From the NCBI GenBank assembly GCA_963804165.1, contig CAWDPO010000025.1, positions 1-64,000 on the forward strand: 64,000 nucleotides of DNA. The letters run 5' to 3'. This stretch comes from an uncultured delta proteobacterium. GTDB taxonomy: Bacteria > Desulfobacterota > Binatia > UBA9968. Position numbers and translations under genes: made by a program. The notes under the pieces are model-generated. The model did not search any database. It was not told where the DNA came from and saw nothing but the letters and a program-made list of their open reading frames with translations. Shown in pieces: positions 1-64,000 of the stretch. The number at the start of each line of letters is the position of its first letter. Position 1 is the stretch's first letter.

Positions 1-2
1 TC

Positions 3-212
3 AGGCTGTATGGGGTACTGGACAAGGAATTGGCTCAGAGGGAATATCTGGCTGGCGAATATTCGATCGCCGATATCGCAACCTATACCTGGGTGTGGCG
101 GCATGAAATGCATCACGTGAAATTGGAAGATTTTCCCAACGTGAAGCGCTGGTTCGATGTCATCTCGCAACGACCCGCGGTTCAGCGCGGGATGGAAATT
201 CCGAAGCGATGA
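3..212 (+). CDS. Glutathione S-transferase family protein (YfcG/YghU-like), C-terminal part, truncated by window edge
   Basis: Open frame from window start: RLYGVLDKELAQREYLAGEYSIADIATYTW...FPNVKRWF...RPAVQRG, a typical GST C-terminal N-cap motif (SIADIA). Confidence 0.85.
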   Translation, partial: RLYGVLDKELAQREYLAGEYSIADIATYTWVWRHEMHHVKLEDFPNVKRWFDVISQRPAVQRGMEIPKR

Positions 213-358
213 GCGGCCGGGTGGAACACTATTCTTTTGCTGGGTCGGTGTGGTGACCTTGGCGCCGAGATGTAAATTTTAATATCGTCGTGAGTGCAAC
301 GAAGAATCGCGACTTCGCAACAGGACGATGATATACGTCGACTGAAAGGAGCCTCGCC

Positions 359-1746
359 ATGACCGTCGCAGAAAAACCGCTCTACTATTTGTCGATTCAT
401 GAAGCGCAACAACTCATTAAGGACCGCAAACTTTCACCGGTCGACTTGACCCGCGCCGTTCTTGACCGCATTCAAGCCGTCGATGGCAAGCTGCACGCTT
501 ACATTAACTTGATGGCGGATGGCGCGATGCAGGAAGCGCGGGCCGCTGAGGTGGAGATTGCCAAAGGCAACTGGCGCGGGCCGATGCACGGCATCCCCAT
601 CGCGGTGAAAGATCAGCTGGACGTGGCCGGCGCGCCGGCGCGCATTCGCCAATTCACCCAAGGCGTAGGCGACGCGACGGCTGTGCGCAAACTGCGCGAG
701 GCGGGCGCGATCATGATGGGCAAGCTGCATATGAGCAGCTTGCCAGATAGCGAACTGCCGTTGCCGCGCAATCCGTGGAACACGGAACATATCACCGGCG
801 GATCGAGCACGGGCTCGGGCGCCGCCGTGGCCGGGGGGCTTTGTCTCGGCTCACTGGGCGAAGATACCGCGGGCTCGATTCGCAATCCGTCGGCCTTTTG
901 CGGCCTCGCCGGCTTGAAAGCGACCTACGGGCGAGTAAGCCGGCACGGCTTGGCGCCGCTCAGTTGGTCGCTCGATCATTGCGGGCCGATGGCGCGGGTG
1001 GTCGAAGATTCGCCACATGCTCAACGCTATCGCCGGGCATGATCCCAAAGATCCGACGTCGAGCAGCATGCCGATGACCGATTATACCGACGCGCTGCGC
1101 GAAGACGTTAAAGGCATGGTCGATCGGCGTGCCGCGCGACGTACATCGATGAATGCGCGCCGCGCACGGTCCCTATCGTATTGAAACGCGTGGAAGAAGC
1201 CATTGGTGAGCTCAAATCGATGGGGCGCGTATCGAGAAGTCAAAATTCCCAACGCTGCATCTGGCGACGATCGCTAACGCGGTGATCTACTACAATGAAT
1301 TTTGGTCAGCCCATAAAAGCGATGCGGCGACGGTATTGAAAACCGGCGCGGCGCAACGGCGCGCGCGGATCTATTTGGGCTTGCTCACGGGTTCGGCGGA
1401 TTATATTCAGGCGCAGCGTATCCGCAGCCGCTGCCGCGCCGAGCTTGCCGAGGTTTTCGCCAAAGTAGATTGCCTTGGCGCTTGCCGAATCAGGCCGGGC
1501 CCGCGCCGCTGCGTCAAAGACGTCGGGCCGATCGATACTTTATTCAAGCATGTCGTGCCGGAGTATCACGGACCGTTCAATTTAACCGGCCTGCCGACGC
1601 TGTCGGTGCCGTGCGGTTTTTCGGAAAACCAGTTGCCGATCGCACTGCAGCTGGTCGGCAAACCATTTGACGAGTCGACGGTGCTGCGCGCGGGTTATAC
1701 CTACCAGCAGCATATGAAATGGTTCGAACGGAGACCGGCGATTTAG
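359..1746 (+). CDS. Amidase signature family enzyme (GatA-like), split by several frameshifts between about 1010 and 1500
   Basis: IAVKD Lys, GGSSTGS and DTAGSIRNP signature motifs in ORF 359-1042; C-terminal PFNLTGLPTLSVPCG...PIALQLVGKPFDE in ORF 1282-1746; GGAG RBS upstream. Confidence 0.9.
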
Positions 1747-1760
1747 GGATGACGAACGTC

Positions 1761-1833
1761 GGTTCAAGGGTTCAAGGTTCAAAGTTCAAAGTTTTCCGGG
1801 CAGAAAGAGTTCAAGTCGTTCAAAGCGTTCAAG
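1761..1833. repeat. Short tandem GTTCAA(G/A) 7-9 nt repeat array in an intergenic region
   Basis: ggttcaagggttcaaggttcaaagttcaaag...agttcaagtcgttcaaagcgttcaag; reverse-complement arrays at about 8253-8284 and 28887-28926. Confidence 0.75.
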
Positions 1834-1851
1834 GGAAGGAAAAAAACGATC

Positions 1852-2196
1852 ATGGAGATACAACGAATCAACCCTCGCGAATGGAATTGCAGCGCCGCCG
1901 TTTTTGGCGATCTGGTTTTTCTTTCCGGCACGGTCGCCGATGACAAATCGCTGGACATGAAAGGGCAGACGGCCGAGGTGCTGAAAAAGATCGACGCCGT
2001 TCTCGCCAAGGCGGGCACAAACAAGTCGCGCATCTTGAGCGCGACCGTCTATATGGCCGACGCTCGGTTGAAAGACGAGATGAACGAAGCCTGGATGGCG
2101 TGGGTCGATCGGTCCAATCTGCCGACCCGTACGGCGGTGGGCGCCGTGCTCACTCCCGGGACCCTCGTCGAGATCACGGTCTGCGCCGCCAAGTGA
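1852..2196 (+). CDS. RidA/YjgF/YER057c family protein
   Basis: LVFLSGTVADD...GQTAEVLKKID...ILSATVYMAD...MNEAW...PTRTAV...LVEITVCAA. Confidence 0.9.
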   Translation: MEIQRINPREWNCSAAVFGDLVFLSGTVADDKSLDMKGQTAEVLKKIDAVLAKAGTNKSRILSATVYMADARLKDEMNEAWMAWVDRSNLPTRTAVGAVLTPGTLVEITVCAAK

Positions 2197-2346
2197 GCGG
2201 CGCGATCGAGCCCCACTCGTTCGCTGGGGTTAGATTCCCCGCAGCTTGCTGCAGAAAAACGATTCCAGTCCGCTTTGAGTCTGTCATTTCCGAATGCTGC
2301 TGCCGCTGACTCGACTGCGTCACAAGTGGGATTGGACCAGCCCCTC

Positions 2347-2509
2347 CAACTGGACGACCCTCGGGTCCAAGTCGAGGGGTGCCGAATTGACTGGAAGCCG
2401 ACTCTTGTTAGCGTCATTCCGGCGGAGGCCGGAATCCAAGCGGGTTTTGAGCTTGAGCTGAAAACGAACCTAGATGCCGGTTTTCACCGGCATGACGAAC
2501 TTTCACTTC
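2347..2509. repeat. About 165 bp MITE-like element: hairpin end plus GTCATTCCGGC...GCCGGCATGAC REP doublet (copy 1)
   Basis: Aligns by eye along its whole length with the reverse complement of 53175-53341. Confidence 0.75.
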
Positions 2510-2832
2510 GCCTGAGGCGCGAGATTTCAGCCATCCCCAAGAGAGAGCCGTTAAAGCAATTCTGGGGTGACGACTTTTGGATAAATTCTCATCGCTATGT
2601 TCTGATTCCCCGCAGCTGGCTGCGTTAGTTCAATCCTCGGACCGCGATCCGCGCTTCATTCAGCGCCAAATTCTACAAGCTCGGCGCCTTTCAACCGACT
2701 AAGGTCGGGCTTGCTATTCAGCATGTTTTTTACTATGAACTTGACCCCAATATCCGAGGCTGTTCACCTATGGCAAAACTGGAAAGGACGATTCGAGAGT
2801 CTAAAGGATAACCCGTAGAGGACTGGTAGCAT

Positions 2833-3024
2833 ATGCCCGAACAACTGCTGACGCTGGAACAAGTTGCCGAGTATCTCAACGTTGATAAATTCACCGTGTA
2901 CCGATTGTTGGCGGATAAAGAACTGCCGGCGTTCAAGGTGGGAAATCAGTGGCGCTTCAAAAGAAAGATGATTGAGAATTGGCTGATGAAGAACTCCAAC
3001 GTCAGACGCAAAGATACCCAGTAA
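2833..3024 (+). CDS. Excisionase-family (HTH_17) small DNA-binding protein
   Basis: LLTLEQVAEYLNVDKFTVYRLL...LPAFKVGNQWRF; GAGG RBS upstream. Confidence 0.85.
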   Translation: MPEQLLTLEQVAEYLNVDKFTVYRLLADKELPAFKVGNQWRFKRKMIENWLMKNSNVRRKDTQ

Positions 3025-3074
3025 ACCCGCGCACTCTTATCGTTCCAGCTGTCGAGCACGCGACAAGTTTTTAT

Positions 3075-3461
3075 TCACTCCGCTTCTCTGCACAGCGCTT
3101 CAATATTGTAACCGTCGGGATCGAGGACGAAGGCGCCATAATAATCGGTGCTATATTGCGGCCGTAATCCCGGTTCGCCGTTGCTTTGCCCGCCCGCCGC
3201 GATAGCGGTGCGATAAAAATCCTCGACCAGCGTCCGTTTGGTAACGAGAAAAGCGACATGCGTGCTCGCCGGGCTCGGCGTGCCCTGGTAAAGCCATAGG
3301 TCGGCGCGCGCCGGCTCGCCGAATCCCGCGCTCGGCGTCGGCCGCGTCGACGTCACGCCATACTCACGGAGCATTTCGTAGCCGATGGGTTTGAGCGCTG
3401 TGGTGTAAAACTTCTTGCTTCTCTCGATGTCGCTGACTTGCAGGCCGACGTGGGCGATCAT
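3075..3461 (-). CDS. VOC/glyoxalase family protein
   Basis: IAHVGLQVSDIERSKKFY...HVAF...PGLRPQY...YYGAFVLDPDGYNIEA. Confidence 0.9.
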   Translation of the reverse strand: MIAHVGLQVSDIERSKKFYTTALKPIGYEMLREYGVTSTRPTPSAGFGEPARADLWLYQGTPSPASTHVAFLVTKRTLVEDFYRTAIAAGGQSNGEPGLRPQYSTDYYGAFVLDPDGYNIEALCREAE

Positions 3462-3488
3462 GGAGTACCGCTTTTGTTTTTCCCATAA

Positions 3489-3620
3489 TGAGACTGTGTC
3501 GCAGTGTGCACGATCATACGGATGTCATGCTGAGCAATGCGAAGCATCTCGCATTTTTCAGGTGTGTCAAAGTCGAGATTCTTCGCCTTCGGTTCAGAAT
3601 GACATTAAAGCGCAGTCTCA
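3489..3620. repeat. REP-like palindromic element (TGTCATGCTGAG...TTCAGAATGACA family)
   Basis: Inverted arms 3522-3551 and 3574-3604, plus outer TGAGACTG/CAGTCTCA inverted pair; relatives at 6916-6987 and 23917-24021. Confidence 0.75.
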
Positions 3621-3722
3621 AACGGTGGGCGAAGATGAATTCAGCGTTGAAACGGCGGAGCGGTGGGTGCACAAAGCCGCTGCTTTTGATTTCGTCCAAA
3701 ACACGTCCAATGGTTCCTTCGC

Positions 3723-4735
3723 TCAGTAGGCGCTCGACTGGATTCTCTGAATGAACGTAGCGTCGAGGATTGTTTCCGGCTTCAACGTCAAGAGCTTGGG
3801 ATTGGTTCGGGACAGGATAGAGTAAATCTTTTGCAAGCCTTCAGGTTTGGGCCTCAAATCGTTGCTGTAGGCCGCGACCATCGCGTGGTAGCCGGTTTCT
3901 GCATCTTCCACGCGGTTAAGCCGGAGATGTTTAGCCATCGTCTTTAGGACAACCGGTTTGTTTTCCGGTTTTTGAAAGAACCGCAGCGCATCGATGGTTC
4001 CCTTGAGCAACGCTTCGTAGGTCTTTGCCTCCTGATGCGCCGCGGTTTTCCTGACCACCAAGGACGAGCCGACGTAGGGAATCGGCGCCCGGCTTAAATC
4101 GAGCAGAAGCGTGTAGCCTTTTTTCTTGAGCGGCGCGCTGAAGGTCGAGCCCATCCAGGACGCTTGAGCGCGGCCGGTTTCGAGAGCTTGGATGCGCGAG
4201 GGCTGATCACCAAGAACGATGAACCGGATGTTGTCGCGGTCCGGATCGAGGCCGAGGTAATCCAGAGCCAGCATATTGTTCGCCCAACCGCCGCCGCCGA
4301 TACTTTGGATCGCGACCAATTTGCCTTTAAGATCTTCGGGCTTTTGAACTCAGGGCGAGCCATGAAGTCCCCTTCGGGGCGTTGGAACAGCGCCCCGATG
4401 ATCACGACATCCAACCCTCCGGCGGCGAGATTCAAAACGGCGTTGGAGCTGGTGAGAACCGCGTTCACATCACCGGAAACCAACGCAGACGCCGCGAGCG
4501 ATCCAACCCGCATGTAGATGACCTCGACATTAAGACCGTGCTTGCGGTAAAAGCCTTGCTCGACACCGACCCAGAGTACCGCAGGATTCTCGCCGCTGGT
4601 GCCGTTGGCGATGCGAAAGTTGGTGAGAGTTTGCGCTGCGGCTGAGCCAGTCAAAATAAAAATGACAAATGCCGTAACTGCCGGCTGAAATCTCTGGTGG
4701 AGCCGAGTTCTAATAAAATTGCCAACTGCTTTCAT
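3723..4735 (-). CDS. ABC-type substrate-binding protein, NMT1/THI5/SsuA-like (frameshift near 4320-4340)
   Basis: Signal peptide ...GSAAAQ; WVGVEQGFYRKHGLNVEV; ALVSGDV; continues in ORF 3723-4319. Confidence 0.85.
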
Positions 4736-4841
4736 GCGGATCTCCTCGAATGATGTCCCGGTCAATTACGGGCCGGAGCCTAAATCATGACAGCGCTGCC
4801 TGTCAAAGCGCCGATAATAACCGAGAGAGAAAAATTGCTCT

Positions 4842-5687
4842 TTATAGCTCCGACCACATCAGCCGGATGCCGACGAACACCAAAGCGAGCGCCAGGCCGC
4901 GTATAATCCATTTGCCGCCGACCCGATTGGACAGACGCGCGCCGATTTGGGCGCCGAACAAGACGCCGATGGCGAGGATCGCCGTGCGCCGAATGCCATG
5001 GGCGAACACGCCATTGGCGACGTGCACGAGAGTACCGGTCAAGGCCATCACGGCGAGCACGAAGTGGGAAGTGGCGGTGGCGATGTGGACGGGAAAGTTC
5101 AACAGTCGAGATAGTGCGGGAACATGAATAAACCCGCCGCCGACGCCCAGCAGGCTCGATGCAAAGCCGACGAATATGCTCAGCACGATGCCGATCACCG
5201 GATTATACTCGTAGTGATAGCGCACGCCGTCCGCGTCGACGAAATCGCGAACTGTCCAGCGTGCCGGCTTATTGGCAGAAGCGTGCGGACCCGATGGAGC
5301 TTGCGCGCGCGCGTGATCGTCTTTGGCCGAGACCCAAAGAAATGCACCTGTCACGATCATCAAGACGCCAAAGATGAGGTCAAAGGCGTAGCGTGGCACG
5401 TACGCGGTGGAAACCGCACCGAGGATCGCCCCGGGAATCGTCGCGATTGCGAAGATGATGCCCGACTTGTAATCGACCCGTTTCATCCGGCTGTAGGCCC
5501 ACGAGCCGGAGAGCGCATTAAAAAAGACCACGGCGAGCGAGATGCTCGTGATCAGCTCGGTATTTTCATTCGGGTAGACGAGGAGAAGTATGGGAACCAG
5601 GATGAAGCCGCCGCCGGCGCCGATCAAAGTTCCGAAGGCGCCGATCAGTAGACCGAGAGGAAGCAGCCAAAGGGAGTGATAAGGCAT
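4842..5687 (-). CDS. Sulfite exporter TauE/SafE family membrane protein
   Basis: Repeated GTLIGAGGGFILVP and SSLLGVGGGFIHVP motifs, ATATS motif, hydrophobic helices. Confidence 0.9.
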   Translation of the reverse strand: MPYHSLWLLPLGLLIGAFGTLIGAGGGFILVPILLLVYPNENTELITSISLAVVFFNALSGSWAYSRMKRVDYKSGIIFAIATIPGAILGAVSTAYVPRYAFDLIFGVLMIVTGAFLWVSAKDDHARAQAPSGPHASANKPARWTVRDFVDADGVRYHYEYNPVIGIVLSIFVGFASSLLGVGGGFIHVPALSRLLNFPVHIATATSHFVLAVMALTGTLVHVANGVFAHGIRRTAILAIGVLFGAQIGARLSNRVGGKWIIRGLALALVFVGIRLMWSEL

Positions 5688-5799
5688 GATGCAGCTACAG
5701 GCATAAAACTACCTCGGCTTGTGTAATAGGTCGTGTGTAGCCGATCGAAAACTAGCATGAAAATTTTTCTGAGAAAATAGCCGGCGCGCGGATTTTGCT

Positions 5800-6890
5800 T
5801 CAATGGGTCGGCAATCCGTAGAAGCGCTCGGCATTGCGATAGCGTACCGCGTCTTTATCATCCTGTGTGAGTCGTTTATTTTCCTCCAGCTCTTCGAGCT
5901 CCGCTTTGCACGTGTCGTTATTCACTTCGTGGGGAAAATCTGAGGAGAAGATAAACGGTTTGTTGCCGACGACACTGACGGCGAAGGGTAAAGTAAGCTC
6001 GTCGCCTTCGACACCGACGTAAATCCGATCTTCGTCGACATGGCGCTTGATGTAGTCGGTCACGGATTCCTTTTCACGGAGCTTCAAGAAGCGCCCGCGG
6101 GGGTCGTACTGCACGTGGCTATTCCAGGCGCGCTCGAACGCTCGATGCAGTTGACGAACCAGCCGGCGCCGGCTTCCATGAAGCCGAAACGGACTTTAGG
6201 ATATTTATCGAAGACACCGTTGAACAGAATGCCGGCGAAATTGACCATCTGGCCGAAGGGATGGCCGAGCGCATTCACCGGAGCATAGGGTGTCATGTCG
6301 TCCAAACCCATGTGGTCATGCACGCCGCCGTGGATGCCGATGCAGCAGGCGAGACGGTTGGCTTCCTCGTAAATCGGCCAGTATTTTTCGTCGCCGAGAT
6401 GATTCTGCGCGCCCATGACTCCCGTGCTCGGCAGCATGGCCCCGCAAAAGCCCAGCTCTTTGACGATGCGGCGAAGTTCTTTCACCGCTTCCGCCGGATC
6501 TTGCAGCGGGATCAGGCCCAAAGCCTGAAAGCGTGAGCTCTTACTGAGATATTCGTCATGCATCCAGTCGTTATACGCGTGGGCCAGCTCGATCGCCCAG
6601 TCCAGGCTGACGATCCGCCCGAACGACAATCCGTTGGTCGGATAGAGCACCGCGCTGGCAAGGCCGACGTCTTCCATGAAATCGATCCAGCCCTCGCGGC
6701 CGACTCTCGCAAAGGCGCCCGGCGGGAGAAAATGCGCATTGGCCGAGTGCAAATGATCGTTGGGCGGATAGGGGCTGCGGCTCGAGCCGAATCGGTCGCG
6801 ATACTGTTCCGGCATGCGCGCCGCGATCGCCGAGTGATCTTCCACCACGTGGCCGTCGCCGTCGATGATTTTATGGTTCTTGGTGTTCAT
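5800..6890 (-). CDS. Amidohydrolase_2 family protein (LigW/ACMSD-like), frameshift near 6120
   Basis: IIDGDGHVVE, AYNDW, IHGG, MEAGAGW and FSSDFPH motifs across ORFs 6084-6890 and 5800-6114. Confidence 0.85.
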
Positions 6891-6915
6891 GGGGTCTTTC
6901 CTTCTTCTTTCGAAG

Positions 6916-6987
6916 TGTCATTCTGAGCCGCAGGCGAAGAATCTCGTTTTACACGGGTCGAGATCCTTCGCTCGCGCTCAGGATGAC
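6916..6987. repeat. REP-like palindromic element
   Basis: tgtcattctgagccgcaggcgaagaatctcg...cgagatccttcgctcgcgctcaggatgac. Confidence 0.75.
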
Positions 6988-6994
6988 CCTCTCG

Positions 6995-8092
6995 TTACGA
7001 GAGGGTCATCTGATAGAACCGTTGCGAGTTGCCGAACAGGATCGCATCTTTGTCCGCCGCCGTGAGTTGACTGTTTTCCCGCAGCTCTTCCAGCTCGTGT
7101 TTGCACGTCTGCGCATCGACTTCGTGCGGATAGTCCGTCGAGAACACATACGGCTTGTTGCCGGTGATCCGCACCGCCTCGGCGATGCTCAACTCTTCGC
7201 CTTCGCAGCCGACGAAAATCTGTCCGTCATCGATATGACGCAGAATATAGTCGATGATTTTCTCGCCTTTTTTCAATTGCAAGAAGCGGCCGCGCGGATC
7301 GAATTGCACGTGGCTCTCCCACGAGCCGGTGAAGCGTTCCATGCAGGTCAGTAACCAGGCGCAGCCCGCTTCCATGAAACCCACGCGCAGGCCGGGAAAT
7401 TTGTCGAAGACACCGTTGAAGATAATGCCCGCGAAGCCGATCATCTGGCTCATCGGATGGCCGAGCGCGTTGGCCACGGCGTAGGGGCTTATGTCGTCCA
7501 TTAAAAGATTTTCATGGGAACCGCCGTGGATCGCGATCGCGCAACCCAGCCGCTCGGCTTCGCCATAAATGGGCCAATACTTCTGAGAGCCCAGGTGCGG
7601 CATGTTGACGCCCGTCGACGGCAACATCGCGCCGGAGAAACCCAGGTCGCGCACGATGCGGCGCAACTCGATCACGGCTTCCGCGGGTTCTTGCAGCGGG
7701 ATCAGGCCCATTGCCTTGAAACGCTGGCTCTTCGACAAATAGGTGTCGTACATCCAATTGTTATACGCGCGTGCCAGCTCGATGGCCCAGTCGCGGCTGA
7801 CGATCTTGCCGAAGGCAAGACCCGCGCTGGTGTAAAGCACGGTGGTGCCGATGCCGACGTCTTCAAGAAAAAGCTCCCAGCCCTCGCGCCCGACGTTGGC
7901 AAACGCGCCCTTCGGCGTGAAGTGGCGGTTGGCGGAATGCAAATGGTCGATGGGCGGAAACGGATTCTTGCCCCGCGCTTCTGAAAAACTTCTGCCGACG
8001 TACTCTTCGGGCATGTATTTCACGATGCTCGCGATATCTTCAACTACGTGCCCATCGCCGTCGATGATCTTCTGCTGCATCGCTGTGCTCAT
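6995..8092 (-). CDS. Amidohydrolase_2 family protein, tandem paralog of the adjacent 5800-6890 gene
   Basis: IIDGDGHVVED, AYNNW, MEAGCAW, FSTDYPH; start ATG at 8092 with AGGAG RBS. Confidence 0.88.
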   Translation of the reverse strand: MSTAMQQKIIDGDGHVVEDIASIVKYMPEEYVGRSFSEARGKNPFPPIDHLHSANRHFTPKGAFANVGREGWELFLEDVGIGTTVLYTSAGLAFGKIVSRDWAIELARAYNNWMYDTYLSKSQRFKAMGLIPLQEPAEAVIELRRIVRDLGFSGAMLPSTGVNMPHLGSQKYWPIYGEAERLGCAIAIHGGSHENLLMDDISPYAVANALGHPMSQMIGFAGIIFNGVFDKFPGLRVGFMEAGCAWLLTCMERFTGSWESHVQFDPRGRFLQLKKGEKIIDYILRHIDDGQIFVGCEGEELSIAEAVRITGNKPYVFSTDYPHEVDAQTCKHELEELRENSQLTAADKDAILFGNSQRFYQMTLS

Positions 8093-8207
8093 GATTTCTC
8101 CTGGAACTCGAGCTTGGATTTCCTTTGGTTTCAACGGTTTCTTTATACCGAAATCGGCGGAACGTCCAGAAGGGCGACGGCGGACGTCTCTCGGTGGTTC
8201 CAGGTCC

Positions 8208-8248
8208 AAAAAACTCGAAGCCTCGCGGCGAGATACCGCGAGGCTTCG
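8208..8248 (-). terminator. Rho-independent terminator downstream of the aldolase gene
   Basis: Perfect stem CGAAGCCTCGCGG / CCGCGAGGCTTCG followed on the minus strand by a T6 tract. Confidence 0.75.
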
Positions 8249-8290
8249 GTTAAACCTTGAACTTTGAACCTGGAACCTTGAACGAATACC

Positions 8291-9265
8291 CTACGCCGTT
8301 TTCCGCGCCGCTTCCTGCACCAGCGGATACTTCTCGCACAACGACTTCCAGTACGCCGCGATCTTCTTGCTGTTGTCTTTGACTTCCTGTGGGATGACGC
8401 GCCAAGGCGCGCGCAATGGACCGGCGGTGCAGTAGCCGGCTTCGTTGACGGAAAGTTTATAGACATTTTCGCGCCAGGAGAGATTGCCGATATTCGGCCC
8501 GACTCTGTTGGTACCTTCAAGGTCGAGGCAGACTTGCTTCGCGGTTTCCCAATCCTGCGCCAAGCAAACGTCGCGCAAAGTCGCGACCGGCGACGGACCC
8601 ATCCAGACGTTAAACGACCAGCAGCCGGCGGCGCCGAGCTGGTAATAAGGAAACATCTGCGTCTGGTTGACGAAGACGCTCATCTTGCCTTTAGTGACGC
8701 TGGTCAGCTCGACGAACTGCAGTGGCGTGCGGTGGCTGTCCTTCATGCCGACGATGTTCGGCTTCTCAGTGATGCGCTTGAAGGCGCCGACCGGGATCGT
8801 CACACGATGATGGGTCGGGTTGTGATAGATCATCACGCCCATCTTAGGCAGCGCGTCGGCGACGTCGTGATAGAACTGCACGGCGTTATCTACCGTCGCT
8901 TGATAATAAAAGGGCACGCCGAGCAGGAGACCGTCGGCGCCGGCTTCCTGGGCGAATTTCGCCTGGCGAATCGCCTCGCGCGGGTTCAAATTCGTGCAGC
9001 CGATGAACAAAGGCACACGCTTCTTCACCGCCGCGACGGTGGCTTCGATCAATTTTTTATGCTCGTCCCACAGTAGCGTGTGAAACTCGCCGAAACTCCC
9101 GGTGGTCGTGAGCACGTTGACGCCGCCGTCGCGGATTAATTTGTCCACCGCCCGCGTAAGCTCGTCAGTATCAACCGTATCCGTCGCGTCGATACGATCG
9201 CCGTCTTTGCTCGTAAACGCCGGCATCATCGCCATGATGCCCTTCAAGTCGTTGGAAGTGACCAT
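8291..9265 (-). CDS. DHDPS/NAL-family hydratase-aldolase, NahE (trans-o-hydroxybenzylidenepyruvate hydratase-aldolase)-like
   Basis: TGSFGEFHTLLWDE, RVPLFIGCT.LNPREAIRQ, AVQFYHDVADALP, IYHNP, VGMKDS (Schiff-base Lys); GxxGE motif typical of the NahE/PhdJ subgroup. Confidence 0.8.
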   Translation of the reverse strand: MVTSNDLKGIMAMMPAFTSKDGDRIDATDTVDTDELTRAVDKLIRDGGVNVLTTTGSFGEFHTLLWDEHKKLIEATVAAVKKRVPLFIGCTNLNPREAIRQAKFAQEAGADGLLLGVPFYYQATVDNAVQFYHDVADALPKMGVMIYHNPTHHRVTIPVGAFKRITEKPNIVGMKDSHRTPLQFVELTSVTKGKMSVFVNQTQMFPYYQLGAAGCWSFNVWMGPSPVATLRDVCLAQDWETAKQVCLDLEGTNRVGPNIGNLSWRENVYKLSVNEAGYCTAGPLRAPWRVIPQEVKDNSKKIAAYWKSLCEKYPLVQEAARKTA

Positions 9266-9576
9266 TAAGTAAGCTCTCCTTGTGAGGATTTTGCCGGATT
9301 CTCCAACAGGCGGCGGCGGCAGTCAAGCCGCCGAGTGACTCCCACGACCGTGCTGCAATACTGCGCGTGCTGGCGGATCAAGTCCGTCCGTCAGATCCGG
9401 GCCAGTTCAACATGCAACCTGACACCCTTGACATGCGTGATCTTCGGAGTAGAAAAACTTTCCATACGAAGAGATTTTCAGCAAGCTGTTAGAGACATCA
9501 TCGACGCTCTGGCAGGTTGCGCTGCATGCGATTGAACACTGAGTTGACGAGACTTGGGCACAGACGGGAGGCGAAA

Positions 9577-10539
9577 ATGCATACTACGTTTTTGAAGGTT
9601 TCACAGTCTGCCGCGCTCTCAATGGCGCTCGGCACAATGACGATTAGCGCTCACGCGCAGGCGCCGGGAAGTTGGACGATGAAAGCGCCGATCCCGATGG
9701 CGCGCAACGAAGTGGGGCTCGCGGCGGTCGGTGGAAAAATTTACGTGATCGGCGGCAGCGTGCAAGGCAAGGCGGGGACCTACCACGACGAATACGACCC
9801 CGCGACCGATCGCTGGAGATCGCGCGCTCCGCTGCCTCAGGCGCTCGATCATATCGGCACGGCTGTTCTGAACGGTAAGATCTACACCGTCGGCGGCTTT
9901 GTCGCGTCCGTGCACAAGGACGGGCAACCCCATGTGTTTGAATACGATCCCGCGACAGACAGCTGGCGTTCGCTCAGCCCGCTCAAGTCCGGCCTGGGGT
10001 CGGTTGGGGTGACCGTGCTCGACGGCAAGATCCACGCGGTCGGCGGGCGCAATCCCGCAGGCGAGACGGTGACAACACACCAGGTCTACGATCCTGCGAA
10101 CAACACGTGGAGCGAGCGCGCTCCGCTGCCCAAGGCGCGCGATCACATGGCGTTGGTCGCTGCCGAAGGAAAAATCCATGCGGTGGGCGGACGTTTCGGA
10201 GCTTCCAACGACAAAACAGATATGCACGACATCTATGACCCGGCGACGAATTCCTGGACGTCAGGACCGCCGCTTCCCACCGCGCGCAGCGGGCTCGCCG
10301 CTACGCTCTATGAGGGCATGGTTCTGGTGTTGGGCGGTGAGCTTGCGCCAAATACATTTGCCGAAAACGAGGCCTACGATCCGAAAACAAAAAACTGGAG
10401 GACGCTTGCCCCCATGCCCGGAGGTAGGCACGGGACGTCCGCCGCGACCACCGGCGGACGCGTCTACATCGCCGCCGGATCGTTGAAGCCTGGATCGGGC
10501 GGGGTCACGGACCAACTGATCGTCTTCACGTTGCGCTGA
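9577..10539 (+). CDS. Secreted Kelch-repeat beta-propeller protein
   Basis: Six GKIYVIGG...YDPATDxW repeats; signal peptide ending AHAQ; GGAGG RBS. Confidence 0.9.
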   Translation: MHTTFLKVSQSAALSMALGTMTISAHAQAPGSWTMKAPIPMARNEVGLAAVGGKIYVIGGSVQGKAGTYHDEYDPATDRWRSRAPLPQALDHIGTAVLNGKIYTVGGFVASVHKDGQPHVFEYDPATDSWRSLSPLKSGLGSVGVTVLDGKIHAVGGRNPAGETVTTHQVYDPANNTWSERAPLPKARDHMALVAAEGKIHAVGGRFGASNDKTDMHDIYDPATNSWTSGPPLPTARSGLAATLYEGMVLVLGGELAPNTFAENEAYDPKTKNWRTLAPMPGGRHGTSAATTGGRVYIAAGSLKPGSGGVTDQLIVFTLR

Positions 10540-10705
10540 GGCGGCGGGGGTATGTCTCGCTGTGTTAGTCGAAATGAAATCGGCAAATCGATTAAGCTGT
10601 TGTTGTCGCTTTCCGCAAGCCGTTCAGAGCGACCGCTGTTGATCGACAAGTCAAATTTCGTGAAGCCGTGATTTTCAGCATCCATAGTTAGCCAGGCCGA
10701 AGCAT

Positions 10706-11740
10706 TTGAGCTCTTCAAGAGTGACTTTGAGACCACGGACGGATGGGGTGATCCCATGGCTCCTCGACGGCGACCCTGCCATTCGTTGGCAGACCCTACG
10801 TGATTTGGTCGGGGTGGCCGAACGCACCGTCGAGCGAGCGCGGAGAAAGGTCGCGCGCGACGGTTGGGGCGCTCGTCTGCTCGCTAGGCAGGACCCCGGG
10901 GGCACGTGGGCGGGCGGGCTATCGTCGGACGGCGGACTCTACTCGCCGAAGTGGACATCAACGACCTACACAATGCTGGTGCTCCGTGACTTCGGTCTGC
11001 CAGCAACCAACCCGCGGGCGCACAAGGCGTGCAGGCTCCTTCTTGACAGCGGGCTCCAGCGGGACGGCGGTATCAACTACGGTATTTGGGCAAAATGGAC
11101 GCGCCGGAGCGAGACGTGCGTTACGGGGATGATCCTTTCCATACTCTCGTACTTCGAGCATGACGACGACCGTCTCGACACCATTGCCGCCCACTTGCTG
11201 GAGCAGCAGATGCCCGACGGTGGGTGGAATTGCCGGCGTCCGTTTGGCGCAACCCACGCTTCGGTCCATACGACTATCAGCGTGCTCGAAGGTTTGCGGT
11301 TCTACGAAGTACACCGTGGACACAAAGTGCGGGCGGTACAGACTGCGCAGCGCCGCGGTCGTGAGTTCCTCTTGGCGCATCGGCTCTTTCGCTCCCATCG
11401 TACCGGCGAAATCATCAAGCCTGTATTTACTCGCTTTTCTTTCCCGCCACGGTGGCATTACGACATCCTCCGCGCTCTCGACTATTTCCAATCCGTCGAC
11501 GCGCCTTGTGACCAGCGCCTTGCCGAGGCGATCGAGATCGTCCGTAAAGGCCGGCGCGAGGACGGCCGCTGGTCGCTGCAACATTCGTATAAAGGGAAAA
11601 CGTATTTCGAGCTTGAACGGATCGGCGCGCCGAGCCGCTGGAACACTCTCCGCGCGTTGCGGGTACTGAACTGGTGGGGTCGGAGGGAGAGCATGACCCA
11701 AGAAGCACCAAGCACGTTGGCTCTGGCTAACAAGGGCTGA
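10706..11740 (+). CDS. Prenyltransferase/squalene-cyclase-repeat (alpha/alpha toroid) hypothetical protein
   Basis: WLLDGDPAIRWQ, QW-like repeats QDPGGTW, QRDGG, QMPDGGWNC and REDGRW, plus PSRWNTLRALRVL. Confidence 0.75.
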   Translation: MSSSRVTLRPRTDGVIPWLLDGDPAIRWQTLRDLVGVAERTVERARRKVARDGWGARLLARQDPGGTWAGGLSSDGGLYSPKWTSTTYTMLVLRDFGLPATNPRAHKACRLLLDSGLQRDGGINYGIWAKWTRRSETCVTGMILSILSYFEHDDDRLDTIAAHLLEQQMPDGGWNCRRPFGATHASVHTTISVLEGLRFYEVHRGHKVRAVQTAQRRGREFLLAHRLFRSHRTGEIIKPVFTRFSFPPRWHYDILRALDYFQSVDAPCDQRLAEAIEIVRKGRREDGRWSLQHSYKGKTYFELERIGAPSRWNTLRALRVLNWWGRRESMTQEAPSTLALANKG

Positions 11741-11792
11741 AGCTGACGTTTGCCTTCGGCGCCTGCAGCTTATCGCCAAGCCGCCGCCAGCC
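11725..11792 (+). mobile_element. Degenerate integron attC-like recombination site
   Basis: R'' GGCTAAC at 11725-11731; L'' T(G)AAGCTG(A)C pairs with L' GCAGCTTA (11765-11772) leaving two extrahelical bases; complementary core GTTAGCC at 10687-10693 just upstream of the gene. Confidence 0.6.
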
Positions 11793-12281
11793 TGACGAAT
11801 GAGATGACTTCTCTGCAATCGAATTCTGAGGACTCGTGCGCTGTCATCATTTCGACTGTTTTCGTCCACTGACCGGAACGACGACTGATCATATTCCCGC
11901 GAGATCAGTTGTTGAATTACGCTAAACGCCAGATCACATAGACGACCGCGAAAGTCCCACTCGATCCAGTCTGGCATCTCATCTGGAAACGATGCGTATC
12001 CTCCCAAGTGAGTCGAGATCATGTTTGTTTAACTGCAGCCAGCGTCTCTCTCAGGGTCCAACACCCGCCCAGACGAAGATGCGGGGCTGGGGCTTTACTT
12101 ACATTGTTAGGAAGTACCGCAAGTTGCTCCGAGGTGAAATTCGTGTCGTAGCGAGTCCGGAAAGGGTTCGACATTTCGCTTCACATTTGCCGGCGGATCA
12201 ATGATACTGGGGGAGCACCGGCGGATTTGACCCATCATCGCCGGCCGGATCTTCTGGCAATCATAGAACACGAGAAACTGC

Positions 12282-14903
12282 ATGATCGTCACGCATGACG
12301 TATCTATTTCTGGTTTTCTCCGCCGCCTCTGGTCTGTGGTGCCACTGGGCCGAGCCTTGCCGGACGAGGTCTGGTACGCGAGGCACCGGTTTCTGACCGG
12401 ACTCACCTGGTTTCACGCCGTCCTGATCGCCCTCATCGGGCCCTTCGTAGGCAACAGTTGGGAGCTAAGCATCGCGGCGCTCTTTCGCGACGGCATGGTG
12501 CTGCACACTTTTCTGGAAAGCTCGATGGTCGCCGGATTCGCGCTCCTGGGCTCGATCGGCTGGGGCAGCCGCACGTTTCGCGCTTCCATCGTGAGCCTTG
12601 GGTTGATCAGCGCGTCGGCGATTCTCGTTCACCTTTCCGGCGGTTATATCGAGGTCCATTTCCATTTTTTCGTCATGCTGGTTTTTCTCGCGCTCTATCA
12701 GGATTGGGCGCCTTACCTGCTCGCCGTCGCCTTTGTCGGTGTTCATCACGGCATTGTCGGCACGCTCTGGCCTGAAGAGGTCTACAATCACCCTGCCGCT
12801 TTGAACGCGCCCTGGACTTGGGGCGGTATTCACGCATTTTTTATTCTGTTTCAGGGCGTCGGCAGTATCATCGCGTGGCGCTTCAACGAGAAAGCCACAG
12901 CGCAAAATGAGCTCATCCTGAATTCCGTCGGAGAGGGTATTTTCGAATTGAATCGAGAAGGGCGCGTGATTTTCGCCAATCCCGTCGCGGCAGCGACCGT
13001 GCGCCTCGACGTCGACCAACTCGCCGGCAAGCCACTACACGAAGTCCTTAGCCCTGGCAGAGAGAACGAAACGCAGTCCCCTACAAGTGTTCATCCTATT
13101 CTTGCCGCTCTCCAAGAAGACTCACCTCGTAAGGAAGGGCGCGAAGTTTTCGCGCGCAGCGATGGCACTACCTTTCCCGCGGAGTACGTGAGCAGCTCGA
13201 TCATCGAGCGCGGCCAGTTGACGGGCGCCGTAGTGAGCTTCAGAGATGTCACCGAACGGGAACGCGCCGCCGAAGCGCTACGCCGGAGTGAGAAGCAGTA
13301 TCACGACTTGATCCAGTCGATTGACGGCATCGTCTGGGAGGCTGACGCCGAAACGTTTCGTTTCACCTTCGTGAGCGATGACGCCGAGCGCATTTTGGGA
13401 TTTCCCGCGCAGACCTGGATCGAAGAGTCTCGTTTCTGGTCCGATCACATTCATCCCGAGGACCGCGAATGGGCGATTCGCCTGTGCACTAAAGCGACCG
13501 AACAAAAACAGCCGCACCGCTTCGAGTATCGAATGACCGCCGCCGACGGGCGCGTCGTATGGCTCGGAGATATCGTCTCCGTGGTGGTCGAAAATGGCAA
13601 GGCGGTCAAACTGCGGGGTGTCATGATCGATATCACCCAGCGGCGCGAAGCTGAGGAACGGGCGCGGCGCAATCACGATCGTATCCGCACTCTCCATGAA
13701 ATCACCGCCGCCGCCAGCTCGAGCCTGGAGCTCGAAGTTGTGCTCGGAGCCTTGATGCAAAAAATCGTCGCTCTTCTGCCCTATGCGGCCGTGCAGATCT
13801 GGCTCAAGAACATCGAGAGCGGCAAACTGGAGCGGACGACATGCTTGAACATCGATCGAGATGAATGGCTGCGCCGGGAGCTAAAGCAGCTTCCTCTGCT
13901 CGTCAGAATCGCGGTGGAAAGCAAAATTTTCGTCGTATCCGACAACGTGCAAACGGATCCCAGAATTCTCGACCGTGAGTTTTACCGCAAGCAAGGCGTG
14001 GTCGGCTATCTCGGCATCCCCTTCGTGGTCAAAGAGGAGGTCTTAGGAGTGCTGGTGCTGCTGACGCGTGAAGCGCACGAATTCGCTTCCGAAGAGATAG
14101 AATTTTTAACGGCCATGGCCGCTCAGGTGGCGATGGCGATCCACAAGTCGCAGCTTTATGCGCAAATTAAATCCCAGGCGGACGAACTGGAAAAGGCCAA
14201 CAAGGAGATTTGCGATTTCACGGCGATGATCGCTCACGACCTGCGCTCACCCCTGAACAACGTGATGGGCGTCAGCGAATTGATGACCGACAGCGCTTTC
14301 GGCCCGGTGACGGACGAGCAAAAGAAATGGCTCGGCAAGGTCGTCGAAACCGTGCGCGAGCTGGTGACCTTGGTCAACGATTTTCTCGACGTGTCGAAGC
14401 TCGAAGCGGGAAATATCGATCTTCACTTGGAGCCGCTCGACGTCGCCCAGCTCGTCGACGCCGTGCTCGAAAATTATCAGTTCGTCGCCAAAGACCGTGA
14501 GATCTTGCTGCGCAAGAAAATCGGCATCCCGGCGCAACCGGTACGCGGGGATCGTCGCCGCCTCGAACAAGTCCTCGGTAATCTGGTGGCAAATGCGTTG
14601 AAATTCACAGCCGCCGACGGCGAGGTGGAGTTGGGCGCGGAGTGGAACCGCTCTGACGTGACCCTCTGGGTAAAAGACACAGGGGTCGGGATCGCGCCCG
14701 AGGAGCTGGGCAAACTCTTCGAGAAATATAAACAAACCGCCAGTGGTAAGCTTTCGGAACACAAGGGCACGGGTTTAGGTCTAGCGATTTGTAAAATGAT
14801 CGTGCAAGCGCACGGCGGTCGGATTTGGGTGGAAAGCCGTCCGGACGAGGGAGCGAAGTTTTTATTCACCCTGCCGGCAGATGCTACTTCTTATTTAAAT
14901 TAA
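12282..14903 (+). CDS. Membrane sensor histidine kinase (TM domain-PAS-PAS-GAF-HisKA-HATPase)
   Basis: H-box IAHDLRSPL, N-box NLVANALKF, DTGVG, GTGLGL; PAS motifs IHPEDR and RSDGTTFP; GAF domain. Confidence 0.92.
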   Translation: MIVTHDVSISGFLRRLWSVVPLGRALPDEVWYARHRFLTGLTWFHAVLIALIGPFVGNSWELSIAALFRDGMVLHTFLESSMVAGFALLGSIGWGSRTFRASIVSLGLISASAILVHLSGGYIEVHFHFFVMLVFLALYQDWAPYLLAVAFVGVHHGIVGTLWPEEVYNHPAALNAPWTWGGIHAFFILFQGVGSIIAWRFNEKATAQNELILNSVGEGIFELNREGRVIFANPVAAATVRLDVDQLAGKPLHEVLSPGRENETQSPTSVHPILAALQEDSPRKEGREVFARSDGTTFPAEYVSSSIIERGQLTGAVVSFRDVTERERAAEALRRSEKQYHDLIQSIDGIVWEADAETFRFTFVSDDAERILGFPAQTWIEESRFWSDHIHPEDREWAIRLCTKATEQKQPHRFEYRMTAADGRVVWLGDIVSVVVENGKAVKLRGVMIDITQRREAEERARRNHDRIRTLHEITAAASSSLELEVVLGALMQKIVALLPYAAVQIWLKNIESGKLERTTCLNIDRDEWLRRELKQLPLLVRIAVESKIFVVSDNVQTDPRILDREFYRKQGVVGYLGIPFVVKEEVLGVLVLLTREAHEFASEEIEFLTAMAAQVAMAIHKSQLYAQIKSQADELEKANKEICDFTAMIAHDLRSPLNNVMGVSELMTDSAFGPVTDEQKKWLGKVVETVRELVTLVNDFLDVSKLEAGNIDLHLEPLDVAQLVDAVLENYQFVAKDREILLRKKIGIPAQPVRGDRRRLEQVLGNLVANALKFTAADGEVELGAEWNRSDVTLWVKDTGVGIAPEELGKLFEKYKQTASGKLSEHKGTGLGLAICKMIVQAHGGRIWVESRPDEGAKFLFTLPADATSYLN

Positions 14904-15184
14904 CTCATCTTCAAAATTTTCTCATCAAAAATCCGCGCCTGATTGAGAATATTGTCGCACCGCGAATTTCAGGGTGCGGTTCCTGACTTGCCTGAGTCTA
15001 GTCTCATTTTTCGACAAACCATGTTGTCTTCATTCCGAATCGCTAAATTCATGCTTATGGCCGCTCCGATAAGGGGGCAATAAGGGGCAAATTGAGGCCA
15101 GTGTCGGGGTTCTGCTAATTGGGGAAAAACATGTGGATCACTTTCGTGGGATTTGATACCCTCAAGGCTTAGGAGGGTCATTTT

Positions 15185-16090
15185 ATGCCTGTACGGTCCA
15201 TCGGTTCCGGTGCTATTTCCTTCGGTCTCGTTTCAATCCCGGTAAATCTCTATGTGGCGGCGTCTTCTGAGTCGCCAAGTTTTAACCTGTTGCACGCCAA
15301 GTGCGGCAGCCGGATCAAGCAGCAGCGGGTTTGTCCGGTGTGTAAAGAGGTAGTCGAGCGTCAAGACCTAGTAAAGGGGTATGAACTCGAGAAGAACCAG
15401 TACGTGAAACTGACCGATGATGAGCTCAAGGCGCTCGAAGGCGAAGCCTCGGAGGCGATCGAGATCTTCGAATTCGTGCCTCTTGCGAAAGTAGATCCGA
15501 TTTATTTCGAAAAGAGCTACTACCTCGGCCCCGACAAGGGGGGTGAAAAAGCTTACCGCCTACTTGCAGATTCGATGGTCGAGGCGGGTAAAGTAGCGCT
15601 CGCCAAATTTGTCCTAAGAGGCAGGGAGAATCTCGTCATCATCCGTCCGGCGCAAAAAGGTCTGGTAATGCACACCATGTATTTTTTCAACGAGGTGCGC
15701 AATTTCGACGAGATTGGCAAGGGGGAATCCGCCAAAATCACCAGTCCTGAGACGAAGCTGGCGACTCGTCTTATCGAGGAGCTATCGAATGACGCCTTCG
15801 AGCCGGAAAAATATGAAGACGAGTACGCCCAACGCGTGTTGGACCTGGTGAAGAAGAAGGCTGAGGGCGAAGAGATCACCTTATCTCAAACGCCGCCGCA
15901 GCGGGGCAACGTAATCGACCTGATGGAAGCTTTGAAAAAGAGTCTTGGTACTGTACCGAAGCAAAAGAAACCCGCGATCCAGGCTAGATCAAGCGAGCCT
16001 GAAAAGGGCCGCAAAAAGGCCCAGTCCTCTATAAGAAATGAAACTTTTCTCCACCAACGAAGTAGCGAATATTCTCAATCTACCGAATAG
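15185..16090 (+). CDS. ku: Non-homologous end joining protein Ku
   Basis: GAISFGLVSIPV, RIKQQRVC, VKGYE, FVP...DPIYFEKSYYL, NVIDLMEALKKS, basic C-terminal tail. Confidence 0.95.
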   Translation: MPVRSIGSGAISFGLVSIPVNLYVAASSESPSFNLLHAKCGSRIKQQRVCPVCKEVVERQDLVKGYELEKNQYVKLTDDELKALEGEASEAIEIFEFVPLAKVDPIYFEKSYYLGPDKGGEKAYRLLADSMVEAGKVALAKFVLRGRENLVIIRPAQKGLVMHTMYFFNEVRNFDEIGKGESAKITSPETKLATRLIEELSNDAFEPEKYEDEYAQRVLDLVKKKAEGEEITLSQTPPQRGNVIDLMEALKKSLGTVPKQKKPAIQARSSEPEKGRKKAQSSIRNETFLHQRSSEYSQSTE

Positions 16091-16856
16091 CCGCGTTCGT
16101 TCGTTCGTGCGAGCCGGTTTTATTGCACCCGGGCGAAACAATAGAAAAACGTTACAGTTCAATTTTCGCGACCTGCTCTTTTTGAAAACCGCCAAGAGCC
16201 TTCTTGAATCCCAAAGTCCCGGTAAAAAAAGTTATGCGAATGCTGACTTCCTTAAAAAGAAGCCTTCCGGATGAAGAAGCAGATTACCAGGCTAAAGATT
16301 TATGCCGACGGCCGGCGCATTGTGGTATGGGACGGCAAAGCTCGGTATCAGCCCGATACCGGCCAGTTTCTTATTCGATTTCGATCCTCATACTGTTCTA
16401 CAGACCGTAAAACTCCCTTCTCGAAAAGCCGCCAAAAAAGATCGCGTCGCTAGAGACTGGTTTACCCAGGGCCGCGAGCTGGAAGAAGTATCTCCTGGGG
16501 ATTCCATGGCCGCTTACAAAAAAGCGCTGGAGATTGACCCGACCAATAGCGAGGCCCACATCAATTTGGGTAGGCTTTGCCACAATGCGGGGATGCTGAA
16601 AGAAAGCGAGGACCATTACCGAGCGGCGATCGACATCAATCCCGACGACGCAACTCCACATTTTAATTTGGGTGTTCTTATGGAGGACTTGAAATGCCCG
16701 GCTGAAGCTGCTCGCTCGTATGAGGCGGCGATCGACCGAGACCCCGTCTTTGCAGACGCGCACTATAATCTTGGACTCATTTTCGATGCCCTAGGCAGGA
16801 AAAAAGAAGCTTTCAGCCATCTCCGTATTGCCCGCAATCTTTATTTGGGAAAATAG
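16038..16856 (+). CDS. MerR-type HTH + tetratricopeptide repeat protein (about 270 aa after correcting three frameshifts)
   Basis: N-terminal FSTNEVANILNLPNSRVRSFVRAG...FNFRDLLFLK; middle ADGRRIVVWDG...QPDTGQFLFDF; TPRs AHINLG, PHFNLG, AHYNLG. Confidence 0.8.
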
Positions 16857-16924
16857 GTTCGATGCAGAGCGTGCCTTTTACGGGAGAAAAAACCCGCCGA
16901 TTGTCCTTTTCGCATCGCTGATTC

Positions 16925-19532
16925 ATGGCCCTAGAACTCTATCGCAAAAAACGCAATTTCGAGACGACTCCGGAACCAAAAGGGAAGCTCGCCAAATCAA
17001 AGCGCCAGGCGCTTGCGTTCGTAATTCAAAAACACGCCGCCACTCGTTTACACTACGACTTCAGATTGGAGCTCAACGGTGTCTTGTTGAGCTGGGCCGT
17101 GCCGAAAGGGCCAAGTCTCGACCCCAACGACAAGCGTCTGGCGATGCACGTCGAAGATCATCCCATCGAGTACGGTGAGTTCGAAGGAATTATTCCGCCA
17201 AAACAATACGGCGCGGGAACCGTGCTGCTTTGGGACCGGGGGACGTGGCTGCCGAAAGAAGATCCGGTTGCGGGATACAAAAAAGGTAAACTCAAGTTCG
17301 ATCTCCACGGTGAAAAACTTCACGGTGGCTGGACTCTGGTAAAGAGTCACGGCGGCAAATACGGCGGTGACAAGGCATGGCTATTGTTTAAAGAAGACGA
17401 CGAGTACGCCCGTACGGGGCCGGAGGCGCGGGTGGTCGATGATCTTCCCAACAGTGTCGCTACTCATCGCAGCCTTAAACAGATTGCCGCCGATCCCAGC
17501 ACGGGTTTGGCATTCGAACAAGTCGGTCGCGGAAAACCTCGAGCATGGCCCCAGGAGGAAATCTAGCGTCCGCATCGACTTGGCGAAAATAAGGGGAGCG
17601 CGCAAAACGGCATTGCCGGATTTTATCAACGCGCAGCTCGCTACTGTAACTAAAAATATTCCGACGGAAGATCGCTGGGTCCATGAAGTCAAATACGACG
17701 GCTATCGAATGCTTAGCCGCATCGATGCCGGAGCAGTTCAACTTTATTCACGTAATCGTAAAGAATGGACTCAGGAATTTCCCCGCGTAGCAAAGGCACT
17801 GGCAGATTTGCCCCTAGAGAACGCTTGGATCGACGGCGAAATTGTCAGTTTGGACGCCAAAGGACGTACCAGCTTCCAAGCCTTGCAGAATGCGCTGTCC
17901 ACGAACACCAGTGAGGTAATTTATTACGTCTTCGACCTGCCGTACTTGAATGGCTATGATTTACGCGGCGTCGTTTTGGAGCAACGAAAAGCCCTGCTCA
18001 AACGCCTCATCCCAGAGCCGGGTATCATTCGCTATAGCGACCATTTTAATGTGCCGGGTACGAAGTTTATCGCTGAGGTTTGCAGTCTCGGGCTCGAGGG
18101 AATGATTTCGAAACTTCGGAACTCGACGTACGAGGGCTCGCGCGGAAATGCCTGGCTCAAAATAAAATGCGGACGACACCAGGAATTCGTCATTGGTGGG
18201 TTCACCGACCCCGAGGGTTCGCGGCACGGCTTCGGTGCGCTTTTATTAGGGGTCTATGATGCCGAGGGGCGGCTGCGTTATTCAGGTAAAGTCGGTACGG
18301 GATTCAATCAATCGCTTCTTGCGAAGATGCGCAAGACTCTCGATGGACTCGTTCAGGACAAATCACCGTTCGTAAATCCACCCCAAGGGGCAGAGGGGCG
18401 GCGCGCGCATTGGGTCAAGCCGGAACTTGTCGCTCAAATAGCCTTTACTGAATGGACTCAAGATGACATCTTGCGCAATTCTTCATTCCAGGGATTGCGA
18501 AATGACAAGCGTGCGCGGGACGTCGTGCGGGAGGAATCAGGCGGTACTCCCAAGCTTGCGCCAATAGGATCTGAGATAGACCTATCTCGGCGAAAAGGAA
18601 TCAATACTGCTGCAGAGAAAGCCGATAAGGGTACAGTGGCTGGAATCAAACTGACCAATAGCGACAAAATACTTTATCCAGAGGCTGGAATTACCAAACG
18701 CGATCTCGCGTTATACTATGAAGCGATCGGCGAATGGATCATTCCGCATTTGCGCAATCGCCCCCTTACTCTACTGAGATGCCCCAATGGGTGGGATAAG
18801 GAGTGTTTCTATCAGAAACATGCCGATCATAGCGTGGCCGACGTTATTGAGCGAGTCACAGTTCGCGATAGCGACGGGCCAGCTTTGTATATGATGGCTA
18901 ACTCCGTAAGCGCGCTAGTAGCGATAGCGCAAATGGGCGCTTTGGAGCTGCATCCGTGGGGCTCGCGCACGCCGAAACTCGGCCTTCCCGATCGCATCGT
19001 ATTCGATTTCGATCCCGACGAAGCGCTCCAATGGAAACAGATTACCGAAGCAGTGAATTTATTAAAAACCCTGCTCGACAGCCTCGGCCTGCGCGGATTT
19101 CTGAAGACGACCGGCGGCAAAGGCTTGCATGTCGTCATACCCATCGAAGCCACGCTGCCATGGCAGCATATTAAAGGCTTCAGCCAAGCCATCGCAGAGC
19201 TGTTCGTGAAAACGTTTCCGGATCGTTTTACGGCTAAGATTCTCAAAGTATCGCGCAAGGGAAGAATTTTTGTCGACTATTTACGCAACGGCGAAGGCTC
19301 GACGGCCGTGGCGCCTTATTCGGTACGCGCTAAAGCCAACGCGCCGGTTTCAACGCCGATTGACTGGGGCGAGATCACACGAGACGTGCGCTTCGATCAT
19401 TTCAACGTCAAGAACGTACCCGCGCGGTTAAAGCGGCTCAAGCGCGAGCCATGGGCGGAGTTCATGAAAATCCGACAAACGATCACCAAGACAATGATGG
19501 AAACGGTTGGCTATCAGGCAGGCAAAATCTAG
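16925..19532 (+). CDS. ligD: DNA ligase D (phosphoesterase-ligase-polymerase), frameshift near 17500
   Basis: PE: YRKKRNF..TPEP, FVIQKHAATRLHYDFRLE, SWAVPKGPS; LIG: EVKYDGYR, WLKIKC; POL: DFDPDE, KTTGGKGLH, DYLRN. Confidence 0.95.
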
Positions 19533-19603
19533 ACTCGTTCTTTGGAAGGAAATACAGTGGCGCAACTCAGAGTTTGTTGGATCTTTACTGACTCGGCTTC
19601 CTG

Positions 19604-19951
19604 TTGTTTCAACTGATCGAATTCTATCAAATTGTTTGTCAGATCTGGGAAGAAACATTGAAAATATGTCCCATCGGCATCGATGACAACTTCTTTGATC
19701 TAGGCGGTCATTCTCTAACAGCGTCCCGAGTTATCTCACGAGTCATTCTAACGTTCCAGCTGGAGTTACCGATAAAGTTGGTCTTCGACACGCCGACTGT
19801 GGCGGCGATGGGGTTGGTGATCGCCGCTCATCAGGCCGAGCAGGCGACTCATGACCAGTTGGAACGGATGTTGACCGAAGTAGAGACGATCTCCGATGAG
19901 GATGCGCAACGGCGCGTGGATGAAATTAATTCGAAACTCGCCCGCAAGTAG
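19604..19951 (+). pseudogene. Peptidyl carrier protein (PP-binding) domain, probable 3' remnant of an NRPS-like gene
   Basis: IGIDDNFFDLGGHSL motif with the phosphopantetheine Ser; no clear ATG/RBS and no A or C domain upstream. Confidence 0.65.
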
Positions 19952-20200
19952 CCAGGCCATTGCCCGCCTTTTGTGCGTGTGTACGATTTTGCGGCAATTC
20001 CGGTTCCAGAATTCATCTCGCATCGTACTGGGTCACGACACGAGTTTGTAGCGAGGCCCTCTTTTCGTTCACATAGTGCGAATAGCTTTGAGATCCTGCC
20101 AGAAAACGTTTCGGTCTTTTCTCATCGATTTTTAACATACTCGGGTATAGAATAACGTCCACAACAGGAGCTTATTCTTGCTGAACACGGAGGTACCGAA

Positions 20201-21214
20201 ATGAGCGAGAGGAAAATCCGAGTCGGCATTATGGGCCTAGGGCAGATTGGCCGGCAGCTTTACCACCTCGCGCTGGAAAAAGACGACATCGAGATCGTCG
20301 CCGTTGCCGACATCGGCAAACCGGAAATCATCGAGTATCTGCTCCAAAGTGACGGCATGGAGGAGCCGTCGTGCAAGCTTCAAGACAATTACCTGACTAA
20401 TAAAAAATTCCGCACGCGAATGCTCCAGCTTGCGCGGCCTGAGGAGGTTCCGTGGGATATTATGAACGTTGATTGCGTGGTCGATGCGACCGGGCGATAT
20501 CGTCGCCGGCGCGATATGGAGGCGCATCTGCGCGCCGGCGCTAAGCGAGTTATCCTGGCATCGCTTCCGTCAGAACCGGTCGATCGGATCATCATACCCG
20601 GTATCAATGAAGGCCACGCTACCCGCGCCGACAAAATGATTTCGGCCGGTTCGGCGACGACTAATGCGTTTGCGCTCTTGTTGCAGTCTCTGGATCAGAG
20701 TCTGGGAGTCGACTGTGCGTCGCTGACGACGGTCCATGCCTACTCCAGCGATCAATCGCTGCAGGATTACGCTCACGAAGACTTTCGCCGCAGCCGCTCG
20801 GCAGCGGAAAATATCATTCCCAACAATAATGAGTCGGCGCAGTGGGTGGAAATGGTTCTGCCGAAGTTCTCCGGGAAGTTGAGCGGTTACGCGCTCAACG
20901 TGCCGGTCCAACGGGGATCGTTGCTGGACGTGAATTGCGTGATGCGCGACGGCACCGTTACGGTCGATCAAGTAAACGACGCCGTGCGCGCCGCTGCTGC
21001 TCAGCAGCCGGACTTGATCGGTATCACCGATGATCCGATTGTTTCATCCGACGTCATCGGTTGCCGGCAATCCTTGCTCTTCGATGCGTGCGCGACCATC
21101 AAAGCAGGAAAGAAAATCGTCAAAGTGCTGGCCTGGTACGAGAGCCTGGGGCATGCATGCCGCGTGCTCGACGTGGTCCGGCAATACAGCAAGCTTGACG
21201 GAGGTGTATCATGA
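20201..21214 (+). CDS. Divergent GAPDH homolog lacking the catalytic cysteine (candidate pseudoenzyme)
   Basis: GLGQIGR Rossmann motif, DATG, SAGSATTNAF in place of SNASCTTNCL, TTVHAY, DFRRSRSAAENIIP, PIVSSD; GGAGG RBS. Confidence 0.85.
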   Translation: MSERKIRVGIMGLGQIGRQLYHLALEKDDIEIVAVADIGKPEIIEYLLQSDGMEEPSCKLQDNYLTNKKFRTRMLQLARPEEVPWDIMNVDCVVDATGRYRRRRDMEAHLRAGAKRVILASLPSEPVDRIIIPGINEGHATRADKMISAGSATTNAFALLLQSLDQSLGVDCASLTTVHAYSSDQSLQDYAHEDFRRSRSAAENIIPNNNESAQWVEMVLPKFSGKLSGYALNVPVQRGSLLDVNCVMRDGTVTVDQVNDAVRAAAAQQPDLIGITDDPIVSSDVIGCRQSLLFDACATIKAGKKIVKVLAWYESLGHACRVLDVVRQYSKLDGGVS

Positions 21215-22212
21215 GAGTTGCCATTAACGGATTTGGCCGAATCGGCCGCTCTGTGTTTCGTATTCTAGACAAGCGGACCGACGCCGAACTGGTAGCAATC
21301 AACGACGTCTTCGATCACGACGCGCTCCGATACTTGCTGAATTACGACACCGTGATGGGACGATTCGCGGGCACGTTGCGGCTCGAAGGCGATGAGCTGG
21401 TCACGTCGCACGGCCGAACCCGCATGCTCCGCGAGAAGGATCCGCTTAAACTGCCGTGGCGCGACCTCGGCATCGATGCCGTCATAGAATCGACCGGAAT
21501 ATTCACCAGCAGGGAACAGCTTAGCAAGCACCTGGAGGCCGGCGCCAAGCGTGTTGTGCTGACTGTTCCGGCGAAGGATGCGATCGATTATACCGTCGTG
21601 ATCGGCGTTAATGATGACGGGCTCAAGCCGGAGCACCGGATGATTTCCAACGCGAGCTGCACCACCAATTGCTTAGCGCCCATGGCAAAGGTGCTCCATG
21701 ATTCTTTCGGCATTGTCGAAGGGATCATCAATACCGTGCATGCATACACGAACGACCAGCGCCTTGCCGACGTGCCGCACTCGGACTGGCGGCGCAGCCG
21801 CGCCGCGGCGGAGAATATTATTCCGACCTCCACTGGGGCCGCGAAAGCGGTGGGCGAAGTGTTGCCACAGCTGAAAGGGCGGCTGGACGGTATCGCTGCG
21901 CGCGTTCCGGTGCCCGACGGTTCCGTGGTCGATTTGTTTGTTGAGCTGGAGAAACGGATTAGTCCCGACGACGTTCATACCGCGATAAAGGCTGCGGCGG
22001 CTTCGGAGCGGATGAAGGGTATTTTACAGCTCATGGAAACGCCCGTGGTATCGTCCGACGTGATCGGCAACTCGCACTCTTCTATATTCGACTCGGCATT
22101 CACCAGCGTCACCGGCGGCAGATACCTAAAGTGCCTCAGCTGGTACGACAACGAGTGGGGATATTCAAACCGCGTCTGCGATTTGCTGGGTTTGATCGGA
22201 CGGTGGGGATAG
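21211..22212 (+). CDS. gap: Type I glyceraldehyde-3-phosphate dehydrogenase
   Basis: AINGFGRIGR, ESTG, SNASCTTNCLAP, TVHAYTNDQ, ARVPV, WYDNEWGYSNR; ATGA overlap with the upstream gene. Confidence 0.95.
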   Translation: MRVAINGFGRIGRSVFRILDKRTDAELVAINDVFDHDALRYLLNYDTVMGRFAGTLRLEGDELVTSHGRTRMLREKDPLKLPWRDLGIDAVIESTGIFTSREQLSKHLEAGAKRVVLTVPAKDAIDYTVVIGVNDDGLKPEHRMISNASCTTNCLAPMAKVLHDSFGIVEGIINTVHAYTNDQRLADVPHSDWRRSRAAAENIIPTSTGAAKAVGEVLPQLKGRLDGIAARVPVPDGSVVDLFVELEKRISPDDVHTAIKAAAASERMKGILQLMETPVVSSDVIGNSHSSIFDSAFTSVTGGRYLKCLSWYDNEWGYSNRVCDLLGLIGRWG

Positions 22213-22341
22213 CTTGCGTCGCCGTTGAAGTTTGCGACGGTCGATCGAGACGTTCTGCGCTGCTATTGGATTGCTGCTCACTTAGGCCAAATAAAGGGAT
22301 GGAGAGCCTTTTATGATTCACCCGCGGGCAGAGCGGGAAAA

Positions 22342-23856
22342 TCACTTCGTTGCGTTCATCACTTCCAGCTTTCCCCGATCAATCTTGCCCATGGCGGTGC
22401 GCGGCAGGGCGGGGACAAACTCCACGATTTTCGGCGCTTTGTAGGAGGCCAGCAACTCTTTGCAGAATTGAATCAATGCGTCGGCGCTGCAAACGGCGCC
22501 GGGATGTAGAACCACGAACGCCTTTACGGCTTCGCCCCACTCGGCGCTTTTGAAGCCGCCGACGGCGGCGTCCGCCACTGCCGGATGTTTGCGCAGTGTG
22601 TCTTCAATCTCTTCGGGGAAGACGCTGATGCCGCCGCTCTTGATCATGTTCTTTTTACGGCCTGAGATGTGCAGGTAACCTTGGTCGTCGAGGAAGCCGA
22701 TGTCGCCGGTGTGACACCAGCCGCCTTGGAGAAATTCCTCCGTAGCCTGCGGATTTCGGTAATAGCCTTGAATTGCCAACGGGGTGCGTAAGCATATCTC
22801 ACCTTCTTCGCCGACCCGCATTTCGCGTCCGTCGTCGTCGATTTTGACTCGAACGCACCAGATTGGCTTGCCAATGCTGTCACCGAACGACACGCGATCC
22901 TCAGGCGTAAGAACCGTGATTTGGCCGCAGTCCGTGGAGGCGTAGGCTTCGTAATACCTCGGACAGACTTTCTCCCAGAAGCTTTGTGCTGCGTCGAGAG
23001 ACAAGTGACCGCTAGTGATGCTCACATAGGTAAGCGACGACTTGTCGAATCGATCAAGTTTTTCGTAGCGCAACAGGCGCTCGCATAGCGTCGGGACCAG
23101 TATCGAGAAGGTGATCTTCTCCTGCTCGATGGTTGTCAAAAACGCTCGCTCGTCAAATCTTTCCTGAATGAAAACCGTCCCACCGATGTAGAGAAGCCCG
23201 ATCACGGAGCCACGCCCCGCATTGAAGTGGACCGGCAAGGTCATCAGCGCGCGCTCATCGGCGTTGGTTCCGCGGGTGATCGCGTAGTTCAACGAACGCA
23301 GCGTGTAGGCCTCGTGACTGACGGTGCATGCCTTGGGAAATCCCGTCGTCCCGGACGTGATCATGAGAATGAAGGTGTCTTTGCTGTCGACTTCGACTTC
23401 CGGGTCGTCCGGGCTCCCCGTGGCCAGAGCGTCTTCAAACGGCCTGCCTTCGATGTTCTCGGTCCCTTCTATCACGAGTCATCTCTCCTGCGTCATGCGC
23501 TCGCGCAGGATGCCCGTGAGATCTGTGGTTTCTTTGCGTCCTTCCAAAATGAAAGCCCTCGGCGCGAAGAAATTGACCATCGCTTCGCATTCCCGAGCGC
23601 TCCAGTGATAGTCGAAGGGAACGGCCACGGCGCCGATCTTGGCCAGCGCGAAGATGGCTTCGAAATGCTCAGCGCGGCTGCCGCAAGAGAGGCCGACTAG
23701 GTCGCCTTTGCGGATGTCTTGCGCGAATAGGTAATTGGCCAGGCGATTGGTGCGATCGTGGAATTCCCGATAAGTCACCGTGCGGTGCGCGTCAACGATG
23801 GCGCGTTTTGCCGGAAAGCGTTGGGCGTTACGAGGTAGCGATTCACCGATATTCAT
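22342..23856 (-). CDS. Acyl-CoA synthetase / AMP-binding enzyme (frameshift near 23477)
   Basis: ITSGTTGFPK, YASTD, GEIC, HTGDIG, GRKKNMIKSGG, LPRTAMGK. Confidence 0.9.
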
Positions 23857-23916
23857 GACGCAAAAAAGTGTCGTTGACCGACGGTTCCTTAGACTATTTC
23901 GTCCCGCACTCTTAGG

Positions 23917-24021
23917 CTGTCATCCTGAGTGTCAACGAAGGATCTGTTTTGTTTTCATCCGTCCGTTCGCTCAGAAAAAAACAAAGCAGATTCTTCGTCG
24001 CTTCGCTCCTCAGAATGACAG
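23917..24021. repeat. REP-like palindromic element
   Basis: ctgtcatcctgagtgtcaacgaaggatctg...cagattcttcgtcgcttcgctcctcagaatgacag. Confidence 0.75.
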
Positions 24022-24059
24022 GATTAATGTAAGTGTCGCAGTGATGAAAGTGCCGCAAG

Positions 24060-25064
24060 CTATTTTTTCCAAACGGCATCGATGAAGCCGGTTTTTTCCA
24101 GCTCCTGAATAAAACTCGAGTCGACTACCGCGTTGGGATCAAAGGTCTTGGCGCGGGGATCGCGCGCCTCCAAGGTTTTGAGCATGAACTCGATGCCTTT
24201 CATGTTGACGTACGGAACGCGGTCCTGGTATCGCGTAACGACTTCGTAGGTTGGGTTGAGCACGTTGGGGTCGCGATTTTGCGCGAAGTCGGCGGTGACC
24301 TTGAGTACGAACTCTTTATTCTCCTTGTAATAACGCAGTCCTTCGACGAAGGTTTTCATCACTCTCATGACGGTGTCGCGATGAGATTTTATGTAGGTCT
24401 TGGTGCTGGCAAAACAACTGCCGGGGTTGTAAAGACCGAGCTTGCTCATATCGATGAGCGGGTTGAGCCCGAGCCTCTCCGCGGCGATGTCCTGCGGCGG
24501 AATGAACGTAGAGCCACTGATCACCCCTTTGCTCAAAGCCGCCAAGCGCGTGGGCGCACCGCCGACAGCGACGACGGCGAAGTCGCGGTCGGGAATAAGG
24601 CCGCGGTCGCGGAGGATGAAACGGACGACGCTATCTTCCTGCGAGCCGATGGTCGTGACGCCCAGTGTTTTGCCCTTGAGGTCGGCGATCGTTTTTATGT
24701 TCGGCGTTGTGAAAAACCGCCAGTAGAGCGTATTGATGCCGCAAGCGAGATAGACGGTGTCAGCGCCGCCTACGGCGGATGCAACGATCGCCGCGCCGCC
24801 GATGAAGCTCAGCGGTACCTGGCCCGAAACCATCGCAGTAGTTAGAATCGGGCTTCCTTGGATATAAACGAGATCGACGTCGAGCCCGTTCTTTTTGAAC
24901 AAACCACTCTTGCGCATCACGTCGACAATACCGAGAGATGCGACCGGAGCGGGATAGCCAATGACGAGTTTTTCCAGTTTCTGCGCGTCAGCAGTCCAGA
25001 TGGAGTAGGGCTCGAAGAGATGAAGACATAGGACACTTGCGAGGAGAATTGCACGATAATTCAA
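24060..25064 (-). CDS. ABC-type substrate-binding protein, NMT1/THI5-like
   Basis: Signal peptide, GLFKKNGLDVDL, DLKGKTLGV, VDSSFIQELEKTGFID. Confidence 0.88.
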   Translation of the reverse strand: MNYRAILLASVLCLHLFEPYSIWTADAQKLEKLVIGYPAPVASLGIVDVMRKSGLFKKNGLDVDLVYIQGSPILTTAMVSGQVPLSFIGGAAIVASAVGGADTVYLACGINTLYWRFFTTPNIKTIADLKGKTLGVTTIGSQEDSVVRFILRDRGLIPDRDFAVVAVGGAPTRLAALSKGVISGSTFIPPQDIAAERLGLNPLIDMSKLGLYNPGSCFASTKTYIKSHRDTVMRVMKTFVEGLRYYKENKEFVLKVTADFAQNRDPNVLNPTYEVVTRYQDRVPYVNMKGIEFMLKTLEARDPRAKTFDPNAVVDSSFIQELEKTGFIDAVWKK

Positions 25065-25125
25065 TTGACAGCCCCTTCTCTAGCTTGGCATTCTCTGTGG
25101 CGAAATCGGCTTCGTTTTTTTGTTT

Positions 25126-26247
25126 CTACTTTTTATACAACTGCTCGACGAAGCCGGCGCGGCGAATCTCCTCGACGACGCTCGAGTCCCAAAAATCTCT
25201 TTCGGTGAATTGCTTGGCGCGTGGATCGTCGAGCGCGGCCATATCGAGATGAAAGCGAATCGACTCGGGATTGGCTCGAAGTTCTTTCTCAAGCCGGCGC
25301 GTTGTTTCGTCGTACAAGTAGCCCATCGCGGTCGCGTCGGAGTTCTGAAAGTATCGTTGTAAGATTTTCAGGCTCTCGTCCTTGTGCGTGCTCATGTAAT
25401 GGATGCCTTCGATATAGCCTTTGAGAAAATTGATCACCAGCGCGCGATTCTGCTTCAACAGTGCCGCGGTGATGTTGATACCACCGCCAGGACTCGGCAC
25501 GTCGAATTTTTGCAGCACTTTCAGACCTTCGTTTTTGCCGATCAAATCCAACGGCGGAAAAAGCATGGTGCCGTGAATCACGCCGGCCTTTACCGCGGAG
25601 AGCCGCCCGCCTTCGCCGCCGCCGATGGAGAGGAATTTTACGTCTTCGTTGGGGTTGAGGCCGTGGTCGCGCAGCAACTTCGCCAAACGAATGTAGCTTG
25701 CGTCCCGCCCGCGGGAGATTCCCAGTATTTTCCCTTTTAGGTCCTGCACCGATTGGATCGACGGCTGAGTGAGCAAAGACGAGCCAAGGGTATTCATCGT
25801 CACGCCGAGCCGTACGACCGGAATGCCTTGGAGCTGCGCCGTAGTGACGCCGGTATCGGAGCCGACGACAAATTGCACGCTCTGGCCGATCAGCGCCGGC
25901 ACCGCGCGCGCGCCGCCGCTCACTAAAATGGGCTCGACCTCCAAGCCATAGTTCTGCCAGATTTTTCTATCGGCGGTTACCCACGATGGCGTGGAGCCGG
26001 GTGCCACGGCAGGGTAGGCGACGCGGAGTCTTTCGAATTTTTCGGCGGCGTGCGCGGGGACGATTGTCGCTGCAAAAGCCATAAATGCGAGAGCGAAAGG
26101 TATCACACGTTGAAGCGTAATTTTCCGGACGCCCTTCGACGGGCTCAGGGTGAGCGGACTTAGGATTGGGCTGCCCTCGTTGTTTCCGTTCGTGATGAAC
26201 TCGTCGAAGCACGGAGTCCGTTTTCCGGATAATCTGGTAGTCGGCAT
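25126..26247 (-). CDS. ABC-type substrate-binding protein, NMT1/THI5-like (true start uncertain; N-terminal extension is REP-derived)
   Basis: Signal-like FALAFMAFAATIVPAHA, YGLEVE, DLKGKILG, GFVEQLYK. Confidence 0.85.
   Translation of the reverse strand: MPTTRLSGKRTPCFDEFITNGNNEGSPILSPLTLSPSKGVRKITLQRVIPFALAFMAFAATIVPAHAAEKFERLRVAYPAVAPGSTPSWVTADRKIWQNYGLEVEPILVSGGARAVPALIGQSVQFVVGSDTGVTTAQLQGIPVVRLGVTMNTLGSSLLTQPSIQSVQDLKGKILGISRGRDASYIRLAKLLRDHGLNPNEDVKFLSIGGGEGGRLSAVKAGVIHGTMLFPPLDLIGKNEGLKVLQKFDVPSPGGGINITAALLKQNRALVINFLKGYIEGIHYMSTHKDESLKILQRYFQNSDATAMGYLYDETTRRLEKELRANPESIRFHLDMAALDDPRAKQFTERDFWDSSVVEEIRRAGFVEQLYKK
26121..26229. repeat. REP/MITE-like palindrome flanked by 9-bp direct repeats TTTTCCGGA
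   Basis: TTTTCCGGA at 26121-26129 and 26221-26229 bracket cccttcgacgggctcagggtgagcgga...tccgttcgtgatgaactcgtcgaag. Confidence 0.65.
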
Positions 26248-27096
26248 CTAAAACCACCGTCCCGTCAGAAACTGGTTGATGTTGCGCTCGACCATGCGGG
26301 TCTTACCGAGTCCCATGTAGTTGCCGCTTTGCATATGCTTGGCGACTTCCTCGCGGCTTTTGCGGCCGGATTTGATATCCTCGAGATGGCCATGAAAATC
26401 CTCTAGATAATCGTGCATCTTCTTGAAGTAGCTGCGCCCGGCCTGCTCGCCTTCGACCGTCGGACCGTGACCGGGCACGAGATGTTTGTAACGGCTTTCA
26501 AACAGCGGCTTCAGGGCCGTGAGCCAGTTGGGAATATTACCGAAGAAAGTCACTGGATGAACTTCGGTGTAGAGCAGATCGCCGGCGATGAATGTTTCAT
26601 CCTCTTCGAGATAAAGCGTCGTGTCGCCTTTGCTGTGGCTGTGGCCGTTCTCGGCACAGTATTTTAAATGCAAAGTTACGCCGGGCAAGGTCACTTTCGT
26701 CGTCTCGTTAAAAACGATGTCCGGCAGCGTCAGGCTGAGACCGGGAAAGCGCTCGTAGAATTCCGGTACCGGTTTGAGCATGCGTTTGAAATCCAATGCC
26801 CCATCATCTCTCATCGCGCCGACACAGCCCGCGCTCGCTACGATCGGCACGCCGCGCCGGCGAAAATAGAAATTCGCCGAGGTGTGATCGAAGTGCTCGT
26901 GGGTATTGACCAGATACTCGACGCGAGAGCAACCGGTGAGCTTCAGCGCTTCTTCGACTTCGTCGATGCGCCTGATGTCGGCATCGATGAGCACCGCGCC
27001 GCCGTCGGCGCCTTTAATGATCGTAAAGTTCGTAGCGCCTTCCGGGCCGATCACGGCGTAGGCGGATCGGCTGATTTGCTGGACCTGGGATTCCAT
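26248..27096 (-). CDS. MBL-fold metallo-hydrolase
   Basis: NTHEHFDH, HSHSKGD, IAGDL, VPGHG motifs. Confidence 0.9.
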   Translation of the reverse strand: MESQVQQISRSAYAVIGPEGATNFTIIKGADGGAVLIDADIRRIDEVEEALKLTGCSRVEYLVNTHEHFDHTSANFYFRRRGVPIVASAGCVGAMRDDGALDFKRMLKPVPEFYERFPGLSLTLPDIVFNETTKVTLPGVTLHLKYCAENGHSHSKGDTTLYLEEDETFIAGDLLYTEVHPVTFFGNIPNWLTALKPLFESRYKHLVPGHGPTVEGEQAGRSYFKKMHDYLEDFHGHLEDIKSGRKSREEVAKHMQSGNYMGLGKTRMVERNINQFLTGRWF

Positions 27097-27436
27097 TTGC
27101 TAGTGGGATATCCGATTGACCCGCCGCTTTCAAGGTAAACGCTGTCGAAATAAGAAACGACCATTTTCATCGCAGAGGCACAGAGTTCGCAGAGTTTTTT
27201 ATTCACTCCCCTCCCCCTCAGCGTCATGACAAAAAATCAAAATCTCAAAAATTGCAAATTCTGCCTGAACGAAATCAAGTATTCAACTGCTGATTTTTGC
27301 GAAGGATTTTTCTCACGTCAGCGCCTCAGCGGTGAGATATTCGATTCATCGAGTGCTGACCGCTGCGGCGGTTGACCGGACCGGATGGCGGTGTTATTCG
27401 CCTAGGAACATTCGATAACAGTGAAAGGATTTGTTC

Positions 27437-28216
27437 ATGATCACAGAAGGCAAATTTACTTTAGTGGAAATCCGCGGCGCGGTGGCGAAGATCACCATCA
27501 ATCGGCCGGAGAAAAGAAACGCTTTGAGTCGCGATGCGATTCGCGAAATTTTGGCTGTCTTCGAAGAGTTGCGAAAAGACGACTCCATTGCTGTGGTCAT
27601 GACGACCGGCGCGGGCGACGTCGCGTATTGCGCCGGGCGGGATTTATCGGAGTTCCCCACCGAGGGCGGCAGGAATCGCGGCACCGACCGGCGCGCCGAG
27701 CCACGCGCCTATCATGTCGCCGAGGTGATTCGGACATTTCCCAAAGTGACGATCGCCGTAGTGAACGGTTTCTGTTTGGGCGGCGGTATTACACTCTTGT
27801 TGCCGCACGATCTCGCGATTGCATCCGACAAGGCGCAGTTCGGGCTGCCGGAAATCAAGCGCGGCTTCTTGCCCTATCCAATCATCGCAACAATGTTCAA
27901 GACCCTCATTCCGACGAAGCTCGCATTCGAGTTGATCCTCACCGGCGAAAATTGGGACGCGAAAAAATCGATGGATGCCGGCTTGATCAATCGCGTCGTA
28001 TCGCACGCCGAGCTACAGGATGCGGCGTGGAAATGGGGCGAGGAGATCGGCAAGTTCGACAAGGTCACCTTAAAATACTGCAAGATGGCGGCGCACTCGT
28101 CGATGGAAGCGGCGAGCGTGCCCGCCGCGGCGGAAATCGCCTGGCTCATGCAGGAAGAACACGCGCTCGTTAATCCGCGCGCCTACGCAGGGACAAGAGA
28201 GTTTCATAAACAATGA
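27437..28216 (+). CDS. Crotonase family enzyme, hydroxycinnamoyl-CoA hydratase-lyase (HCHL/FerB)-like
   Basis: INRPEKRNALS, YCAGRDL, VNGFCLGGGIT (first catalytic Glu absent, as in HCHL), FGLPEIKRG. Confidence 0.8.
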   Translation: MITEGKFTLVEIRGAVAKITINRPEKRNALSRDAIREILAVFEELRKDDSIAVVMTTGAGDVAYCAGRDLSEFPTEGGRNRGTDRRAEPRAYHVAEVIRTFPKVTIAVVNGFCLGGGITLLLPHDLAIASDKAQFGLPEIKRGFLPYPIIATMFKTLIPTKLAFELILTGENWDAKKSMDAGLINRVVSHAELQDAAWKWGEEIGKFDKVTLKYCKMAAHSSMEAASVPAAAEIAWLMQEEHALVNPRAYAGTREFHKQ

Positions 28217-28408
28217 GATGAATTTATGCCAAAGCCGTCGTACCCCAAGGTTTTTTTTGGCGGTGCAGCTCCAGTTTCATCTGGATTCGCTATAGAAGCA
28301 TTCGGAAAGGATAAACTCTTAGTGGTTTTGGGATTGGTGTTTGCGTAGTGAGCTACGGGAGTTTAGCCGGAGAGATAAAATGAGAGCTAATTTGAAAGGA
28401 GCGGAAAT

Positions 28409-28849
28409 CTGACCACCGACCGGTTCGCAAGCGGTGTGCTCGCCCTATTTGCCCTGCTAGTGATTTGGGAGAGCCGCGTGCTACCCTTCGGAACGTTTCG
28501 TCAACCCGGGCCGGCTTACATCCCCGTTCTTCTTGCATCGCTGCTTTTGATTTTCGCAATCTTCCTCGCAGCCACCGCTAGCCGCGCGCCGTCCCTGTCT
28601 TCGATTCACTGGACCGGTTGGCGCCATGTCCTGGCAATTCTAGCGTCGTGCATCTTTGCTGTCGGCGCATTAGAGCGTCTTGGTTATCGCCTGACCCTGC
28701 TGCTCATGCTTGGCTTCCTGCTCAAGGTGGTCGAAAAGCGTGGCTGGAGGGTGACGATGGCCTTTGCTTTGGCCTTGCCATTCGGTTCGTTCTACTTATT
28801 TTATACGCTCTTGCGGGTTCCGTTACCGCAGGGTCCGCTGGGATTCTGA
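28409..28849 (+). CDS. tctB: Tripartite tricarboxylate transporter TctB
   Basis: PGPAYIP, LERLGY, LLRVPLPQG; four TM helices; possible CTG start at 28409 after AGGAG. Confidence 0.85.
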   Translation: MTTDRFASGVLALFALLVIWESRVLPFGTFRQPGPAYIPVLLASLLLIFAIFLAATASRAPSLSSIHWTGWRHVLAILASCIFAVGALERLGYRLTLLLMLGFLLKVVEKRGWRVTMAFALALPFGSFYLFYTLLRVPLPQGPLGF

Positions 28850-28939
28850 TGTTCAGCGGGGATAGGGCTCAAGTCATAAGTACGTAAACGGCTTGAACGA
28901 TTTGAACGTCTTGAACTGCTTGAACATATTCATTCGTCG

Positions 28940-30463
28940 ATGACTGAAACTCTGCAAAATCTCTATCTCGGTTTCTCCGTGGCGCTCACGCCAAGTGTCT
29001 TGCTCTATGCTTTTGTCGGCTGTGTCATTGGAACTCTGGTCGGCGTCCTGCCGGGAGTAGGTCCGCTTGCCGGCATCAGCTTGCTGCTTCCCGTTTCCTT
29101 CGGTCTGGACGCGACTTCGGCAATCGTTCTGCTCGCCGGCATTTACTACGGCGCCATGTACGGCGGGTCGACGACTTCGATACTGATGCGCATCCCCGGC
29201 GAGGCGGCCTCGGTCATGACCTGTATCGACGGCTACGCCATGACCCGTCAAGGCCGGGCGGGACCGGCGTTGGCCATTGCGGCAGTGGGTTCCTATATCG
29301 CCGGAACGTTCAGTGTTATCGCTCTTATGCTTCTGGCGCCGCCTTTGGCGAGCTTTGCTCTGCGCTTTGGGCCGCCGGAATATTTTACACTGCTGCTTTT
29401 GGGTTTACTGGCGCTCGCGTATATGAGCGGCGGTTCCATGCTTAAGTCTCTCGCCATGGCGGCGTTAGGACTTTTATTAGGCATGATCGGAATCGATCCG
29501 ATGACGGGATTCTCTCGCTTTAGTTACGGGCTGGTCGAGTTAGCCGACGGGATCGGTGTGGTGCCGGTGGCGGTGGGGCTGTTTGGCCTTTCAGAGATTC
29601 TACTGACCGCGGGACAGCCGACGGTGCCCGAGGTGACAAAACCGCGGCTAAGCGAGCTGCTGCCGTCGCGGGAGGAATGGCGCGCTTCGCTTTGGCCCAT
29701 CGGCCGGGGGACGGTTCTTGGTTTTTTGATTGGCATCATTCCAGGCTCGGCGCACATCATCGCGTCATTTGTTTCCTACGCCGTCGAGCGGCGCGTCTCC
29801 AAACATCCTGAGCGCTTCGGACAAGGCGCCATCGAAGGCGTCGCCGGACCGGAGTCGGCGAACAACTCGGCAGCTTCGGGAGCCTTCGTTCCGATGCTCG
29901 CGTTGGGCGTTCCATCCGGACCGATTCCAGCAGTGATGATCGCGGCCATGATGGTGCATGGCCTCTCACCCGGTCCGCTCCTGATCTCGCAGCAGCCGGA
30001 GCTCTTTTGGGGTTTCATTGCCAGCATGTACGTCGGCAACGTCGTGCTTTTGATTCTGAATCTTCCGTTGGTCGGAGTCTTTGTTAATCTCCTGAGAGTT
30101 CCTTATCCGTTCCTCTATCCTGGGATTCTCATGTTTTGCGTTCTCGGCGTCTATGCGGTCAATGGCAGCGTGGTCGATGTCGGGATCATGACGGCGATGG
30201 GCGCGCTCGGCTACGGGCTACGCAAGTTTGACTTCGAGACCGCGCCGGTAGTATTGGGGCTCGTACTGGCGCCGATGATGGAGATGAGCTTTCGCCAATC
30301 CCTGTCGATGTCTTCGGGCAGCTATAGTATTTTCATTACCCGGCCCATCGCTTTGGTTTTACTGGCGGTCGGGCTCGCATTGTTGCTGTCGAGCATCATT
30401 TCATTTGTCATGAGAAAAGCGGATTGGCGGCAACGACTGGGTTTTGCCGGCGCTAAAGAGTAG
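28940..30463 (+). CDS. tctA: Tripartite tricarboxylate transporter permease TctA
   Basis: GTLVGVLPGVG, YYGAMYGGS, PESANNSA, PGPLL. Confidence 0.95.
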   Translation: MTETLQNLYLGFSVALTPSVLLYAFVGCVIGTLVGVLPGVGPLAGISLLLPVSFGLDATSAIVLLAGIYYGAMYGGSTTSILMRIPGEAASVMTCIDGYAMTRQGRAGPALAIAAVGSYIAGTFSVIALMLLAPPLASFALRFGPPEYFTLLLLGLLALAYMSGGSMLKSLAMAALGLLLGMIGIDPMTGFSRFSYGLVELADGIGVVPVAVGLFGLSEILLTAGQPTVPEVTKPRLSELLPSREEWRASLWPIGRGTVLGFLIGIIPGSAHIIASFVSYAVERRVSKHPERFGQGAIEGVAGPESANNSAASGAFVPMLALGVPSGPIPAVMIAAMMVHGLSPGPLLISQQPELFWGFIASMYVGNVVLLILNLPLVGVFVNLLRVPYPFLYPGILMFCVLGVYAVNGSVVDVGIMTAMGALGYGLRKFDFETAPVVLGLVLAPMMEMSFRQSLSMSSGSYSIFITRPIALVLLAVGLALLLSSIISFVMRKADWRQRLGFAGAKE

Positions 30464-30530
30464 GTGTGATCGCTCTAAATCTAAAGGGGTCGAAATTCGA
30501 TTCGCTAGCTGCGGATCGCGGAGGTGAAAA

Positions 30531-31553
30531 ATGACAAGCATATTCCAGATACAGCCACGGTATTCTTATTTCGGGGTTTCTTCTTGAGTTCTACTCATTC
30601 TGCTTTGCGGTTTCGTCGCCGGTTCTCATGCTCAAGAGAAATATCCGAACCGTCCGATTACGATTGTCGCTCCGTTCCCGCCCGGCGGCGTCGCGGATCT
30701 TATGGCGCGGCCGGTCGCGGCGGCGCTGGAAAAGGTTCTAAAAAATCCGGTGGTGGTTGCGAACAAGACCGGAGCGGCGGGCGCGGTAGGAATGTCTTTC
30801 GTCGCCAACAGCAAGCCGGACGGCTACAACCTCCTGATGGCGCTCTCCAGCATCTCGATCATTCCCGAAGCGGACAAGCTTTTCGACCGCAAACCCGCCT
30901 ACACGATGGATCAACTCGTTCCCATCGCCTTGATCTCTGCTGACCCGACGATCTTTGTCGTCAGCGCCGATCGTCCTTGGAAAAGCGTAAAAGAGTTTGT
31001 CGATGACGCCAAGAAACGCCCGGGGCAGATCTCGTATTCTTCTTCCGGCGTGTACGGGACTTTGCACATGGCAATGGAGATGCTCTCCCACGCCGGCGGA
31101 ATCAGCTTGAAGCACGTTCCATACGGGGGGGCGGGGCCGGCCCTCACGGCAATCCTCGGCGGTCATGTGGACACACTCGCCTCGGGACCCGCGGTAGTGA
31201 TCCCGCATATCAAGGCGGGCAAGCTGCGACCTCTCGCTGGTTGGGGCGCTAAACGGGTTCAGTCTCTTCCTGACGTCGCGACTTTCAAAGAGCTGGGATA
31301 CGATATCGAATTTTATATCTGGGCCGGCCTCTTCGCGCCGCGCGGGACACCGGAGCCGGTAATGAAAAACATCCGCGAGTCGGTGCGCCAGGCGGTGAAT
31401 ACGACTGAGTTCAAAGCAGCGATGGAAAAGCTTCAGACTCCGATCGCATATCTTGACGCGCCCGAATTCCAGAAATTCTGGGACAAAGACGCCAAGATGC
31501 TCGCCGACGCGATCAAGCGTGTGGGGAAGGTGGAGATACCGGAAGCAAAATAA
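30531..31553 (+). CDS. tctC: Tripartite tricarboxylate transporter substrate-binding protein TctC/Bug (in-frame TGA at 30585 within the signal region)
   Basis: AQEKYPNRPITIVAPFPPGGVADLMAR, KPDGY, HVPYGGAGPA; ATG at 30531 preceded by GGAGG. Confidence 0.9.
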
Positions 31554-31595
31554 GTGAGGAGTAAGGAGCGAGGAGTAAGCGCAGAGGGGACGCGA

Positions 31596-32609
31596 ATGAA
31601 ACCTACTTTGAGATGCGCGAAGGTTCTGCTCGCGGTTTGGTTCATAGCGGCGGCCCTGGTGGATTCAGTTCTTGTTCATGGAGCTGCGCCGAAAACCCAG
31701 CTGCGCGTCGCATACAGCTCGATTTCCGGATCCGCGATTGTGCCGTTCATCGCTCTCGACAAGGGGCTATTCGCCAAATACGACCTCGACGTCGAGCTAA
31801 TCTACGTGGCCGGCTCTCAGGCGATGCAGTCTCTGCTCAGCGGCACGACACCGATCGGCATCCAGGGGATCGAGCCGGTCTTTCGAGTTAACGCGCAGGG
31901 CGGCGACACGGTCATGATCTTGGGATTGGTGACCAAGCCGCCGTTTTCGATCATCGCGCGTCCGGAAATCAAAGACTACCGCGAGCTCAAAGGCAAGCCG
32001 ATGGGAGTGACTCGTTACGGCTCGTCTACTGATTTGCTCCTGCGGCTTACGCTGGACAAGTGGGGCCTCAAGCCGGAGACGGATGTTCCCATTTTACAAA
32101 TGGGAGGCGTGCCGCCGATCTTGGCGGGAATGCAATCGAAAAAAATCTTCGCCGGACCGCTTTCATTGCCGACACTGGCAAGGGCGAAGCAGGAAGGTTT
32201 TCGCGAGCTGGCGGACATTGCCGATTTGGTTCCGGAGTATCAGGTCGCAGGAGTCGTCACACGGCGCGCCTTTATCAAGCAGAACATGGAGGCAGCTCGC
32301 GGGTTCATTAAAGCGATCGCGGAGGCCACGGCCGTGTTCAAATCCGATCCCGGTTCTGTGAAGAAGGTCATGAGAGAACGGCTCAAGATCGATGACCCGG
32401 CGGTCGTCGAAGAAACACAGAAAAATTATCCGCGCTACATGCCGAGCATTCCATACCCGAGTCGCGCCGGCATCGCCGTTATCAAAGCATTCTTGGAGAA
32501 GACCGAGCCGGCGCTGCAAAAGCTGTCCATCGACGATCAGATCGACGTGCAGCTGGTGCGAGAGCTCGAGCAGAGCGGATTCTTTAGCGGTCTGCAGCGC
32601 GTCAAGTGA
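31596..32609 (+). CDS. ABC-type substrate-binding protein, NMT1/THI5-like
   Basis: GLFAKYDLDVEL, ELKGKPMGVTRYGSSTD, ELEQSGFF. Confidence 0.88.
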   Translation: MKPTLRCAKVLLAVWFIAAALVDSVLVHGAAPKTQLRVAYSSISGSAIVPFIALDKGLFAKYDLDVELIYVAGSQAMQSLLSGTTPIGIQGIEPVFRVNAQGGDTVMILGLVTKPPFSIIARPEIKDYRELKGKPMGVTRYGSSTDLLLRLTLDKWGLKPETDVPILQMGGVPPILAGMQSKKIFAGPLSLPTLARAKQEGFRELADIADLVPEYQVAGVVTRRAFIKQNMEAARGFIKAIAEATAVFKSDPGSVKKVMRERLKIDDPAVVEETQKNYPRYMPSIPYPSRAGIAVIKAFLEKTEPALQKLSIDDQIDVQLVRELEQSGFFSGLQRVK

Positions 32610-32885
32610 GAGTGAAAAGAATTGGAATGTAGGAGTGTTGGGTGGTCGGATAAAGCAGGACTCCAATATTCCATCATCCAATTATTTGGTGTCGAACAAA
32701 TGGGTATCGGTAAAAAGCGCTTCCACCCATCTTACGAGAAATTCTCCTCCCTCGCCCACGAAGTGGGAGAGGGCTGGGGTGAGGGTCCCTCCAGGAGGGA
32801 GAGGAAATTAAGATAAAAGCAAAAGAGCCTAGTCCGGTTCGCTTACGCTCAGGGTGACTCGTTCCCCACTGGGCTTCGGAGCGAG

Positions 32886-33833
32886 TCAGTTGCCCACCGG
32901 CGCGAACAAATCGCTGAGCGGCGGACGAGAGGGGATGTAGCCTTGTTCGTTGGCGTATTGAACGAACTTTTCCAAGACGACTTGATTTTCCGGCGTGAGT
33001 CCATGGCCCCATGGGTTGTTGCCGAAGAGTTCTTCCTCTTCCTCTAGAATCAAAACCGCCGATGGAAAAGCCGAACGTTTGGCGTAGTCGTACGACTTCC
33101 GGCAACGTTCCTCGGCTTCGGTGAATGCGTTCACCAGACTCGATACCAGCCAGGGATTCCCATCGAAAAGCGATTGACGCACGACTAGCGTATGCGTGAT
33201 CGGAAAGATTTTTGTCTTATGGAAATATTCGTTGACCGTGGCTCTTGCGTCTTTGAAGACGCGGCGGATGCGCGGATCTTTGGCGCGAAACGATGGCACG
33301 ATATTCGGCGGAATGAGCGCGTCGATCTCGCCGCGCAATAATAGCGCTTCGGTGGGCTCGTTCGCGACCGTCACACTGACATTCGCGGGTATCTGATATC
33401 CGGCGCGTTCGGGGTCGGAAGTAAACCATTCGCAGTCCTCTGGCCTGACGCCATAATGCTCTTGGAGAATGCCTCTCGCCCAAAGTCCGACGGTCAGTCG
33501 ATACTCGTCCATGCCGATTTTCTTGCCTTTGAGATCTTCGGGGCGGTCGATGCCCGACGCGGCGGAGCAAAAGATATAAGGGTGAATCTGCATGCGCAGC
33601 GGAAAGATCGGCAGGGCGATGACCGGTTCGTTTCGGCAGCGCGCCATCATGTACCACGAGAGCGACATCTCGGCGATATCGAACTCCTCATAAACCGGCC
33701 GCAGGCACGCTTCGCCGGTCTCGGCGCGGCGCGGTTGCAATTTGATCCCCTCGGCAGTGATTTCGCCGCTCAGCAATGGGCGGGTTCGATGGTAATCCGC
33801 GAGCATAAGGGTTAATTCGAGATCATGTGCCAT
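32886..33833 (-). CDS. 4,5-dihydroxyphthalate decarboxylase (Pht5/OphC)-like protein
   Basis: DYHRTRPLLSG, FDIAEMSLS, ALPIFP, DLKGKKIG, TVGLWARGIL, FPITH, YANEQG. Confidence 0.8.
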   Translation of the reverse strand: MAHDLELTLMLADYHRTRPLLSGEITAEGIKLQPRRAETGEACLRPVYEEFDIAEMSLSWYMMARCRNEPVIALPIFPLRMQIHPYIFCSAASGIDRPEDLKGKKIGMDEYRLTVGLWARGILQEHYGVRPEDCEWFTSDPERAGYQIPANVSVTVANEPTEALLLRGEIDALIPPNIVPSFRAKDPRIRRVFKDARATVNEYFHKTKIFPITHTLVVRQSLFDGNPWLVSSLVNAFTEAEERCRKSYDYAKRSAFPSAVLILEEEEELFGNNPWGHGLTPENQVVLEKFVQYANEQGYIPSRPPLSDLFAPVGN

Positions 33834-33870
33834 GGTTGCTCCTTAAGAGTTGTCGCGGGGTGCTCTGTTG

Positions 33871-33956
33871 TTGGAGTGATGGAGTAATGGAGTGTTGCGG
33901 AGAATCAGGGAGCGAGGACCCAATACTCCAGTACTCCACTACTCCGATGACTCCAA
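33871..33956. repeat. Octamer-based (TGGAGTRR)n/(ACTCCA)n inverted-repeat hairpin
   Basis: ttggagtgatggagtaatggagtgttg...caatactccagtactccactactccgatgactccaa; second copy at 41008-41076, degenerate copy at 32621-32680. Confidence 0.75.
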
Positions 33957-33965
33957 TTTATCCTT

Positions 33966-34922
33966 TCACCGTCCCTGTCCAGTAGCTTTCATTAAGAATT
34001 GCCGGGTGAAAAATTTGTCGGGTCCGCCGAGTTTTTTCGACTCGGCCTCGATCTTCGTCGCGGCGATGAGCGCGTCGATGTCTTCCCGGGATATCGAAGT
34101 CGAGTAAACGCCGGCAAATTGGTTGATTACCTGCCGCACGGTCGCCGGATCGCCGAATTTGTTCTTTTTAATAACGCTCTCGGCAACTTTATCCGGGCTT
34201 TTTTTGAGGAAATCAAGGCCGCGGTTGATGGCGCGAAGTGTCGCGACGATCCCTTCGGGATCGGTTTCCAGCTTCTGTTTGCCTGTCGCAATGACCACGA
34301 AGGGAAATCCGGGTATGACGCTGCCGATGTCGAATAGGGTCGAGAAGCCCTTCCTTTCCAGCGCCAGTCTTTCCAAAAAAGAAAACGGCGAGGCATGAAT
34401 TTTTCCCGTTTCCAAAGCTTGGGCACGGGACGGACTGTTGCCGACGCCGTAAAGAATCTTGTAATCGCGGTCGCGCACCAAGCCTTTTCTGGTCAAGCCT
34501 TCGACAGCGGCGAATTCCGCCACGCCGCCGGGGCCGGTGACGCCAACGACTTTGCCTTTGAGATCGTTGACGCTGGCGATTCCTTTGGCGCCGATGAGCG
34601 TGTAATCCATGTAAGGCTGAATTCCACTGATGATGAGCATGGGCGCATTTTGCGCGATCGCACGAACCGCGGCGACGCCCGCGACCAAAGTGTAATCCAC
34701 GCCGCCTCCGACCAGGGCCGCCATGGCGGTTGGCCCACCTGTGATAAGAACCGTTCTTACGTCCAAACCTTCGGCCGCAAAAAAGCCAAAGTCCTGCGCG
34801 ACGACCAGCGGCAAGGTTCCGCTCAACGTCGGCGTATTGGAAGCGAAGTTGACGGACTTCGTGGCGGCTCCAGAGACTCGAGTAAAGATAAGAATAATGA
34901 GAACGATGGAAAGGCGCAGCAT
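33966..34922 (-). CDS. ABC-type substrate-binding protein, NMT1/THI5-like
   Basis: Signal peptide, GFFAAEGLDV, ALVGGGVD, DLKGKVVGV. Confidence 0.88.
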   Translation of the reverse strand: MLRLSIVLIILIFTRVSGAATKSVNFASNTPTLSGTLPLVVAQDFGFFAAEGLDVRTVLITGGPTAMAALVGGGVDYTLVAGVAAVRAIAQNAPMLIISGIQPYMDYTLIGAKGIASVNDLKGKVVGVTGPGGVAEFAAVEGLTRKGLVRDRDYKILYGVGNSPSRAQALETGKIHASPFSFLERLALERKGFSTLFDIGSVIPGFPFVVIATGKQKLETDPEGIVATLRAINRGLDFLKKSPDKVAESVIKKNKFGDPATVRQVINQFAGVYSTSISREDIDALIAATKIEAESKKLGGPDKFFTRQFLMKATGQGR

Positions 34923-35041
34923 GAGTTTGCTGCATATCCTTGAAATCCGCAGAGGTCAAGCCGGCCGAACAAAACCATATACGTGTTGACGGTCTAAATT
35001 GCGTTCGGTTAAGATTCCCCGAAAGGAATACTGTCGTGGTG

Positions 35042-35440
35042 ATGGAAAATAGCAAACCGGTGTCGAGGCCGGAAGTGATCGTTGATTTCGCCGTCGATGA
35101 AGGAATACTCAGCGTGTGTTCAAAAAATATCGGCGACCGGAGCGCCTATCGGGTGCGGACCGTTTTTGACAAGCCCTTCTATGGTTTGGATGGTGCTAAA
35201 TGCATTTCTCGCATGCGGGTGTTTCGTGAAGTCGCGTTCATGCCGCCGGGAAAAGAGTTTTGCCAATTTGTGGATATGTTGGGACCCTACGCAAAGAGAA
35301 AGGAACCGATGCAGCTTAAGGCGACGGTTTCGTATCGCGACCGAGCGGGAAATCGGTATGAGGACGTGATGGCGCATGATTTAAGAATTTGTCTCGACTT
35401 AGGTCAGGCTAGACTAACATCGGCGAGAGCAGGAGGGTAA
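35042..35440 (+). CDS. Hypothetical beta-rich protein adjacent to the tail-tube gene
   Basis: RPEVIVDF...KNIGDRSAYRV...VSYRDRAGNRY; stop lies 2 bp before the tube gene ATG. Confidence 0.6.
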   Translation: MENSKPVSRPEVIVDFAVDEGILSVCSKNIGDRSAYRVRTVFDKPFYGLDGAKCISRMRVFREVAFMPPGKEFCQFVDMLGPYAKRKEPMQLKATVSYRDRAGNRYEDVMAHDLRICLDLGQARLTSARAGG

Positions 35441-35442
35441 TC

Positions 35443-35883
35443 ATGGCGGGACCCAATCGCAACGATCCGTACAAGGCGTTTAATTTCGTGGTGGAAATCG
35501 ACGGCATACAAGCCGCCGGCTTTACCGAGTGTGCTGGGTTGTCCACGGAAACAGACGTCATCGAATACCGCGAGGGAAGTGAACGCGGAGGAATTCGAAA
35601 AATTCCCGGACTGACGAAATTCACCAACATAACTCTGAAGCGCGGACTCACAAGGAGTCGGGATTTGTGGAATTGGCGCAACGTCATTATCGACGGTGGC
35701 GTGGATCGAAGATCGGGAATCATCGTCGTGTTAGGTGACAATCACGCGCCGGTTGCGCGCTTTCAATTTCGCGAGGGCTGGCCGTCGAAATGGGAAGGTC
35801 CCAAGTTCAACGCGAGATCCAATGAAGTCGCGATCGAAACTTTAGAGATCGCGCACGAAGGACTGGAGGTCGTGCTTGATTAG
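35443..35883 (+). CDS. Phage tail tube protein, T4 gp19-like (eCIS Afp1/Afp5 type)
   Basis: DPYKAFNFVVEIDG, GFTECAGL, IEYREG, RKIPGLTKFTNITLKRG, WPSKWEGP, AIETLEIAHEG; AGGAGG RBS. Confidence 0.92.
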   Translation: MAGPNRNDPYKAFNFVVEIDGIQAAGFTECAGLSTETDVIEYREGSERGGIRKIPGLTKFTNITLKRGLTRSRDLWNWRNVIIDGGVDRRSGIIVVLGDNHAPVARFQFREGWPSKWEGPKFNARSNEVAIETLEIAHEGLEVVLD

Positions 35884-35988
35884 ACTTTAACGGCTGAACG
35901 AATCTCAGCCCAGCAACTTCTCGGTTACAGAGTCAGTGTTTAATCGTCCAATATTCTATTCCAGCACTCCAAGATACAAGTTTCTTTT

Positions 35989-37002
35989 TTACAGGCCCAG
36001 GGTGCTTTCGGCAAACAGCTCCTCGACCTTGGGTTTTTTCGTGATCAAGCCTTGCTCGTGCGAAAAATCGATGAGCGTTTCGAGCATCTTACGGTTCGCT
36101 TTGACGCCATAGGGATAGGGGTCGTTGCCAAATATCTCTTGGGTCATCGTCAAATACTCTTTGCCGAAAAAGAGTCCGGACGGAATGCTGTCCACCAATT
36201 TGGCGTTGAAGTCCACCTTGGCTTTCACGAAAGCAGTATAGAGATTGAACGCCACCCACGGATATTTTTTATAAATATCGCCGCGAATCGTGTAGGCGTG
36301 ATTGACCGGCAGAAAGCCCCATTTCTGAAAAAACCGTTTACCTTCGGCCATGCGATCGGGAAAGAGGCGTTTGACCTTGCTCCAGTCGCCATCGGCGCCG
36401 GGAATCCGGTGCGAGCGCCCGATGACGTTCGGCGTATTCTGCCAGGGACTGTTGATGGCGGCGGCATCCAATTCATTGCTGACCAGCATGGATGCCATGC
36501 TTTTCTCCGGCGGGATCCTCTGGAAGGAAATTCCGTGCGGCGGAGTGAATCCCGTCACGCTGCCATGGCTCAACTCCTCCGTGCGCTCCATGTACCAGTG
36601 GATCTTATACTGTGAAACGCCGAAATCGTGCTCCAAAATACCGCGCTGCCAGAGCGCCGCGGTTTGCTGATATTCGCCGACAGCGAGGCGTTTGCCGCCG
36701 AGATCCTCCGGCTTCTTGATGCCCGATTCGGTGTTATAGGACAGCTCGGTATGAAAGAGCCGTCGGCTCGGAAATACCGGCAAAGCGATCATATCGAAAC
36801 CGCGCTCGCGCGCGATCAGATAGGACGACATCGACATCTCGCCGACTTCGAATTCCTGAAACTTGAGCTGGCGCCAGAACGTTTCAGGCGGAGGCGAGTA
36901 GGTCGGAACGATCTCGATGCCTTCTGGTTGCACGCCGCCTTTCATCAAGGGTTCGACCCGCTCGTTGAAAGCGGAAATGAAACTCAGTCTAAGCTTGGGC
37001 AT
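35989..37002 (-). CDS. 4,5-dihydroxyphthalate decarboxylase-like protein (paralog)
   Basis: FEVGEMSMSSY, ALPVFPSR, YQQTAALWQRGIL, PVNH, PYPYG, SHEQGL. Confidence 0.8.
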   Translation of the reverse strand: MPKLRLSFISAFNERVEPLMKGGVQPEGIEIVPTYSPPPETFWRQLKFQEFEVGEMSMSSYLIARERGFDMIALPVFPSRRLFHTELSYNTESGIKKPEDLGGKRLAVGEYQQTAALWQRGILEHDFGVSQYKIHWYMERTEELSHGSVTGFTPPHGISFQRIPPEKSMASMLVSNELDAAAINSPWQNTPNVIGRSHRIPGADGDWSKVKRLFPDRMAEGKRFFQKWGFLPVNHAYTIRGDIYKKYPWVAFNLYTAFVKAKVDFNAKLVDSIPSGLFFGKEYLTMTQEIFGNDPYPYGVKANRKMLETLIDFSHEQGLITKKPKVEELFAESTLGL

Positions 37003-37075
37003 TTTCTGATACTCCTTCGATTTCATTCTCCGTGGAGCGGTTCCAATCGCCGCCCGAGAGCGTAACGGCTCGCAG

Positions 37076-38089
37076 TCATGTGTCGAGTAGGTCGTTCGCA
37101 AATAATTCTTCGATATTCATCTTGCGCGGAGTAAGGCCTTGCTCGCGGGAGTATTCGGCGATCGTGTCGAGCATCGCTTTATTGGCTTTGATGCCGTACG
37201 GAAACGGCTCATCGCCCAAAATATCCCGCGTCATCGCAAGATACTCCTGGCCGAAAACAAGCGCCGCGGGGATGCGCTCCAAAATAGTTTCTGTCGCGTG
37301 CGCTTTGGCGGCGACGAAAGCCTCGTATAGTTTCACGGCCAATCCCGGGTTGGCGCGATGCACGTCGCCGCGAATGATATAGGTGTGATTGACAGGGACA
37401 AAACCGTGCTTGGCGACGAATCGTCTGGCTTCGCCGATCTCGTCGGGAAACAGTCGCCTGACCTTCGACCAGTCGCCCTCGCTGCCGCGAATATGCGTGG
37501 AGCGATCGATGACGTTTACCGCCCGCGACAAATGCCCGCCGATGGGCGCAACGTCGATCTCGTTACTCACCAACATGGTCGCCATGCTTTTTTCCGGCGG
37601 GATACGATGAAACGATATTCCCGGCGGGGGCGAAAAACCGGTGGCGCCGCCGTGGCTGAGCTCGTCGGTACGCTCCATGTACCAGTGGACTTTGTATTGC
37701 GAGACGCCGAAGTCATGGTCCAATATGCCGCGCGCCCAAAGCGCCGCGGTCTGCTGGTATTCGCCGACGCCGATGCGTTTGCCGACAATGTCGCTTGGTT
37801 CTTTAATCCCGGAGTCGACATGGTAAGACTGCTCGGCGTGAAAGAAACGCCGGCTCGGAAACACCGGCAGGGCGATCATGTCGACGCCGCGCGAGCGCGC
37901 GATCAAATACGATGACATCGACATCTCGGCGACTTCGAATTCCTGAAACTTGAGCTGGCGCCAGAACGTTTCCGAGGGATGGGAATAGGTTGGGATGATT
38001 TCGATGCCTTCGGCTTTGATCGTTCCGTTCATGAGCGGCTCGACCCGCTCATTGAAATTGGAGATGAAACTGAGAGCTAGAGGTATCAT
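37076..38089 (-). CDS. 4,5-dihydroxyphthalate decarboxylase-like protein (paralog)
   Basis: Same motifs: AEMSMSSY, ALPVFPSRRF, YQQTAALWARGIL, PFPYG, SREQGL. Confidence 0.8.
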   Translation of the reverse strand: MIPLALSFISNFNERVEPLMNGTIKAEGIEIIPTYSHPSETFWRQLKFQEFEVAEMSMSSYLIARSRGVDMIALPVFPSRRFFHAEQSYHVDSGIKEPSDIVGKRIGVGEYQQTAALWARGILDHDFGVSQYKVHWYMERTDELSHGGATGFSPPPGISFHRIPPEKSMATMLVSNEIDVAPIGGHLSRAVNVIDRSTHIRGSEGDWSKVRRLFPDEIGEARRFVAKHGFVPVNHTYIIRGDVHRANPGLAVKLYEAFVAAKAHATETILERIPAALVFGQEYLAMTRDILGDEPFPYGIKANKAMLDTIAEYSREQGLTPRKMNIEELFANDLLDT

Positions 38090-38127
38090 GTGAGTGTTAT
38101 GCCCCAATAGTTGGTCCAATCGTCTAT

Positions 38128-39150
38128 TCAGCGCAGCTTGAAGATGCTGTTGTATAGTTTTACCAGCCCTTCGAAATCTTTGTAGTCTTCGGGGCTTTCT
38201 ACGACGCGTTTGTATCCTCGAAAAAGTCTCGGCGGATCGGGCTCGACATCCTTGCGCACCGGGATGCGCTGCATGCCCCTGAGCATCTCCTGGCCTTCTT
38301 TGGACAGGCTGAAGTCATAGTAAAGCCGCGCCGCGTTAGGATGGGGCGCCTTGGCGGCGATCATGATTGGAAACGCCGAAACCACCGCCGGCTCGAGAGC
38401 AAGCCAATCCATCGGTGCGCCTCGGGCGACCATTCGCTCGAAGGTCTGGTTGTAAGAGATCGTCAGCGGATATTCGCCCGCCGCCGCGAGGGCGACGCGC
38501 TCGGTGTTGCCGCGCTTCATTGAGGGCTCGATGGCGGCGATCCGCCGAAAGTAAGCGATCGCCTTTTCCCGTCCCCAGGCGCGCATCAATCCTTGCAGCA
38601 TGCCGTAAGCTTCATTGTCGAACGACAACTGGCCGCCCTTCCATTTAGGATCGACGAGCGCTTCGTAGGTTCGTGGCACGTCTTCGCGCTTGACTAATTT
38701 GGTGTGCCAGCCGAGCACGTAGGAGATGACGTAATACGCCGTCCAGTAGCCTTCCTTATCGACAAGGTCGTCGTCGATCATCTTCGTTTCCGGCGAACGA
38801 TACGAGGCGAGCAGCTTGCGCTCGAGCAACGGCACGACCATTTCGGCTCGGCCTGCGGTGACGTCCCAAAGATTCTGCCCGGCGCGCGCCTCCGTGAAGA
38901 TCTTGTTCAAGAGCGGGCCGCCGCCGGTGCGGAAGAGCGTCGGTTTGATGAATGGGTATTTTTTTTGAAAGCGGTCGATGACTTGTTTGCTCTGATCCAA
39001 AGTCATGGTGGTGTAGAAGACCATCTCGCCTTCTTTTTTCGCGCCCTCGATCACTTTCGGGTCGGGGCTCTGCGCGCCGGCGCGGAGAGCGCCTGTAAGG
39101 AGAAGACACAGAGCGCCTGTCAGGAGAACGCTGAGCTTCGCTGATGTCAT
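38128..39150 (-). CDS. Extracellular solute-binding protein, Fe3+/thiamine (AfuA-like) family
   Basis: GAKKEGEMVFYT, TEARAG, APHPNAARLYYDFSLSKEGQ. Confidence 0.85.
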   Translation of the reverse strand: MTSAKLSVLLTGALCLLLTGALRAGAQSPDPKVIEGAKKEGEMVFYTTMTLDQSKQVIDRFQKKYPFIKPTLFRTGGGPLLNKIFTEARAGQNLWDVTAGRAEMVVPLLERKLLASYRSPETKMIDDDLVDKEGYWTAYYVISYVLGWHTKLVKREDVPRTYEALVDPKWKGGQLSFDNEAYGMLQGLMRAWGREKAIAYFRRIAAIEPSMKRGNTERVALAAAGEYPLTISYNQTFERMVARGAPMDWLALEPAVVSAFPIMIAAKAPHPNAARLYYDFSLSKEGQEMLRGMQRIPVRKDVEPDPPRLFRGYKRVVESPEDYKDFEGLVKLYNSIFKLR

Positions 39151-39191
39151 ATTTTCCTCCTTCAGCGATGCGATGTCTTATCAAAGAGAAA

Positions 39192-40203
39192 TCATAGGCC
39201 GAGGGTGCTTTCGGCGAACAGTTCCTCGACTGCCATTTTTTTTGGGCGTGAGCCCCTGCTCGTGCGAAAAGTTGATAATCATGTCCAGCATCGTTCGGTT
39301 GGCCTTGATGCCGAAGGGAAAGGGATCGGCGCCGATCATGTCGCGAGTCATCGCGGCATACTCCGGGCCGAAGAAAAGCGCGGACGGAATGCGCTCGGCC
39401 ATCTTCTCTTGCGCCAGCGCCTTGGCTTTGACAAAACCGTTATAAAGATTGAACGCGACCCAGGGATATTTTTTATAAATGTCGCCGCGGATGATGTACG
39501 CGTGATTCACAGGGAGAAAGCCGTGTTTCTTGTAGAAGCGCGCGCCTTCGGCGATGCGGTCGGGAAAAAGCGGCCCTATCTTACTCCAATCTCCTTTTCC
39601 CGTGATCCGGCTTGAACGATCCAGCGTGTTCGCCTGAAGCACGAACGGGCTGGCGACGTGGGCGACGTCCAATTCATTGTCGAGCAGAGTCGAAACCAAG
39701 CTCTGGTTGGGCGCGATGCGATTGAACGAAATCCCAGCCGGCGGCTTGAAACCGGTGGCGCTGCCGTGGCTCATCTCTTCACTACGTTCCATGTACCAGT
39801 GGATTTTGTATTGCGAGACGCCGAAGTCGTGTTCGAGGATACCGCGTATCCAGAGCGCGGCAGTCTGTTGGTATTCTGCCACGCCTAATTTTTTTCCTGC
39901 GAGATCTTCCGGCTTGGTGATGCCGGAATCGACGTGATACGACAGCTCTGTCTGAAATAGCCGCCGGCTCGGAAAGACCGGCAAGGCGATCATGTCGGCG
40001 CCTTGGGACTTGGCAATCAAGAAAGACGACATCGACATCTCCGCCACTTCGAACTCGCCGAACTTGAGCTGGCGCCAGAAAGTTTCGGCCGGATGGGAGT
40101 AGGTGGGAATCAACTCGATCCCTTCCGCCTGGACAGTGCCGTTCATCAACGGTTCGACGCGCTCGTTGAATGCGGAGATGAATCCTAGAGTGAGTTTCGG
40201 CAT
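39192..40203 (-). CDS. 4,5-dihydroxyphthalate decarboxylase-like protein (paralog; homopolymer frameshift near 39240)
   Basis: Same motifs; the alternate frame restores ...AVEELFAESTLGL-stop, ending at 39192, as in the 35989 paralog. Confidence 0.8.
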
Positions 40204-40288
40204 GGATCACAATTGTGAGGTAGACGACCTGGGAGTCGTGATTCAAGGGCTCCTATAACGCCCAGTTTGCCGCCGAGTTTGCTCGTGC

Positions 40289-40975
40289 TTACTTGTCATA
40301 GCCCTCGATGGACCAGATATCGTAGAGCAGTTCCATGCGCCGAAAAGTCGCTTTGTACGTCTGCTCCTGCAGGGATGGCGAGTGGAGATAGCGGACCGCG
40401 ATTTCTTCGGCGAGGCTGCTGTGGTCCTCATCCGCTTCCGAATGAACGGTGAAGAAACGCACATCATCCGGCTTCATATTGTAGTTCTTCAGCAAGCCGT
40501 TGCCGATCGCCGCCGCCGCCGGTCCAAACGTTCCTTCGGCGCCGATCTGGATCGACATGACGACGAACCAGGGCAGCGTGTGGATGATCAACTCGACGTA
40601 ATAGAGATGCGCCGCAGTGGACGGGCGCAGCTCGGCGTTTTCCAATTGCTTCTGGGTTAGGCCGATGGAGTTGGCGAATCGGATCGCTAACTCATTGTGC
40701 CCGGCGGTGCCGGTGTCCAAGCCGCGGGTTTCTTCCTCGACGACGCCCCAAAGTTTTTTCGCGATCTCCGGATCAGTGCACGCCAAATAACGCAGCATAC
40801 AGATGCGCGGCACCGCGGCGCGAAACTGGTAGTCTTGAATCGCCCAGGCGCGAATCTGATCCATGGTTGCGCTGCCGTTGCATACCGCCTTAAGAAACGG
40901 ATGCTTGATGCGGATCTTTGGAAACGCTTGGATGTCTTTTTTCAATTGATCGACGAATTCTTTAGACGTGGCCAT
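40289..40975 (-). CDS. TenA/PqqC/CADD-like heme-oxygenase-fold iron-containing redox enzyme
   Basis: HPF, WAIQDY, EEE...H, GAEG, FFTVHSEADEDH (CADD-type HxxxDxxH). Confidence 0.8.
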   Translation of the reverse strand: MATSKEFVDQLKKDIQAFPKIRIKHPFLKAVCNGSATMDQIRAWAIQDYQFRAAVPRICMLRYLACTDPEIAKKLWGVVEEETRGLDTGTAGHNELAIRFANSIGLTQKQLENAELRPSTAAHLYYVELIIHTLPWFVVMSIQIGAEGTFGPAAAAIGNGLLKNYNMKPDDVRFFTVHSEADEDHSSLAEEIAVRYLHSPSLQEQTYKATFRRMELLYDIWSIEGYDK

Positions 40976-41007
40976 CTGGGTTCCTCCTCAAAGCGTGAAT
41001 TTCGTGA

Positions 41008-41076
41008 TTGGAGTAATGGAGTGGTGGAGTGATGGGAGTAGCAACACTCCAGTACTCCAATACTCCATCACTCCAG
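41008..41076. repeat. Octamer-based inverted-repeat hairpin
   Basis: tggagtaa tggagtgg tggagtga tgggagta gcaac actccagt actccaat actccatc actccag. Confidence 0.78.
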
Positions 41077-41078
41077 TT

Positions 41079-41795
41079 CTATCTTTTTCCCTCGAGCCGG
41101 CTCACGTAATATTCCCAGCCGCGCATCGGAAATCGCTGGTCGGCATTGTAAACTTCGAGCTCCGCGGCGGTTAGATACTTCGGTTCGCCGTGCAGCAACG
41201 CCAGATGATTCCATTCGCCGAGCATGGCGAGCCGCGTGGTACGCTCGATGACCTGCTCGATGCTTTCGCCCGCCACGGCGTCGCCGTGCGCACGCATCAA
41301 GACCACGGGGCCGTTGCCGAGGGCGGATGCCAATTCGTTACCGCGCTCGACCGTACGTACCAGTCCGATACCTTCGTATATCGGCGGGCCGTCGGCGGAA
41401 AGAAATTTGCCGTAGTGGTGCATGGGCTTGAGCTTGATTGGCAGCACGCTGAAAATCGTACTCCACTTCGAGTGCGTGTGCGCGACGCTGACGATCTCCG
41501 GACGCGCTTTCAAGATACACGCATGAATCGGCCATTCATTGGGCGGTGTCTTGGCGCCGTCGAGGTAATTGCCAGCGAAATCCTGCATGATCAGTCGCTC
41601 GCGGGTGACGCACCCGGGACTGACGTTCGCGATGGTGATAAATGCATCGGCGCCGGGAACACGCACGCTGATGTGGCCGTAACCGTCGGTGACGCCCTCG
41701 TGATCGAGGATGTGGCAGGCGGTTATCAATTTCTCCGTCAGCTCTTTCAACTCCGACGAGTCTATTTTGGGCACGTCTGTTCGAGTCGCCGCCAT
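41079..41795 (-). CDS. Class II aldolase/adducin family protein
   Basis: GYGHISVR, EWPIHACI, VAHTHS, LMRAHG zinc ligands. Confidence 0.9.
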   Translation of the reverse strand: MAATRTDVPKIDSSELKELTEKLITACHILDHEGVTDGYGHISVRVPGADAFITIANVSPGCVTRERLIMQDFAGNYLDGAKTPPNEWPIHACILKARPEIVSVAHTHSKWSTIFSVLPIKLKPMHHYGKFLSADGPPIYEGIGLVRTVERGNELASALGNGPVVLMRAHGDAVAGESIEQVIERTTRLAMLGEWNHLALLHGEPKYLTAAELEVYNADQRFPMRGWEYYVSRLEGKR

Positions 41796-41867
41796 GAACG
41801 CTCCTTACTGATCGGGATAAAGACGAATGATTTACTTTGGCGAATCTATTCGTCGGCTCTCGGACTG

Positions 41868-42590
41868 TCAAGAAGAGCGCCGCTCACGGATACGGCTCAA
41901 GTAATACTCCCACGGACGCGCAGGAAATGCCTGGTCGGCGGAAAACGTTGCCAACTCCTCTTCGCTCATGTAGAGCGGCTCGCCGTGAGCCACGGCCACG
42001 TGCGCGAGCTCGCCGATAAATGCAAGTTGGACGGTGCGCAGGATGGCTTGCTCGAGACTGGCGCCAACGACGGCGTCGCCGTGCGCCCGCATCAAGACCG
42101 CCGCGCTCTCCTTCAAAGCCGTCGCCAGCGCTTCGCCGCGCTCGACGGTGCCGATCAGGCCGGCCGCCGGATAAACTGGCGGGCCGTTCGCGGGAAGGAA
42201 CTTCGCGTACATGTGCACCGGGCGAAGACCGCCTTTGAGCACGCTGAAAAGCGAGCTCCACTTGGAGTGGGTGTGGCACACACTCATCACGTCGGGGCGA
42301 GCACGCAGGATGCACGCGTGAATCGGCCATTCGTAGGGTGGCGTATTTTGGCCGCCGAGAAATTTTCCGTTGAGGTCGAGCAGCACGAGTCGCTCCAACG
42401 TCGCGCAGCCGGGGCTGACTCCGGCGATGGTAAGAAAGGCATCGGTTCCGGGAACGCGTATACTTACGTGGCCGTAACCGTCGGTGATGCCTTGGCGGTC
42501 AAGAATGTGACAGCCGTCGACTAGTTTTTGCTTGAGCTCTTTAAGCTCGCTGGAATCGAAAGCGGGAACATTTGCGTTAAGACTGTCCAT
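41868..42590 (-). CDS. Class II aldolase/adducin family protein (tandem paralog)
   Basis: GYGHVSIR, EWPIHACI, VCHTHS, LMRAHG. Confidence 0.9.
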   Translation of the reverse strand: MDSLNANVPAFDSSELKELKQKLVDGCHILDRQGITDGYGHVSIRVPGTDAFLTIAGVSPGCATLERLVLLDLNGKFLGGQNTPPYEWPIHACILRARPDVMSVCHTHSKWSSLFSVLKGGLRPVHMYAKFLPANGPPVYPAAGLIGTVERGEALATALKESAAVLMRAHGDAVVGASLEQAILRTVQLAFIGELAHVAVAHGEPLYMSEEELATFSADQAFPARPWEYYLSRIRERRSS

Positions 42591-42735
42591 GGACACTCCT
42601 TGGTGTCGCGTATTTGTTCACCTCGGTTCTAGTGGCCGATAGGTGAGGAGTCAAGGCAACGATTGTCTTGACAAGCAATTCGTCGCGGAGGTTAATGCCC
42701 TAGGGAATTCAACGCCTGCAGGGGGTACACCCGTG

Positions 42736-43722
42736 ATGTCCAGGATTTTCCGCGCAGCGTTGCTGTTGGCGCTACTCTCATCGCCCATTTCACTTGCCGC
42801 TCAAGAAAAATACATCGCCAGCTATGCGGGCTTCGCCGGATTCCAAGCTCCTTTGTGGGCGGCCAAAGACTACGGTTTCATGGCGAAATACGGCGTGAAC
42901 ACCGATCTGGTCATGATCCCCGGATCCGCAAGGGGTGCGCAAGCCCTGCTCGGCGGCAGCATTCACTTTGGCCAGATCGACGGCACGGCGCTGATCTCCG
43001 CCATCAATCAAGGTGCGGATCTCGTCTTCGTCGCGTCGTCGTTGAACAGATTCCCGTTCAGTTTGGTCGCGCAGAAAAATATCCGCCAGCCGAAGGATCT
43101 TGTCGGCAAAAAAATCGGTATCGTCGCCTTGGGCGGCGCCCACGAAGTATCGCTCATCCTGGCGCTCAAGGAATGGAACATCCCGCGTCAATCGGTTACG
43201 CTGCTCGCCAGCGGGCCGGCGGCCAATCGTTTATTGGCGCTGTCGAGCGGCGCCTTCGATGCGACTCTGCTCGCGCCGCCGGAGACCGGCGAGGCCGCGC
43301 GCATGGGACTGCCGACGCTTGCCAACATGAACGAGCTCAAAGCCGCATACTTTCCGATGAACGCCGTGGCCACGCGCCGATCCTTTCTGGAGAAAAATCG
43401 CGATGTGATCAAACGATTTCTGCAAGCCTACTCCGAGGGGATACACCAGTTCATGACCAACAAGGATAAGGGACTGGCGTTACTTACCCAGCGGATGAAA
43501 CAGAAAAATCCGGCGGTGGTGGAAGAAACCTATCAGTACTTCAATTCCACGTTCTCATCACCTCCACGCATGTCGCACGAAGGCATGCGCACAGCCATCG
43601 ACATGCTGCAGCAACGCTCTCCGGAGACTAAATTCGATACAAACGTAAACAAGTACGTCGACGAGCGCTTGTTGGACGAGCTGGAGAAGGAAGGGTTCTT
43701 CAAGAGGATGGGCAAGAGTTGA
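42736..43722 (+). CDS. ABC-type substrate-binding protein, NMT1/THI5-like
   Basis: Signal peptide ...LAAQ, PLWAAKDYGF, ALLGGS, ELEKEGFF. Confidence 0.88.
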   Translation: MSRIFRAALLLALLSSPISLAAQEKYIASYAGFAGFQAPLWAAKDYGFMAKYGVNTDLVMIPGSARGAQALLGGSIHFGQIDGTALISAINQGADLVFVASSLNRFPFSLVAQKNIRQPKDLVGKKIGIVALGGAHEVSLILALKEWNIPRQSVTLLASGPAANRLLALSSGAFDATLLAPPETGEAARMGLPTLANMNELKAAYFPMNAVATRRSFLEKNRDVIKRFLQAYSEGIHQFMTNKDKGLALLTQRMKQKNPAVVEETYQYFNSTFSSPPRMSHEGMRTAIDMLQQRSPETKFDTNVNKYVDERLLDELEKEGFFKRMGKS

Positions 43723-43738
43723 TGAAAGCATTGTTCGG

Positions 43739-44053
43739 ATGACTTCCGCGGAGCGGGGAGTCGGTTGGTTACTCTTGCTCACGGGTGCAGTGGCCTTGGT
43801 TTTTTTCTATTTCGTGGAATCATTCTTTATGTCCAACCTGTTAGCCGGCTACTTTTGGTTGTCGGGCACGGTCCTCAGTTCGCTGGTCACATACGACCTA
43901 TTTCACAGGCACGATTTTACAATTCGACGTAGGACGGTTCTTTCAGTCATAGCGTGGATTGTTCCCTGCACAAGTTGGGTTGTGTTTATCATGCATCGCA
44001 ATCTGCCACGTCCTGTTTCGGCTGCAGCGACGATTGGCGACCAAAATCATTAG
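43739..44053 (+). CDS. Small hypothetical membrane protein (3 TM)
   Basis: Three hydrophobic segments; fills the gap between co-oriented genes. Confidence 0.5.
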   Translation: MTSAERGVGWLLLLTGAVALVFFYFVESFFMSNLLAGYFWLSGTVLSSLVTYDLFHRHDFTIRRRTVLSVIAWIVPCTSWVVFIMHRNLPRPVSAAATIGDQNH

Positions 44054-44055
44054 CG

Positions 44056-44658
44056 ATGTCAGCGCACACTCAAACTTTGGCCTCACTTCATTGTCACCCG
44101 GACACGGCCTGTACAGCTGTCGAGAGCATCAATTCATTCCTGCTTTGGCACAAAGGACCGGTTCTCACGGTCACCTATGTGCTCAATGGCGTCGTCGATC
44201 AATTGCGAATCCCGCCGGATCCACCGGCTCGCCTGGTAGACGATTTGTGGCAACACACTTGCTTTGAATTGTTCATCGGCGCGAAAAACGACGCCGAATA
44301 CTATGAATTCAATTTCTCTCCATCCGGTGAATGGGCGGCGTACAGTTTCCACGATTATCGCGACGGTGGCCCGTGCAACGACGACGAGATTGAACCGAAA
44401 ATCACTGTGCAGCGAAGTACCGCGTCATTAGAGTTAAGCGCGGTTATTCGCTTCAACCATTTGCTCGGGATACAGCCAGATGTCTGTCTATGCATCGGAC
44501 TTTCCAGTGTAATCGAAGATCTCAACGGCGCGCTCTCGTATTGGGCGCTCAAACATCCGCCGGGGAAACCTGACTTTCATCATTCCGACAATTTCGTTCT
44601 GGAATTCGCGCCCAAAGTGGTCGACGGCGCCGCTATCGATTATACTATCAAGCTATGA
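44056..44658 (+). CDS. DOMON-like domain protein
   Basis: LWQHTCFELF, YYEFNFSPSGEWAAY.F.DYR, SYWALKHP.GKPDFH; ATGA overlap with the next gene. Confidence 0.85.
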   Translation: MSAHTQTLASLHCHPDTACTAVESINSFLLWHKGPVLTVTYVLNGVVDQLRIPPDPPARLVDDLWQHTCFELFIGAKNDAEYYEFNFSPSGEWAAYSFHDYRDGGPCNDDEIEPKITVQRSTASLELSAVIRFNHLLGIQPDVCLCIGLSSVIEDLNGALSYWALKHPPGKPDFHHSDNFVLEFAPKVVDGAAIDYTIKL

Positions 44659-45860
44659 ATTTCGGCATCGATCGCCTGCTTGAGGACGCCAAACTACGAA
44701 AGCCACTGGCGGGAAAGCGAGTTGCATTGCTCGCCCATCCGGCGTCCGTGACCCGTGACTTGGTTCATTCGCTCGACGCCCTGGCGGATTCGAAGGACAT
44801 CAAACTTACGGCAGCCTTCGGCCCGCAACACGGATTACGCGGTGACAAGCAAGACAACATGGTCGAGTCGCCGGATTTTCACGATCCCGTGCATGGCATT
44901 CCAGTGTTCAGTCTATACGGCGAGGCGCGCCGGCCGACACCGGCAATGATGGATAGCTTCGACGTATTGCTCGTCGATCTGCAGGATCTGGGTTGCCGTA
45001 TTTACACGTTCGTCACGACACTGTGCTACGTTCTCGAAGCGGCGGCACGGCATAAAAAAGCGGTTTGGGGGCTCGACCGGCCCAATCCGGTCGGACGGCC
45101 GGTGGAAGGATTACGGTTGCGAGCGGGTTGGGAGAGTTTCGTCGGCGCGGGACCGCTGCCGATGCGCCACGGCCTCACCCTGGGCGAGCTTGCGAAGTGG
45201 TTCGTGAGCACGCTTCGTCTCGATGTGGAATGCGAAGTGATCACGATGGAAGGCTGGAAGCCGTCGAGCGCTCCGGACTACGGCTGGCCGCTCGGCGAGC
45301 GAACATGGGTGAATCCGAGCCCAAACGCATCCAATTTATCGATGGCGCGTTGCTACGCCGGAACCGTGATGCTCGAAGGGACGACGCTATCCGAAGGACG
45401 CGGCACGACACGTCCGTTGGAATTGTTCGGCGCGCCGGATATCGAGCCGCGAGTGCTGCTCGCAAAAATGGCATCGCTCGCACCGGAGTGGCTGCGCGGT
45501 TGCCGATTGCGCGAGTGCTGGTTTGAGCCGACGTTTCACAAACACGCGGGCAAGCTCTGCGCGGGAATTCAAATCCACGTCGCTGATCCGAGCTACAATC
45601 ACGAAACCTTTAAGCCCTGGCGATTGATGGCGCTCACACTTAAGTCGTTGCGCGTATTAAGACCGGATTATGATCTCTGGCGCGACTTCGCCTATGAATA
45701 CGAGCGGGATCGGCTCGCCATTGATTTGATCAGCGGCAGTGAGCTCTTGCGACAATGGGTTGACGATCGCGCGGCGACGCCGAGCGATCTCGACGTGTTG
45801 ACAACGCGAGACGAGCAGTCCTGGCAGGAAGAACGAGAACCACTGCTGTCGTACCGCTAG
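44655..45860 (+). CDS. DUF1343 / NamZ-family exo-beta-N-acetylmuramidase
   Basis: FGPQHG, SLYG, DLQDLGCRIYTF, DRPNP, RHGLTLGE, PSPN, SEGRGTTRP. Confidence 0.88.
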   Translation: MNFGIDRLLEDAKLRKPLAGKRVALLAHPASVTRDLVHSLDALADSKDIKLTAAFGPQHGLRGDKQDNMVESPDFHDPVHGIPVFSLYGEARRPTPAMMDSFDVLLVDLQDLGCRIYTFVTTLCYVLEAAARHKKAVWGLDRPNPVGRPVEGLRLRAGWESFVGAGPLPMRHGLTLGELAKWFVSTLRLDVECEVITMEGWKPSSAPDYGWPLGERTWVNPSPNASNLSMARCYAGTVMLEGTTLSEGRGTTRPLELFGAPDIEPRVLLAKMASLAPEWLRGCRLRECWFEPTFHKHAGKLCAGIQIHVADPSYNHETFKPWRLMALTLKSLRVLRPDYDLWRDFAYEYERDRLAIDLISGSELLRQWVDDRAATPSDLDVLTTRDEQSWQEEREPLLSYR

Positions 45861-45863
45861 TTA

Positions 45864-47338
45864 GTTCTCACTGAAAAAGTCACAATTTTCTTGGGTCTGA
45901 TTATAGGATTGATGTACAAGAGAGCATGCGCAAAGTGATCTCTCAACAGATGAGTTTTGGTGACGGATTTATCGATGCTTCGTTGTACGAGCTGGACGAA
46001 GAGCTTAAGAAAGTTGACGAACTTTTGTCGAGTTCGGCATTGCTGAAGTCCTTTGAAGAGGTCTACGACGAGAGCCAAGGGCGCCCCGGCACACCGGTCG
46101 GGATCTATCTGCGCATGATGTATCTGAAGTTTCGCTGGGGGCTGAGTTACGAAGAAGTCGAGATTGAAGTTCGGGAAAGACTGCCGTGGCGCTACTTCTG
46201 CCATCTTTCGCTGATGGACTCGGTGCCCGATGCTACCACGTTGATTAAACTCAACCAGCGATTCGGCGAAGCCCGGATGGCCGAGCTCAACCGCCAGCTT
46301 ATCAAATCGCTGGTCAAGACCCGCTCGATCAAGCCGCGCCGCATTCGCATCGATTCGACAACTTTGGAAGCCCACATCGCCTATCCCAGTGACATCGGGA
46401 TCTTGCATCAAGCAGTGAGAACGCTCACCCACACAGCCAACTCTTTGGGCCAAAAGATCACCCGCCACGTGAGAGCCACCAAGAGAGCCCTGGCCCGTTG
46501 GGGCCAAAGCTCCAAAGCCAAACCTAAACAGCGTAAGGTCCAAGGCAAAAAAGTGCTCAAGAAAGTAGCCCAACTGGCTACCGACACCCTGGCACAAAGC
46601 CGCCAAGCTATGGAGCAACTGTTGAGGACGGCGCCCACCCAACTCAAAGAGAAGTTCAGGGCGCAGATCGGGGTGGCCAAAGAACTGCTTGAACAGACCA
46701 AAAGCAAACTCGCCGGGCAACGCTCGATTCCCGAGCGCATCGTTTCGTTCTTTGATCCTCATGCCCGGGCCATCGTGAAGGGAAAACTCGATAAGCCTGT
46801 CGAATTTGGTCGTACGCTGGAGTTGGTGCAGGATGACTCTGGGGTGATCGTTCATGACGAAGTCCATCACGGCAATCCCAGCGATAAGATTCATCTGCTT
46901 TCTTTGGTCCGCCAAACCAAAAAGATTCTCAGTCAATCGCCCCAGGCAATTGCCGCGGATCGAGGATTCTACAGCGCAGATAATTTGGCTAAGCTTCGAC
47001 GCCTTAAGGTGTGCCGGGTGAGCATCCCCAAAATCGGTCGGTTGACGCCCAGCGAAACCCAACATCAACGCACCCAGTGGTTTAGAGAACTGCAGCGGTT
47101 TCGCTGCGGGATCGAAGGTTCCATCAGCATGCTTAAACGCCAATTCGGTTTGGGTAAAGTGTTGGCCAAAGGCTCGCCGGCCACCGCCATTTGGACCGGA
47201 TGGGCGATCTTTGCCTACAATCTGTGGCAACAGACTTGATATGCGACTGACACCGAACATCGACTTAAACTCTAAAAACAAAACCTCTAAACTTCAGCCA
47301 AATTTGAAACTCTCAAACTCTACTTTTTCAGTGAGAAC
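45864..47338. mobile_element. Insertion sequence (IS5/ISNCY-like) with 17-19 bp perfect terminal inverted repeats and target duplication
   Basis: Left end GTTCTCACTGAAAAAGT, right end ACTTTTTCAGTGAGAAC; TAGTTA duplicated at 45858-45863 and 47339-47344. Confidence 0.92.
45926..47239 (+). CDS. DDE transposase (IS5/ISNCY-like)
   Basis: GRPGTP, VPDATTL, RIDST, KPVEFG, ADRGF, RFRCGIEGSISMLKR. Confidence 0.92.
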   Translation: MRKVISQQMSFGDGFIDASLYELDEELKKVDELLSSSALLKSFEEVYDESQGRPGTPVGIYLRMMYLKFRWGLSYEEVEIEVRERLPWRYFCHLSLMDSVPDATTLIKLNQRFGEARMAELNRQLIKSLVKTRSIKPRRIRIDSTTLEAHIAYPSDIGILHQAVRTLTHTANSLGQKITRHVRATKRALARWGQSSKAKPKQRKVQGKKVLKKVAQLATDTLAQSRQAMEQLLRTAPTQLKEKFRAQIGVAKELLEQTKSKLAGQRSIPERIVSFFDPHARAIVKGKLDKPVEFGRTLELVQDDSGVIVHDEVHHGNPSDKIHLLSLVRQTKKILSQSPQAIAADRGFYSADNLAKLRRLKVCRVSIPKIGRLTPSETQHQRTQWFRELQRFRCGIEGSISMLKRQFGLGKVLAKGSPATAIWTGWAIFAYNLWQQT

Positions 47339-47390
47339 TAGTTAATCAGAACGAGTGTCATGGAGTATAAATTCGCAGCATAATTCAAAC

Positions 47391-47480
47391 GTCATTCCGG
47401 GCAAGCCCGGCGAAGGCCGGGGGCGACCCGGAATCCAGGAATTTCGAAGAGATCTGGTTACCGGCATCCGCCGGTATGAC
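47391..47480. repeat. REP-like palindromic doublet
   Basis: gtcattccgggcaag...cccggaatccag...ctggttaccggcatccgccggtatgac. Confidence 0.65.
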
Positions 47481-47588
47481 TCTTAAAGAGGACTTGGATT
47501 CCAAAAAACTCGTTTAGGCTCGCTGATTTTTACGAATGACTTTTTGATCGTTGTCCGAAAAAGTTGCAGCGATGGGAGGAGTCGAGAT

Positions 47589-48590
47589 TTGACTAGGGCA
47601 TTTATTCTTATCGTTTTTGGTCTTTGTGCTCTAACAATTCCGTTCAGCGTTTACGCTCAGGACAGACTCACCAAATTCCGCTTCGTCCATCTGGAAGCCA
47701 ACGGCTCGCAGGCCGTGCCGTTTATCGCGAAAGAAGCGAAGGTTTTTGAGAAGAATGGTTTGGACGTCGAGCTCATTCGTATCGGCGGCGGGTCGCGGGT
47801 GATTCAGGCGATGCTTGCCGGAGAGATTAGAATCGCGCACGGGTCGTCTCCGGCGGTCGTCGAGGCAAACCTCGCCGGCGCTGATCTTGTCATCGTCGCT
47901 TCAACCGTCAACGTGGCGACTTTTCGCATGATGGTGGCGCCGACCATCAAAACTCCGAGCGACCTCAAGGGAAAGAAAATCGCCATCAGCCGGTTCGGCG
48001 GTCAGACCGACACCTTGACGCGGTATTTGTTGGAGCGATGGAAACTGGACCCGTCAAAGGACGTGACGCTGCTGCAATCGGGCGGCGGAGCGGAGACCGC
48101 AGCCGCGATGGTCAGCAAAGCGATCGACGCGGGGCTGGTCAATCCGCCGCTGCATTTGAACCTCGCCGACGCAGGCTTTCGTACCCTGGCCAACCTCGGC
48201 GAAATGGGAGTGCCGTACACGAGCGGATCGATCGTGACGACGCGGTCTTTTGTCAAGAGCAATCCGGATCTCCTGCGCCGGGTGATGCGGTCACTTTTGG
48301 AAGGCATCAAGATTTACAAGACCGACCGCGAGTTCTCGCTCAAAGCATTGCAAAAATTCACGCGCAACACGGACCAGAAAGTTCTGACCGCGCTTTGGGA
48401 GGAGTTCGGCAACGGCGTCATACAAAAAGTCCCTTACGCCGATCCCGCGGGGTTCAAATTTGTGTTGGATGAGGTCGCTGTCAGAAGACCCGAGGCGAGA
48501 AAAATGAACATCGATGATTTGGTCGACAATCGTTTCGTTAAAGAATTAGACGACAGCGGCTTTGTCAGGTCCCTCTACGGAAACAAATAG
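47589..48590 (+). CDS. ABC-type substrate-binding protein, NMT1/THI5-like
   Basis: TTG start after GGAGGAG; signal peptide ...VYAQ; FEKNGLDVEL; DLKGKKIAISRFGG; ELDDSGF. Confidence 0.88.
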   Translation: MTRAFILIVFGLCALTIPFSVYAQDRLTKFRFVHLEANGSQAVPFIAKEAKVFEKNGLDVELIRIGGGSRVIQAMLAGEIRIAHGSSPAVVEANLAGADLVIVASTVNVATFRMMVAPTIKTPSDLKGKKIAISRFGGQTDTLTRYLLERWKLDPSKDVTLLQSGGGAETAAAMVSKAIDAGLVNPPLHLNLADAGFRTLANLGEMGVPYTSGSIVTTRSFVKSNPDLLRRVMRSLLEGIKIYKTDREFSLKALQKFTRNTDQKVLTALWEEFGNGVIQKVPYADPAGFKFVLDEVAVRRPEARKMNIDDLVDNRFVKELDDSGFVRSLYGNK

Positions 48591-48735
48591 TCCGATCGAT
48601 TGTATTGTTGCCGCGAGCGTAGCGCAATGAAATTCAGCGCAGCGATTCATTTCCCAGTTCTAGGAACCGCCCGTGAGAATTCTCGCATTAATCGGAAAAC
48701 TCTTCGTAATTAGCTCCTGATGTCCTGAGACGACA

Positions 48736-49332
48736 CTACTTTGTCCAACGAAAGCAGACTTGGCCGGCTTCCATCTGGCAGATAGTTTCGGGCAGATCGC
48801 GATGAGCTTCGCTTTGGTATTGGGGAGCGATGGCAACCCATGCCAGGGGCATCGATTTGCCGCCTTTCATTCGGGTGAACAGTTCCTTGAAGAATCGCGG
48901 AAAGGCGTCGCCGCGCCGATTTAGTGTCCACACCAGATTGGCTCGTTTCGGACCTGACAATTTCGATGCAACGATACCGTGTTCGGCGGTATTGTTCGAG
49001 GCGAGGACCGCAATGGAGGCGCCGGCTTTTTCGGCTAAATGGCGGAGTGTGAACTCCTTGGCAAGCCCCAGCGATCCGTCCGGCGCGATCCCGGCGTAGA
49101 CGAAGAGGACGTCGCATTTCGGTACTTCATAACCTGTCCTCATTTCAAACTTCGAGAATATTGGACCGAGAGCGCTACGGTCTTCAGCGATCAGGGACGC
49201 GAAAACCTCGCCGTCGAGGTTCAAGAACCCGAGGGCGGGATCGGCGATGCCTCGCTTGCGTCCGCGAAAAACTAAATAGAACGCGTAGGCTGCCAAACAC
49301 CCCATGAAAAAATAAATGACGAACAGTTCCAT
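48736..49332 (-). CDS. Hypothetical protein with an N-terminal membrane anchor
   Basis: 198-aa ORF, hydrophobic N-terminus followed by a basic cluster; no family recognised. Confidence 0.6.
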   Translation of the reverse strand: MELFVIYFFMGCLAAYAFYLVFRGRKRGIADPALGFLNLDGEVFASLIAEDRSALGPIFSKFEMRTGYEVPKCDVLFVYAGIAPDGSLGLAKEFTLRHLAEKAGASIAVLASNNTAEHGIVASKLSGPKRANLVWTLNRRGDAFPRFFKELFTRMKGGKSMPLAWVAIAPQYQSEAHRDLPETICQMEAGQVCFRWTK

Positions 49333-49490
49333 GTGTTTGCCGCCCCTTCATACATAAGGAATCGCTTGATAGTATACCGAATCGGGACGGAACCTGAGGA
49401 AGTTTTTTATGTAGCTTATCCTTTATTGACAAGCAGCCGAGCATATAAGAAAAAGATTGAGATCATTCTATCTCAGAAAGGAATTCACCT

Positions 49491-50042
49491 ATGGCGGATC
49501 ATCAGGACAACGAAAAATGGTTCGAGGGAAAGAGCTCGCTGTTCAAATCCCGCGCGGAGCGGGTCAAAGCGGACATGGCGCGGCGTAAGGCGGGGCGCAA
49601 GGCGATCAAGGGCGATGATGTCAAGGTCGAGTGGGAAGAGCAGAATGGGGTGTGGATGGGGCCGCTGGTTTCTCAGGAGCTTGGCTTTGAAAATCGCATT
49701 ATCGAGGTCGACTGCCACATCTATCCGCCGCAATCCCATTCGGTAACGCATAGACACAACGAAGCGATCATCATTGTTCTACGCGGGCAGGGTTATAGCA
49801 TTCTCGACGACGAGCGCATCGACTGGAAGGCAGGCGATACGCTTTATATCGGCCAGGGTGTTTGGCATCAACATCATATTCCAGGCGACGAACCCGCCAT
49901 GGTGTTTGCGATTAAGCCATTGCCGATTCAAGAATACATGGGCGAGCTGAATATCGTTTACAAAGGCGACAAGCCGAAGGTCAATCCGAACTACAAGGCC
50001 GGCACGTTCTTGGAAGAATTCGCCAAGATCGGCAAGAAATAG
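49491..50042 (+). CDS. Cupin domain protein
   Basis: HRHNEAIIIVLRGQG...WKAGD...GVWHQH cupin motifs. Confidence 0.85.
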   Translation: MADHQDNEKWFEGKSSLFKSRAERVKADMARRKAGRKAIKGDDVKVEWEEQNGVWMGPLVSQELGFENRIIEVDCHIYPPQSHSVTHRHNEAIIIVLRGQGYSILDDERIDWKAGDTLYIGQGVWHQHHIPGDEPAMVFAIKPLPIQEYMGELNIVYKGDKPKVNPNYKAGTFLEEFAKIGKK

Positions 50043-50077
50043 AATAAACAACGACTCGAATTGGAGCTCCGGCTCGC

Positions 50078-51691
50078 CTATCGCGGCTGCTTCAGCACGT
50101 GCTTGGCCAGCCGGAGCGCCAAGGCGACGATGGTCCAAGTGGGATTCGCGTAACCGCAGGTCGGAAAAACCGAGCTCCCCGCAATAAATAAATTCTCCAC
50201 CCCGTGCACTTTGCAATTTGCGTCGACAACGCCGCTGCGAGGATGCTCGCCCATGCGGGTCGTTCCAATGTGGTGGGAGGCATCGGTGTAAGAAAGGGTG
50301 TCAAGCTCGCTGGGGTTTGTGTCGAGACAACCGATGTTATTTTTTCGCAGATACTGATCGAATAATTCCTGCAGGCGCACAACGGTTCGCGTTTCCTCGG
50401 CGCCGACTTTCCAGTCAAGAATCAGGCGATTCATGTTGAGCTTATCCCGCTCCTCGCTGAGGAACACTCTGCTCGCCGGGTTTGGCGCCTGCTCGCAATA
50501 GTTCACGATGATCAGCTCGGAGACATCCTTGCCGAACCTTCGACGCGCGGCTTTGAACATCCGGTAAAGAAAATGCGGCATCAGCTCTCGAGGGGCCAAA
50601 AGATAGATCAACTCCGGGATGTTGGCCAATTTCACGTCGGAAAACGTAAAGCGTTTGCCGGAATAACCTCGCCTGAGGAGTATTTTCGCGGAGTGAACAA
50701 ACGATTGATATGCCTTCGCCGCCTGCGGCGACCATTGCCGCTCGAGGCTGAGATAGTTGTTTAAAAGGCCCTCCTTACGTTGCACGTTCTCGGACAATTG
50801 GACGCTGATCTGTCCCATTCCCTCGCGCAACGGCACCGCCAGGAGCAAGGGTAGCTTTTGCTTCTCGAAAAGCCGGATTTTGCCGAATACCGTTCTTGGG
50901 TGATCCATGAAGAATCTGCCCACCAGGTCGAATTGGTTCCCTATGCCGTTGGGCTGCACGCCGCGCGAAACGAGCAATAGTCTGGCATTTTCCATTCCGC
51001 CGCAGGCCAGGATGAAGACCTTTGCCCGCAGAGTCATCCGATTTCCACTTAACGTCGCTGCCTTCACCTCATCCACCGAAGTCCCTTCTGAATTCAGCAC
51101 GACTTCGGTGACGTTGGCATTGAGGTAAACCGTCACATTGCGAGATCTTGCGAGCCTCGATCTGTACGCCGCTCCGAACCGCAACGGTTTTATGCCCCAC
51201 AATGAGATATTGGGTTTAAGGTCGGCGTTATCGAAAAGCGCTCGCTCCGCTTGGCTCAAGCCGCGTTTCAAGGTGATGTTTTCGAAGCTTTCGAAAGACG
51301 GCAATTTGAGGATCTCGGCGGCTTTGCCGTAGTAGTTTTGCACCTCGCTGTAACTGATGGGCCAGCCGCTATTGGCAATCCAATCTCTCTTTTCGAAATC
51401 GAACTCCGTCAATTTCATGCTGCGGCCCGCCCAGAGATTGCAGGTGCCGCCAAAGTAGCGCGCGCGCGCCATGAAGTTTTCGCGCACAGGGTAGCCAGCC
51501 ACGTCAACATCGCAAAGGGACTGTACCTCTTCATCCGGATTATAGCTGCCGCTTTCGAGGAGGCAGACAGATTGCGGAGTTCCGTTTAGTTCTTGCGCGA
51601 GCGTAATGCCTGCCGCCCCCGCGCCGACGATGCAGATGTCGGTGTTTAGAATGGAGTTCGATGGAAGCTTATTTGCGTCCTTGATGCTCAC
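50078..51691 (-). CDS. GMC family FAD oxidoreductase
   Basis: IVGAGAAG, FGGTCNLW, ENARLLL, HHIGTTRMG, SSVFPT, NPTWTI. Confidence 0.9.
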   Translation of the reverse strand: MSIKDANKLPSNSILNTDICIVGAGAAGITLAQELNGTPQSVCLLESGSYNPDEEVQSLCDVDVAGYPVRENFMARARYFGGTCNLWAGRSMKLTEFDFEKRDWIANSGWPISYSEVQNYYGKAAEILKLPSFESFENITLKRGLSQAERALFDNADLKPNISLWGIKPLRFGAAYRSRLARSRNVTVYLNANVTEVVLNSEGTSVDEVKAATLSGNRMTLRAKVFILACGGMENARLLLVSRGVQPNGIGNQFDLVGRFFMDHPRTVFGKIRLFEKQKLPLLLAVPLREGMGQISVQLSENVQRKEGLLNNYLSLERQWSPQAAKAYQSFVHSAKILLRRGYSGKRFTFSDVKLANIPELIYLLAPRELMPHFLYRMFKAARRRFGKDVSELIIVNYCEQAPNPASRVFLSEERDKLNMNRLILDWKVGAEETRTVVRLQELFDQYLRKNNIGCLDTNPSELDTLSYTDASHHIGTTRMGEHPRSGVVDANCKVHGVENLFIAGSSVFPTCGYANPTWTIVALALRLAKHVLKQPR

Positions 51692-51966
51692 CCCGTTTTC
51701 CTTTCAACAGTCGAGTGCATTATCGGTAGTTTCAACGAATGCCCAGAAGGCACGGCTATTCCAATGATGCCGTGGGATCACGTGCCGGTTGCGTTCCCAA
51801 AGTTTGAGTTCAAATGTGAGAGACAGGCGGAGAAGCACGGAGGGTTAAATAAGTTGGCTTTCGATTCTCGAACGCACAAGTATGGAATATCATCTAAACG
51901 GGGGACGTGCAATTTTCACATAGCATCGTGGCATGGGCAGACCCGATAACATTTTGGTGGTCGCCG

Positions 51967-52977
51967 TCATTCAACCTTCAAATTGAACACCGCCCTGGCG
52001 TTGTCTTCGAAGATCTTCTTGCGATCCGCCGCGCTCAACCACTCGATGTTCTCGATCATCGGTTTGACGTTGTCCATGGAACGGCCCGTTGCCGGGTCAA
52101 CGGAAGATCCCACGCCCGGGCACTCGGTGCCGAATAGGCAGCGGTCGACGCCGACTGTTTTTATCAGCAGACGCAGCGCATCTTCGGTATACAGCACTGT
52201 ATCGTAATAGAGTTTGCGCATGCCGTCCGAAAATCGTCCGCCGGTCCCGCGCCGCAATGACGGCGCTTCGAAGCGGCCCAGCTGGTAGGGAATCGCGCCA
52301 CCGCCGTGACTGACGATGACTTTAAGATTGGGAAAATCGTTCAAGACGTTCGAGTTGACTAGACCGAAGACCGCAATGGATTCTTCATTGATAAAATGCA
52401 CGGAGTAAGGACTGCGCTCCGAGCGCGAGCCCGTGCCGTGGATATGCGCCGGCACGTCCAACTCGCAGAGCTTTTCATAGAGCGGATACCAGTAGCGATC
52501 GCCGAGCGGCGGCGCTTCCGTGCCGCTGTTTTCGTACGGGTCGGGATTCAAGAGACAACCGACAAATCCGAGCTGCTTCACGCAGCGTTCGAGTTCGGGA
52601 ATCGCATTTTGAATCGGATCGCCCGCCGTTTGCGGCAGGGCGCAGACGCCGATCCACTTGCCGGAAAAAAGCTTCATCTGGCGGTGGATGATGTTGTTGC
52701 ACTCCTCGGTGAACCAGTGAACGAGCTTGGCCGGCTTCTCCGACTGCATCAACTGAAACGGCCGCGGCGAAATAAGCTGCACATCGGTGCCGTGATCGCG
52801 CATGTAATCCAGATGGCCTTTCGCCCAGTTTTCCTTACGATTAGCCGCCGCGCGGATTTCCTCATCCGATACATTGACGCCGCCGCGCCCGTGCGCGCCG
52901 CGCGCCGAGAGCAGGTTAGCCTTGTAAGCCCAGAGTTCGGTCGGCGCGGAAACGTGGCCGTGGATGTCGATAATCAT
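51967..52977 (-). CDS. Amidohydrolase family, LigJ (4-oxalomesaconate hydratase)-like
   Basis: MIIDIHGH, ISPRP, LPQ, LNPDP, PLGDRYWYPLYEKL.ELDVPA.IH, HGGGAIPY, YYDT, LFGTE. Confidence 0.82.
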   Translation of the reverse strand: MIIDIHGHVSAPTELWAYKANLLSARGAHGRGGVNVSDEEIRAAANRKENWAKGHLDYMRDHGTDVQLISPRPFQLMQSEKPAKLVHWFTEECNNIIHRQMKLFSGKWIGVCALPQTAGDPIQNAIPELERCVKQLGFVGCLLNPDPYENSGTEAPPLGDRYWYPLYEKLCELDVPAHIHGTGSRSERSPYSVHFINEESIAVFGLVNSNVLNDFPNLKVIVSHGGGAIPYQLGRFEAPSLRRGTGGRFSDGMRKLYYDTVLYTEDALRLLIKTVGVDRCLFGTECPGVGSSVDPATGRSMDNVKPMIENIEWLSAADRKKIFEDNARAVFNLKVE

Positions 52978-53174
52978 GGTTATCTTCCTTATGATACTAA
53001 AAATTGTGCTGCACGCGTCTTCTCATCCAGGATTAGATATTCGCTTTTCTCGTACTCCCGCCGAATTGTCAAATCAACAGATGATCTCGACCGTCGCTCG
53101 TGAACGCCGTCGCCCTTGAGCTGTATTATGTCCGCGTTACCGGTTGTCGGGAGCACGTGGCCAGTGGGTCGTAA

Positions 53175-53341
53175 GAAGTGAAAGTTCGTCATGCCGGCGA
53201 ACGCCGGCATCCAGGTTCGTTTTGCGGTTCAAGTTCCAGAACCGTCTGGATTCCGGCTTCCGCCGGAATGACGGGAACAAAGTCGACTTCCAATCGACAA
53301 ATTCAGAACCCCTTGGCTTGGAGCCGAGGGCCGTTCAGTTG
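53175..53341. repeat. About 165 bp MITE-like element (copy 2, inverted relative to 2347-2509)
   Basis: gaagtgaaagttcgtcatgccggc...gccggaatgac...ccccttggcttggagccgagggccgttcagttg. Confidence 0.75.
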
Positions 53342-53500
53342 ACGGTTGACAGCGAAATTGTGTCCGCAGTAAGGCTGATCTTAGTTCGGTGTCGGGCTGG
53401 TCAATTTGCGCAAGTCGATTGGTGGTCGGCAACGCGCCGCTGCGGGTCGTCAGTTCCTCGGCACTAACAGAAAATTGCTGTTGCAGTCAGGAAGGACGAT

Positions 53501-54517
53501 ATGAAAGTCATGAACGTGCAGCGATTCGTGCTGCTGCTGGTTATTTGCCTGGCGTCATCGGCAAACGCCCAGAGCCAAACCAAAGATCGCGCCAAGCTCA
53601 TCGAAGAGGCCAAGAAAGAAGGCAAGGTTTTAGTCTACGTTTCCTCAAATGCGTCGGACGCCAGAGCTTTGAAATCCGCGTTCGAAAAAAAGTATCCCTT
53701 TATTAACATGGAGTTCTACAGCTCCGGCAAAGACGCGCTGCTCGCCCGTTATTTGCTCGAAGCGCGCACCGGCACTTACCTTGCCGACGTCTATCAGTCG
53801 AGTGTCTTTCCGATCATGAATTTAGTCGAGAAAGGCCTGCTGGCCAAGTATTACTCGCCGGAGCGCGAAGGATACATCGACGCGCTGCGCGACAAAGACG
53901 GCTACTGGAACGCAACTTATTTGAATGCCGTCACCATGGCGTACAATTCGCGTCTCGTGAAACCCGACGAAGTGCCCGCGAGCTATCAAGAGCTGCTCTT
54001 GCCGAAATGGAAGGGGAAAATGGGTTTCGTGCTCAGCCACACCGAGTGGTACTTCGCCATGCTGCAGTTCATGGGTGAAGACAAGGGAAGACAATACATG
54101 GAGGCGCTGAGCAAGCAGAACATTCACGCGCGCATCGGCAGCTCGCTGATGAATCAGCTGATGATGGCCGGCGAATTCCCCTTGCTCATTTCGCAATATC
54201 CGACAGGCGTGGAAGAGATCAAAAAGACCGGCGCGCCGATCGATTGGGTGCCGCTCGATCCGTGGTTCGTCTATCCGATCGGCATCGCCGTCACCGCCAA
54301 AAACTCCCATCCCGCCGCGGCGCGGCTTTATCTCGATTTCATCCTATCGGAGGAGGGACAAACTTTCATGCGCCAGCTGAGCCGCATCCCGGCGCGCAGG
54401 GATATCCTGCCCAATCCACCGCGATTGATGCAGGGCCGCAAGCTGTTTGTTATCAAGCCGGCGTCGAGCGCGATATACAACAAGTACAACAGCGAGATGC
54501 TGCGCTATTTTCGTTGA
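53501..54517 (+). CDS. Extracellular solute-binding protein, Fe3+/thiamine (AfuA-like) family
   Basis: Signal peptide ...ANAQ, EAKKEGKV, PKWKGK, HPAAARLYLDFILSEEGQ. Confidence 0.85.
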   Translation: MKVMNVQRFVLLLVICLASSANAQSQTKDRAKLIEEAKKEGKVLVYVSSNASDARALKSAFEKKYPFINMEFYSSGKDALLARYLLEARTGTYLADVYQSSVFPIMNLVEKGLLAKYYSPEREGYIDALRDKDGYWNATYLNAVTMAYNSRLVKPDEVPASYQELLLPKWKGKMGFVLSHTEWYFAMLQFMGEDKGRQYMEALSKQNIHARIGSSLMNQLMMAGEFPLLISQYPTGVEEIKKTGAPIDWVPLDPWFVYPIGIAVTAKNSHPAAARLYLDFILSEEGQTFMRQLSRIPARRDILPNPPRLMQGRKLFVIKPASSAIYNKYNSEMLRYFR

Positions 54518-54632
54518 GTTTTACAATTGCGCGGGGCTAAGAAAGTATCCTCAGTAAACAATGAAGTCTTAGGTCATCGATCGACGCGAACGCTTCGATA
54601 AGGTTGAGTTAGCACAGCCTCTATCTATTCAT

Positions 54633-56009
54633 ATGAGCAGGCCATCAGCTGCGGAAATATCGCCGGTCATGGGCCGGCTGAGCGCTTACATTGCAGCGGC
54701 GCTGCGCCGGCCGCTCCCGCCCGCGGTGGTCGAGAAGACCAAGCATCACATCCTCGATACCATCGCGGCAATGATTTCCGGATCGCGTCTCGCGCCGGGC
54801 ATTAAAGCGATCGGCTATGTCAAAACTCTCGGTGGCGTCAAAGAAGCATCGGTGATCGGTAGTAATCTTGTTACGACCGCCGTAAACGCCGCATTGGCCA
54901 ACGGCATGCTCGCGCACGCCGACGAAACCGACGACTCGCATGCGCCGTCGCTGACACATCCTGGCTGCGGGATTGTTCCCGCAGCGCTGGCCATGGCCGA
55001 GCGCGAACGACGGAGCGGAGCGGCGCTGGTGCGCGCAGTGGCACTCGGTTACGACGTCGGCTGCCGGTTGACGCTGTCGCTCCACGCATATCAGTTCCGC
55101 GAGGACGGCCATTCGACACACAGTTTCGGACCGATGTTCGGAGCCGCCGCGGCCGCCGGGGCTCTGGCGGGATTAAAAGAGCGCGAGGTGCGTCACACGC
55201 TCTCGTTTACCGCCCAACAAGCCTCTGGTGTCTCGTGCTGGATGCGCGACGGGGAGCATATCGAAAAGGCATTCGATTTTGGCGGAATGCCGGCGCGCAA
55301 CGGCGTCGCGGCGGCCACGATGGTCGCCCATGGTTTCACCGGCGTCGATGACGTGTTCGCCGGGGAACGCAGCTTTTTTGTCGCCTACGGCCGCAAGCCC
55401 GATCCCGACGTCCTGACTCGCGGACTCGGCGCCACTTATGAAATCGTCAACACGAACATCAAACGCTGGTCGGTGGGCTCACCGATCCAGGCGCCCCTCG
55501 ATTCGCTGCGCGAGCTCATCCGCGAGCACGGCATCAAAGCCGAAGACGTTGACCAAGTCGTGGTGCGTGTGGCGCACCAGGGCGCGAACACCGTCGACAA
55601 TCGCGATATGCCCGACATTTGCCTGCAGCACATGTGCGCGATCATGTTGATCGACGGCACCATCACTTTCCAAACATCGCACGATCGCAAGCGCATGCGC
55701 GAGCGTAATGTTTTGGCGCTGCGCAAGCGCGTCGAACTCCGGGGCGACGACGCGTTGTCCGCGGCGATGCCGAGCCGCCAAGGCATCGTCGAGATCCGGC
55801 TGCGCGACGGACGCGAGCTCAAGCATCACACTAAAGGCGTACGCGGCAGCGCGGAGAATCCGATGACGCGCGCCGAAGTCGATGAGAAAAGCTTCGACCT
55901 GATGGCACCGGTGATCGGCAAGGCCCGCGCGCGCAAGCTGTGCGACGCTGTCTGGAAGCTGGAGCAGGTTCGCGACATTCGCTGCGTGCGTCTGCTACTC
56001 CGCGGCTGA
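54633..56009 (+). CDS. MmgE/PrpD family protein
   Basis: ILDTIA, AALANGMLAHADETDD, HPG, GYDV, G.H, NPMT. Confidence 0.9.
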   Translation: MSRPSAAEISPVMGRLSAYIAAALRRPLPPAVVEKTKHHILDTIAAMISGSRLAPGIKAIGYVKTLGGVKEASVIGSNLVTTAVNAALANGMLAHADETDDSHAPSLTHPGCGIVPAALAMAERERRSGAALVRAVALGYDVGCRLTLSLHAYQFREDGHSTHSFGPMFGAAAAAGALAGLKEREVRHTLSFTAQQASGVSCWMRDGEHIEKAFDFGGMPARNGVAAATMVAHGFTGVDDVFAGERSFFVAYGRKPDPDVLTRGLGATYEIVNTNIKRWSVGSPIQAPLDSLRELIREHGIKAEDVDQVVVRVAHQGANTVDNRDMPDICLQHMCAIMLIDGTITFQTSHDRKRMRERNVLALRKRVELRGDDALSAAMPSRQGIVEIRLRDGRELKHHTKGVRGSAENPMTRAEVDEKSFDLMAPVIGKARARKLCDAVWKLEQVRDIRCVRLLLRG

Positions 56010-56241
56010 TGCCGGAGCTAGGATTTGCAAATTGTTTCCTTGACGAAACGTGAACAAATCAGTGCTCAAGGTCGGTTGACATGACGCTCCCTTATCGACT
56101 AGCGTCCGCCTCGAAGGGGCATCGGATGATTGGTATTTGTCGACTCGTAAATAGCCGCCTTGCCGTCGCTGATGGAGCCGATTGTCAGTTCTCCGCGTCC
56201 GGCCTCAAAAATAAAATTCATTATTTAAATAGGAGGGGACA

Positions 56242-57183
56242 ATGTTCGCTATCCGCAAGATGCTGACTGCCTTGGCTGTGTTCGCGTTTCTCTGCGGTCC
56301 GGCTGCCGCGCAACAGGTCACGTTCATGACCGGTCCGCAGGGCGGGGTGTGGGTCCCGCTCGGCGGCGCGCTGAAGGGAATGTGGGAAAAAGCGATCCCG
56401 GGCCTGCAGGTCACCGCAACACCCGGCGCAGGCATCGCGAACGTACGCGGCGTGGACGAAGACAAGGCGCATATTGGCTTCGCCAACACCATCACGACGG
56501 TGGACGGGATCGAAGGCCGGCCGCCTTATCCCAAAAAGGTGACCAAGGTGTGCCAGTTGGCAAATATCTACCCGCAGTACTTCCAGGTCGTGGTACTGGC
56601 GAGCGCGAAGATCAATTCGGTTGCAGACCTCAAGGGCAAACCCATCGTCGTGCAACCCAAGGGCAACACGGCCGAGCTCGTCACGCAGCATATCCTGCAG
56701 GTGCACGGTCTAACCTATTCCCAGGTCAAGGCGAGCTTCCAGGCGTCCTACACCGACGCCGTTGATCTGATGAAGGATGGGCACGCGCAGGCGTTCACCC
56801 TCGGTACCACTGTGCCCGCGTCCTCGGTAATGGACCTCGCGAGCGCACGCGAAATCAAACTGATCGGGATCGACGACAAGATCTTCTCGGACATGAAAAA
56901 GATCAATCCGGGATATTCCAGAAGCACGATCCCGGCGAACACCTATCCCAGGCAGGACAAGCCGCTGGACGTGATCGGATACGCCACGCACATCGTGGTG
57001 GCGTGCAACCTGCCGGAACAGCTGGTCTACAACATGGTAAAGACCATGGCCGCAAACGTGAGCGAGATGACTTTAGTGAACAAAGCGATTACGGGCCTGA
57101 CGCCTAAGATGATGGCCGAGGACGTGGGTGTGCCGTTCCACTCCGGCGCGGCAAAGTTTTACAAAGAAGCGAAAGCGAACTGA
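56242..57183 (+). CDS. TAXI family TRAP transporter solute-binding subunit
   Basis: TGPQGGVW, TPGAGIANV, IPANTY, PFHSGAAKFYKE. Confidence 0.92.
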   Translation: MFAIRKMLTALAVFAFLCGPAAAQQVTFMTGPQGGVWVPLGGALKGMWEKAIPGLQVTATPGAGIANVRGVDEDKAHIGFANTITTVDGIEGRPPYPKKVTKVCQLANIYPQYFQVVVLASAKINSVADLKGKPIVVQPKGNTAELVTQHILQVHGLTYSQVKASFQASYTDAVDLMKDGHAQAFTLGTTVPASSVMDLASAREIKLIGIDDKIFSDMKKINPGYSRSTIPANTYPRQDKPLDVIGYATHIVVACNLPEQLVYNMVKTMAANVSEMTLVNKAITGLTPKMMAEDVGVPFHSGAAKFYKEAKAN

Positions 57184-57215
57184 TCGCGGCGGAGTAGCAC
57201 TGCAGCAGCGGCGAC

Positions 57216-59132
57216 ATGTCCGAACTGCGTTGGGTTGGAGAAATACAAGTGGACGAGGAACAGGCCGCAACGGCTCCGCAAGCGAAGTTCCTAAAGCTCC
57301 TGATCTCGATCATCGCGATCGCGATGTCGCTCTATCACATGTACGTGGCGGCGATTGGACCGCCTGAGGCTTACTTCTTCCGCGGCACCCACCTGCTGTT
57401 TACCATGACGCTCATTTTTTTGCTTTACCCGCTCAAACCCGGCGGTGGGTGGGCTTGGCGTCTTGTGGATCTGCTGATGCTCGCCGCGAGTTGGGGCTTC
57501 ATCCTGCACATCTTCATCAACTACGACTACGTCATCAACCGCATCATCTACATAGACGAGCTGACGTTATCCGACAAGCTCTATTCGATCCTCGCCGTAC
57601 TCCTCGTGCTTGAAGCTACCCGCCGTGTGCTCGGCTGGGGGTTGTCACTCACCGCCATCGGCTTTCTCGCGTATCCGATTTTTTTCTCAACCGTCAGAGC
57701 TTCGGTACTGATGGAGCAGCTGTATCTCTCCACCGAGGGAATATTCGGCTCGACGCTCGGCGTTTCCGCGAGCTACGTGATGCTATTCGTAGTGTTCGGC
57801 GCCTTTATGGAGAAGAGTGGCGTGGGGAAACTCTTCATGGATTTTGCGGTTTCGATTACCGGGCATACCGCAGGCGGGCCGGGCAAGGTGTCGGTCGTGA
57901 GCTCGAGCCTGTTCGGCACCGTCTCGGGCAGCGCGGTCGCAAACGTCATGGTGGATGGTCCGATGACGATCCCGCTCATGAAGCGCAGCGGTTTCCGTCC
58001 CCACTTCGCGGCGGCAGTCGAGGCCACCGCTTCAACGGGCGGGCAGATCATGCCGCCGGTAATGGGCGCGGCGGCATTCGTGATGGCGGAATTCCTCGCG
58101 GTTTCGTACTTCCAGGTGACGATCTGGGCCATCATCCCGGCGATCCTGTACTACGTGGCGGTGTTCTTTGCGGTGCACTTCGAAGCCAAGCGTTACGGCC
58201 TTTTGGGAGTTCCGAAGGCGGAGCTTCCCAAGCTGAGCGAAGTCATGCGTGAGCGTGGCCACCTGTTCGTCCCTATCTTCATCGTCTTCGTCGGTCTCAT
58301 TGCCGGCTACAGCGCGCCGCTTTGCGCGCTAGTCGCGACTCTCGCCTGCCTACCAACGGCGCTGCTGCGCCAGACCACGCGTACAGGCATTACCTGGATG
58401 AGTGCGTTCGGTGCCCTCGAAGAGGGCGCGAAGGGCACGCTCCCGGTCGCCATCGCCTGCGCCTGCGCCGGCATCGTGATCGGCTCCACGACGATCACCG
58501 GCCTCGGTATCACTTTCACGCAATTCGTTGTCTCACTATCGCAGAACATGCTGCCGTTGGCGCTCCTGCTGACCGCGATCGCCGGCATCGTGCTAGGGCT
58601 CGGCTTGCCGACCACGCCGTCTTATATCGTCATGGTGGCGCTGCTCGTGCCGGCGCTGATCAAGCTCGGCGCGGTAACGCCGGCTGCCCACATGTTCGCG
58701 TTTTATTTCGCGATCCTGTCGGCGATCACCCCGCCAGTGGCGCTCGCGGTATTTGCCGCCGCGACTCTCGCCAAGGCCAATATGTGGGACGCCGGATGGG
58801 CGGCTATGCGCGTCGGCGCAGCCGGCTACATCGTGCCATTCATGTTCGTTTACGAGCCGGCACTGCTGATGATCGGCCCCTGGTATGTCACGGTACTGGC
58901 CTTCGCGAGCGCCGTGATCGGCGTGATGACCTTGGCCGCGAGCCTGCACGGTTATCTGCTCGGTGCGCTTTCGATGTGGCAGCGGGTGGTGCTTTTCGTT
59001 CCCGCGATTCTGCTGATCGCTCCCGAGCTCATCAGTTCGATAGTCGGGCTCGCGCTGCTGGCCGCTGTCGCCATCAACCAGGGACTGCTGAAGCGTATCA
59101 GGCCTGCCGCTAGTCCTGCGGCGGCAAAATAA
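57216..59132 (+). CDS. TRAP transporter fused 4TM/12TM permease
   Basis: LEATRR, EGIFG, GGPGKV, SGSAVAN, STGGQIMPPVMGAAAF, GLPTTPSY, ITPPVAL. Confidence 0.93.
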   Translation: MSELRWVGEIQVDEEQAATAPQAKFLKLLISIIAIAMSLYHMYVAAIGPPEAYFFRGTHLLFTMTLIFLLYPLKPGGGWAWRLVDLLMLAASWGFILHIFINYDYVINRIIYIDELTLSDKLYSILAVLLVLEATRRVLGWGLSLTAIGFLAYPIFFSTVRASVLMEQLYLSTEGIFGSTLGVSASYVMLFVVFGAFMEKSGVGKLFMDFAVSITGHTAGGPGKVSVVSSSLFGTVSGSAVANVMVDGPMTIPLMKRSGFRPHFAAAVEATASTGGQIMPPVMGAAAFVMAEFLAVSYFQVTIWAIIPAILYYVAVFFAVHFEAKRYGLLGVPKAELPKLSEVMRERGHLFVPIFIVFVGLIAGYSAPLCALVATLACLPTALLRQTTRTGITWMSAFGALEEGAKGTLPVAIACACAGIVIGSTTITGLGITFTQFVVSLSQNMLPLALLLTAIAGIVLGLGLPTTPSYIVMVALLVPALIKLGAVTPAAHMFAFYFAILSAITPPVALAVFAAATLAKANMWDAGWAAMRVGAAGYIVPFMFVYEPALLMIGPWYVTVLAFASAVIGVMTLAASLHGYLLGALSMWQRVVLFVPAILLIAPELISSIVGLALLAAVAINQGLLKRIRPAASPAAAK

Positions 59133-59190
59133 AACAAATATAAGGAAGCGCATCCAATCGTCCCAAATCTGCAACGGCCTCCCCTCGTTC

Positions 59191-59299
59191 GCGCCCGAGT
59201 CACTGGCAGATCTCGCGCGCGCAAGCTTTGCGATGCGATCTGGAACCTCGAGAAGCTGCCAGATATGTTCGCAGCTTGCGCCCGCTGCTGCGCAGCTGA
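59191..59299 (+). pseudogene. 3' remnant of an MmgE/PrpD-family gene
   Basis: Translates VTGRSRARKLCDAIWNLEKLPD../VRSLRPLLRS-stop, matching the C-terminus VIGKARARKLCDAVWKLEQVRDIRCVRLLLRG of 54633-56009. Confidence 0.7.
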
Positions 59300-59341
59300 A
59301 CGGGCGGGAGGCTCGGCACGAAGCAGGATGCGCAAGATATT

Positions 59342-59560
59342 CTTACCCTCCTGCAGGACGCATCGACCGAGGTGAGGACGGCCGCGCGCGAGGGCAGGTG
59401 CTGGGACCCCGTGGAGAAGGAAATGAAGCTGCCGAAATATGAGAAATGGCAGGGCTATGAAACGGCTTTGCCGTTCATTCTAAGGCGCTATTGTGGCCTA
59501 TGGGGCCGCGGCACCTGGATCGCGCTGACGACGACGGTTCGTCAAGAACTCGCGGGCTAA
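59342..59560 (+). pseudogene. Probable 3' remnant of an MBL-fold hydrolase gene
   Basis: LLQDASTEVRTAAREGRCWDPVEKEMKLPKYEKWQGY resembles, from recollection, the C-terminal helical tail of cyclase-type MBL hydrolases; no start or RBS. Confidence 0.4.
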
Positions 59561-59600
59561 GCAACCTTCGGCGACGATTGGGCAAATACTATCATCAGGT

Positions 59601-60781
59601 TTACGGCAATCTCGCCAAAAGCCGGTAGATATTTCGGTAGAGCGTTTTGTGTGCTTCCACGATCGTCGGGTCGCTAAGATAACCGAATCCCACATCCAAG
59701 TGATCGAAGCTTCTCCCGGTACTTTTTTCTGCTTTCTCAAAATACCATTTGCCTTTATCGATGGACTGCCGATCAAATATGCCTTCGTCGCCTACCGAGT
59801 GCTGCCCTGCGGTAAATGGATATCTTTGAGAAATCGCACTTACCGCGCCGTCATTTTCCCGCCATGCGCTGATTTGTAAATCCCCCGTGCCCCAGCCGGG
59901 AATCGGATCAACGTCAAAATTCGCTTTGACCCCTTGGTATAGGGCGGCGGCCGCAGCGCTGGATTCATCAACGGATCAGGATAATGGTTGGAACTAAACC
60001 AAGCCTTGGTGGTTTGCTGCGTGACTACGGCTAAGTAGTAGGTACGCGGATGAGTCTGGACTGCCTTGTTGGCCTTAACCCCGCCCTGCAAAGTGAGATC
60101 GAAAGCCAGATTGTCTTCTCCTCTGGCAAAGTCACTTTTTTCCAAAGCCGCGCAGATTCCCGGCAAACTCTTGTCAGGGCAATCGCCAATCCATTGATCC
60201 AGATCAAAATCGTAGAGAGTCGGCATCAGCCCCGCGCCGTTCCCCGCCGTCACGAAAATCTGCGCGACAGTGCCGATAAAATTACCGATGGGTCCCGTCA
60301 GCAATCCAGTTTTCTTATCGCAGCCCAACATGTACGGTAGCGTGCTGCCATTGAGGACCGCCGAAATATTGATAATCGCTTCGACCCAGTCAGCGCTAGA
60401 ACCCCAGCCCCAATAATCCTCCGCAAGCAGGCGCTGCAGCCGCAAACCGGTATGTCCTCCCGCGCTATGCCCGACTAAAATAACCGGGTTTTCAGCCGAC
60501 CAATTCTTGACCAGCGCCTTGTTCGAGTAATCATCGGAGAATTGTCGATGTTTGGCGGATTCACTATGAGCCTTCCCGTAATCGACCTTCGTCCCTTTGA
60601 TTTGCGCGGCGACCTCGCAGGCGCGATCATGAAACGAGCTGATCGGGCCACAGCTCGCTTCATGGACATTAAACCCGCTCGTATCTAATTTTAACGCGTA
60701 GCCCCAGTATGGAAGCCCGCGCATCTCAGAAGGTCCCCAGCCGAGCAGGCCGTGCACGAACACAATATTTTGTGATTTCAT
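59601..60781 (-). CDS. Lipase (family I.5/I.6-like alpha/beta hydrolase), frameshift near 59950
   Basis: VFVHGLLGW, GPISSFHDRACE, VDYG..HS..H, GHSAGG nucleophile; the alternate frame gives WRENDGAV (Asp) and FDHLD (His), with stop at 59601. Confidence 0.85.
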
Positions 60782-61119
60782 AGCCGACCTCGGATATTAA
60801 ATGGCGCGCGCGCAGTTGTGCTTGGTAATGACAGATTGCACTACCCGTCTCCCAAGGACGCTAGTCAATTTCCGTTGGTCTCGTCAATATAAAATTATCA
60901 CGCCGGCGGCGGAGAACCCGCGGGCTTGGAGACGGGAGCGAGTAAACATTCGTCGATGTCGAGACGAATAATGCCGTTTTGCGGATCGCGCGACGGCAGG
61001 TAATAAACAACCCCCAGTGAGTGTAGAAAACCTACGGTCGATGGCAATCTTCACCGCTTTTGTTTTGTGCTTGACGGCTGTCCATGAACTAACCTAGTTT
61101 CGCAGACGGGAGGAGAGAA

Positions 61120-62076
61120 ATGATGCGTTGGCGCAGGGCGTGGCTTGCAGTGGCATTGATCAGCGTCGGCAGCCTGAAGCTTTCACTGGTCGATGCCCGG
61201 ATTGTCGTCGGCGTGTCGACGGTGAATGTGGCGTTCCTGCCGATCTATCTCACTCAAGACAAGGGTTTCTTCAAGGACGAGGGCTTGGACGTGCTCGTCG
61301 TGATGTTCAATGCCGGGGCAACGAATCTCCAGGCGGTCATCGGCGGTGACGTCCAGATCATGGCGGGTGGAGTGCCGGAAACTGTGCTCGCTCGGGCCAG
61401 CGGCGTCGACATCAAAAACTTCTGGGCGATCTCCAATCTCATGCCGTTTCAGATCTACGGCAGTCCTAAACTCAAGTCGCTGAAGGACGGCAAAGGGAAG
61501 AAGTTTGCGATCAGCCGCTTCGGCTCGCTGTCCGAATTTCTCACCCGCTCCGCGTTACGTCAATCGGGCGTCGATCCCAAGGACGTCACCATGTTGCAGA
61601 TCGGTGCCACGCCGGCCCGTTTTACGACGCTGGCGACCGGGATCGTCGATGCGACGATTCTATGGTTTCCGGTAACCGAGCGGGCCAAGTCGGTCGGCAT
61701 GAACAAGCTCTTCGATCTCAAGGATCTTTATCCCAACTGGACCAACGTCGGCTTTGTCGCGCGCGAGGCGTGGCTTGGCAAAGAGAAGGAACAAACGATG
61801 AGATTCTTGCGCGCCTATCAGAGAGGCGTGAAACATACACGCGAAAACCGGGAGGACGGCATTCGTACGCTCAGAAAATATGTCGGGCTCGATGCCGCTG
61901 AAGCTGCGGCAGGATACGACGAATACCGCGACTCCTTCCCGCTCGACGGCCGGATTCTCGACGCTGGCATCACCGCTACGGTCGAGCAGGAGGTCGAGAC
62001 CGGCCGGCTCAAGGGAAAAGTAACTCTGAACGAGATGATTGATTACAGCTTTATTAACTCGCTGGGAAAAAAGTAG
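61120..62076 (+). CDS. ABC-type substrate-binding protein, NMT1/THI5-like
   Basis: Signal peptide, DKGFFKDEGLDV, KGKKFAISRFGS. Confidence 0.88.
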   Translation: MMRWRRAWLAVALISVGSLKLSLVDARIVVGVSTVNVAFLPIYLTQDKGFFKDEGLDVLVVMFNAGATNLQAVIGGDVQIMAGGVPETVLARASGVDIKNFWAISNLMPFQIYGSPKLKSLKDGKGKKFAISRFGSLSEFLTRSALRQSGVDPKDVTMLQIGATPARFTTLATGIVDATILWFPVTERAKSVGMNKLFDLKDLYPNWTNVGFVAREAWLGKEKEQTMRFLRAYQRGVKHTRENREDGIRTLRKYVGLDAAEAAAGYDEYRDSFPLDGRILDAGITATVEQEVETGRLKGKVTLNEMIDYSFINSLGKK

Positions 62077-62160
62077 CTGACATCTTGAACGGCTCGAATA
62101 ATTTGCAGGGTCTTATCCCGGACTCGAATCCCGATTGCGTTTGATTCTTGGAGGCGAGCT

Positions 62161-63294
62161 ATGATGCACAAGCATTTAAATCGGGCAGTTCTAATTGCAT
62201 GGGTCATGATTGCGGGCGTGGAAGATACATGGCATTTCGCAACGGAGGCGGCCGCGCAGACGTCCGAGGCAAAAGGCCGTAACCTGCCGATGTTCGAAGT
62301 TGACACTTCATGGCCGAAGGTGCCGGCAAAGTGGAAGCTCGGTGATGTATCCAGCATCGCCATCGATGCACAAGGCAATGCGTGGGTTCTGCACCGTCCG
62401 CGCACGCTCAAACCCGATCAGGCTTCGATGGCGGCGCCGCCGATCCTTGTGTTCGATGCGGTGGGCAATTTCATCAAAGCGTGGGGTGGGGCGGGCAGCG
62501 GTTACGAATGGATTGAGCGGGAACATGGCATCCATGTCGACTACAAAGGTTTCATATGGTTGGGCGGAAACAACTGCCCCGGACTTAAGCTTCCCGGGCT
62601 CAAGGCGGTTGCCGATGACCAATTGCTGAAGTTTACCCAGGACGGCAAATTCGTGCTGCAAATCGGTGGCAGCAACCAAAGCCAAGGCAACGCCGACACC
62701 AAGAACGTGCATCGCGCGGCGGACGTTTGGGTCCATCCGCAGACCAACGAAGTATTCGTGGCGGACGGCTACGGCAATCATCGTGTCATCGTCTTCGATG
62801 CGGATACCGGCGCGTTCAAACGGATGTGGGGTGCGTTTGCCAACAAACCCCTGGACGACGACCATTGTGAGAATGTTCCAAAACCAAACTTCGCGGACGC
62901 TGCGGGTCCGCAGAATTTCAGCATCGTGCATGCCATCCGCGTGGCCAACGATGGGACGGTGTACGTGGCCGATCGGGATAACCGGCGCGTGCAGATGTTC
63001 ACGAGCGACGGCAAGTTCGTCAAGCAACTGGTCAAGACCAGCACGCCGTTTGCGCGCAATCTGGCTTTGTCGCCGGACGCGGAGCAGCAGTTCCTGTACG
63101 TCGGCAACGGCAAGGAAATCTCGATCGTCGATCGGAAAACGCTTGAGATCGTGGGAAGCATCGAGGGACCCGGCATGCTCGGCGGCGGTCACCAAATCGC
63201 GACGGATGCGAAAGGTAACATCTACGTGGCTGCCACCGGCAATGGCATGCAGAAGCTCACGTTCAAAGGAATGTCGTCGTTGGTGAGTCGCTAA
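62161..63294 (+). CDS. Secreted NHL-repeat beta-propeller (peptidyl-alpha-hydroxyglycine lyase-like)
   Basis: VDTSWPK, EHGIHVD, VFVADGYGNHRV, HAIRV..DGTVYVADRDNRRVQ. Confidence 0.85.
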   Translation: MMHKHLNRAVLIAWVMIAGVEDTWHFATEAAAQTSEAKGRNLPMFEVDTSWPKVPAKWKLGDVSSIAIDAQGNAWVLHRPRTLKPDQASMAAPPILVFDAVGNFIKAWGGAGSGYEWIEREHGIHVDYKGFIWLGGNNCPGLKLPGLKAVADDQLLKFTQDGKFVLQIGGSNQSQGNADTKNVHRAADVWVHPQTNEVFVADGYGNHRVIVFDADTGAFKRMWGAFANKPLDDDHCENVPKPNFADAAGPQNFSIVHAIRVANDGTVYVADRDNRRVQMFTSDGKFVKQLVKTSTPFARNLALSPDAEQQFLYVGNGKEISIVDRKTLEIVGSIEGPGMLGGGHQIATDAKGNIYVAATGNGMQKLTFKGMSSLVSR

Positions 63295-63406
63295 TCGATA
63301 TGGCTGGAATTGGTTCTAATGTTCTAATGCCGGACTCCGTGAATGATTACGAAGCGAAGTTTGGCTGTCGCAGATTGCGGCCGGGCGATAAGAAGAAAAT
63401 CGTTGC

Positions 63407-64000
63407 ATGAAGGTTATTGACCAAGAGTTGATAGCGACGGCACTCCCCTATTGGACAACTGAGGCGACAATCGTTCGGCGATTTTTCAAGAGCAAGCCGA
63501 CGCGCGAGGATCACATTTTTTGGCTCAAGGCGCAGCTATGGAAGGAGCTTCATCCGGTCGACGGTTATTTCACCGGGCTTCAAAAGGAGCTGAACAGTCT
63601 GGTGGCGAGTTTTCCGGAAATCGACAAAACCATCAACCGACACGCGTACCACTCGCTCCTGCAGCAACTCACGCAGGAGTTCAATCACTACGTGCTCATG
63701 GCCGACGTACTCGAATATCTTCTCGGCCATCCGGTTTCCGTCGCAGATACATTTCAACTGCCTCAGGAGAAAAAACTCGGCGATATACGTAGATACTACG
63801 CGACCTCAGGGTCGGCTGTTGATAAAGCCGCGGTGCTCGTCACGGAAGGTGGCGGCGCGCGGATGTTTCTCGAAGGAAGAAAGTTAAAAGGTGGCCGGCT
63901 CGAAAGAATGATCGCTGGCGCGATGGAAATCGTGTATCAGGACGAGAAAAACCACTATAAACAGGCTGCGAGGGAAGCGGCGCGAGCCGTGCGGAACAAG
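63407..64000 (+). CDS. Ferritin-like diiron protein, truncated by the window end (absent from the ORF track)
   Basis: Hand translation MKVIDQELIA...QEFNHY...TEGGG...QDEKNHY shows two ExxH motifs; frame stays open to position 64000. Confidence 0.7.
   Translation, partial: MKVIDQELIATALPYWTTEATIVRRFFKSKPTREDHIFWLKAQLWKELHPVDGYFTGLQKELNSLVASFPEIDKTINRHAYHSLLQQLTQEFNHYVLMADVLEYLLGHPVSVADTFQLPQEKKLGDIRRYYATSGSAVDKAAVLVTEGGGARMFLEGRKLKGGRLERMIAGAMEIVYQDEKNHYKQAAREAARAVRNK

Follow-up and report, generated by a model that had tools for sequence, protein, structure and literature searches.

Glyceraldehyde-3-phosphate dehydrogenase (GAPDH) is among the best-studied enzymes. Textbooks present it as a homotetramer whose four subunits are identical and active, and its half-of-the-sites behaviour has long been debated. 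The plant chloroplast has an A2B2 GAPDH composed of GapA and GapB, in which both subunits are catalytic and the C-terminal extension of GapB is regulatory. Non-catalytic paralogous subunits with degenerate sites and regulatory roles occur in the beta and gamma subunits of NAD-isocitrate dehydrogenase and in HisZ of ATP-phosphoribosyltransferase. In the trypanosomatid AdoMetDC 'prozyme', as reported (PMC6221367), a dead paralog forms heterodimers with the active enzyme, which it activates, as shown by experiment.

The gene pair described here resembles each of these systems in part. It would share with the plant enzyme two paralogous subunits in one tetramer, one of them predicted to be regulatory, but protein A lacks the catalytic Cys, has no extension (337 versus 333 aa) and is encoded in an overlapping bacterial operon, so that the plant-type combination of two catalytic subunits and an extension is not found. 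As predicted for A, NAD-isocitrate dehydrogenase beta/gamma and HisZ pair a degenerate but conserved pocket with a catalytic paralog. The likeness to the 'prozyme' is a dead paralog kept by selection as the partner of its active sister; the 'prozyme' belongs to another enzyme family and another domain of life, and the association of A with B and its effect would be the counterpart here. Engineered GAPDH mutants at Cys149/150/151 (1NPT, 1NQ5, 7C5J, 7C5G, 3HQ4 and 3K9Q) carry Ala, Ser or Gly at the nucleophile and still crystallise; these are laboratory point changes, whereas A is an old natural lineage with coordinated Asn231, Asn206, Ser180 and Met6. The original prediction knew of no characterised bacterial system of this kind, and a literature search found no description of one.

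An overlapping gene pair encoding a Cys-less paralog and a canonical GAPDH

The window (the whole 64,000-nt stretch of DNA analysed) carries two adjacent genes, A and B, both free of internal stop codons (Table 1). The ORF calls agreed with the earlier description of two full-length frames joined by ATGA with no frameshift. The ATGA junction was kept in 18 of 19 junctions of the genus, and a GGTG/GGAGG-type string ahead of it was also present in same-genus loci. As judged solely from the overlap, A and B may be produced at about 1:1. Promoter and terminator scanning of positions 19500-22700 yielded sites no more numerous than in shuffled sequences. The best match among public sequencing runs contained 0.20 of the sampled words, and the only run recorded as RNA contained 0.06.

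Table 1. Coordinates of features of the A/B gene pair in the window
Feature	Position	Strand	Basis or remark
Shine-Dalgarno-like GGAGG for gene A	20189..20193	+	7 nt before the ATG of A; read from sequence
Gene A (337 aa), a GAPDH paralog without the catalytic Cys	20201..21214	+	ORF; Pfam Gp_dh_N and Gp_dh_C; AlphaFold2 model
GCG, Ala152, at the place of catalytic Cys149	20654..20656	+	Sequence; A/B alignment
CAT, His179, equivalent of His176, retained	20735..20737	+	Sequence
S-loop DFRRSRSAAENIIPN, residues 194-208, best-conserved stretch of A	20780..20824	+	81 A-type proteins
AAC, Asn233, at the place of substrate-phosphate Arg231	20897..20899	+	Sequence
Shine-Dalgarno-like GGAGG for gene B, within the last codons of A	21200..21204	+	Read from sequence
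ATGA shared by the B start codon and the A stop codon	21211..21214	+	Sequence
Gene B (333 aa), a canonical type I GAPDH from the partner-specific clade	21211..22212	+	ORF; TIGR01534; tree

At the nucleophile, A reads SAGSATTNA, with Ala152 replacing the catalytic Cys through a codon three substitutions away from any Cys codon. YALNVP places Asn233 where Arg231 is expected, and AWYESLG stands where GAPDH has WYDNEWG, a one-residue deletion in WYDNE. The motifs GLGQIGR, VHAY (His179) and DFRRSRSAAENIIP are kept. The SATTNA, LNVP and WYES readings of the original prediction, its Ala codon several changes from Cys, and its retained Rossmann GxGxxG, HAY His and S-loop were all confirmed. Its further point, that A and B share the S-loop form RRSR..AAENIIP, was correct, but the form is not distinctive, D-R-R-[SAG]-R being usual among the aligned GAPDH representatives; as the ordinary bacterial form, it provides no argument for a special relation between A and B.

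Both proteins matched the two GAPDH domains of Pfam (for A, Gp_dh_N at E=9.5e-18 and Gp_dh_C at E=1.8e-39), and they are 37% identical to each other. The AlphaFold2 monomer of A (pLDDT 88.4, with the S-loop below 50) superimposed on solved GAPDHs with TM 0.85-0.89, indicating a GAPDH fold. Among solved structures, none of which belongs to the A clade, the GAPDHs of Thermotoga maritima (1HDG) and Geobacillus stearothermophilus (1GD1) were closest to A in sequence, with a top score of 215 bits. Against the type I GAPDH model TIGR01534, A scored 258.3 bits, below the cut-off of 367.2; against Epd (TIGR01532) it scored 186.5 bits, with a cut-off of 530.55, and the absence of the catalytic Cys also places it outside Epd. 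Compared with type I GAPDH (GapA, EC 1.2.1.12), A has the same two domains and fold and, as read from its sequence, keeps GxGxxG, Asp32, Ser148, Thr150, His176, Arg195 and the S-loop, but it is without Cys149, Arg231 and Thr208-Gly209, has a shortened WYDNE and falls under the family cut-off. Genes of the A type are currently annotated as 'type I glyceraldehyde-3-phosphate dehydrogenase', and a protein atlas gave generic GAPDH cluster names only. Lacking a thiol nucleophile, and with its two anion sites altered (Arg231 to Asn, Thr208-Gly209 variable), A would be incapable of the GAPDH reaction.

Protein B contains SCTTNC (Cys150, TGC at 21658-21660), ARVP and WYDNEW and scored 418.5 bits against TIGR01534, above the cut-off. 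Cys150, His177, Thr180 (Thr179 elsewhere), Arg231 and Thr208-Gly209 were invariant in all 78 B-type proteins. With all catalytic and binding residues and a score over the cut-off, B is a full member of type I GAPDH. The genome has two additional full-length GAPDH genes on other contigs, and B is a dedicated partner lineage and an extra GAPDH in its source genome.

Recurrence and conservation of the pair

Related genome loci were retrieved with a 6-sequence alignment. A B-type GAPDH followed A directly in 151 of 160 loci (77/80 from genomes and 74/80 from metagenomes), and in the remaining nine the contig ended at or just after A. The pairing of Cys-less homologs with an adjoining gap gene, which had been proposed as a check, therefore recurs well beyond the genus. 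Of 77 junctions in other taxa, 70 showed a short overlap, either of 4 nt (53 junctions) or of 1 nt (17 junctions). In 40 relatives, A and B were both found in the same 19, and none had one alone. When 121 genomes from another order were drawn evenly, 11 had an ortholog of B (identity of at least 68%; next best match 52%), with A upstream in 11/11. In total, each of the 30 sampled genomes that carried an ortholog of B also carried A. The A/B two-gene unit recurs across many bacterial phyla.

In the tree, 40 paired A proteins formed one clade (support 91) and 40 paired B proteins another (support 99). A recent duplication of B as the origin of A was ruled out, since the Cys-less clade to which A belongs is old and separate, and B groups with ordinary GAPDHs. 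The distances between A proteins and those between their B partners were correlated (r = 0.89 over 2701 pairs), a descriptive value only because the relatives are not independent. As in 'prozyme'-type pairs, A has lost catalytic residues that its active paralog keeps, yet is under purifying selection, and it is linked to, co-occurs with and co-diverges with that active paralog.

Among the relatives, P0150-type proteins were observed that keep the Cys, have Asn231 and are followed by a B-like gene. A natural A-B fusion, which would have served as a Rosetta-stone argument for association, was not found in a search for longer proteins, which gave five; P0271 and P0272 run through neighbouring genes in sequence garbled by frameshifts, and the other three had unrelated architectures. 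A 677-aa open frame around B in genome G135 was an alternative frame and no fusion.

The A-type set comprised 171 proteins (81, 80 and 10) from Binatia, Gammaproteobacteria, Marinimicrobia, Bacteroidales and others. Residue 149 was Ala in 59, Ser in 20 and Pro in 2 of the 81, Ser in 70 and Ala in 10 of the 80, and Ala in 6, Pro in 2, Ser in 1 and Gly in 1 of the 10; Cys was present in 0/171. His176 was kept in 171/171 (81/81, 80/80 and 10/10), position 231 was Asn in 171/171 and never Arg, and position 206 was Asn in 161/161. The S-loop residues R196, R197, S198, R199, S200, N204, I205, I206, P207 and N208 were invariant in 81/81. In the dinucleotide fold, G12 and G14 were found in 81/81, G17 in 70/81 and Asp37 in 79/81. 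Ser148, Thr150, His176, Arg195, Asn206 and Asn231 of the pseudo-active site were invariant or nearly so, and positions 210 and 211 (the Thr208-Gly209 Pi site) and Arg10, a pyrophosphate contact, were variable.

Close homologs of A carried GSATTNA (118/120) or GSPTTNA (2/120), and 194 of 339 alignment columns were invariant among 18 orthologs. The median dN/dS was 0.096 for A and 0.062 for B (120 pairs, 16 genus loci). The claim that A is maintained was thus borne out by a dN/dS of about 0.10 and a constant motif among close homologs, and the proposed check gave purifying selection on A (0.10) and on B (0.06) instead of neutral decay. In one genome of the same genus (G018, locus L024), A was apparently split by two frameshifts and B was intact; either the assembly is wrong there or B is able to function without A.

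Clustering of every ORF from 80 loci gave no third conserved gene beside the pair. The commonest neighbour families were present in at most 16/80 loci and were lineage-specific; they were an AMP-binding enzyme, PEP carboxylase, LepA, KDPG aldolase, RelA/SpoT, GTP cyclohydrolase I and TrmB. In the gammaproteobacterial group, the pair adjoins eda and ppc, and in two gammaproteobacterial chromosomes the only ordinary-length GAPDH is the one from the pair, indicating that it serves central metabolism. A cultured carrier of the pair is Parahaliea aestuarii S2-26 (locus L055).

Predicted association of A and B and competing explanations

Complex prediction of B with A gave a score of 0.75 compared with 0.00 for the best control, a value attained by 58/80 solved complexes and 2/110 mismatched pairs. 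At least 98% of contacts agreed between runs, and the partner pLDDT was at least 90. A was placed on B as in solved GAPDH homotetramers; because the predicted packing copies those structures, the score may be a product of memorisation by the predictor, and the prediction does not discriminate A:B from A:A or B:B. Invariant residues of A made up 16 of 44 positions in the predicted interface and 28 of 293 elsewhere (odds ratio 5.4, descriptive only as the relatives are not independent), and part of the S-loop of A sits inside this interface.

We regard it as reasonably likely that A serves as the non-catalytic subunit in a heteromeric GAPDH with B, and in these bacteria the enzyme probably has an undescribed non-catalytic partner subunit. 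A would be made together with catalytic B through the overlapping stop and start codons, and the two would assemble as a heteromer, most simply A2B2, built like the ordinary homotetramer. GAPDH subunits touch via the S-loop and beta-sheet surface, completing each other's cofactor pockets. This contact surface is what A retains most of all, along with the Rossmann core and His176. A would therefore have a structural part and might also offer a regulatory ligand pocket, and B would supply two working active sites. The physical association, the stoichiometry, the inactivity of A and any regulatory role are what we infer from these data.

A fuller version is tentative and may well be wrong: an obligate A2B2 GAPDH with half of its sites permanently dead, in which the remodelled pocket of A (His176, Ser148, Thr150, Arg195, Asn206 and Asn231) would exert allosteric or NAD(H)-sensing control over the live sites and P0150-type proteins would be a surviving intermediate.

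The constrained pseudo-active site of A would also fit a new ligand-binding or catalytic function. A might thus be a neofunctionalised, stand-alone homo-oligomer, either an NAD(H) or metabolite sensor or a His176 enzyme working without a thioester, merely co-expressed with B in the same pathway. The original prediction likewise raised NAD(H) sensing or regulation and moonlighting as roles that A might have. The fixed Asn231, His176, Asn206, Ser148 and Arg195, the kept GxG and Asp37 of the dinucleotide fold and a whole GAPDH fold in the model are consistent with this, but residue 149 can be Ala, Ser, Pro or Gly and so is not a catalytic residue in A, and the Pi site and Arg10 vary as well. The invariant residues cluster at the inter-subunit surface, the frequent stop/start overlap and full co-occurrence typify subunits rather than pathway neighbours, and no further gene is conserved next to the pair. 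We therefore consider a stand-alone role rather unlikely.

A might instead bind B transiently, occupying GAPDH interfaces and tuning the amount of active B tetramer; it could do so as an inhibitor, as an assembly factor or as a protector insensitive to redox state. The interface conservation and predicted contact would be the same as for a fixed subunit, and a conditional role is possible because B is extra beside the two other GAPDHs of the source genome. However, translational coupling predicts similar amounts of A and B in every lineage, and a pair providing the only ordinary-length GAPDH of two genomes is ill-suited to mere inhibition, making this explanation improbable. A sequencing error or decaying pseudogene, suggested only by the missing Cys itself and the apparent frameshifts in the one relative, was ruled out with near certainty by the full-length frame, the dN/dS, the codon distance from Cys and the same substitutions in the 171 relatives from several phyla.

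Implications for the GAPDH family

If A is a subunit of the B enzyme, there would be a class of bacterial GAPDH with an unnoticed second, non-catalytic subunit, its A-type partner being present in Binatia, marine Gammaproteobacteria, Marinimicrobia, Bacteroidales and other phyla. As now annotated, A-type genes would count as active isozymes in metabolic reconstructions, and their annotation would change. The pair would add an example from bacterial central metabolism to the few known dead-paralog partner subunits and would offer a natural system in which subunit cooperativity and half-of-the-sites reactivity can be tested. Were the obligate A2B2 form to prove true, it would represent a hard-wired form of half-of-the-sites behaviour in glycolysis.

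Gene pair and surroundings in the window

Two GAPDH genes lie head to tail in the window and have four bases in common (ATGA): A, encoding a Cys-less paralog, and B, encoding a type I GAPDH. Pfam domains Gp_dh_N and Gp_dh_C were present in both proteins, which are 37% identical, and the curated type I GAPDH model (cut-off 367) was passed by B (418 bits) and failed by A (258 bits). In A, the motif SAGSATTNA has GCG (20654-20656) at the catalytic Cys codon position, Asn233 (A's own numbering) replaces Arg231 (standard numbering) in ALNVP, and WYESLG stands for the usual WYDNEWG; GLGQIGR, His179 and DFRRSRSAAENIIP were retained. The ORFs, overlap, motifs and model scores confirmed the original prediction of an overlapping pair with an upstream GAPDH lacking the Cys and an intact downstream GAPDH. 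It had also pointed to an S-loop variant common to A and B; D-R-R-[SAG]-R is the usual form among the aligned GAPDH representatives, and the likeness therefore carries no weight.

Features of the window, and one regulator gene from another locus
Feature	Position	Strand	Remark
Ku	15185-16090	+	non-homologous end-joining set
Separate LigD 3'-phosphoesterase	16925-17566	+	non-homologous end-joining set
LigD ligase + primase-polymerase	17367-19532	+	non-homologous end-joining set
Phosphopantetheine-binding carrier	19604-19951	+	115 aa
GGAGG string 5' of A	20189-20193	+	sequence
A, Cys-less GAPDH paralog	20201-21214	+	full-length ORF, 337 aa
GGAGG string 5' of B	21200-21204	+	sequence; within last codons of A
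B, type I GAPDH	21211-22212	+	full-length ORF, 333 aa
AMP-binding gene	22342-23856	-	acyl/aryl-CoA ligase-like
TrmB-type regulator, example	L064:5099-5929		7 similar loci (Neomarinimicrobiota and others)

The pair is surrounded by the Ku and LigD genes, a small phosphopantetheine carrier, an AMP-binding enzyme gene on the other strand and NMT1-like binding proteins, and none of these was conserved next to the pair in the neighbourhoods of 80 A-B loci. Because the LigD phosphoesterase and ligase ORFs as listed share 200 nt, the ligase gene probably starts further downstream than its listed position. The carrier, just 5' of the pair, stands alone, with no adjacent synthetase on its strand. A single in-frame TGA (23479-23481) splits the AMP-binding gene, the Pfam match extending across both sides; the TGA may be a recoded stop codon or a sequencing error, or the gene may be a pseudogene.

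The window's genome (7.5 Mb, 46 contigs, 81% complete; nearest public records, MAGs labelled Deltaproteobacteria or Candidatus Binatia) contains, besides the pair, two full-length GAPDH genes on other contigs, 52-55% identical to B, and one fragment. This C-terminal fragment (L005, G000:C35:103368-103715) has two in-frame TGA codons and is probably a gene remnant.

Distribution and inheritance of the pair

A scan with an A-type alignment over one genome per species yielded 80 loci with 44-96% identity to A, in Binatia, Halieaceae, other Pseudomonadales/Cellvibrionales (including the cultured Parahaliea aestuarii S2-26), Neomarinimicrobiota, Bacteroidales, a Clostridia MAG, Lentisphaeria, Latescibacterota and Acidoferrum. 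A same-strand GAPDH 63-96% identical to B directly followed A in 77 of the 80, and in the remaining three the contig terminates inside A or at most 272 nt past it. The 77 junctions were 4-nt overlaps (53), 1-nt overlaps (17) or ranged from a 10-nt overlap to a 12-nt gap (7). A second scan, of metagenome contigs with a sister Cys-less lineage as query (P0129 type, 41-42% identity to A), also gave 80 loci, 74 with a B-type gene directly downstream and six interrupted by contig ends. In 8/80 loci of the first scan (Neomarinimicrobiota and others), the gene immediately 5' of the pair encodes a TrmB-type sugar-specific transcription regulator, a candidate operon regulator in that lineage.

Within the genus, an A ortholog (73-96% identity) was found in 19 of 24 other genomes (18/23 leaving out G005, an unpublished genome), with B adjoining in each; in G016 a contig break falls between the two. 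The ATGA overlap was kept at 18 of 19 genus junctions, the window counted in. Among 40 relatives, B orthologs (83-96%) occurred in exactly the 19 A-bearing genomes and in 0/21 others. Of 121 genomes drawn evenly from Parahaliea's order, 11 had a B ortholog (68-100% identity; next best match 52%), all 11 with an A-type ORF directly upstream. Neither an intact B-type gene without A nor an intact A-type gene without B was seen in the genomes searched. At one genus locus, L024 (G018:C18:24517-28332), the match to A is spread over two frames (residues 2-50 and 47-318) and the end of A diverges, with a 24-nt spacer and an intact B after it; this A has either two frameshifts or assembly indel errors, the latter possible because G018 is a 30-contig assembly.

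The 120 proteins closest to A (82-97% identity), drawn from a 5.8-billion-protein collection, read GSATTNA (118) or GSPTTNA (2), and median dN/dS was 0.096 for A and 0.062 for B (Nei-Gojobori, 120 pairs, 16 loci). The sequence data indicate that A is a maintained, non-decaying gene.

In quick FastTree trees of non-independent relatives, the Cys-less proteins formed a single clade apart from ordinary GAPDHs (22 rows, 21 Cys-less, support 99). When 40 A and 40 B proteins from pairs were added, each set fell in one clade (A, 45 leaves, support 91; B, 42 leaves, support 99), the extra leaves being only representatives of unknown context, and the two other GAPDHs of the window's genome were placed elsewhere. 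A-A and B-B distances were correlated (r = 0.89; 2701 pairs from 74 loci, the relatives not being independent samples), and A diverged about 1.3 times faster than B. Distinct clades and joint divergence rule out A as a recent duplicate of B and argue for old, co-inherited lineages.

Position 231 is Asn, Lys, His or Ser in more distant Cys-less representatives (P0133, P0137, P0142, P0143, P0147, P0169, P0198, P0212). Within the Cys-less clade, the P0150/P0271 lineage has the catalytic Cys and has lost Arg231: P0150 has Ser, and the P0271 read-through ORF (residues 1-260 plus 345-677) has Asn with a B-like gene next. This lineage may be an intermediate stage in partner evolution, and one error-ridden record, P0271, hints that the phosphate-site change preceded Cys loss. 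Two other proteins, P0123 (2089 aa) and P0144 (1455 aa), carry multiple stretches resembling GAPDH, or a fusion of GAPDH with HEAT/armadillo-type repeats.

Residues and predicted contacts of A

GAPDH catalysis proceeds through a thiohemiacetal and a thioester on Cys149, with phosphate sites at Arg231 and Thr208-Gly209. Residue 149 of A-type proteins was A59/S20/P2 in the first scan (81 proteins), S70/A10 in the metagenome scan (80, P0129 type) and A6/P2/S1/G1 in Parahaliea's order (10), with Cys in 0/171; Asn rather than Arg at 231 and His176 were found in all 171. Across 161 A-type proteins, the equivalents of Thr208-Gly209 were variable, and Ser148, Arg195/196, Arg199 and the string N-I-I-P-N were invariant. 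The dinucleotide fold of A is mostly intact (G12 and G14, 81/81; G17, 70/81; Asp37, 79/81), with Gln, Glu or Arg at the Arg10 position and Ser at that of Asn180. In B, all catalytic and binding residues were invariant (78/78). Since the mechanism needs Cys149 and both phosphate sites, A is very probably unable to catalyse the GAPDH reaction. The strictness of Asn231, Asn206 and His176 marks the pocket as remodelled, not merely abandoned.

The AlphaFold2 model of A (74-row alignment) has the GAPDH fold (pLDDT 88.4, pTM 0.88), with pLDDT <50 only in the S-loop (residues 182-205), a segment ordered by neighbouring subunits in GAPDH tetramers. All Foldseek matches were GAPDHs (TM 0.85-0.89, identity at most 37%), and no A-clade member was found among solved structures. 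The predicted complex of B with A scored 0.75 vs 0.00 for the best control, a mark attained by 58/80 solved complexes and 2/110 mismatched pairs, with at least 98% contact agreement between runs and partner pLDDT of at least 90; the prediction does not separate A:B from A:A or B:B. In the prediction the two proteins meet at the large beta-sheet/S-loop surface that is used in GAPDH dimers, so the high score may stem from similarity to solved homotetramers. More telling is the location of A's invariant residues, 16/44 at the predicted interface vs 28/293 elsewhere (odds ratio 5.4), a contrast absent in B (15/44 vs 87/289).

Role of A and of the pair

A is most likely a partner subunit. A and B would be co-produced by coupled translation and would assemble as a heteromeric GAPDH with A as the non-catalytic subunit, a scheme we consider somewhat better than an even bet. 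Counted against a partner subunit were the frameshifted-looking A beside an intact B in one genus genome (L024) and the absence of a natural A-B fusion among the long A-type matches searched. The constrained pocket residues would suit an A acting alone, as a ligand-binding protein or new enzyme, but the variable residue 149, conservation centred on the interface and the subunit-like genetics of the pair make this unlikely. Transient modulation of B by A appears less probable still, and decay or sequencing error of A was excluded.

Plant A2B2 GAPDH is a close analogy to a heteromeric A-B enzyme, differing in that both plant subunits are active, whereas A is Cys-less. The trypanosome AdoMetDC prozyme is another, with a dead paralog as partner (PMC6221367). 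Neither a natural Cys-less GAPDH paralog nor a heteromeric bacterial GAPDH was found described in full-text literature, where subscription journals are mostly uncovered and absence is no proof; a 2025 review of the GAPDH-like superfamily, in the portion consulted, describes Cys-dependent groups only (PMC12041015).

In Halieaceae-type loci, KDPG aldolase precedes the pair (11 loci) and PEP carboxylase follows it (16 loci). In two complete gammaproteobacterial chromosomes, Gp_dh_C matched only A, B and one long-form GAPDH of about 500 aa, so B is the sole ordinary-length GAPDH in both. This setting and the sole ordinary-length GAPDH place the pair in central carbon metabolism in these bacteria. 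In the window's genome, which has two other GAPDHs, the pair is an extra set. A-B is a conserved two-gene GAPDH module, apparently undescribed.
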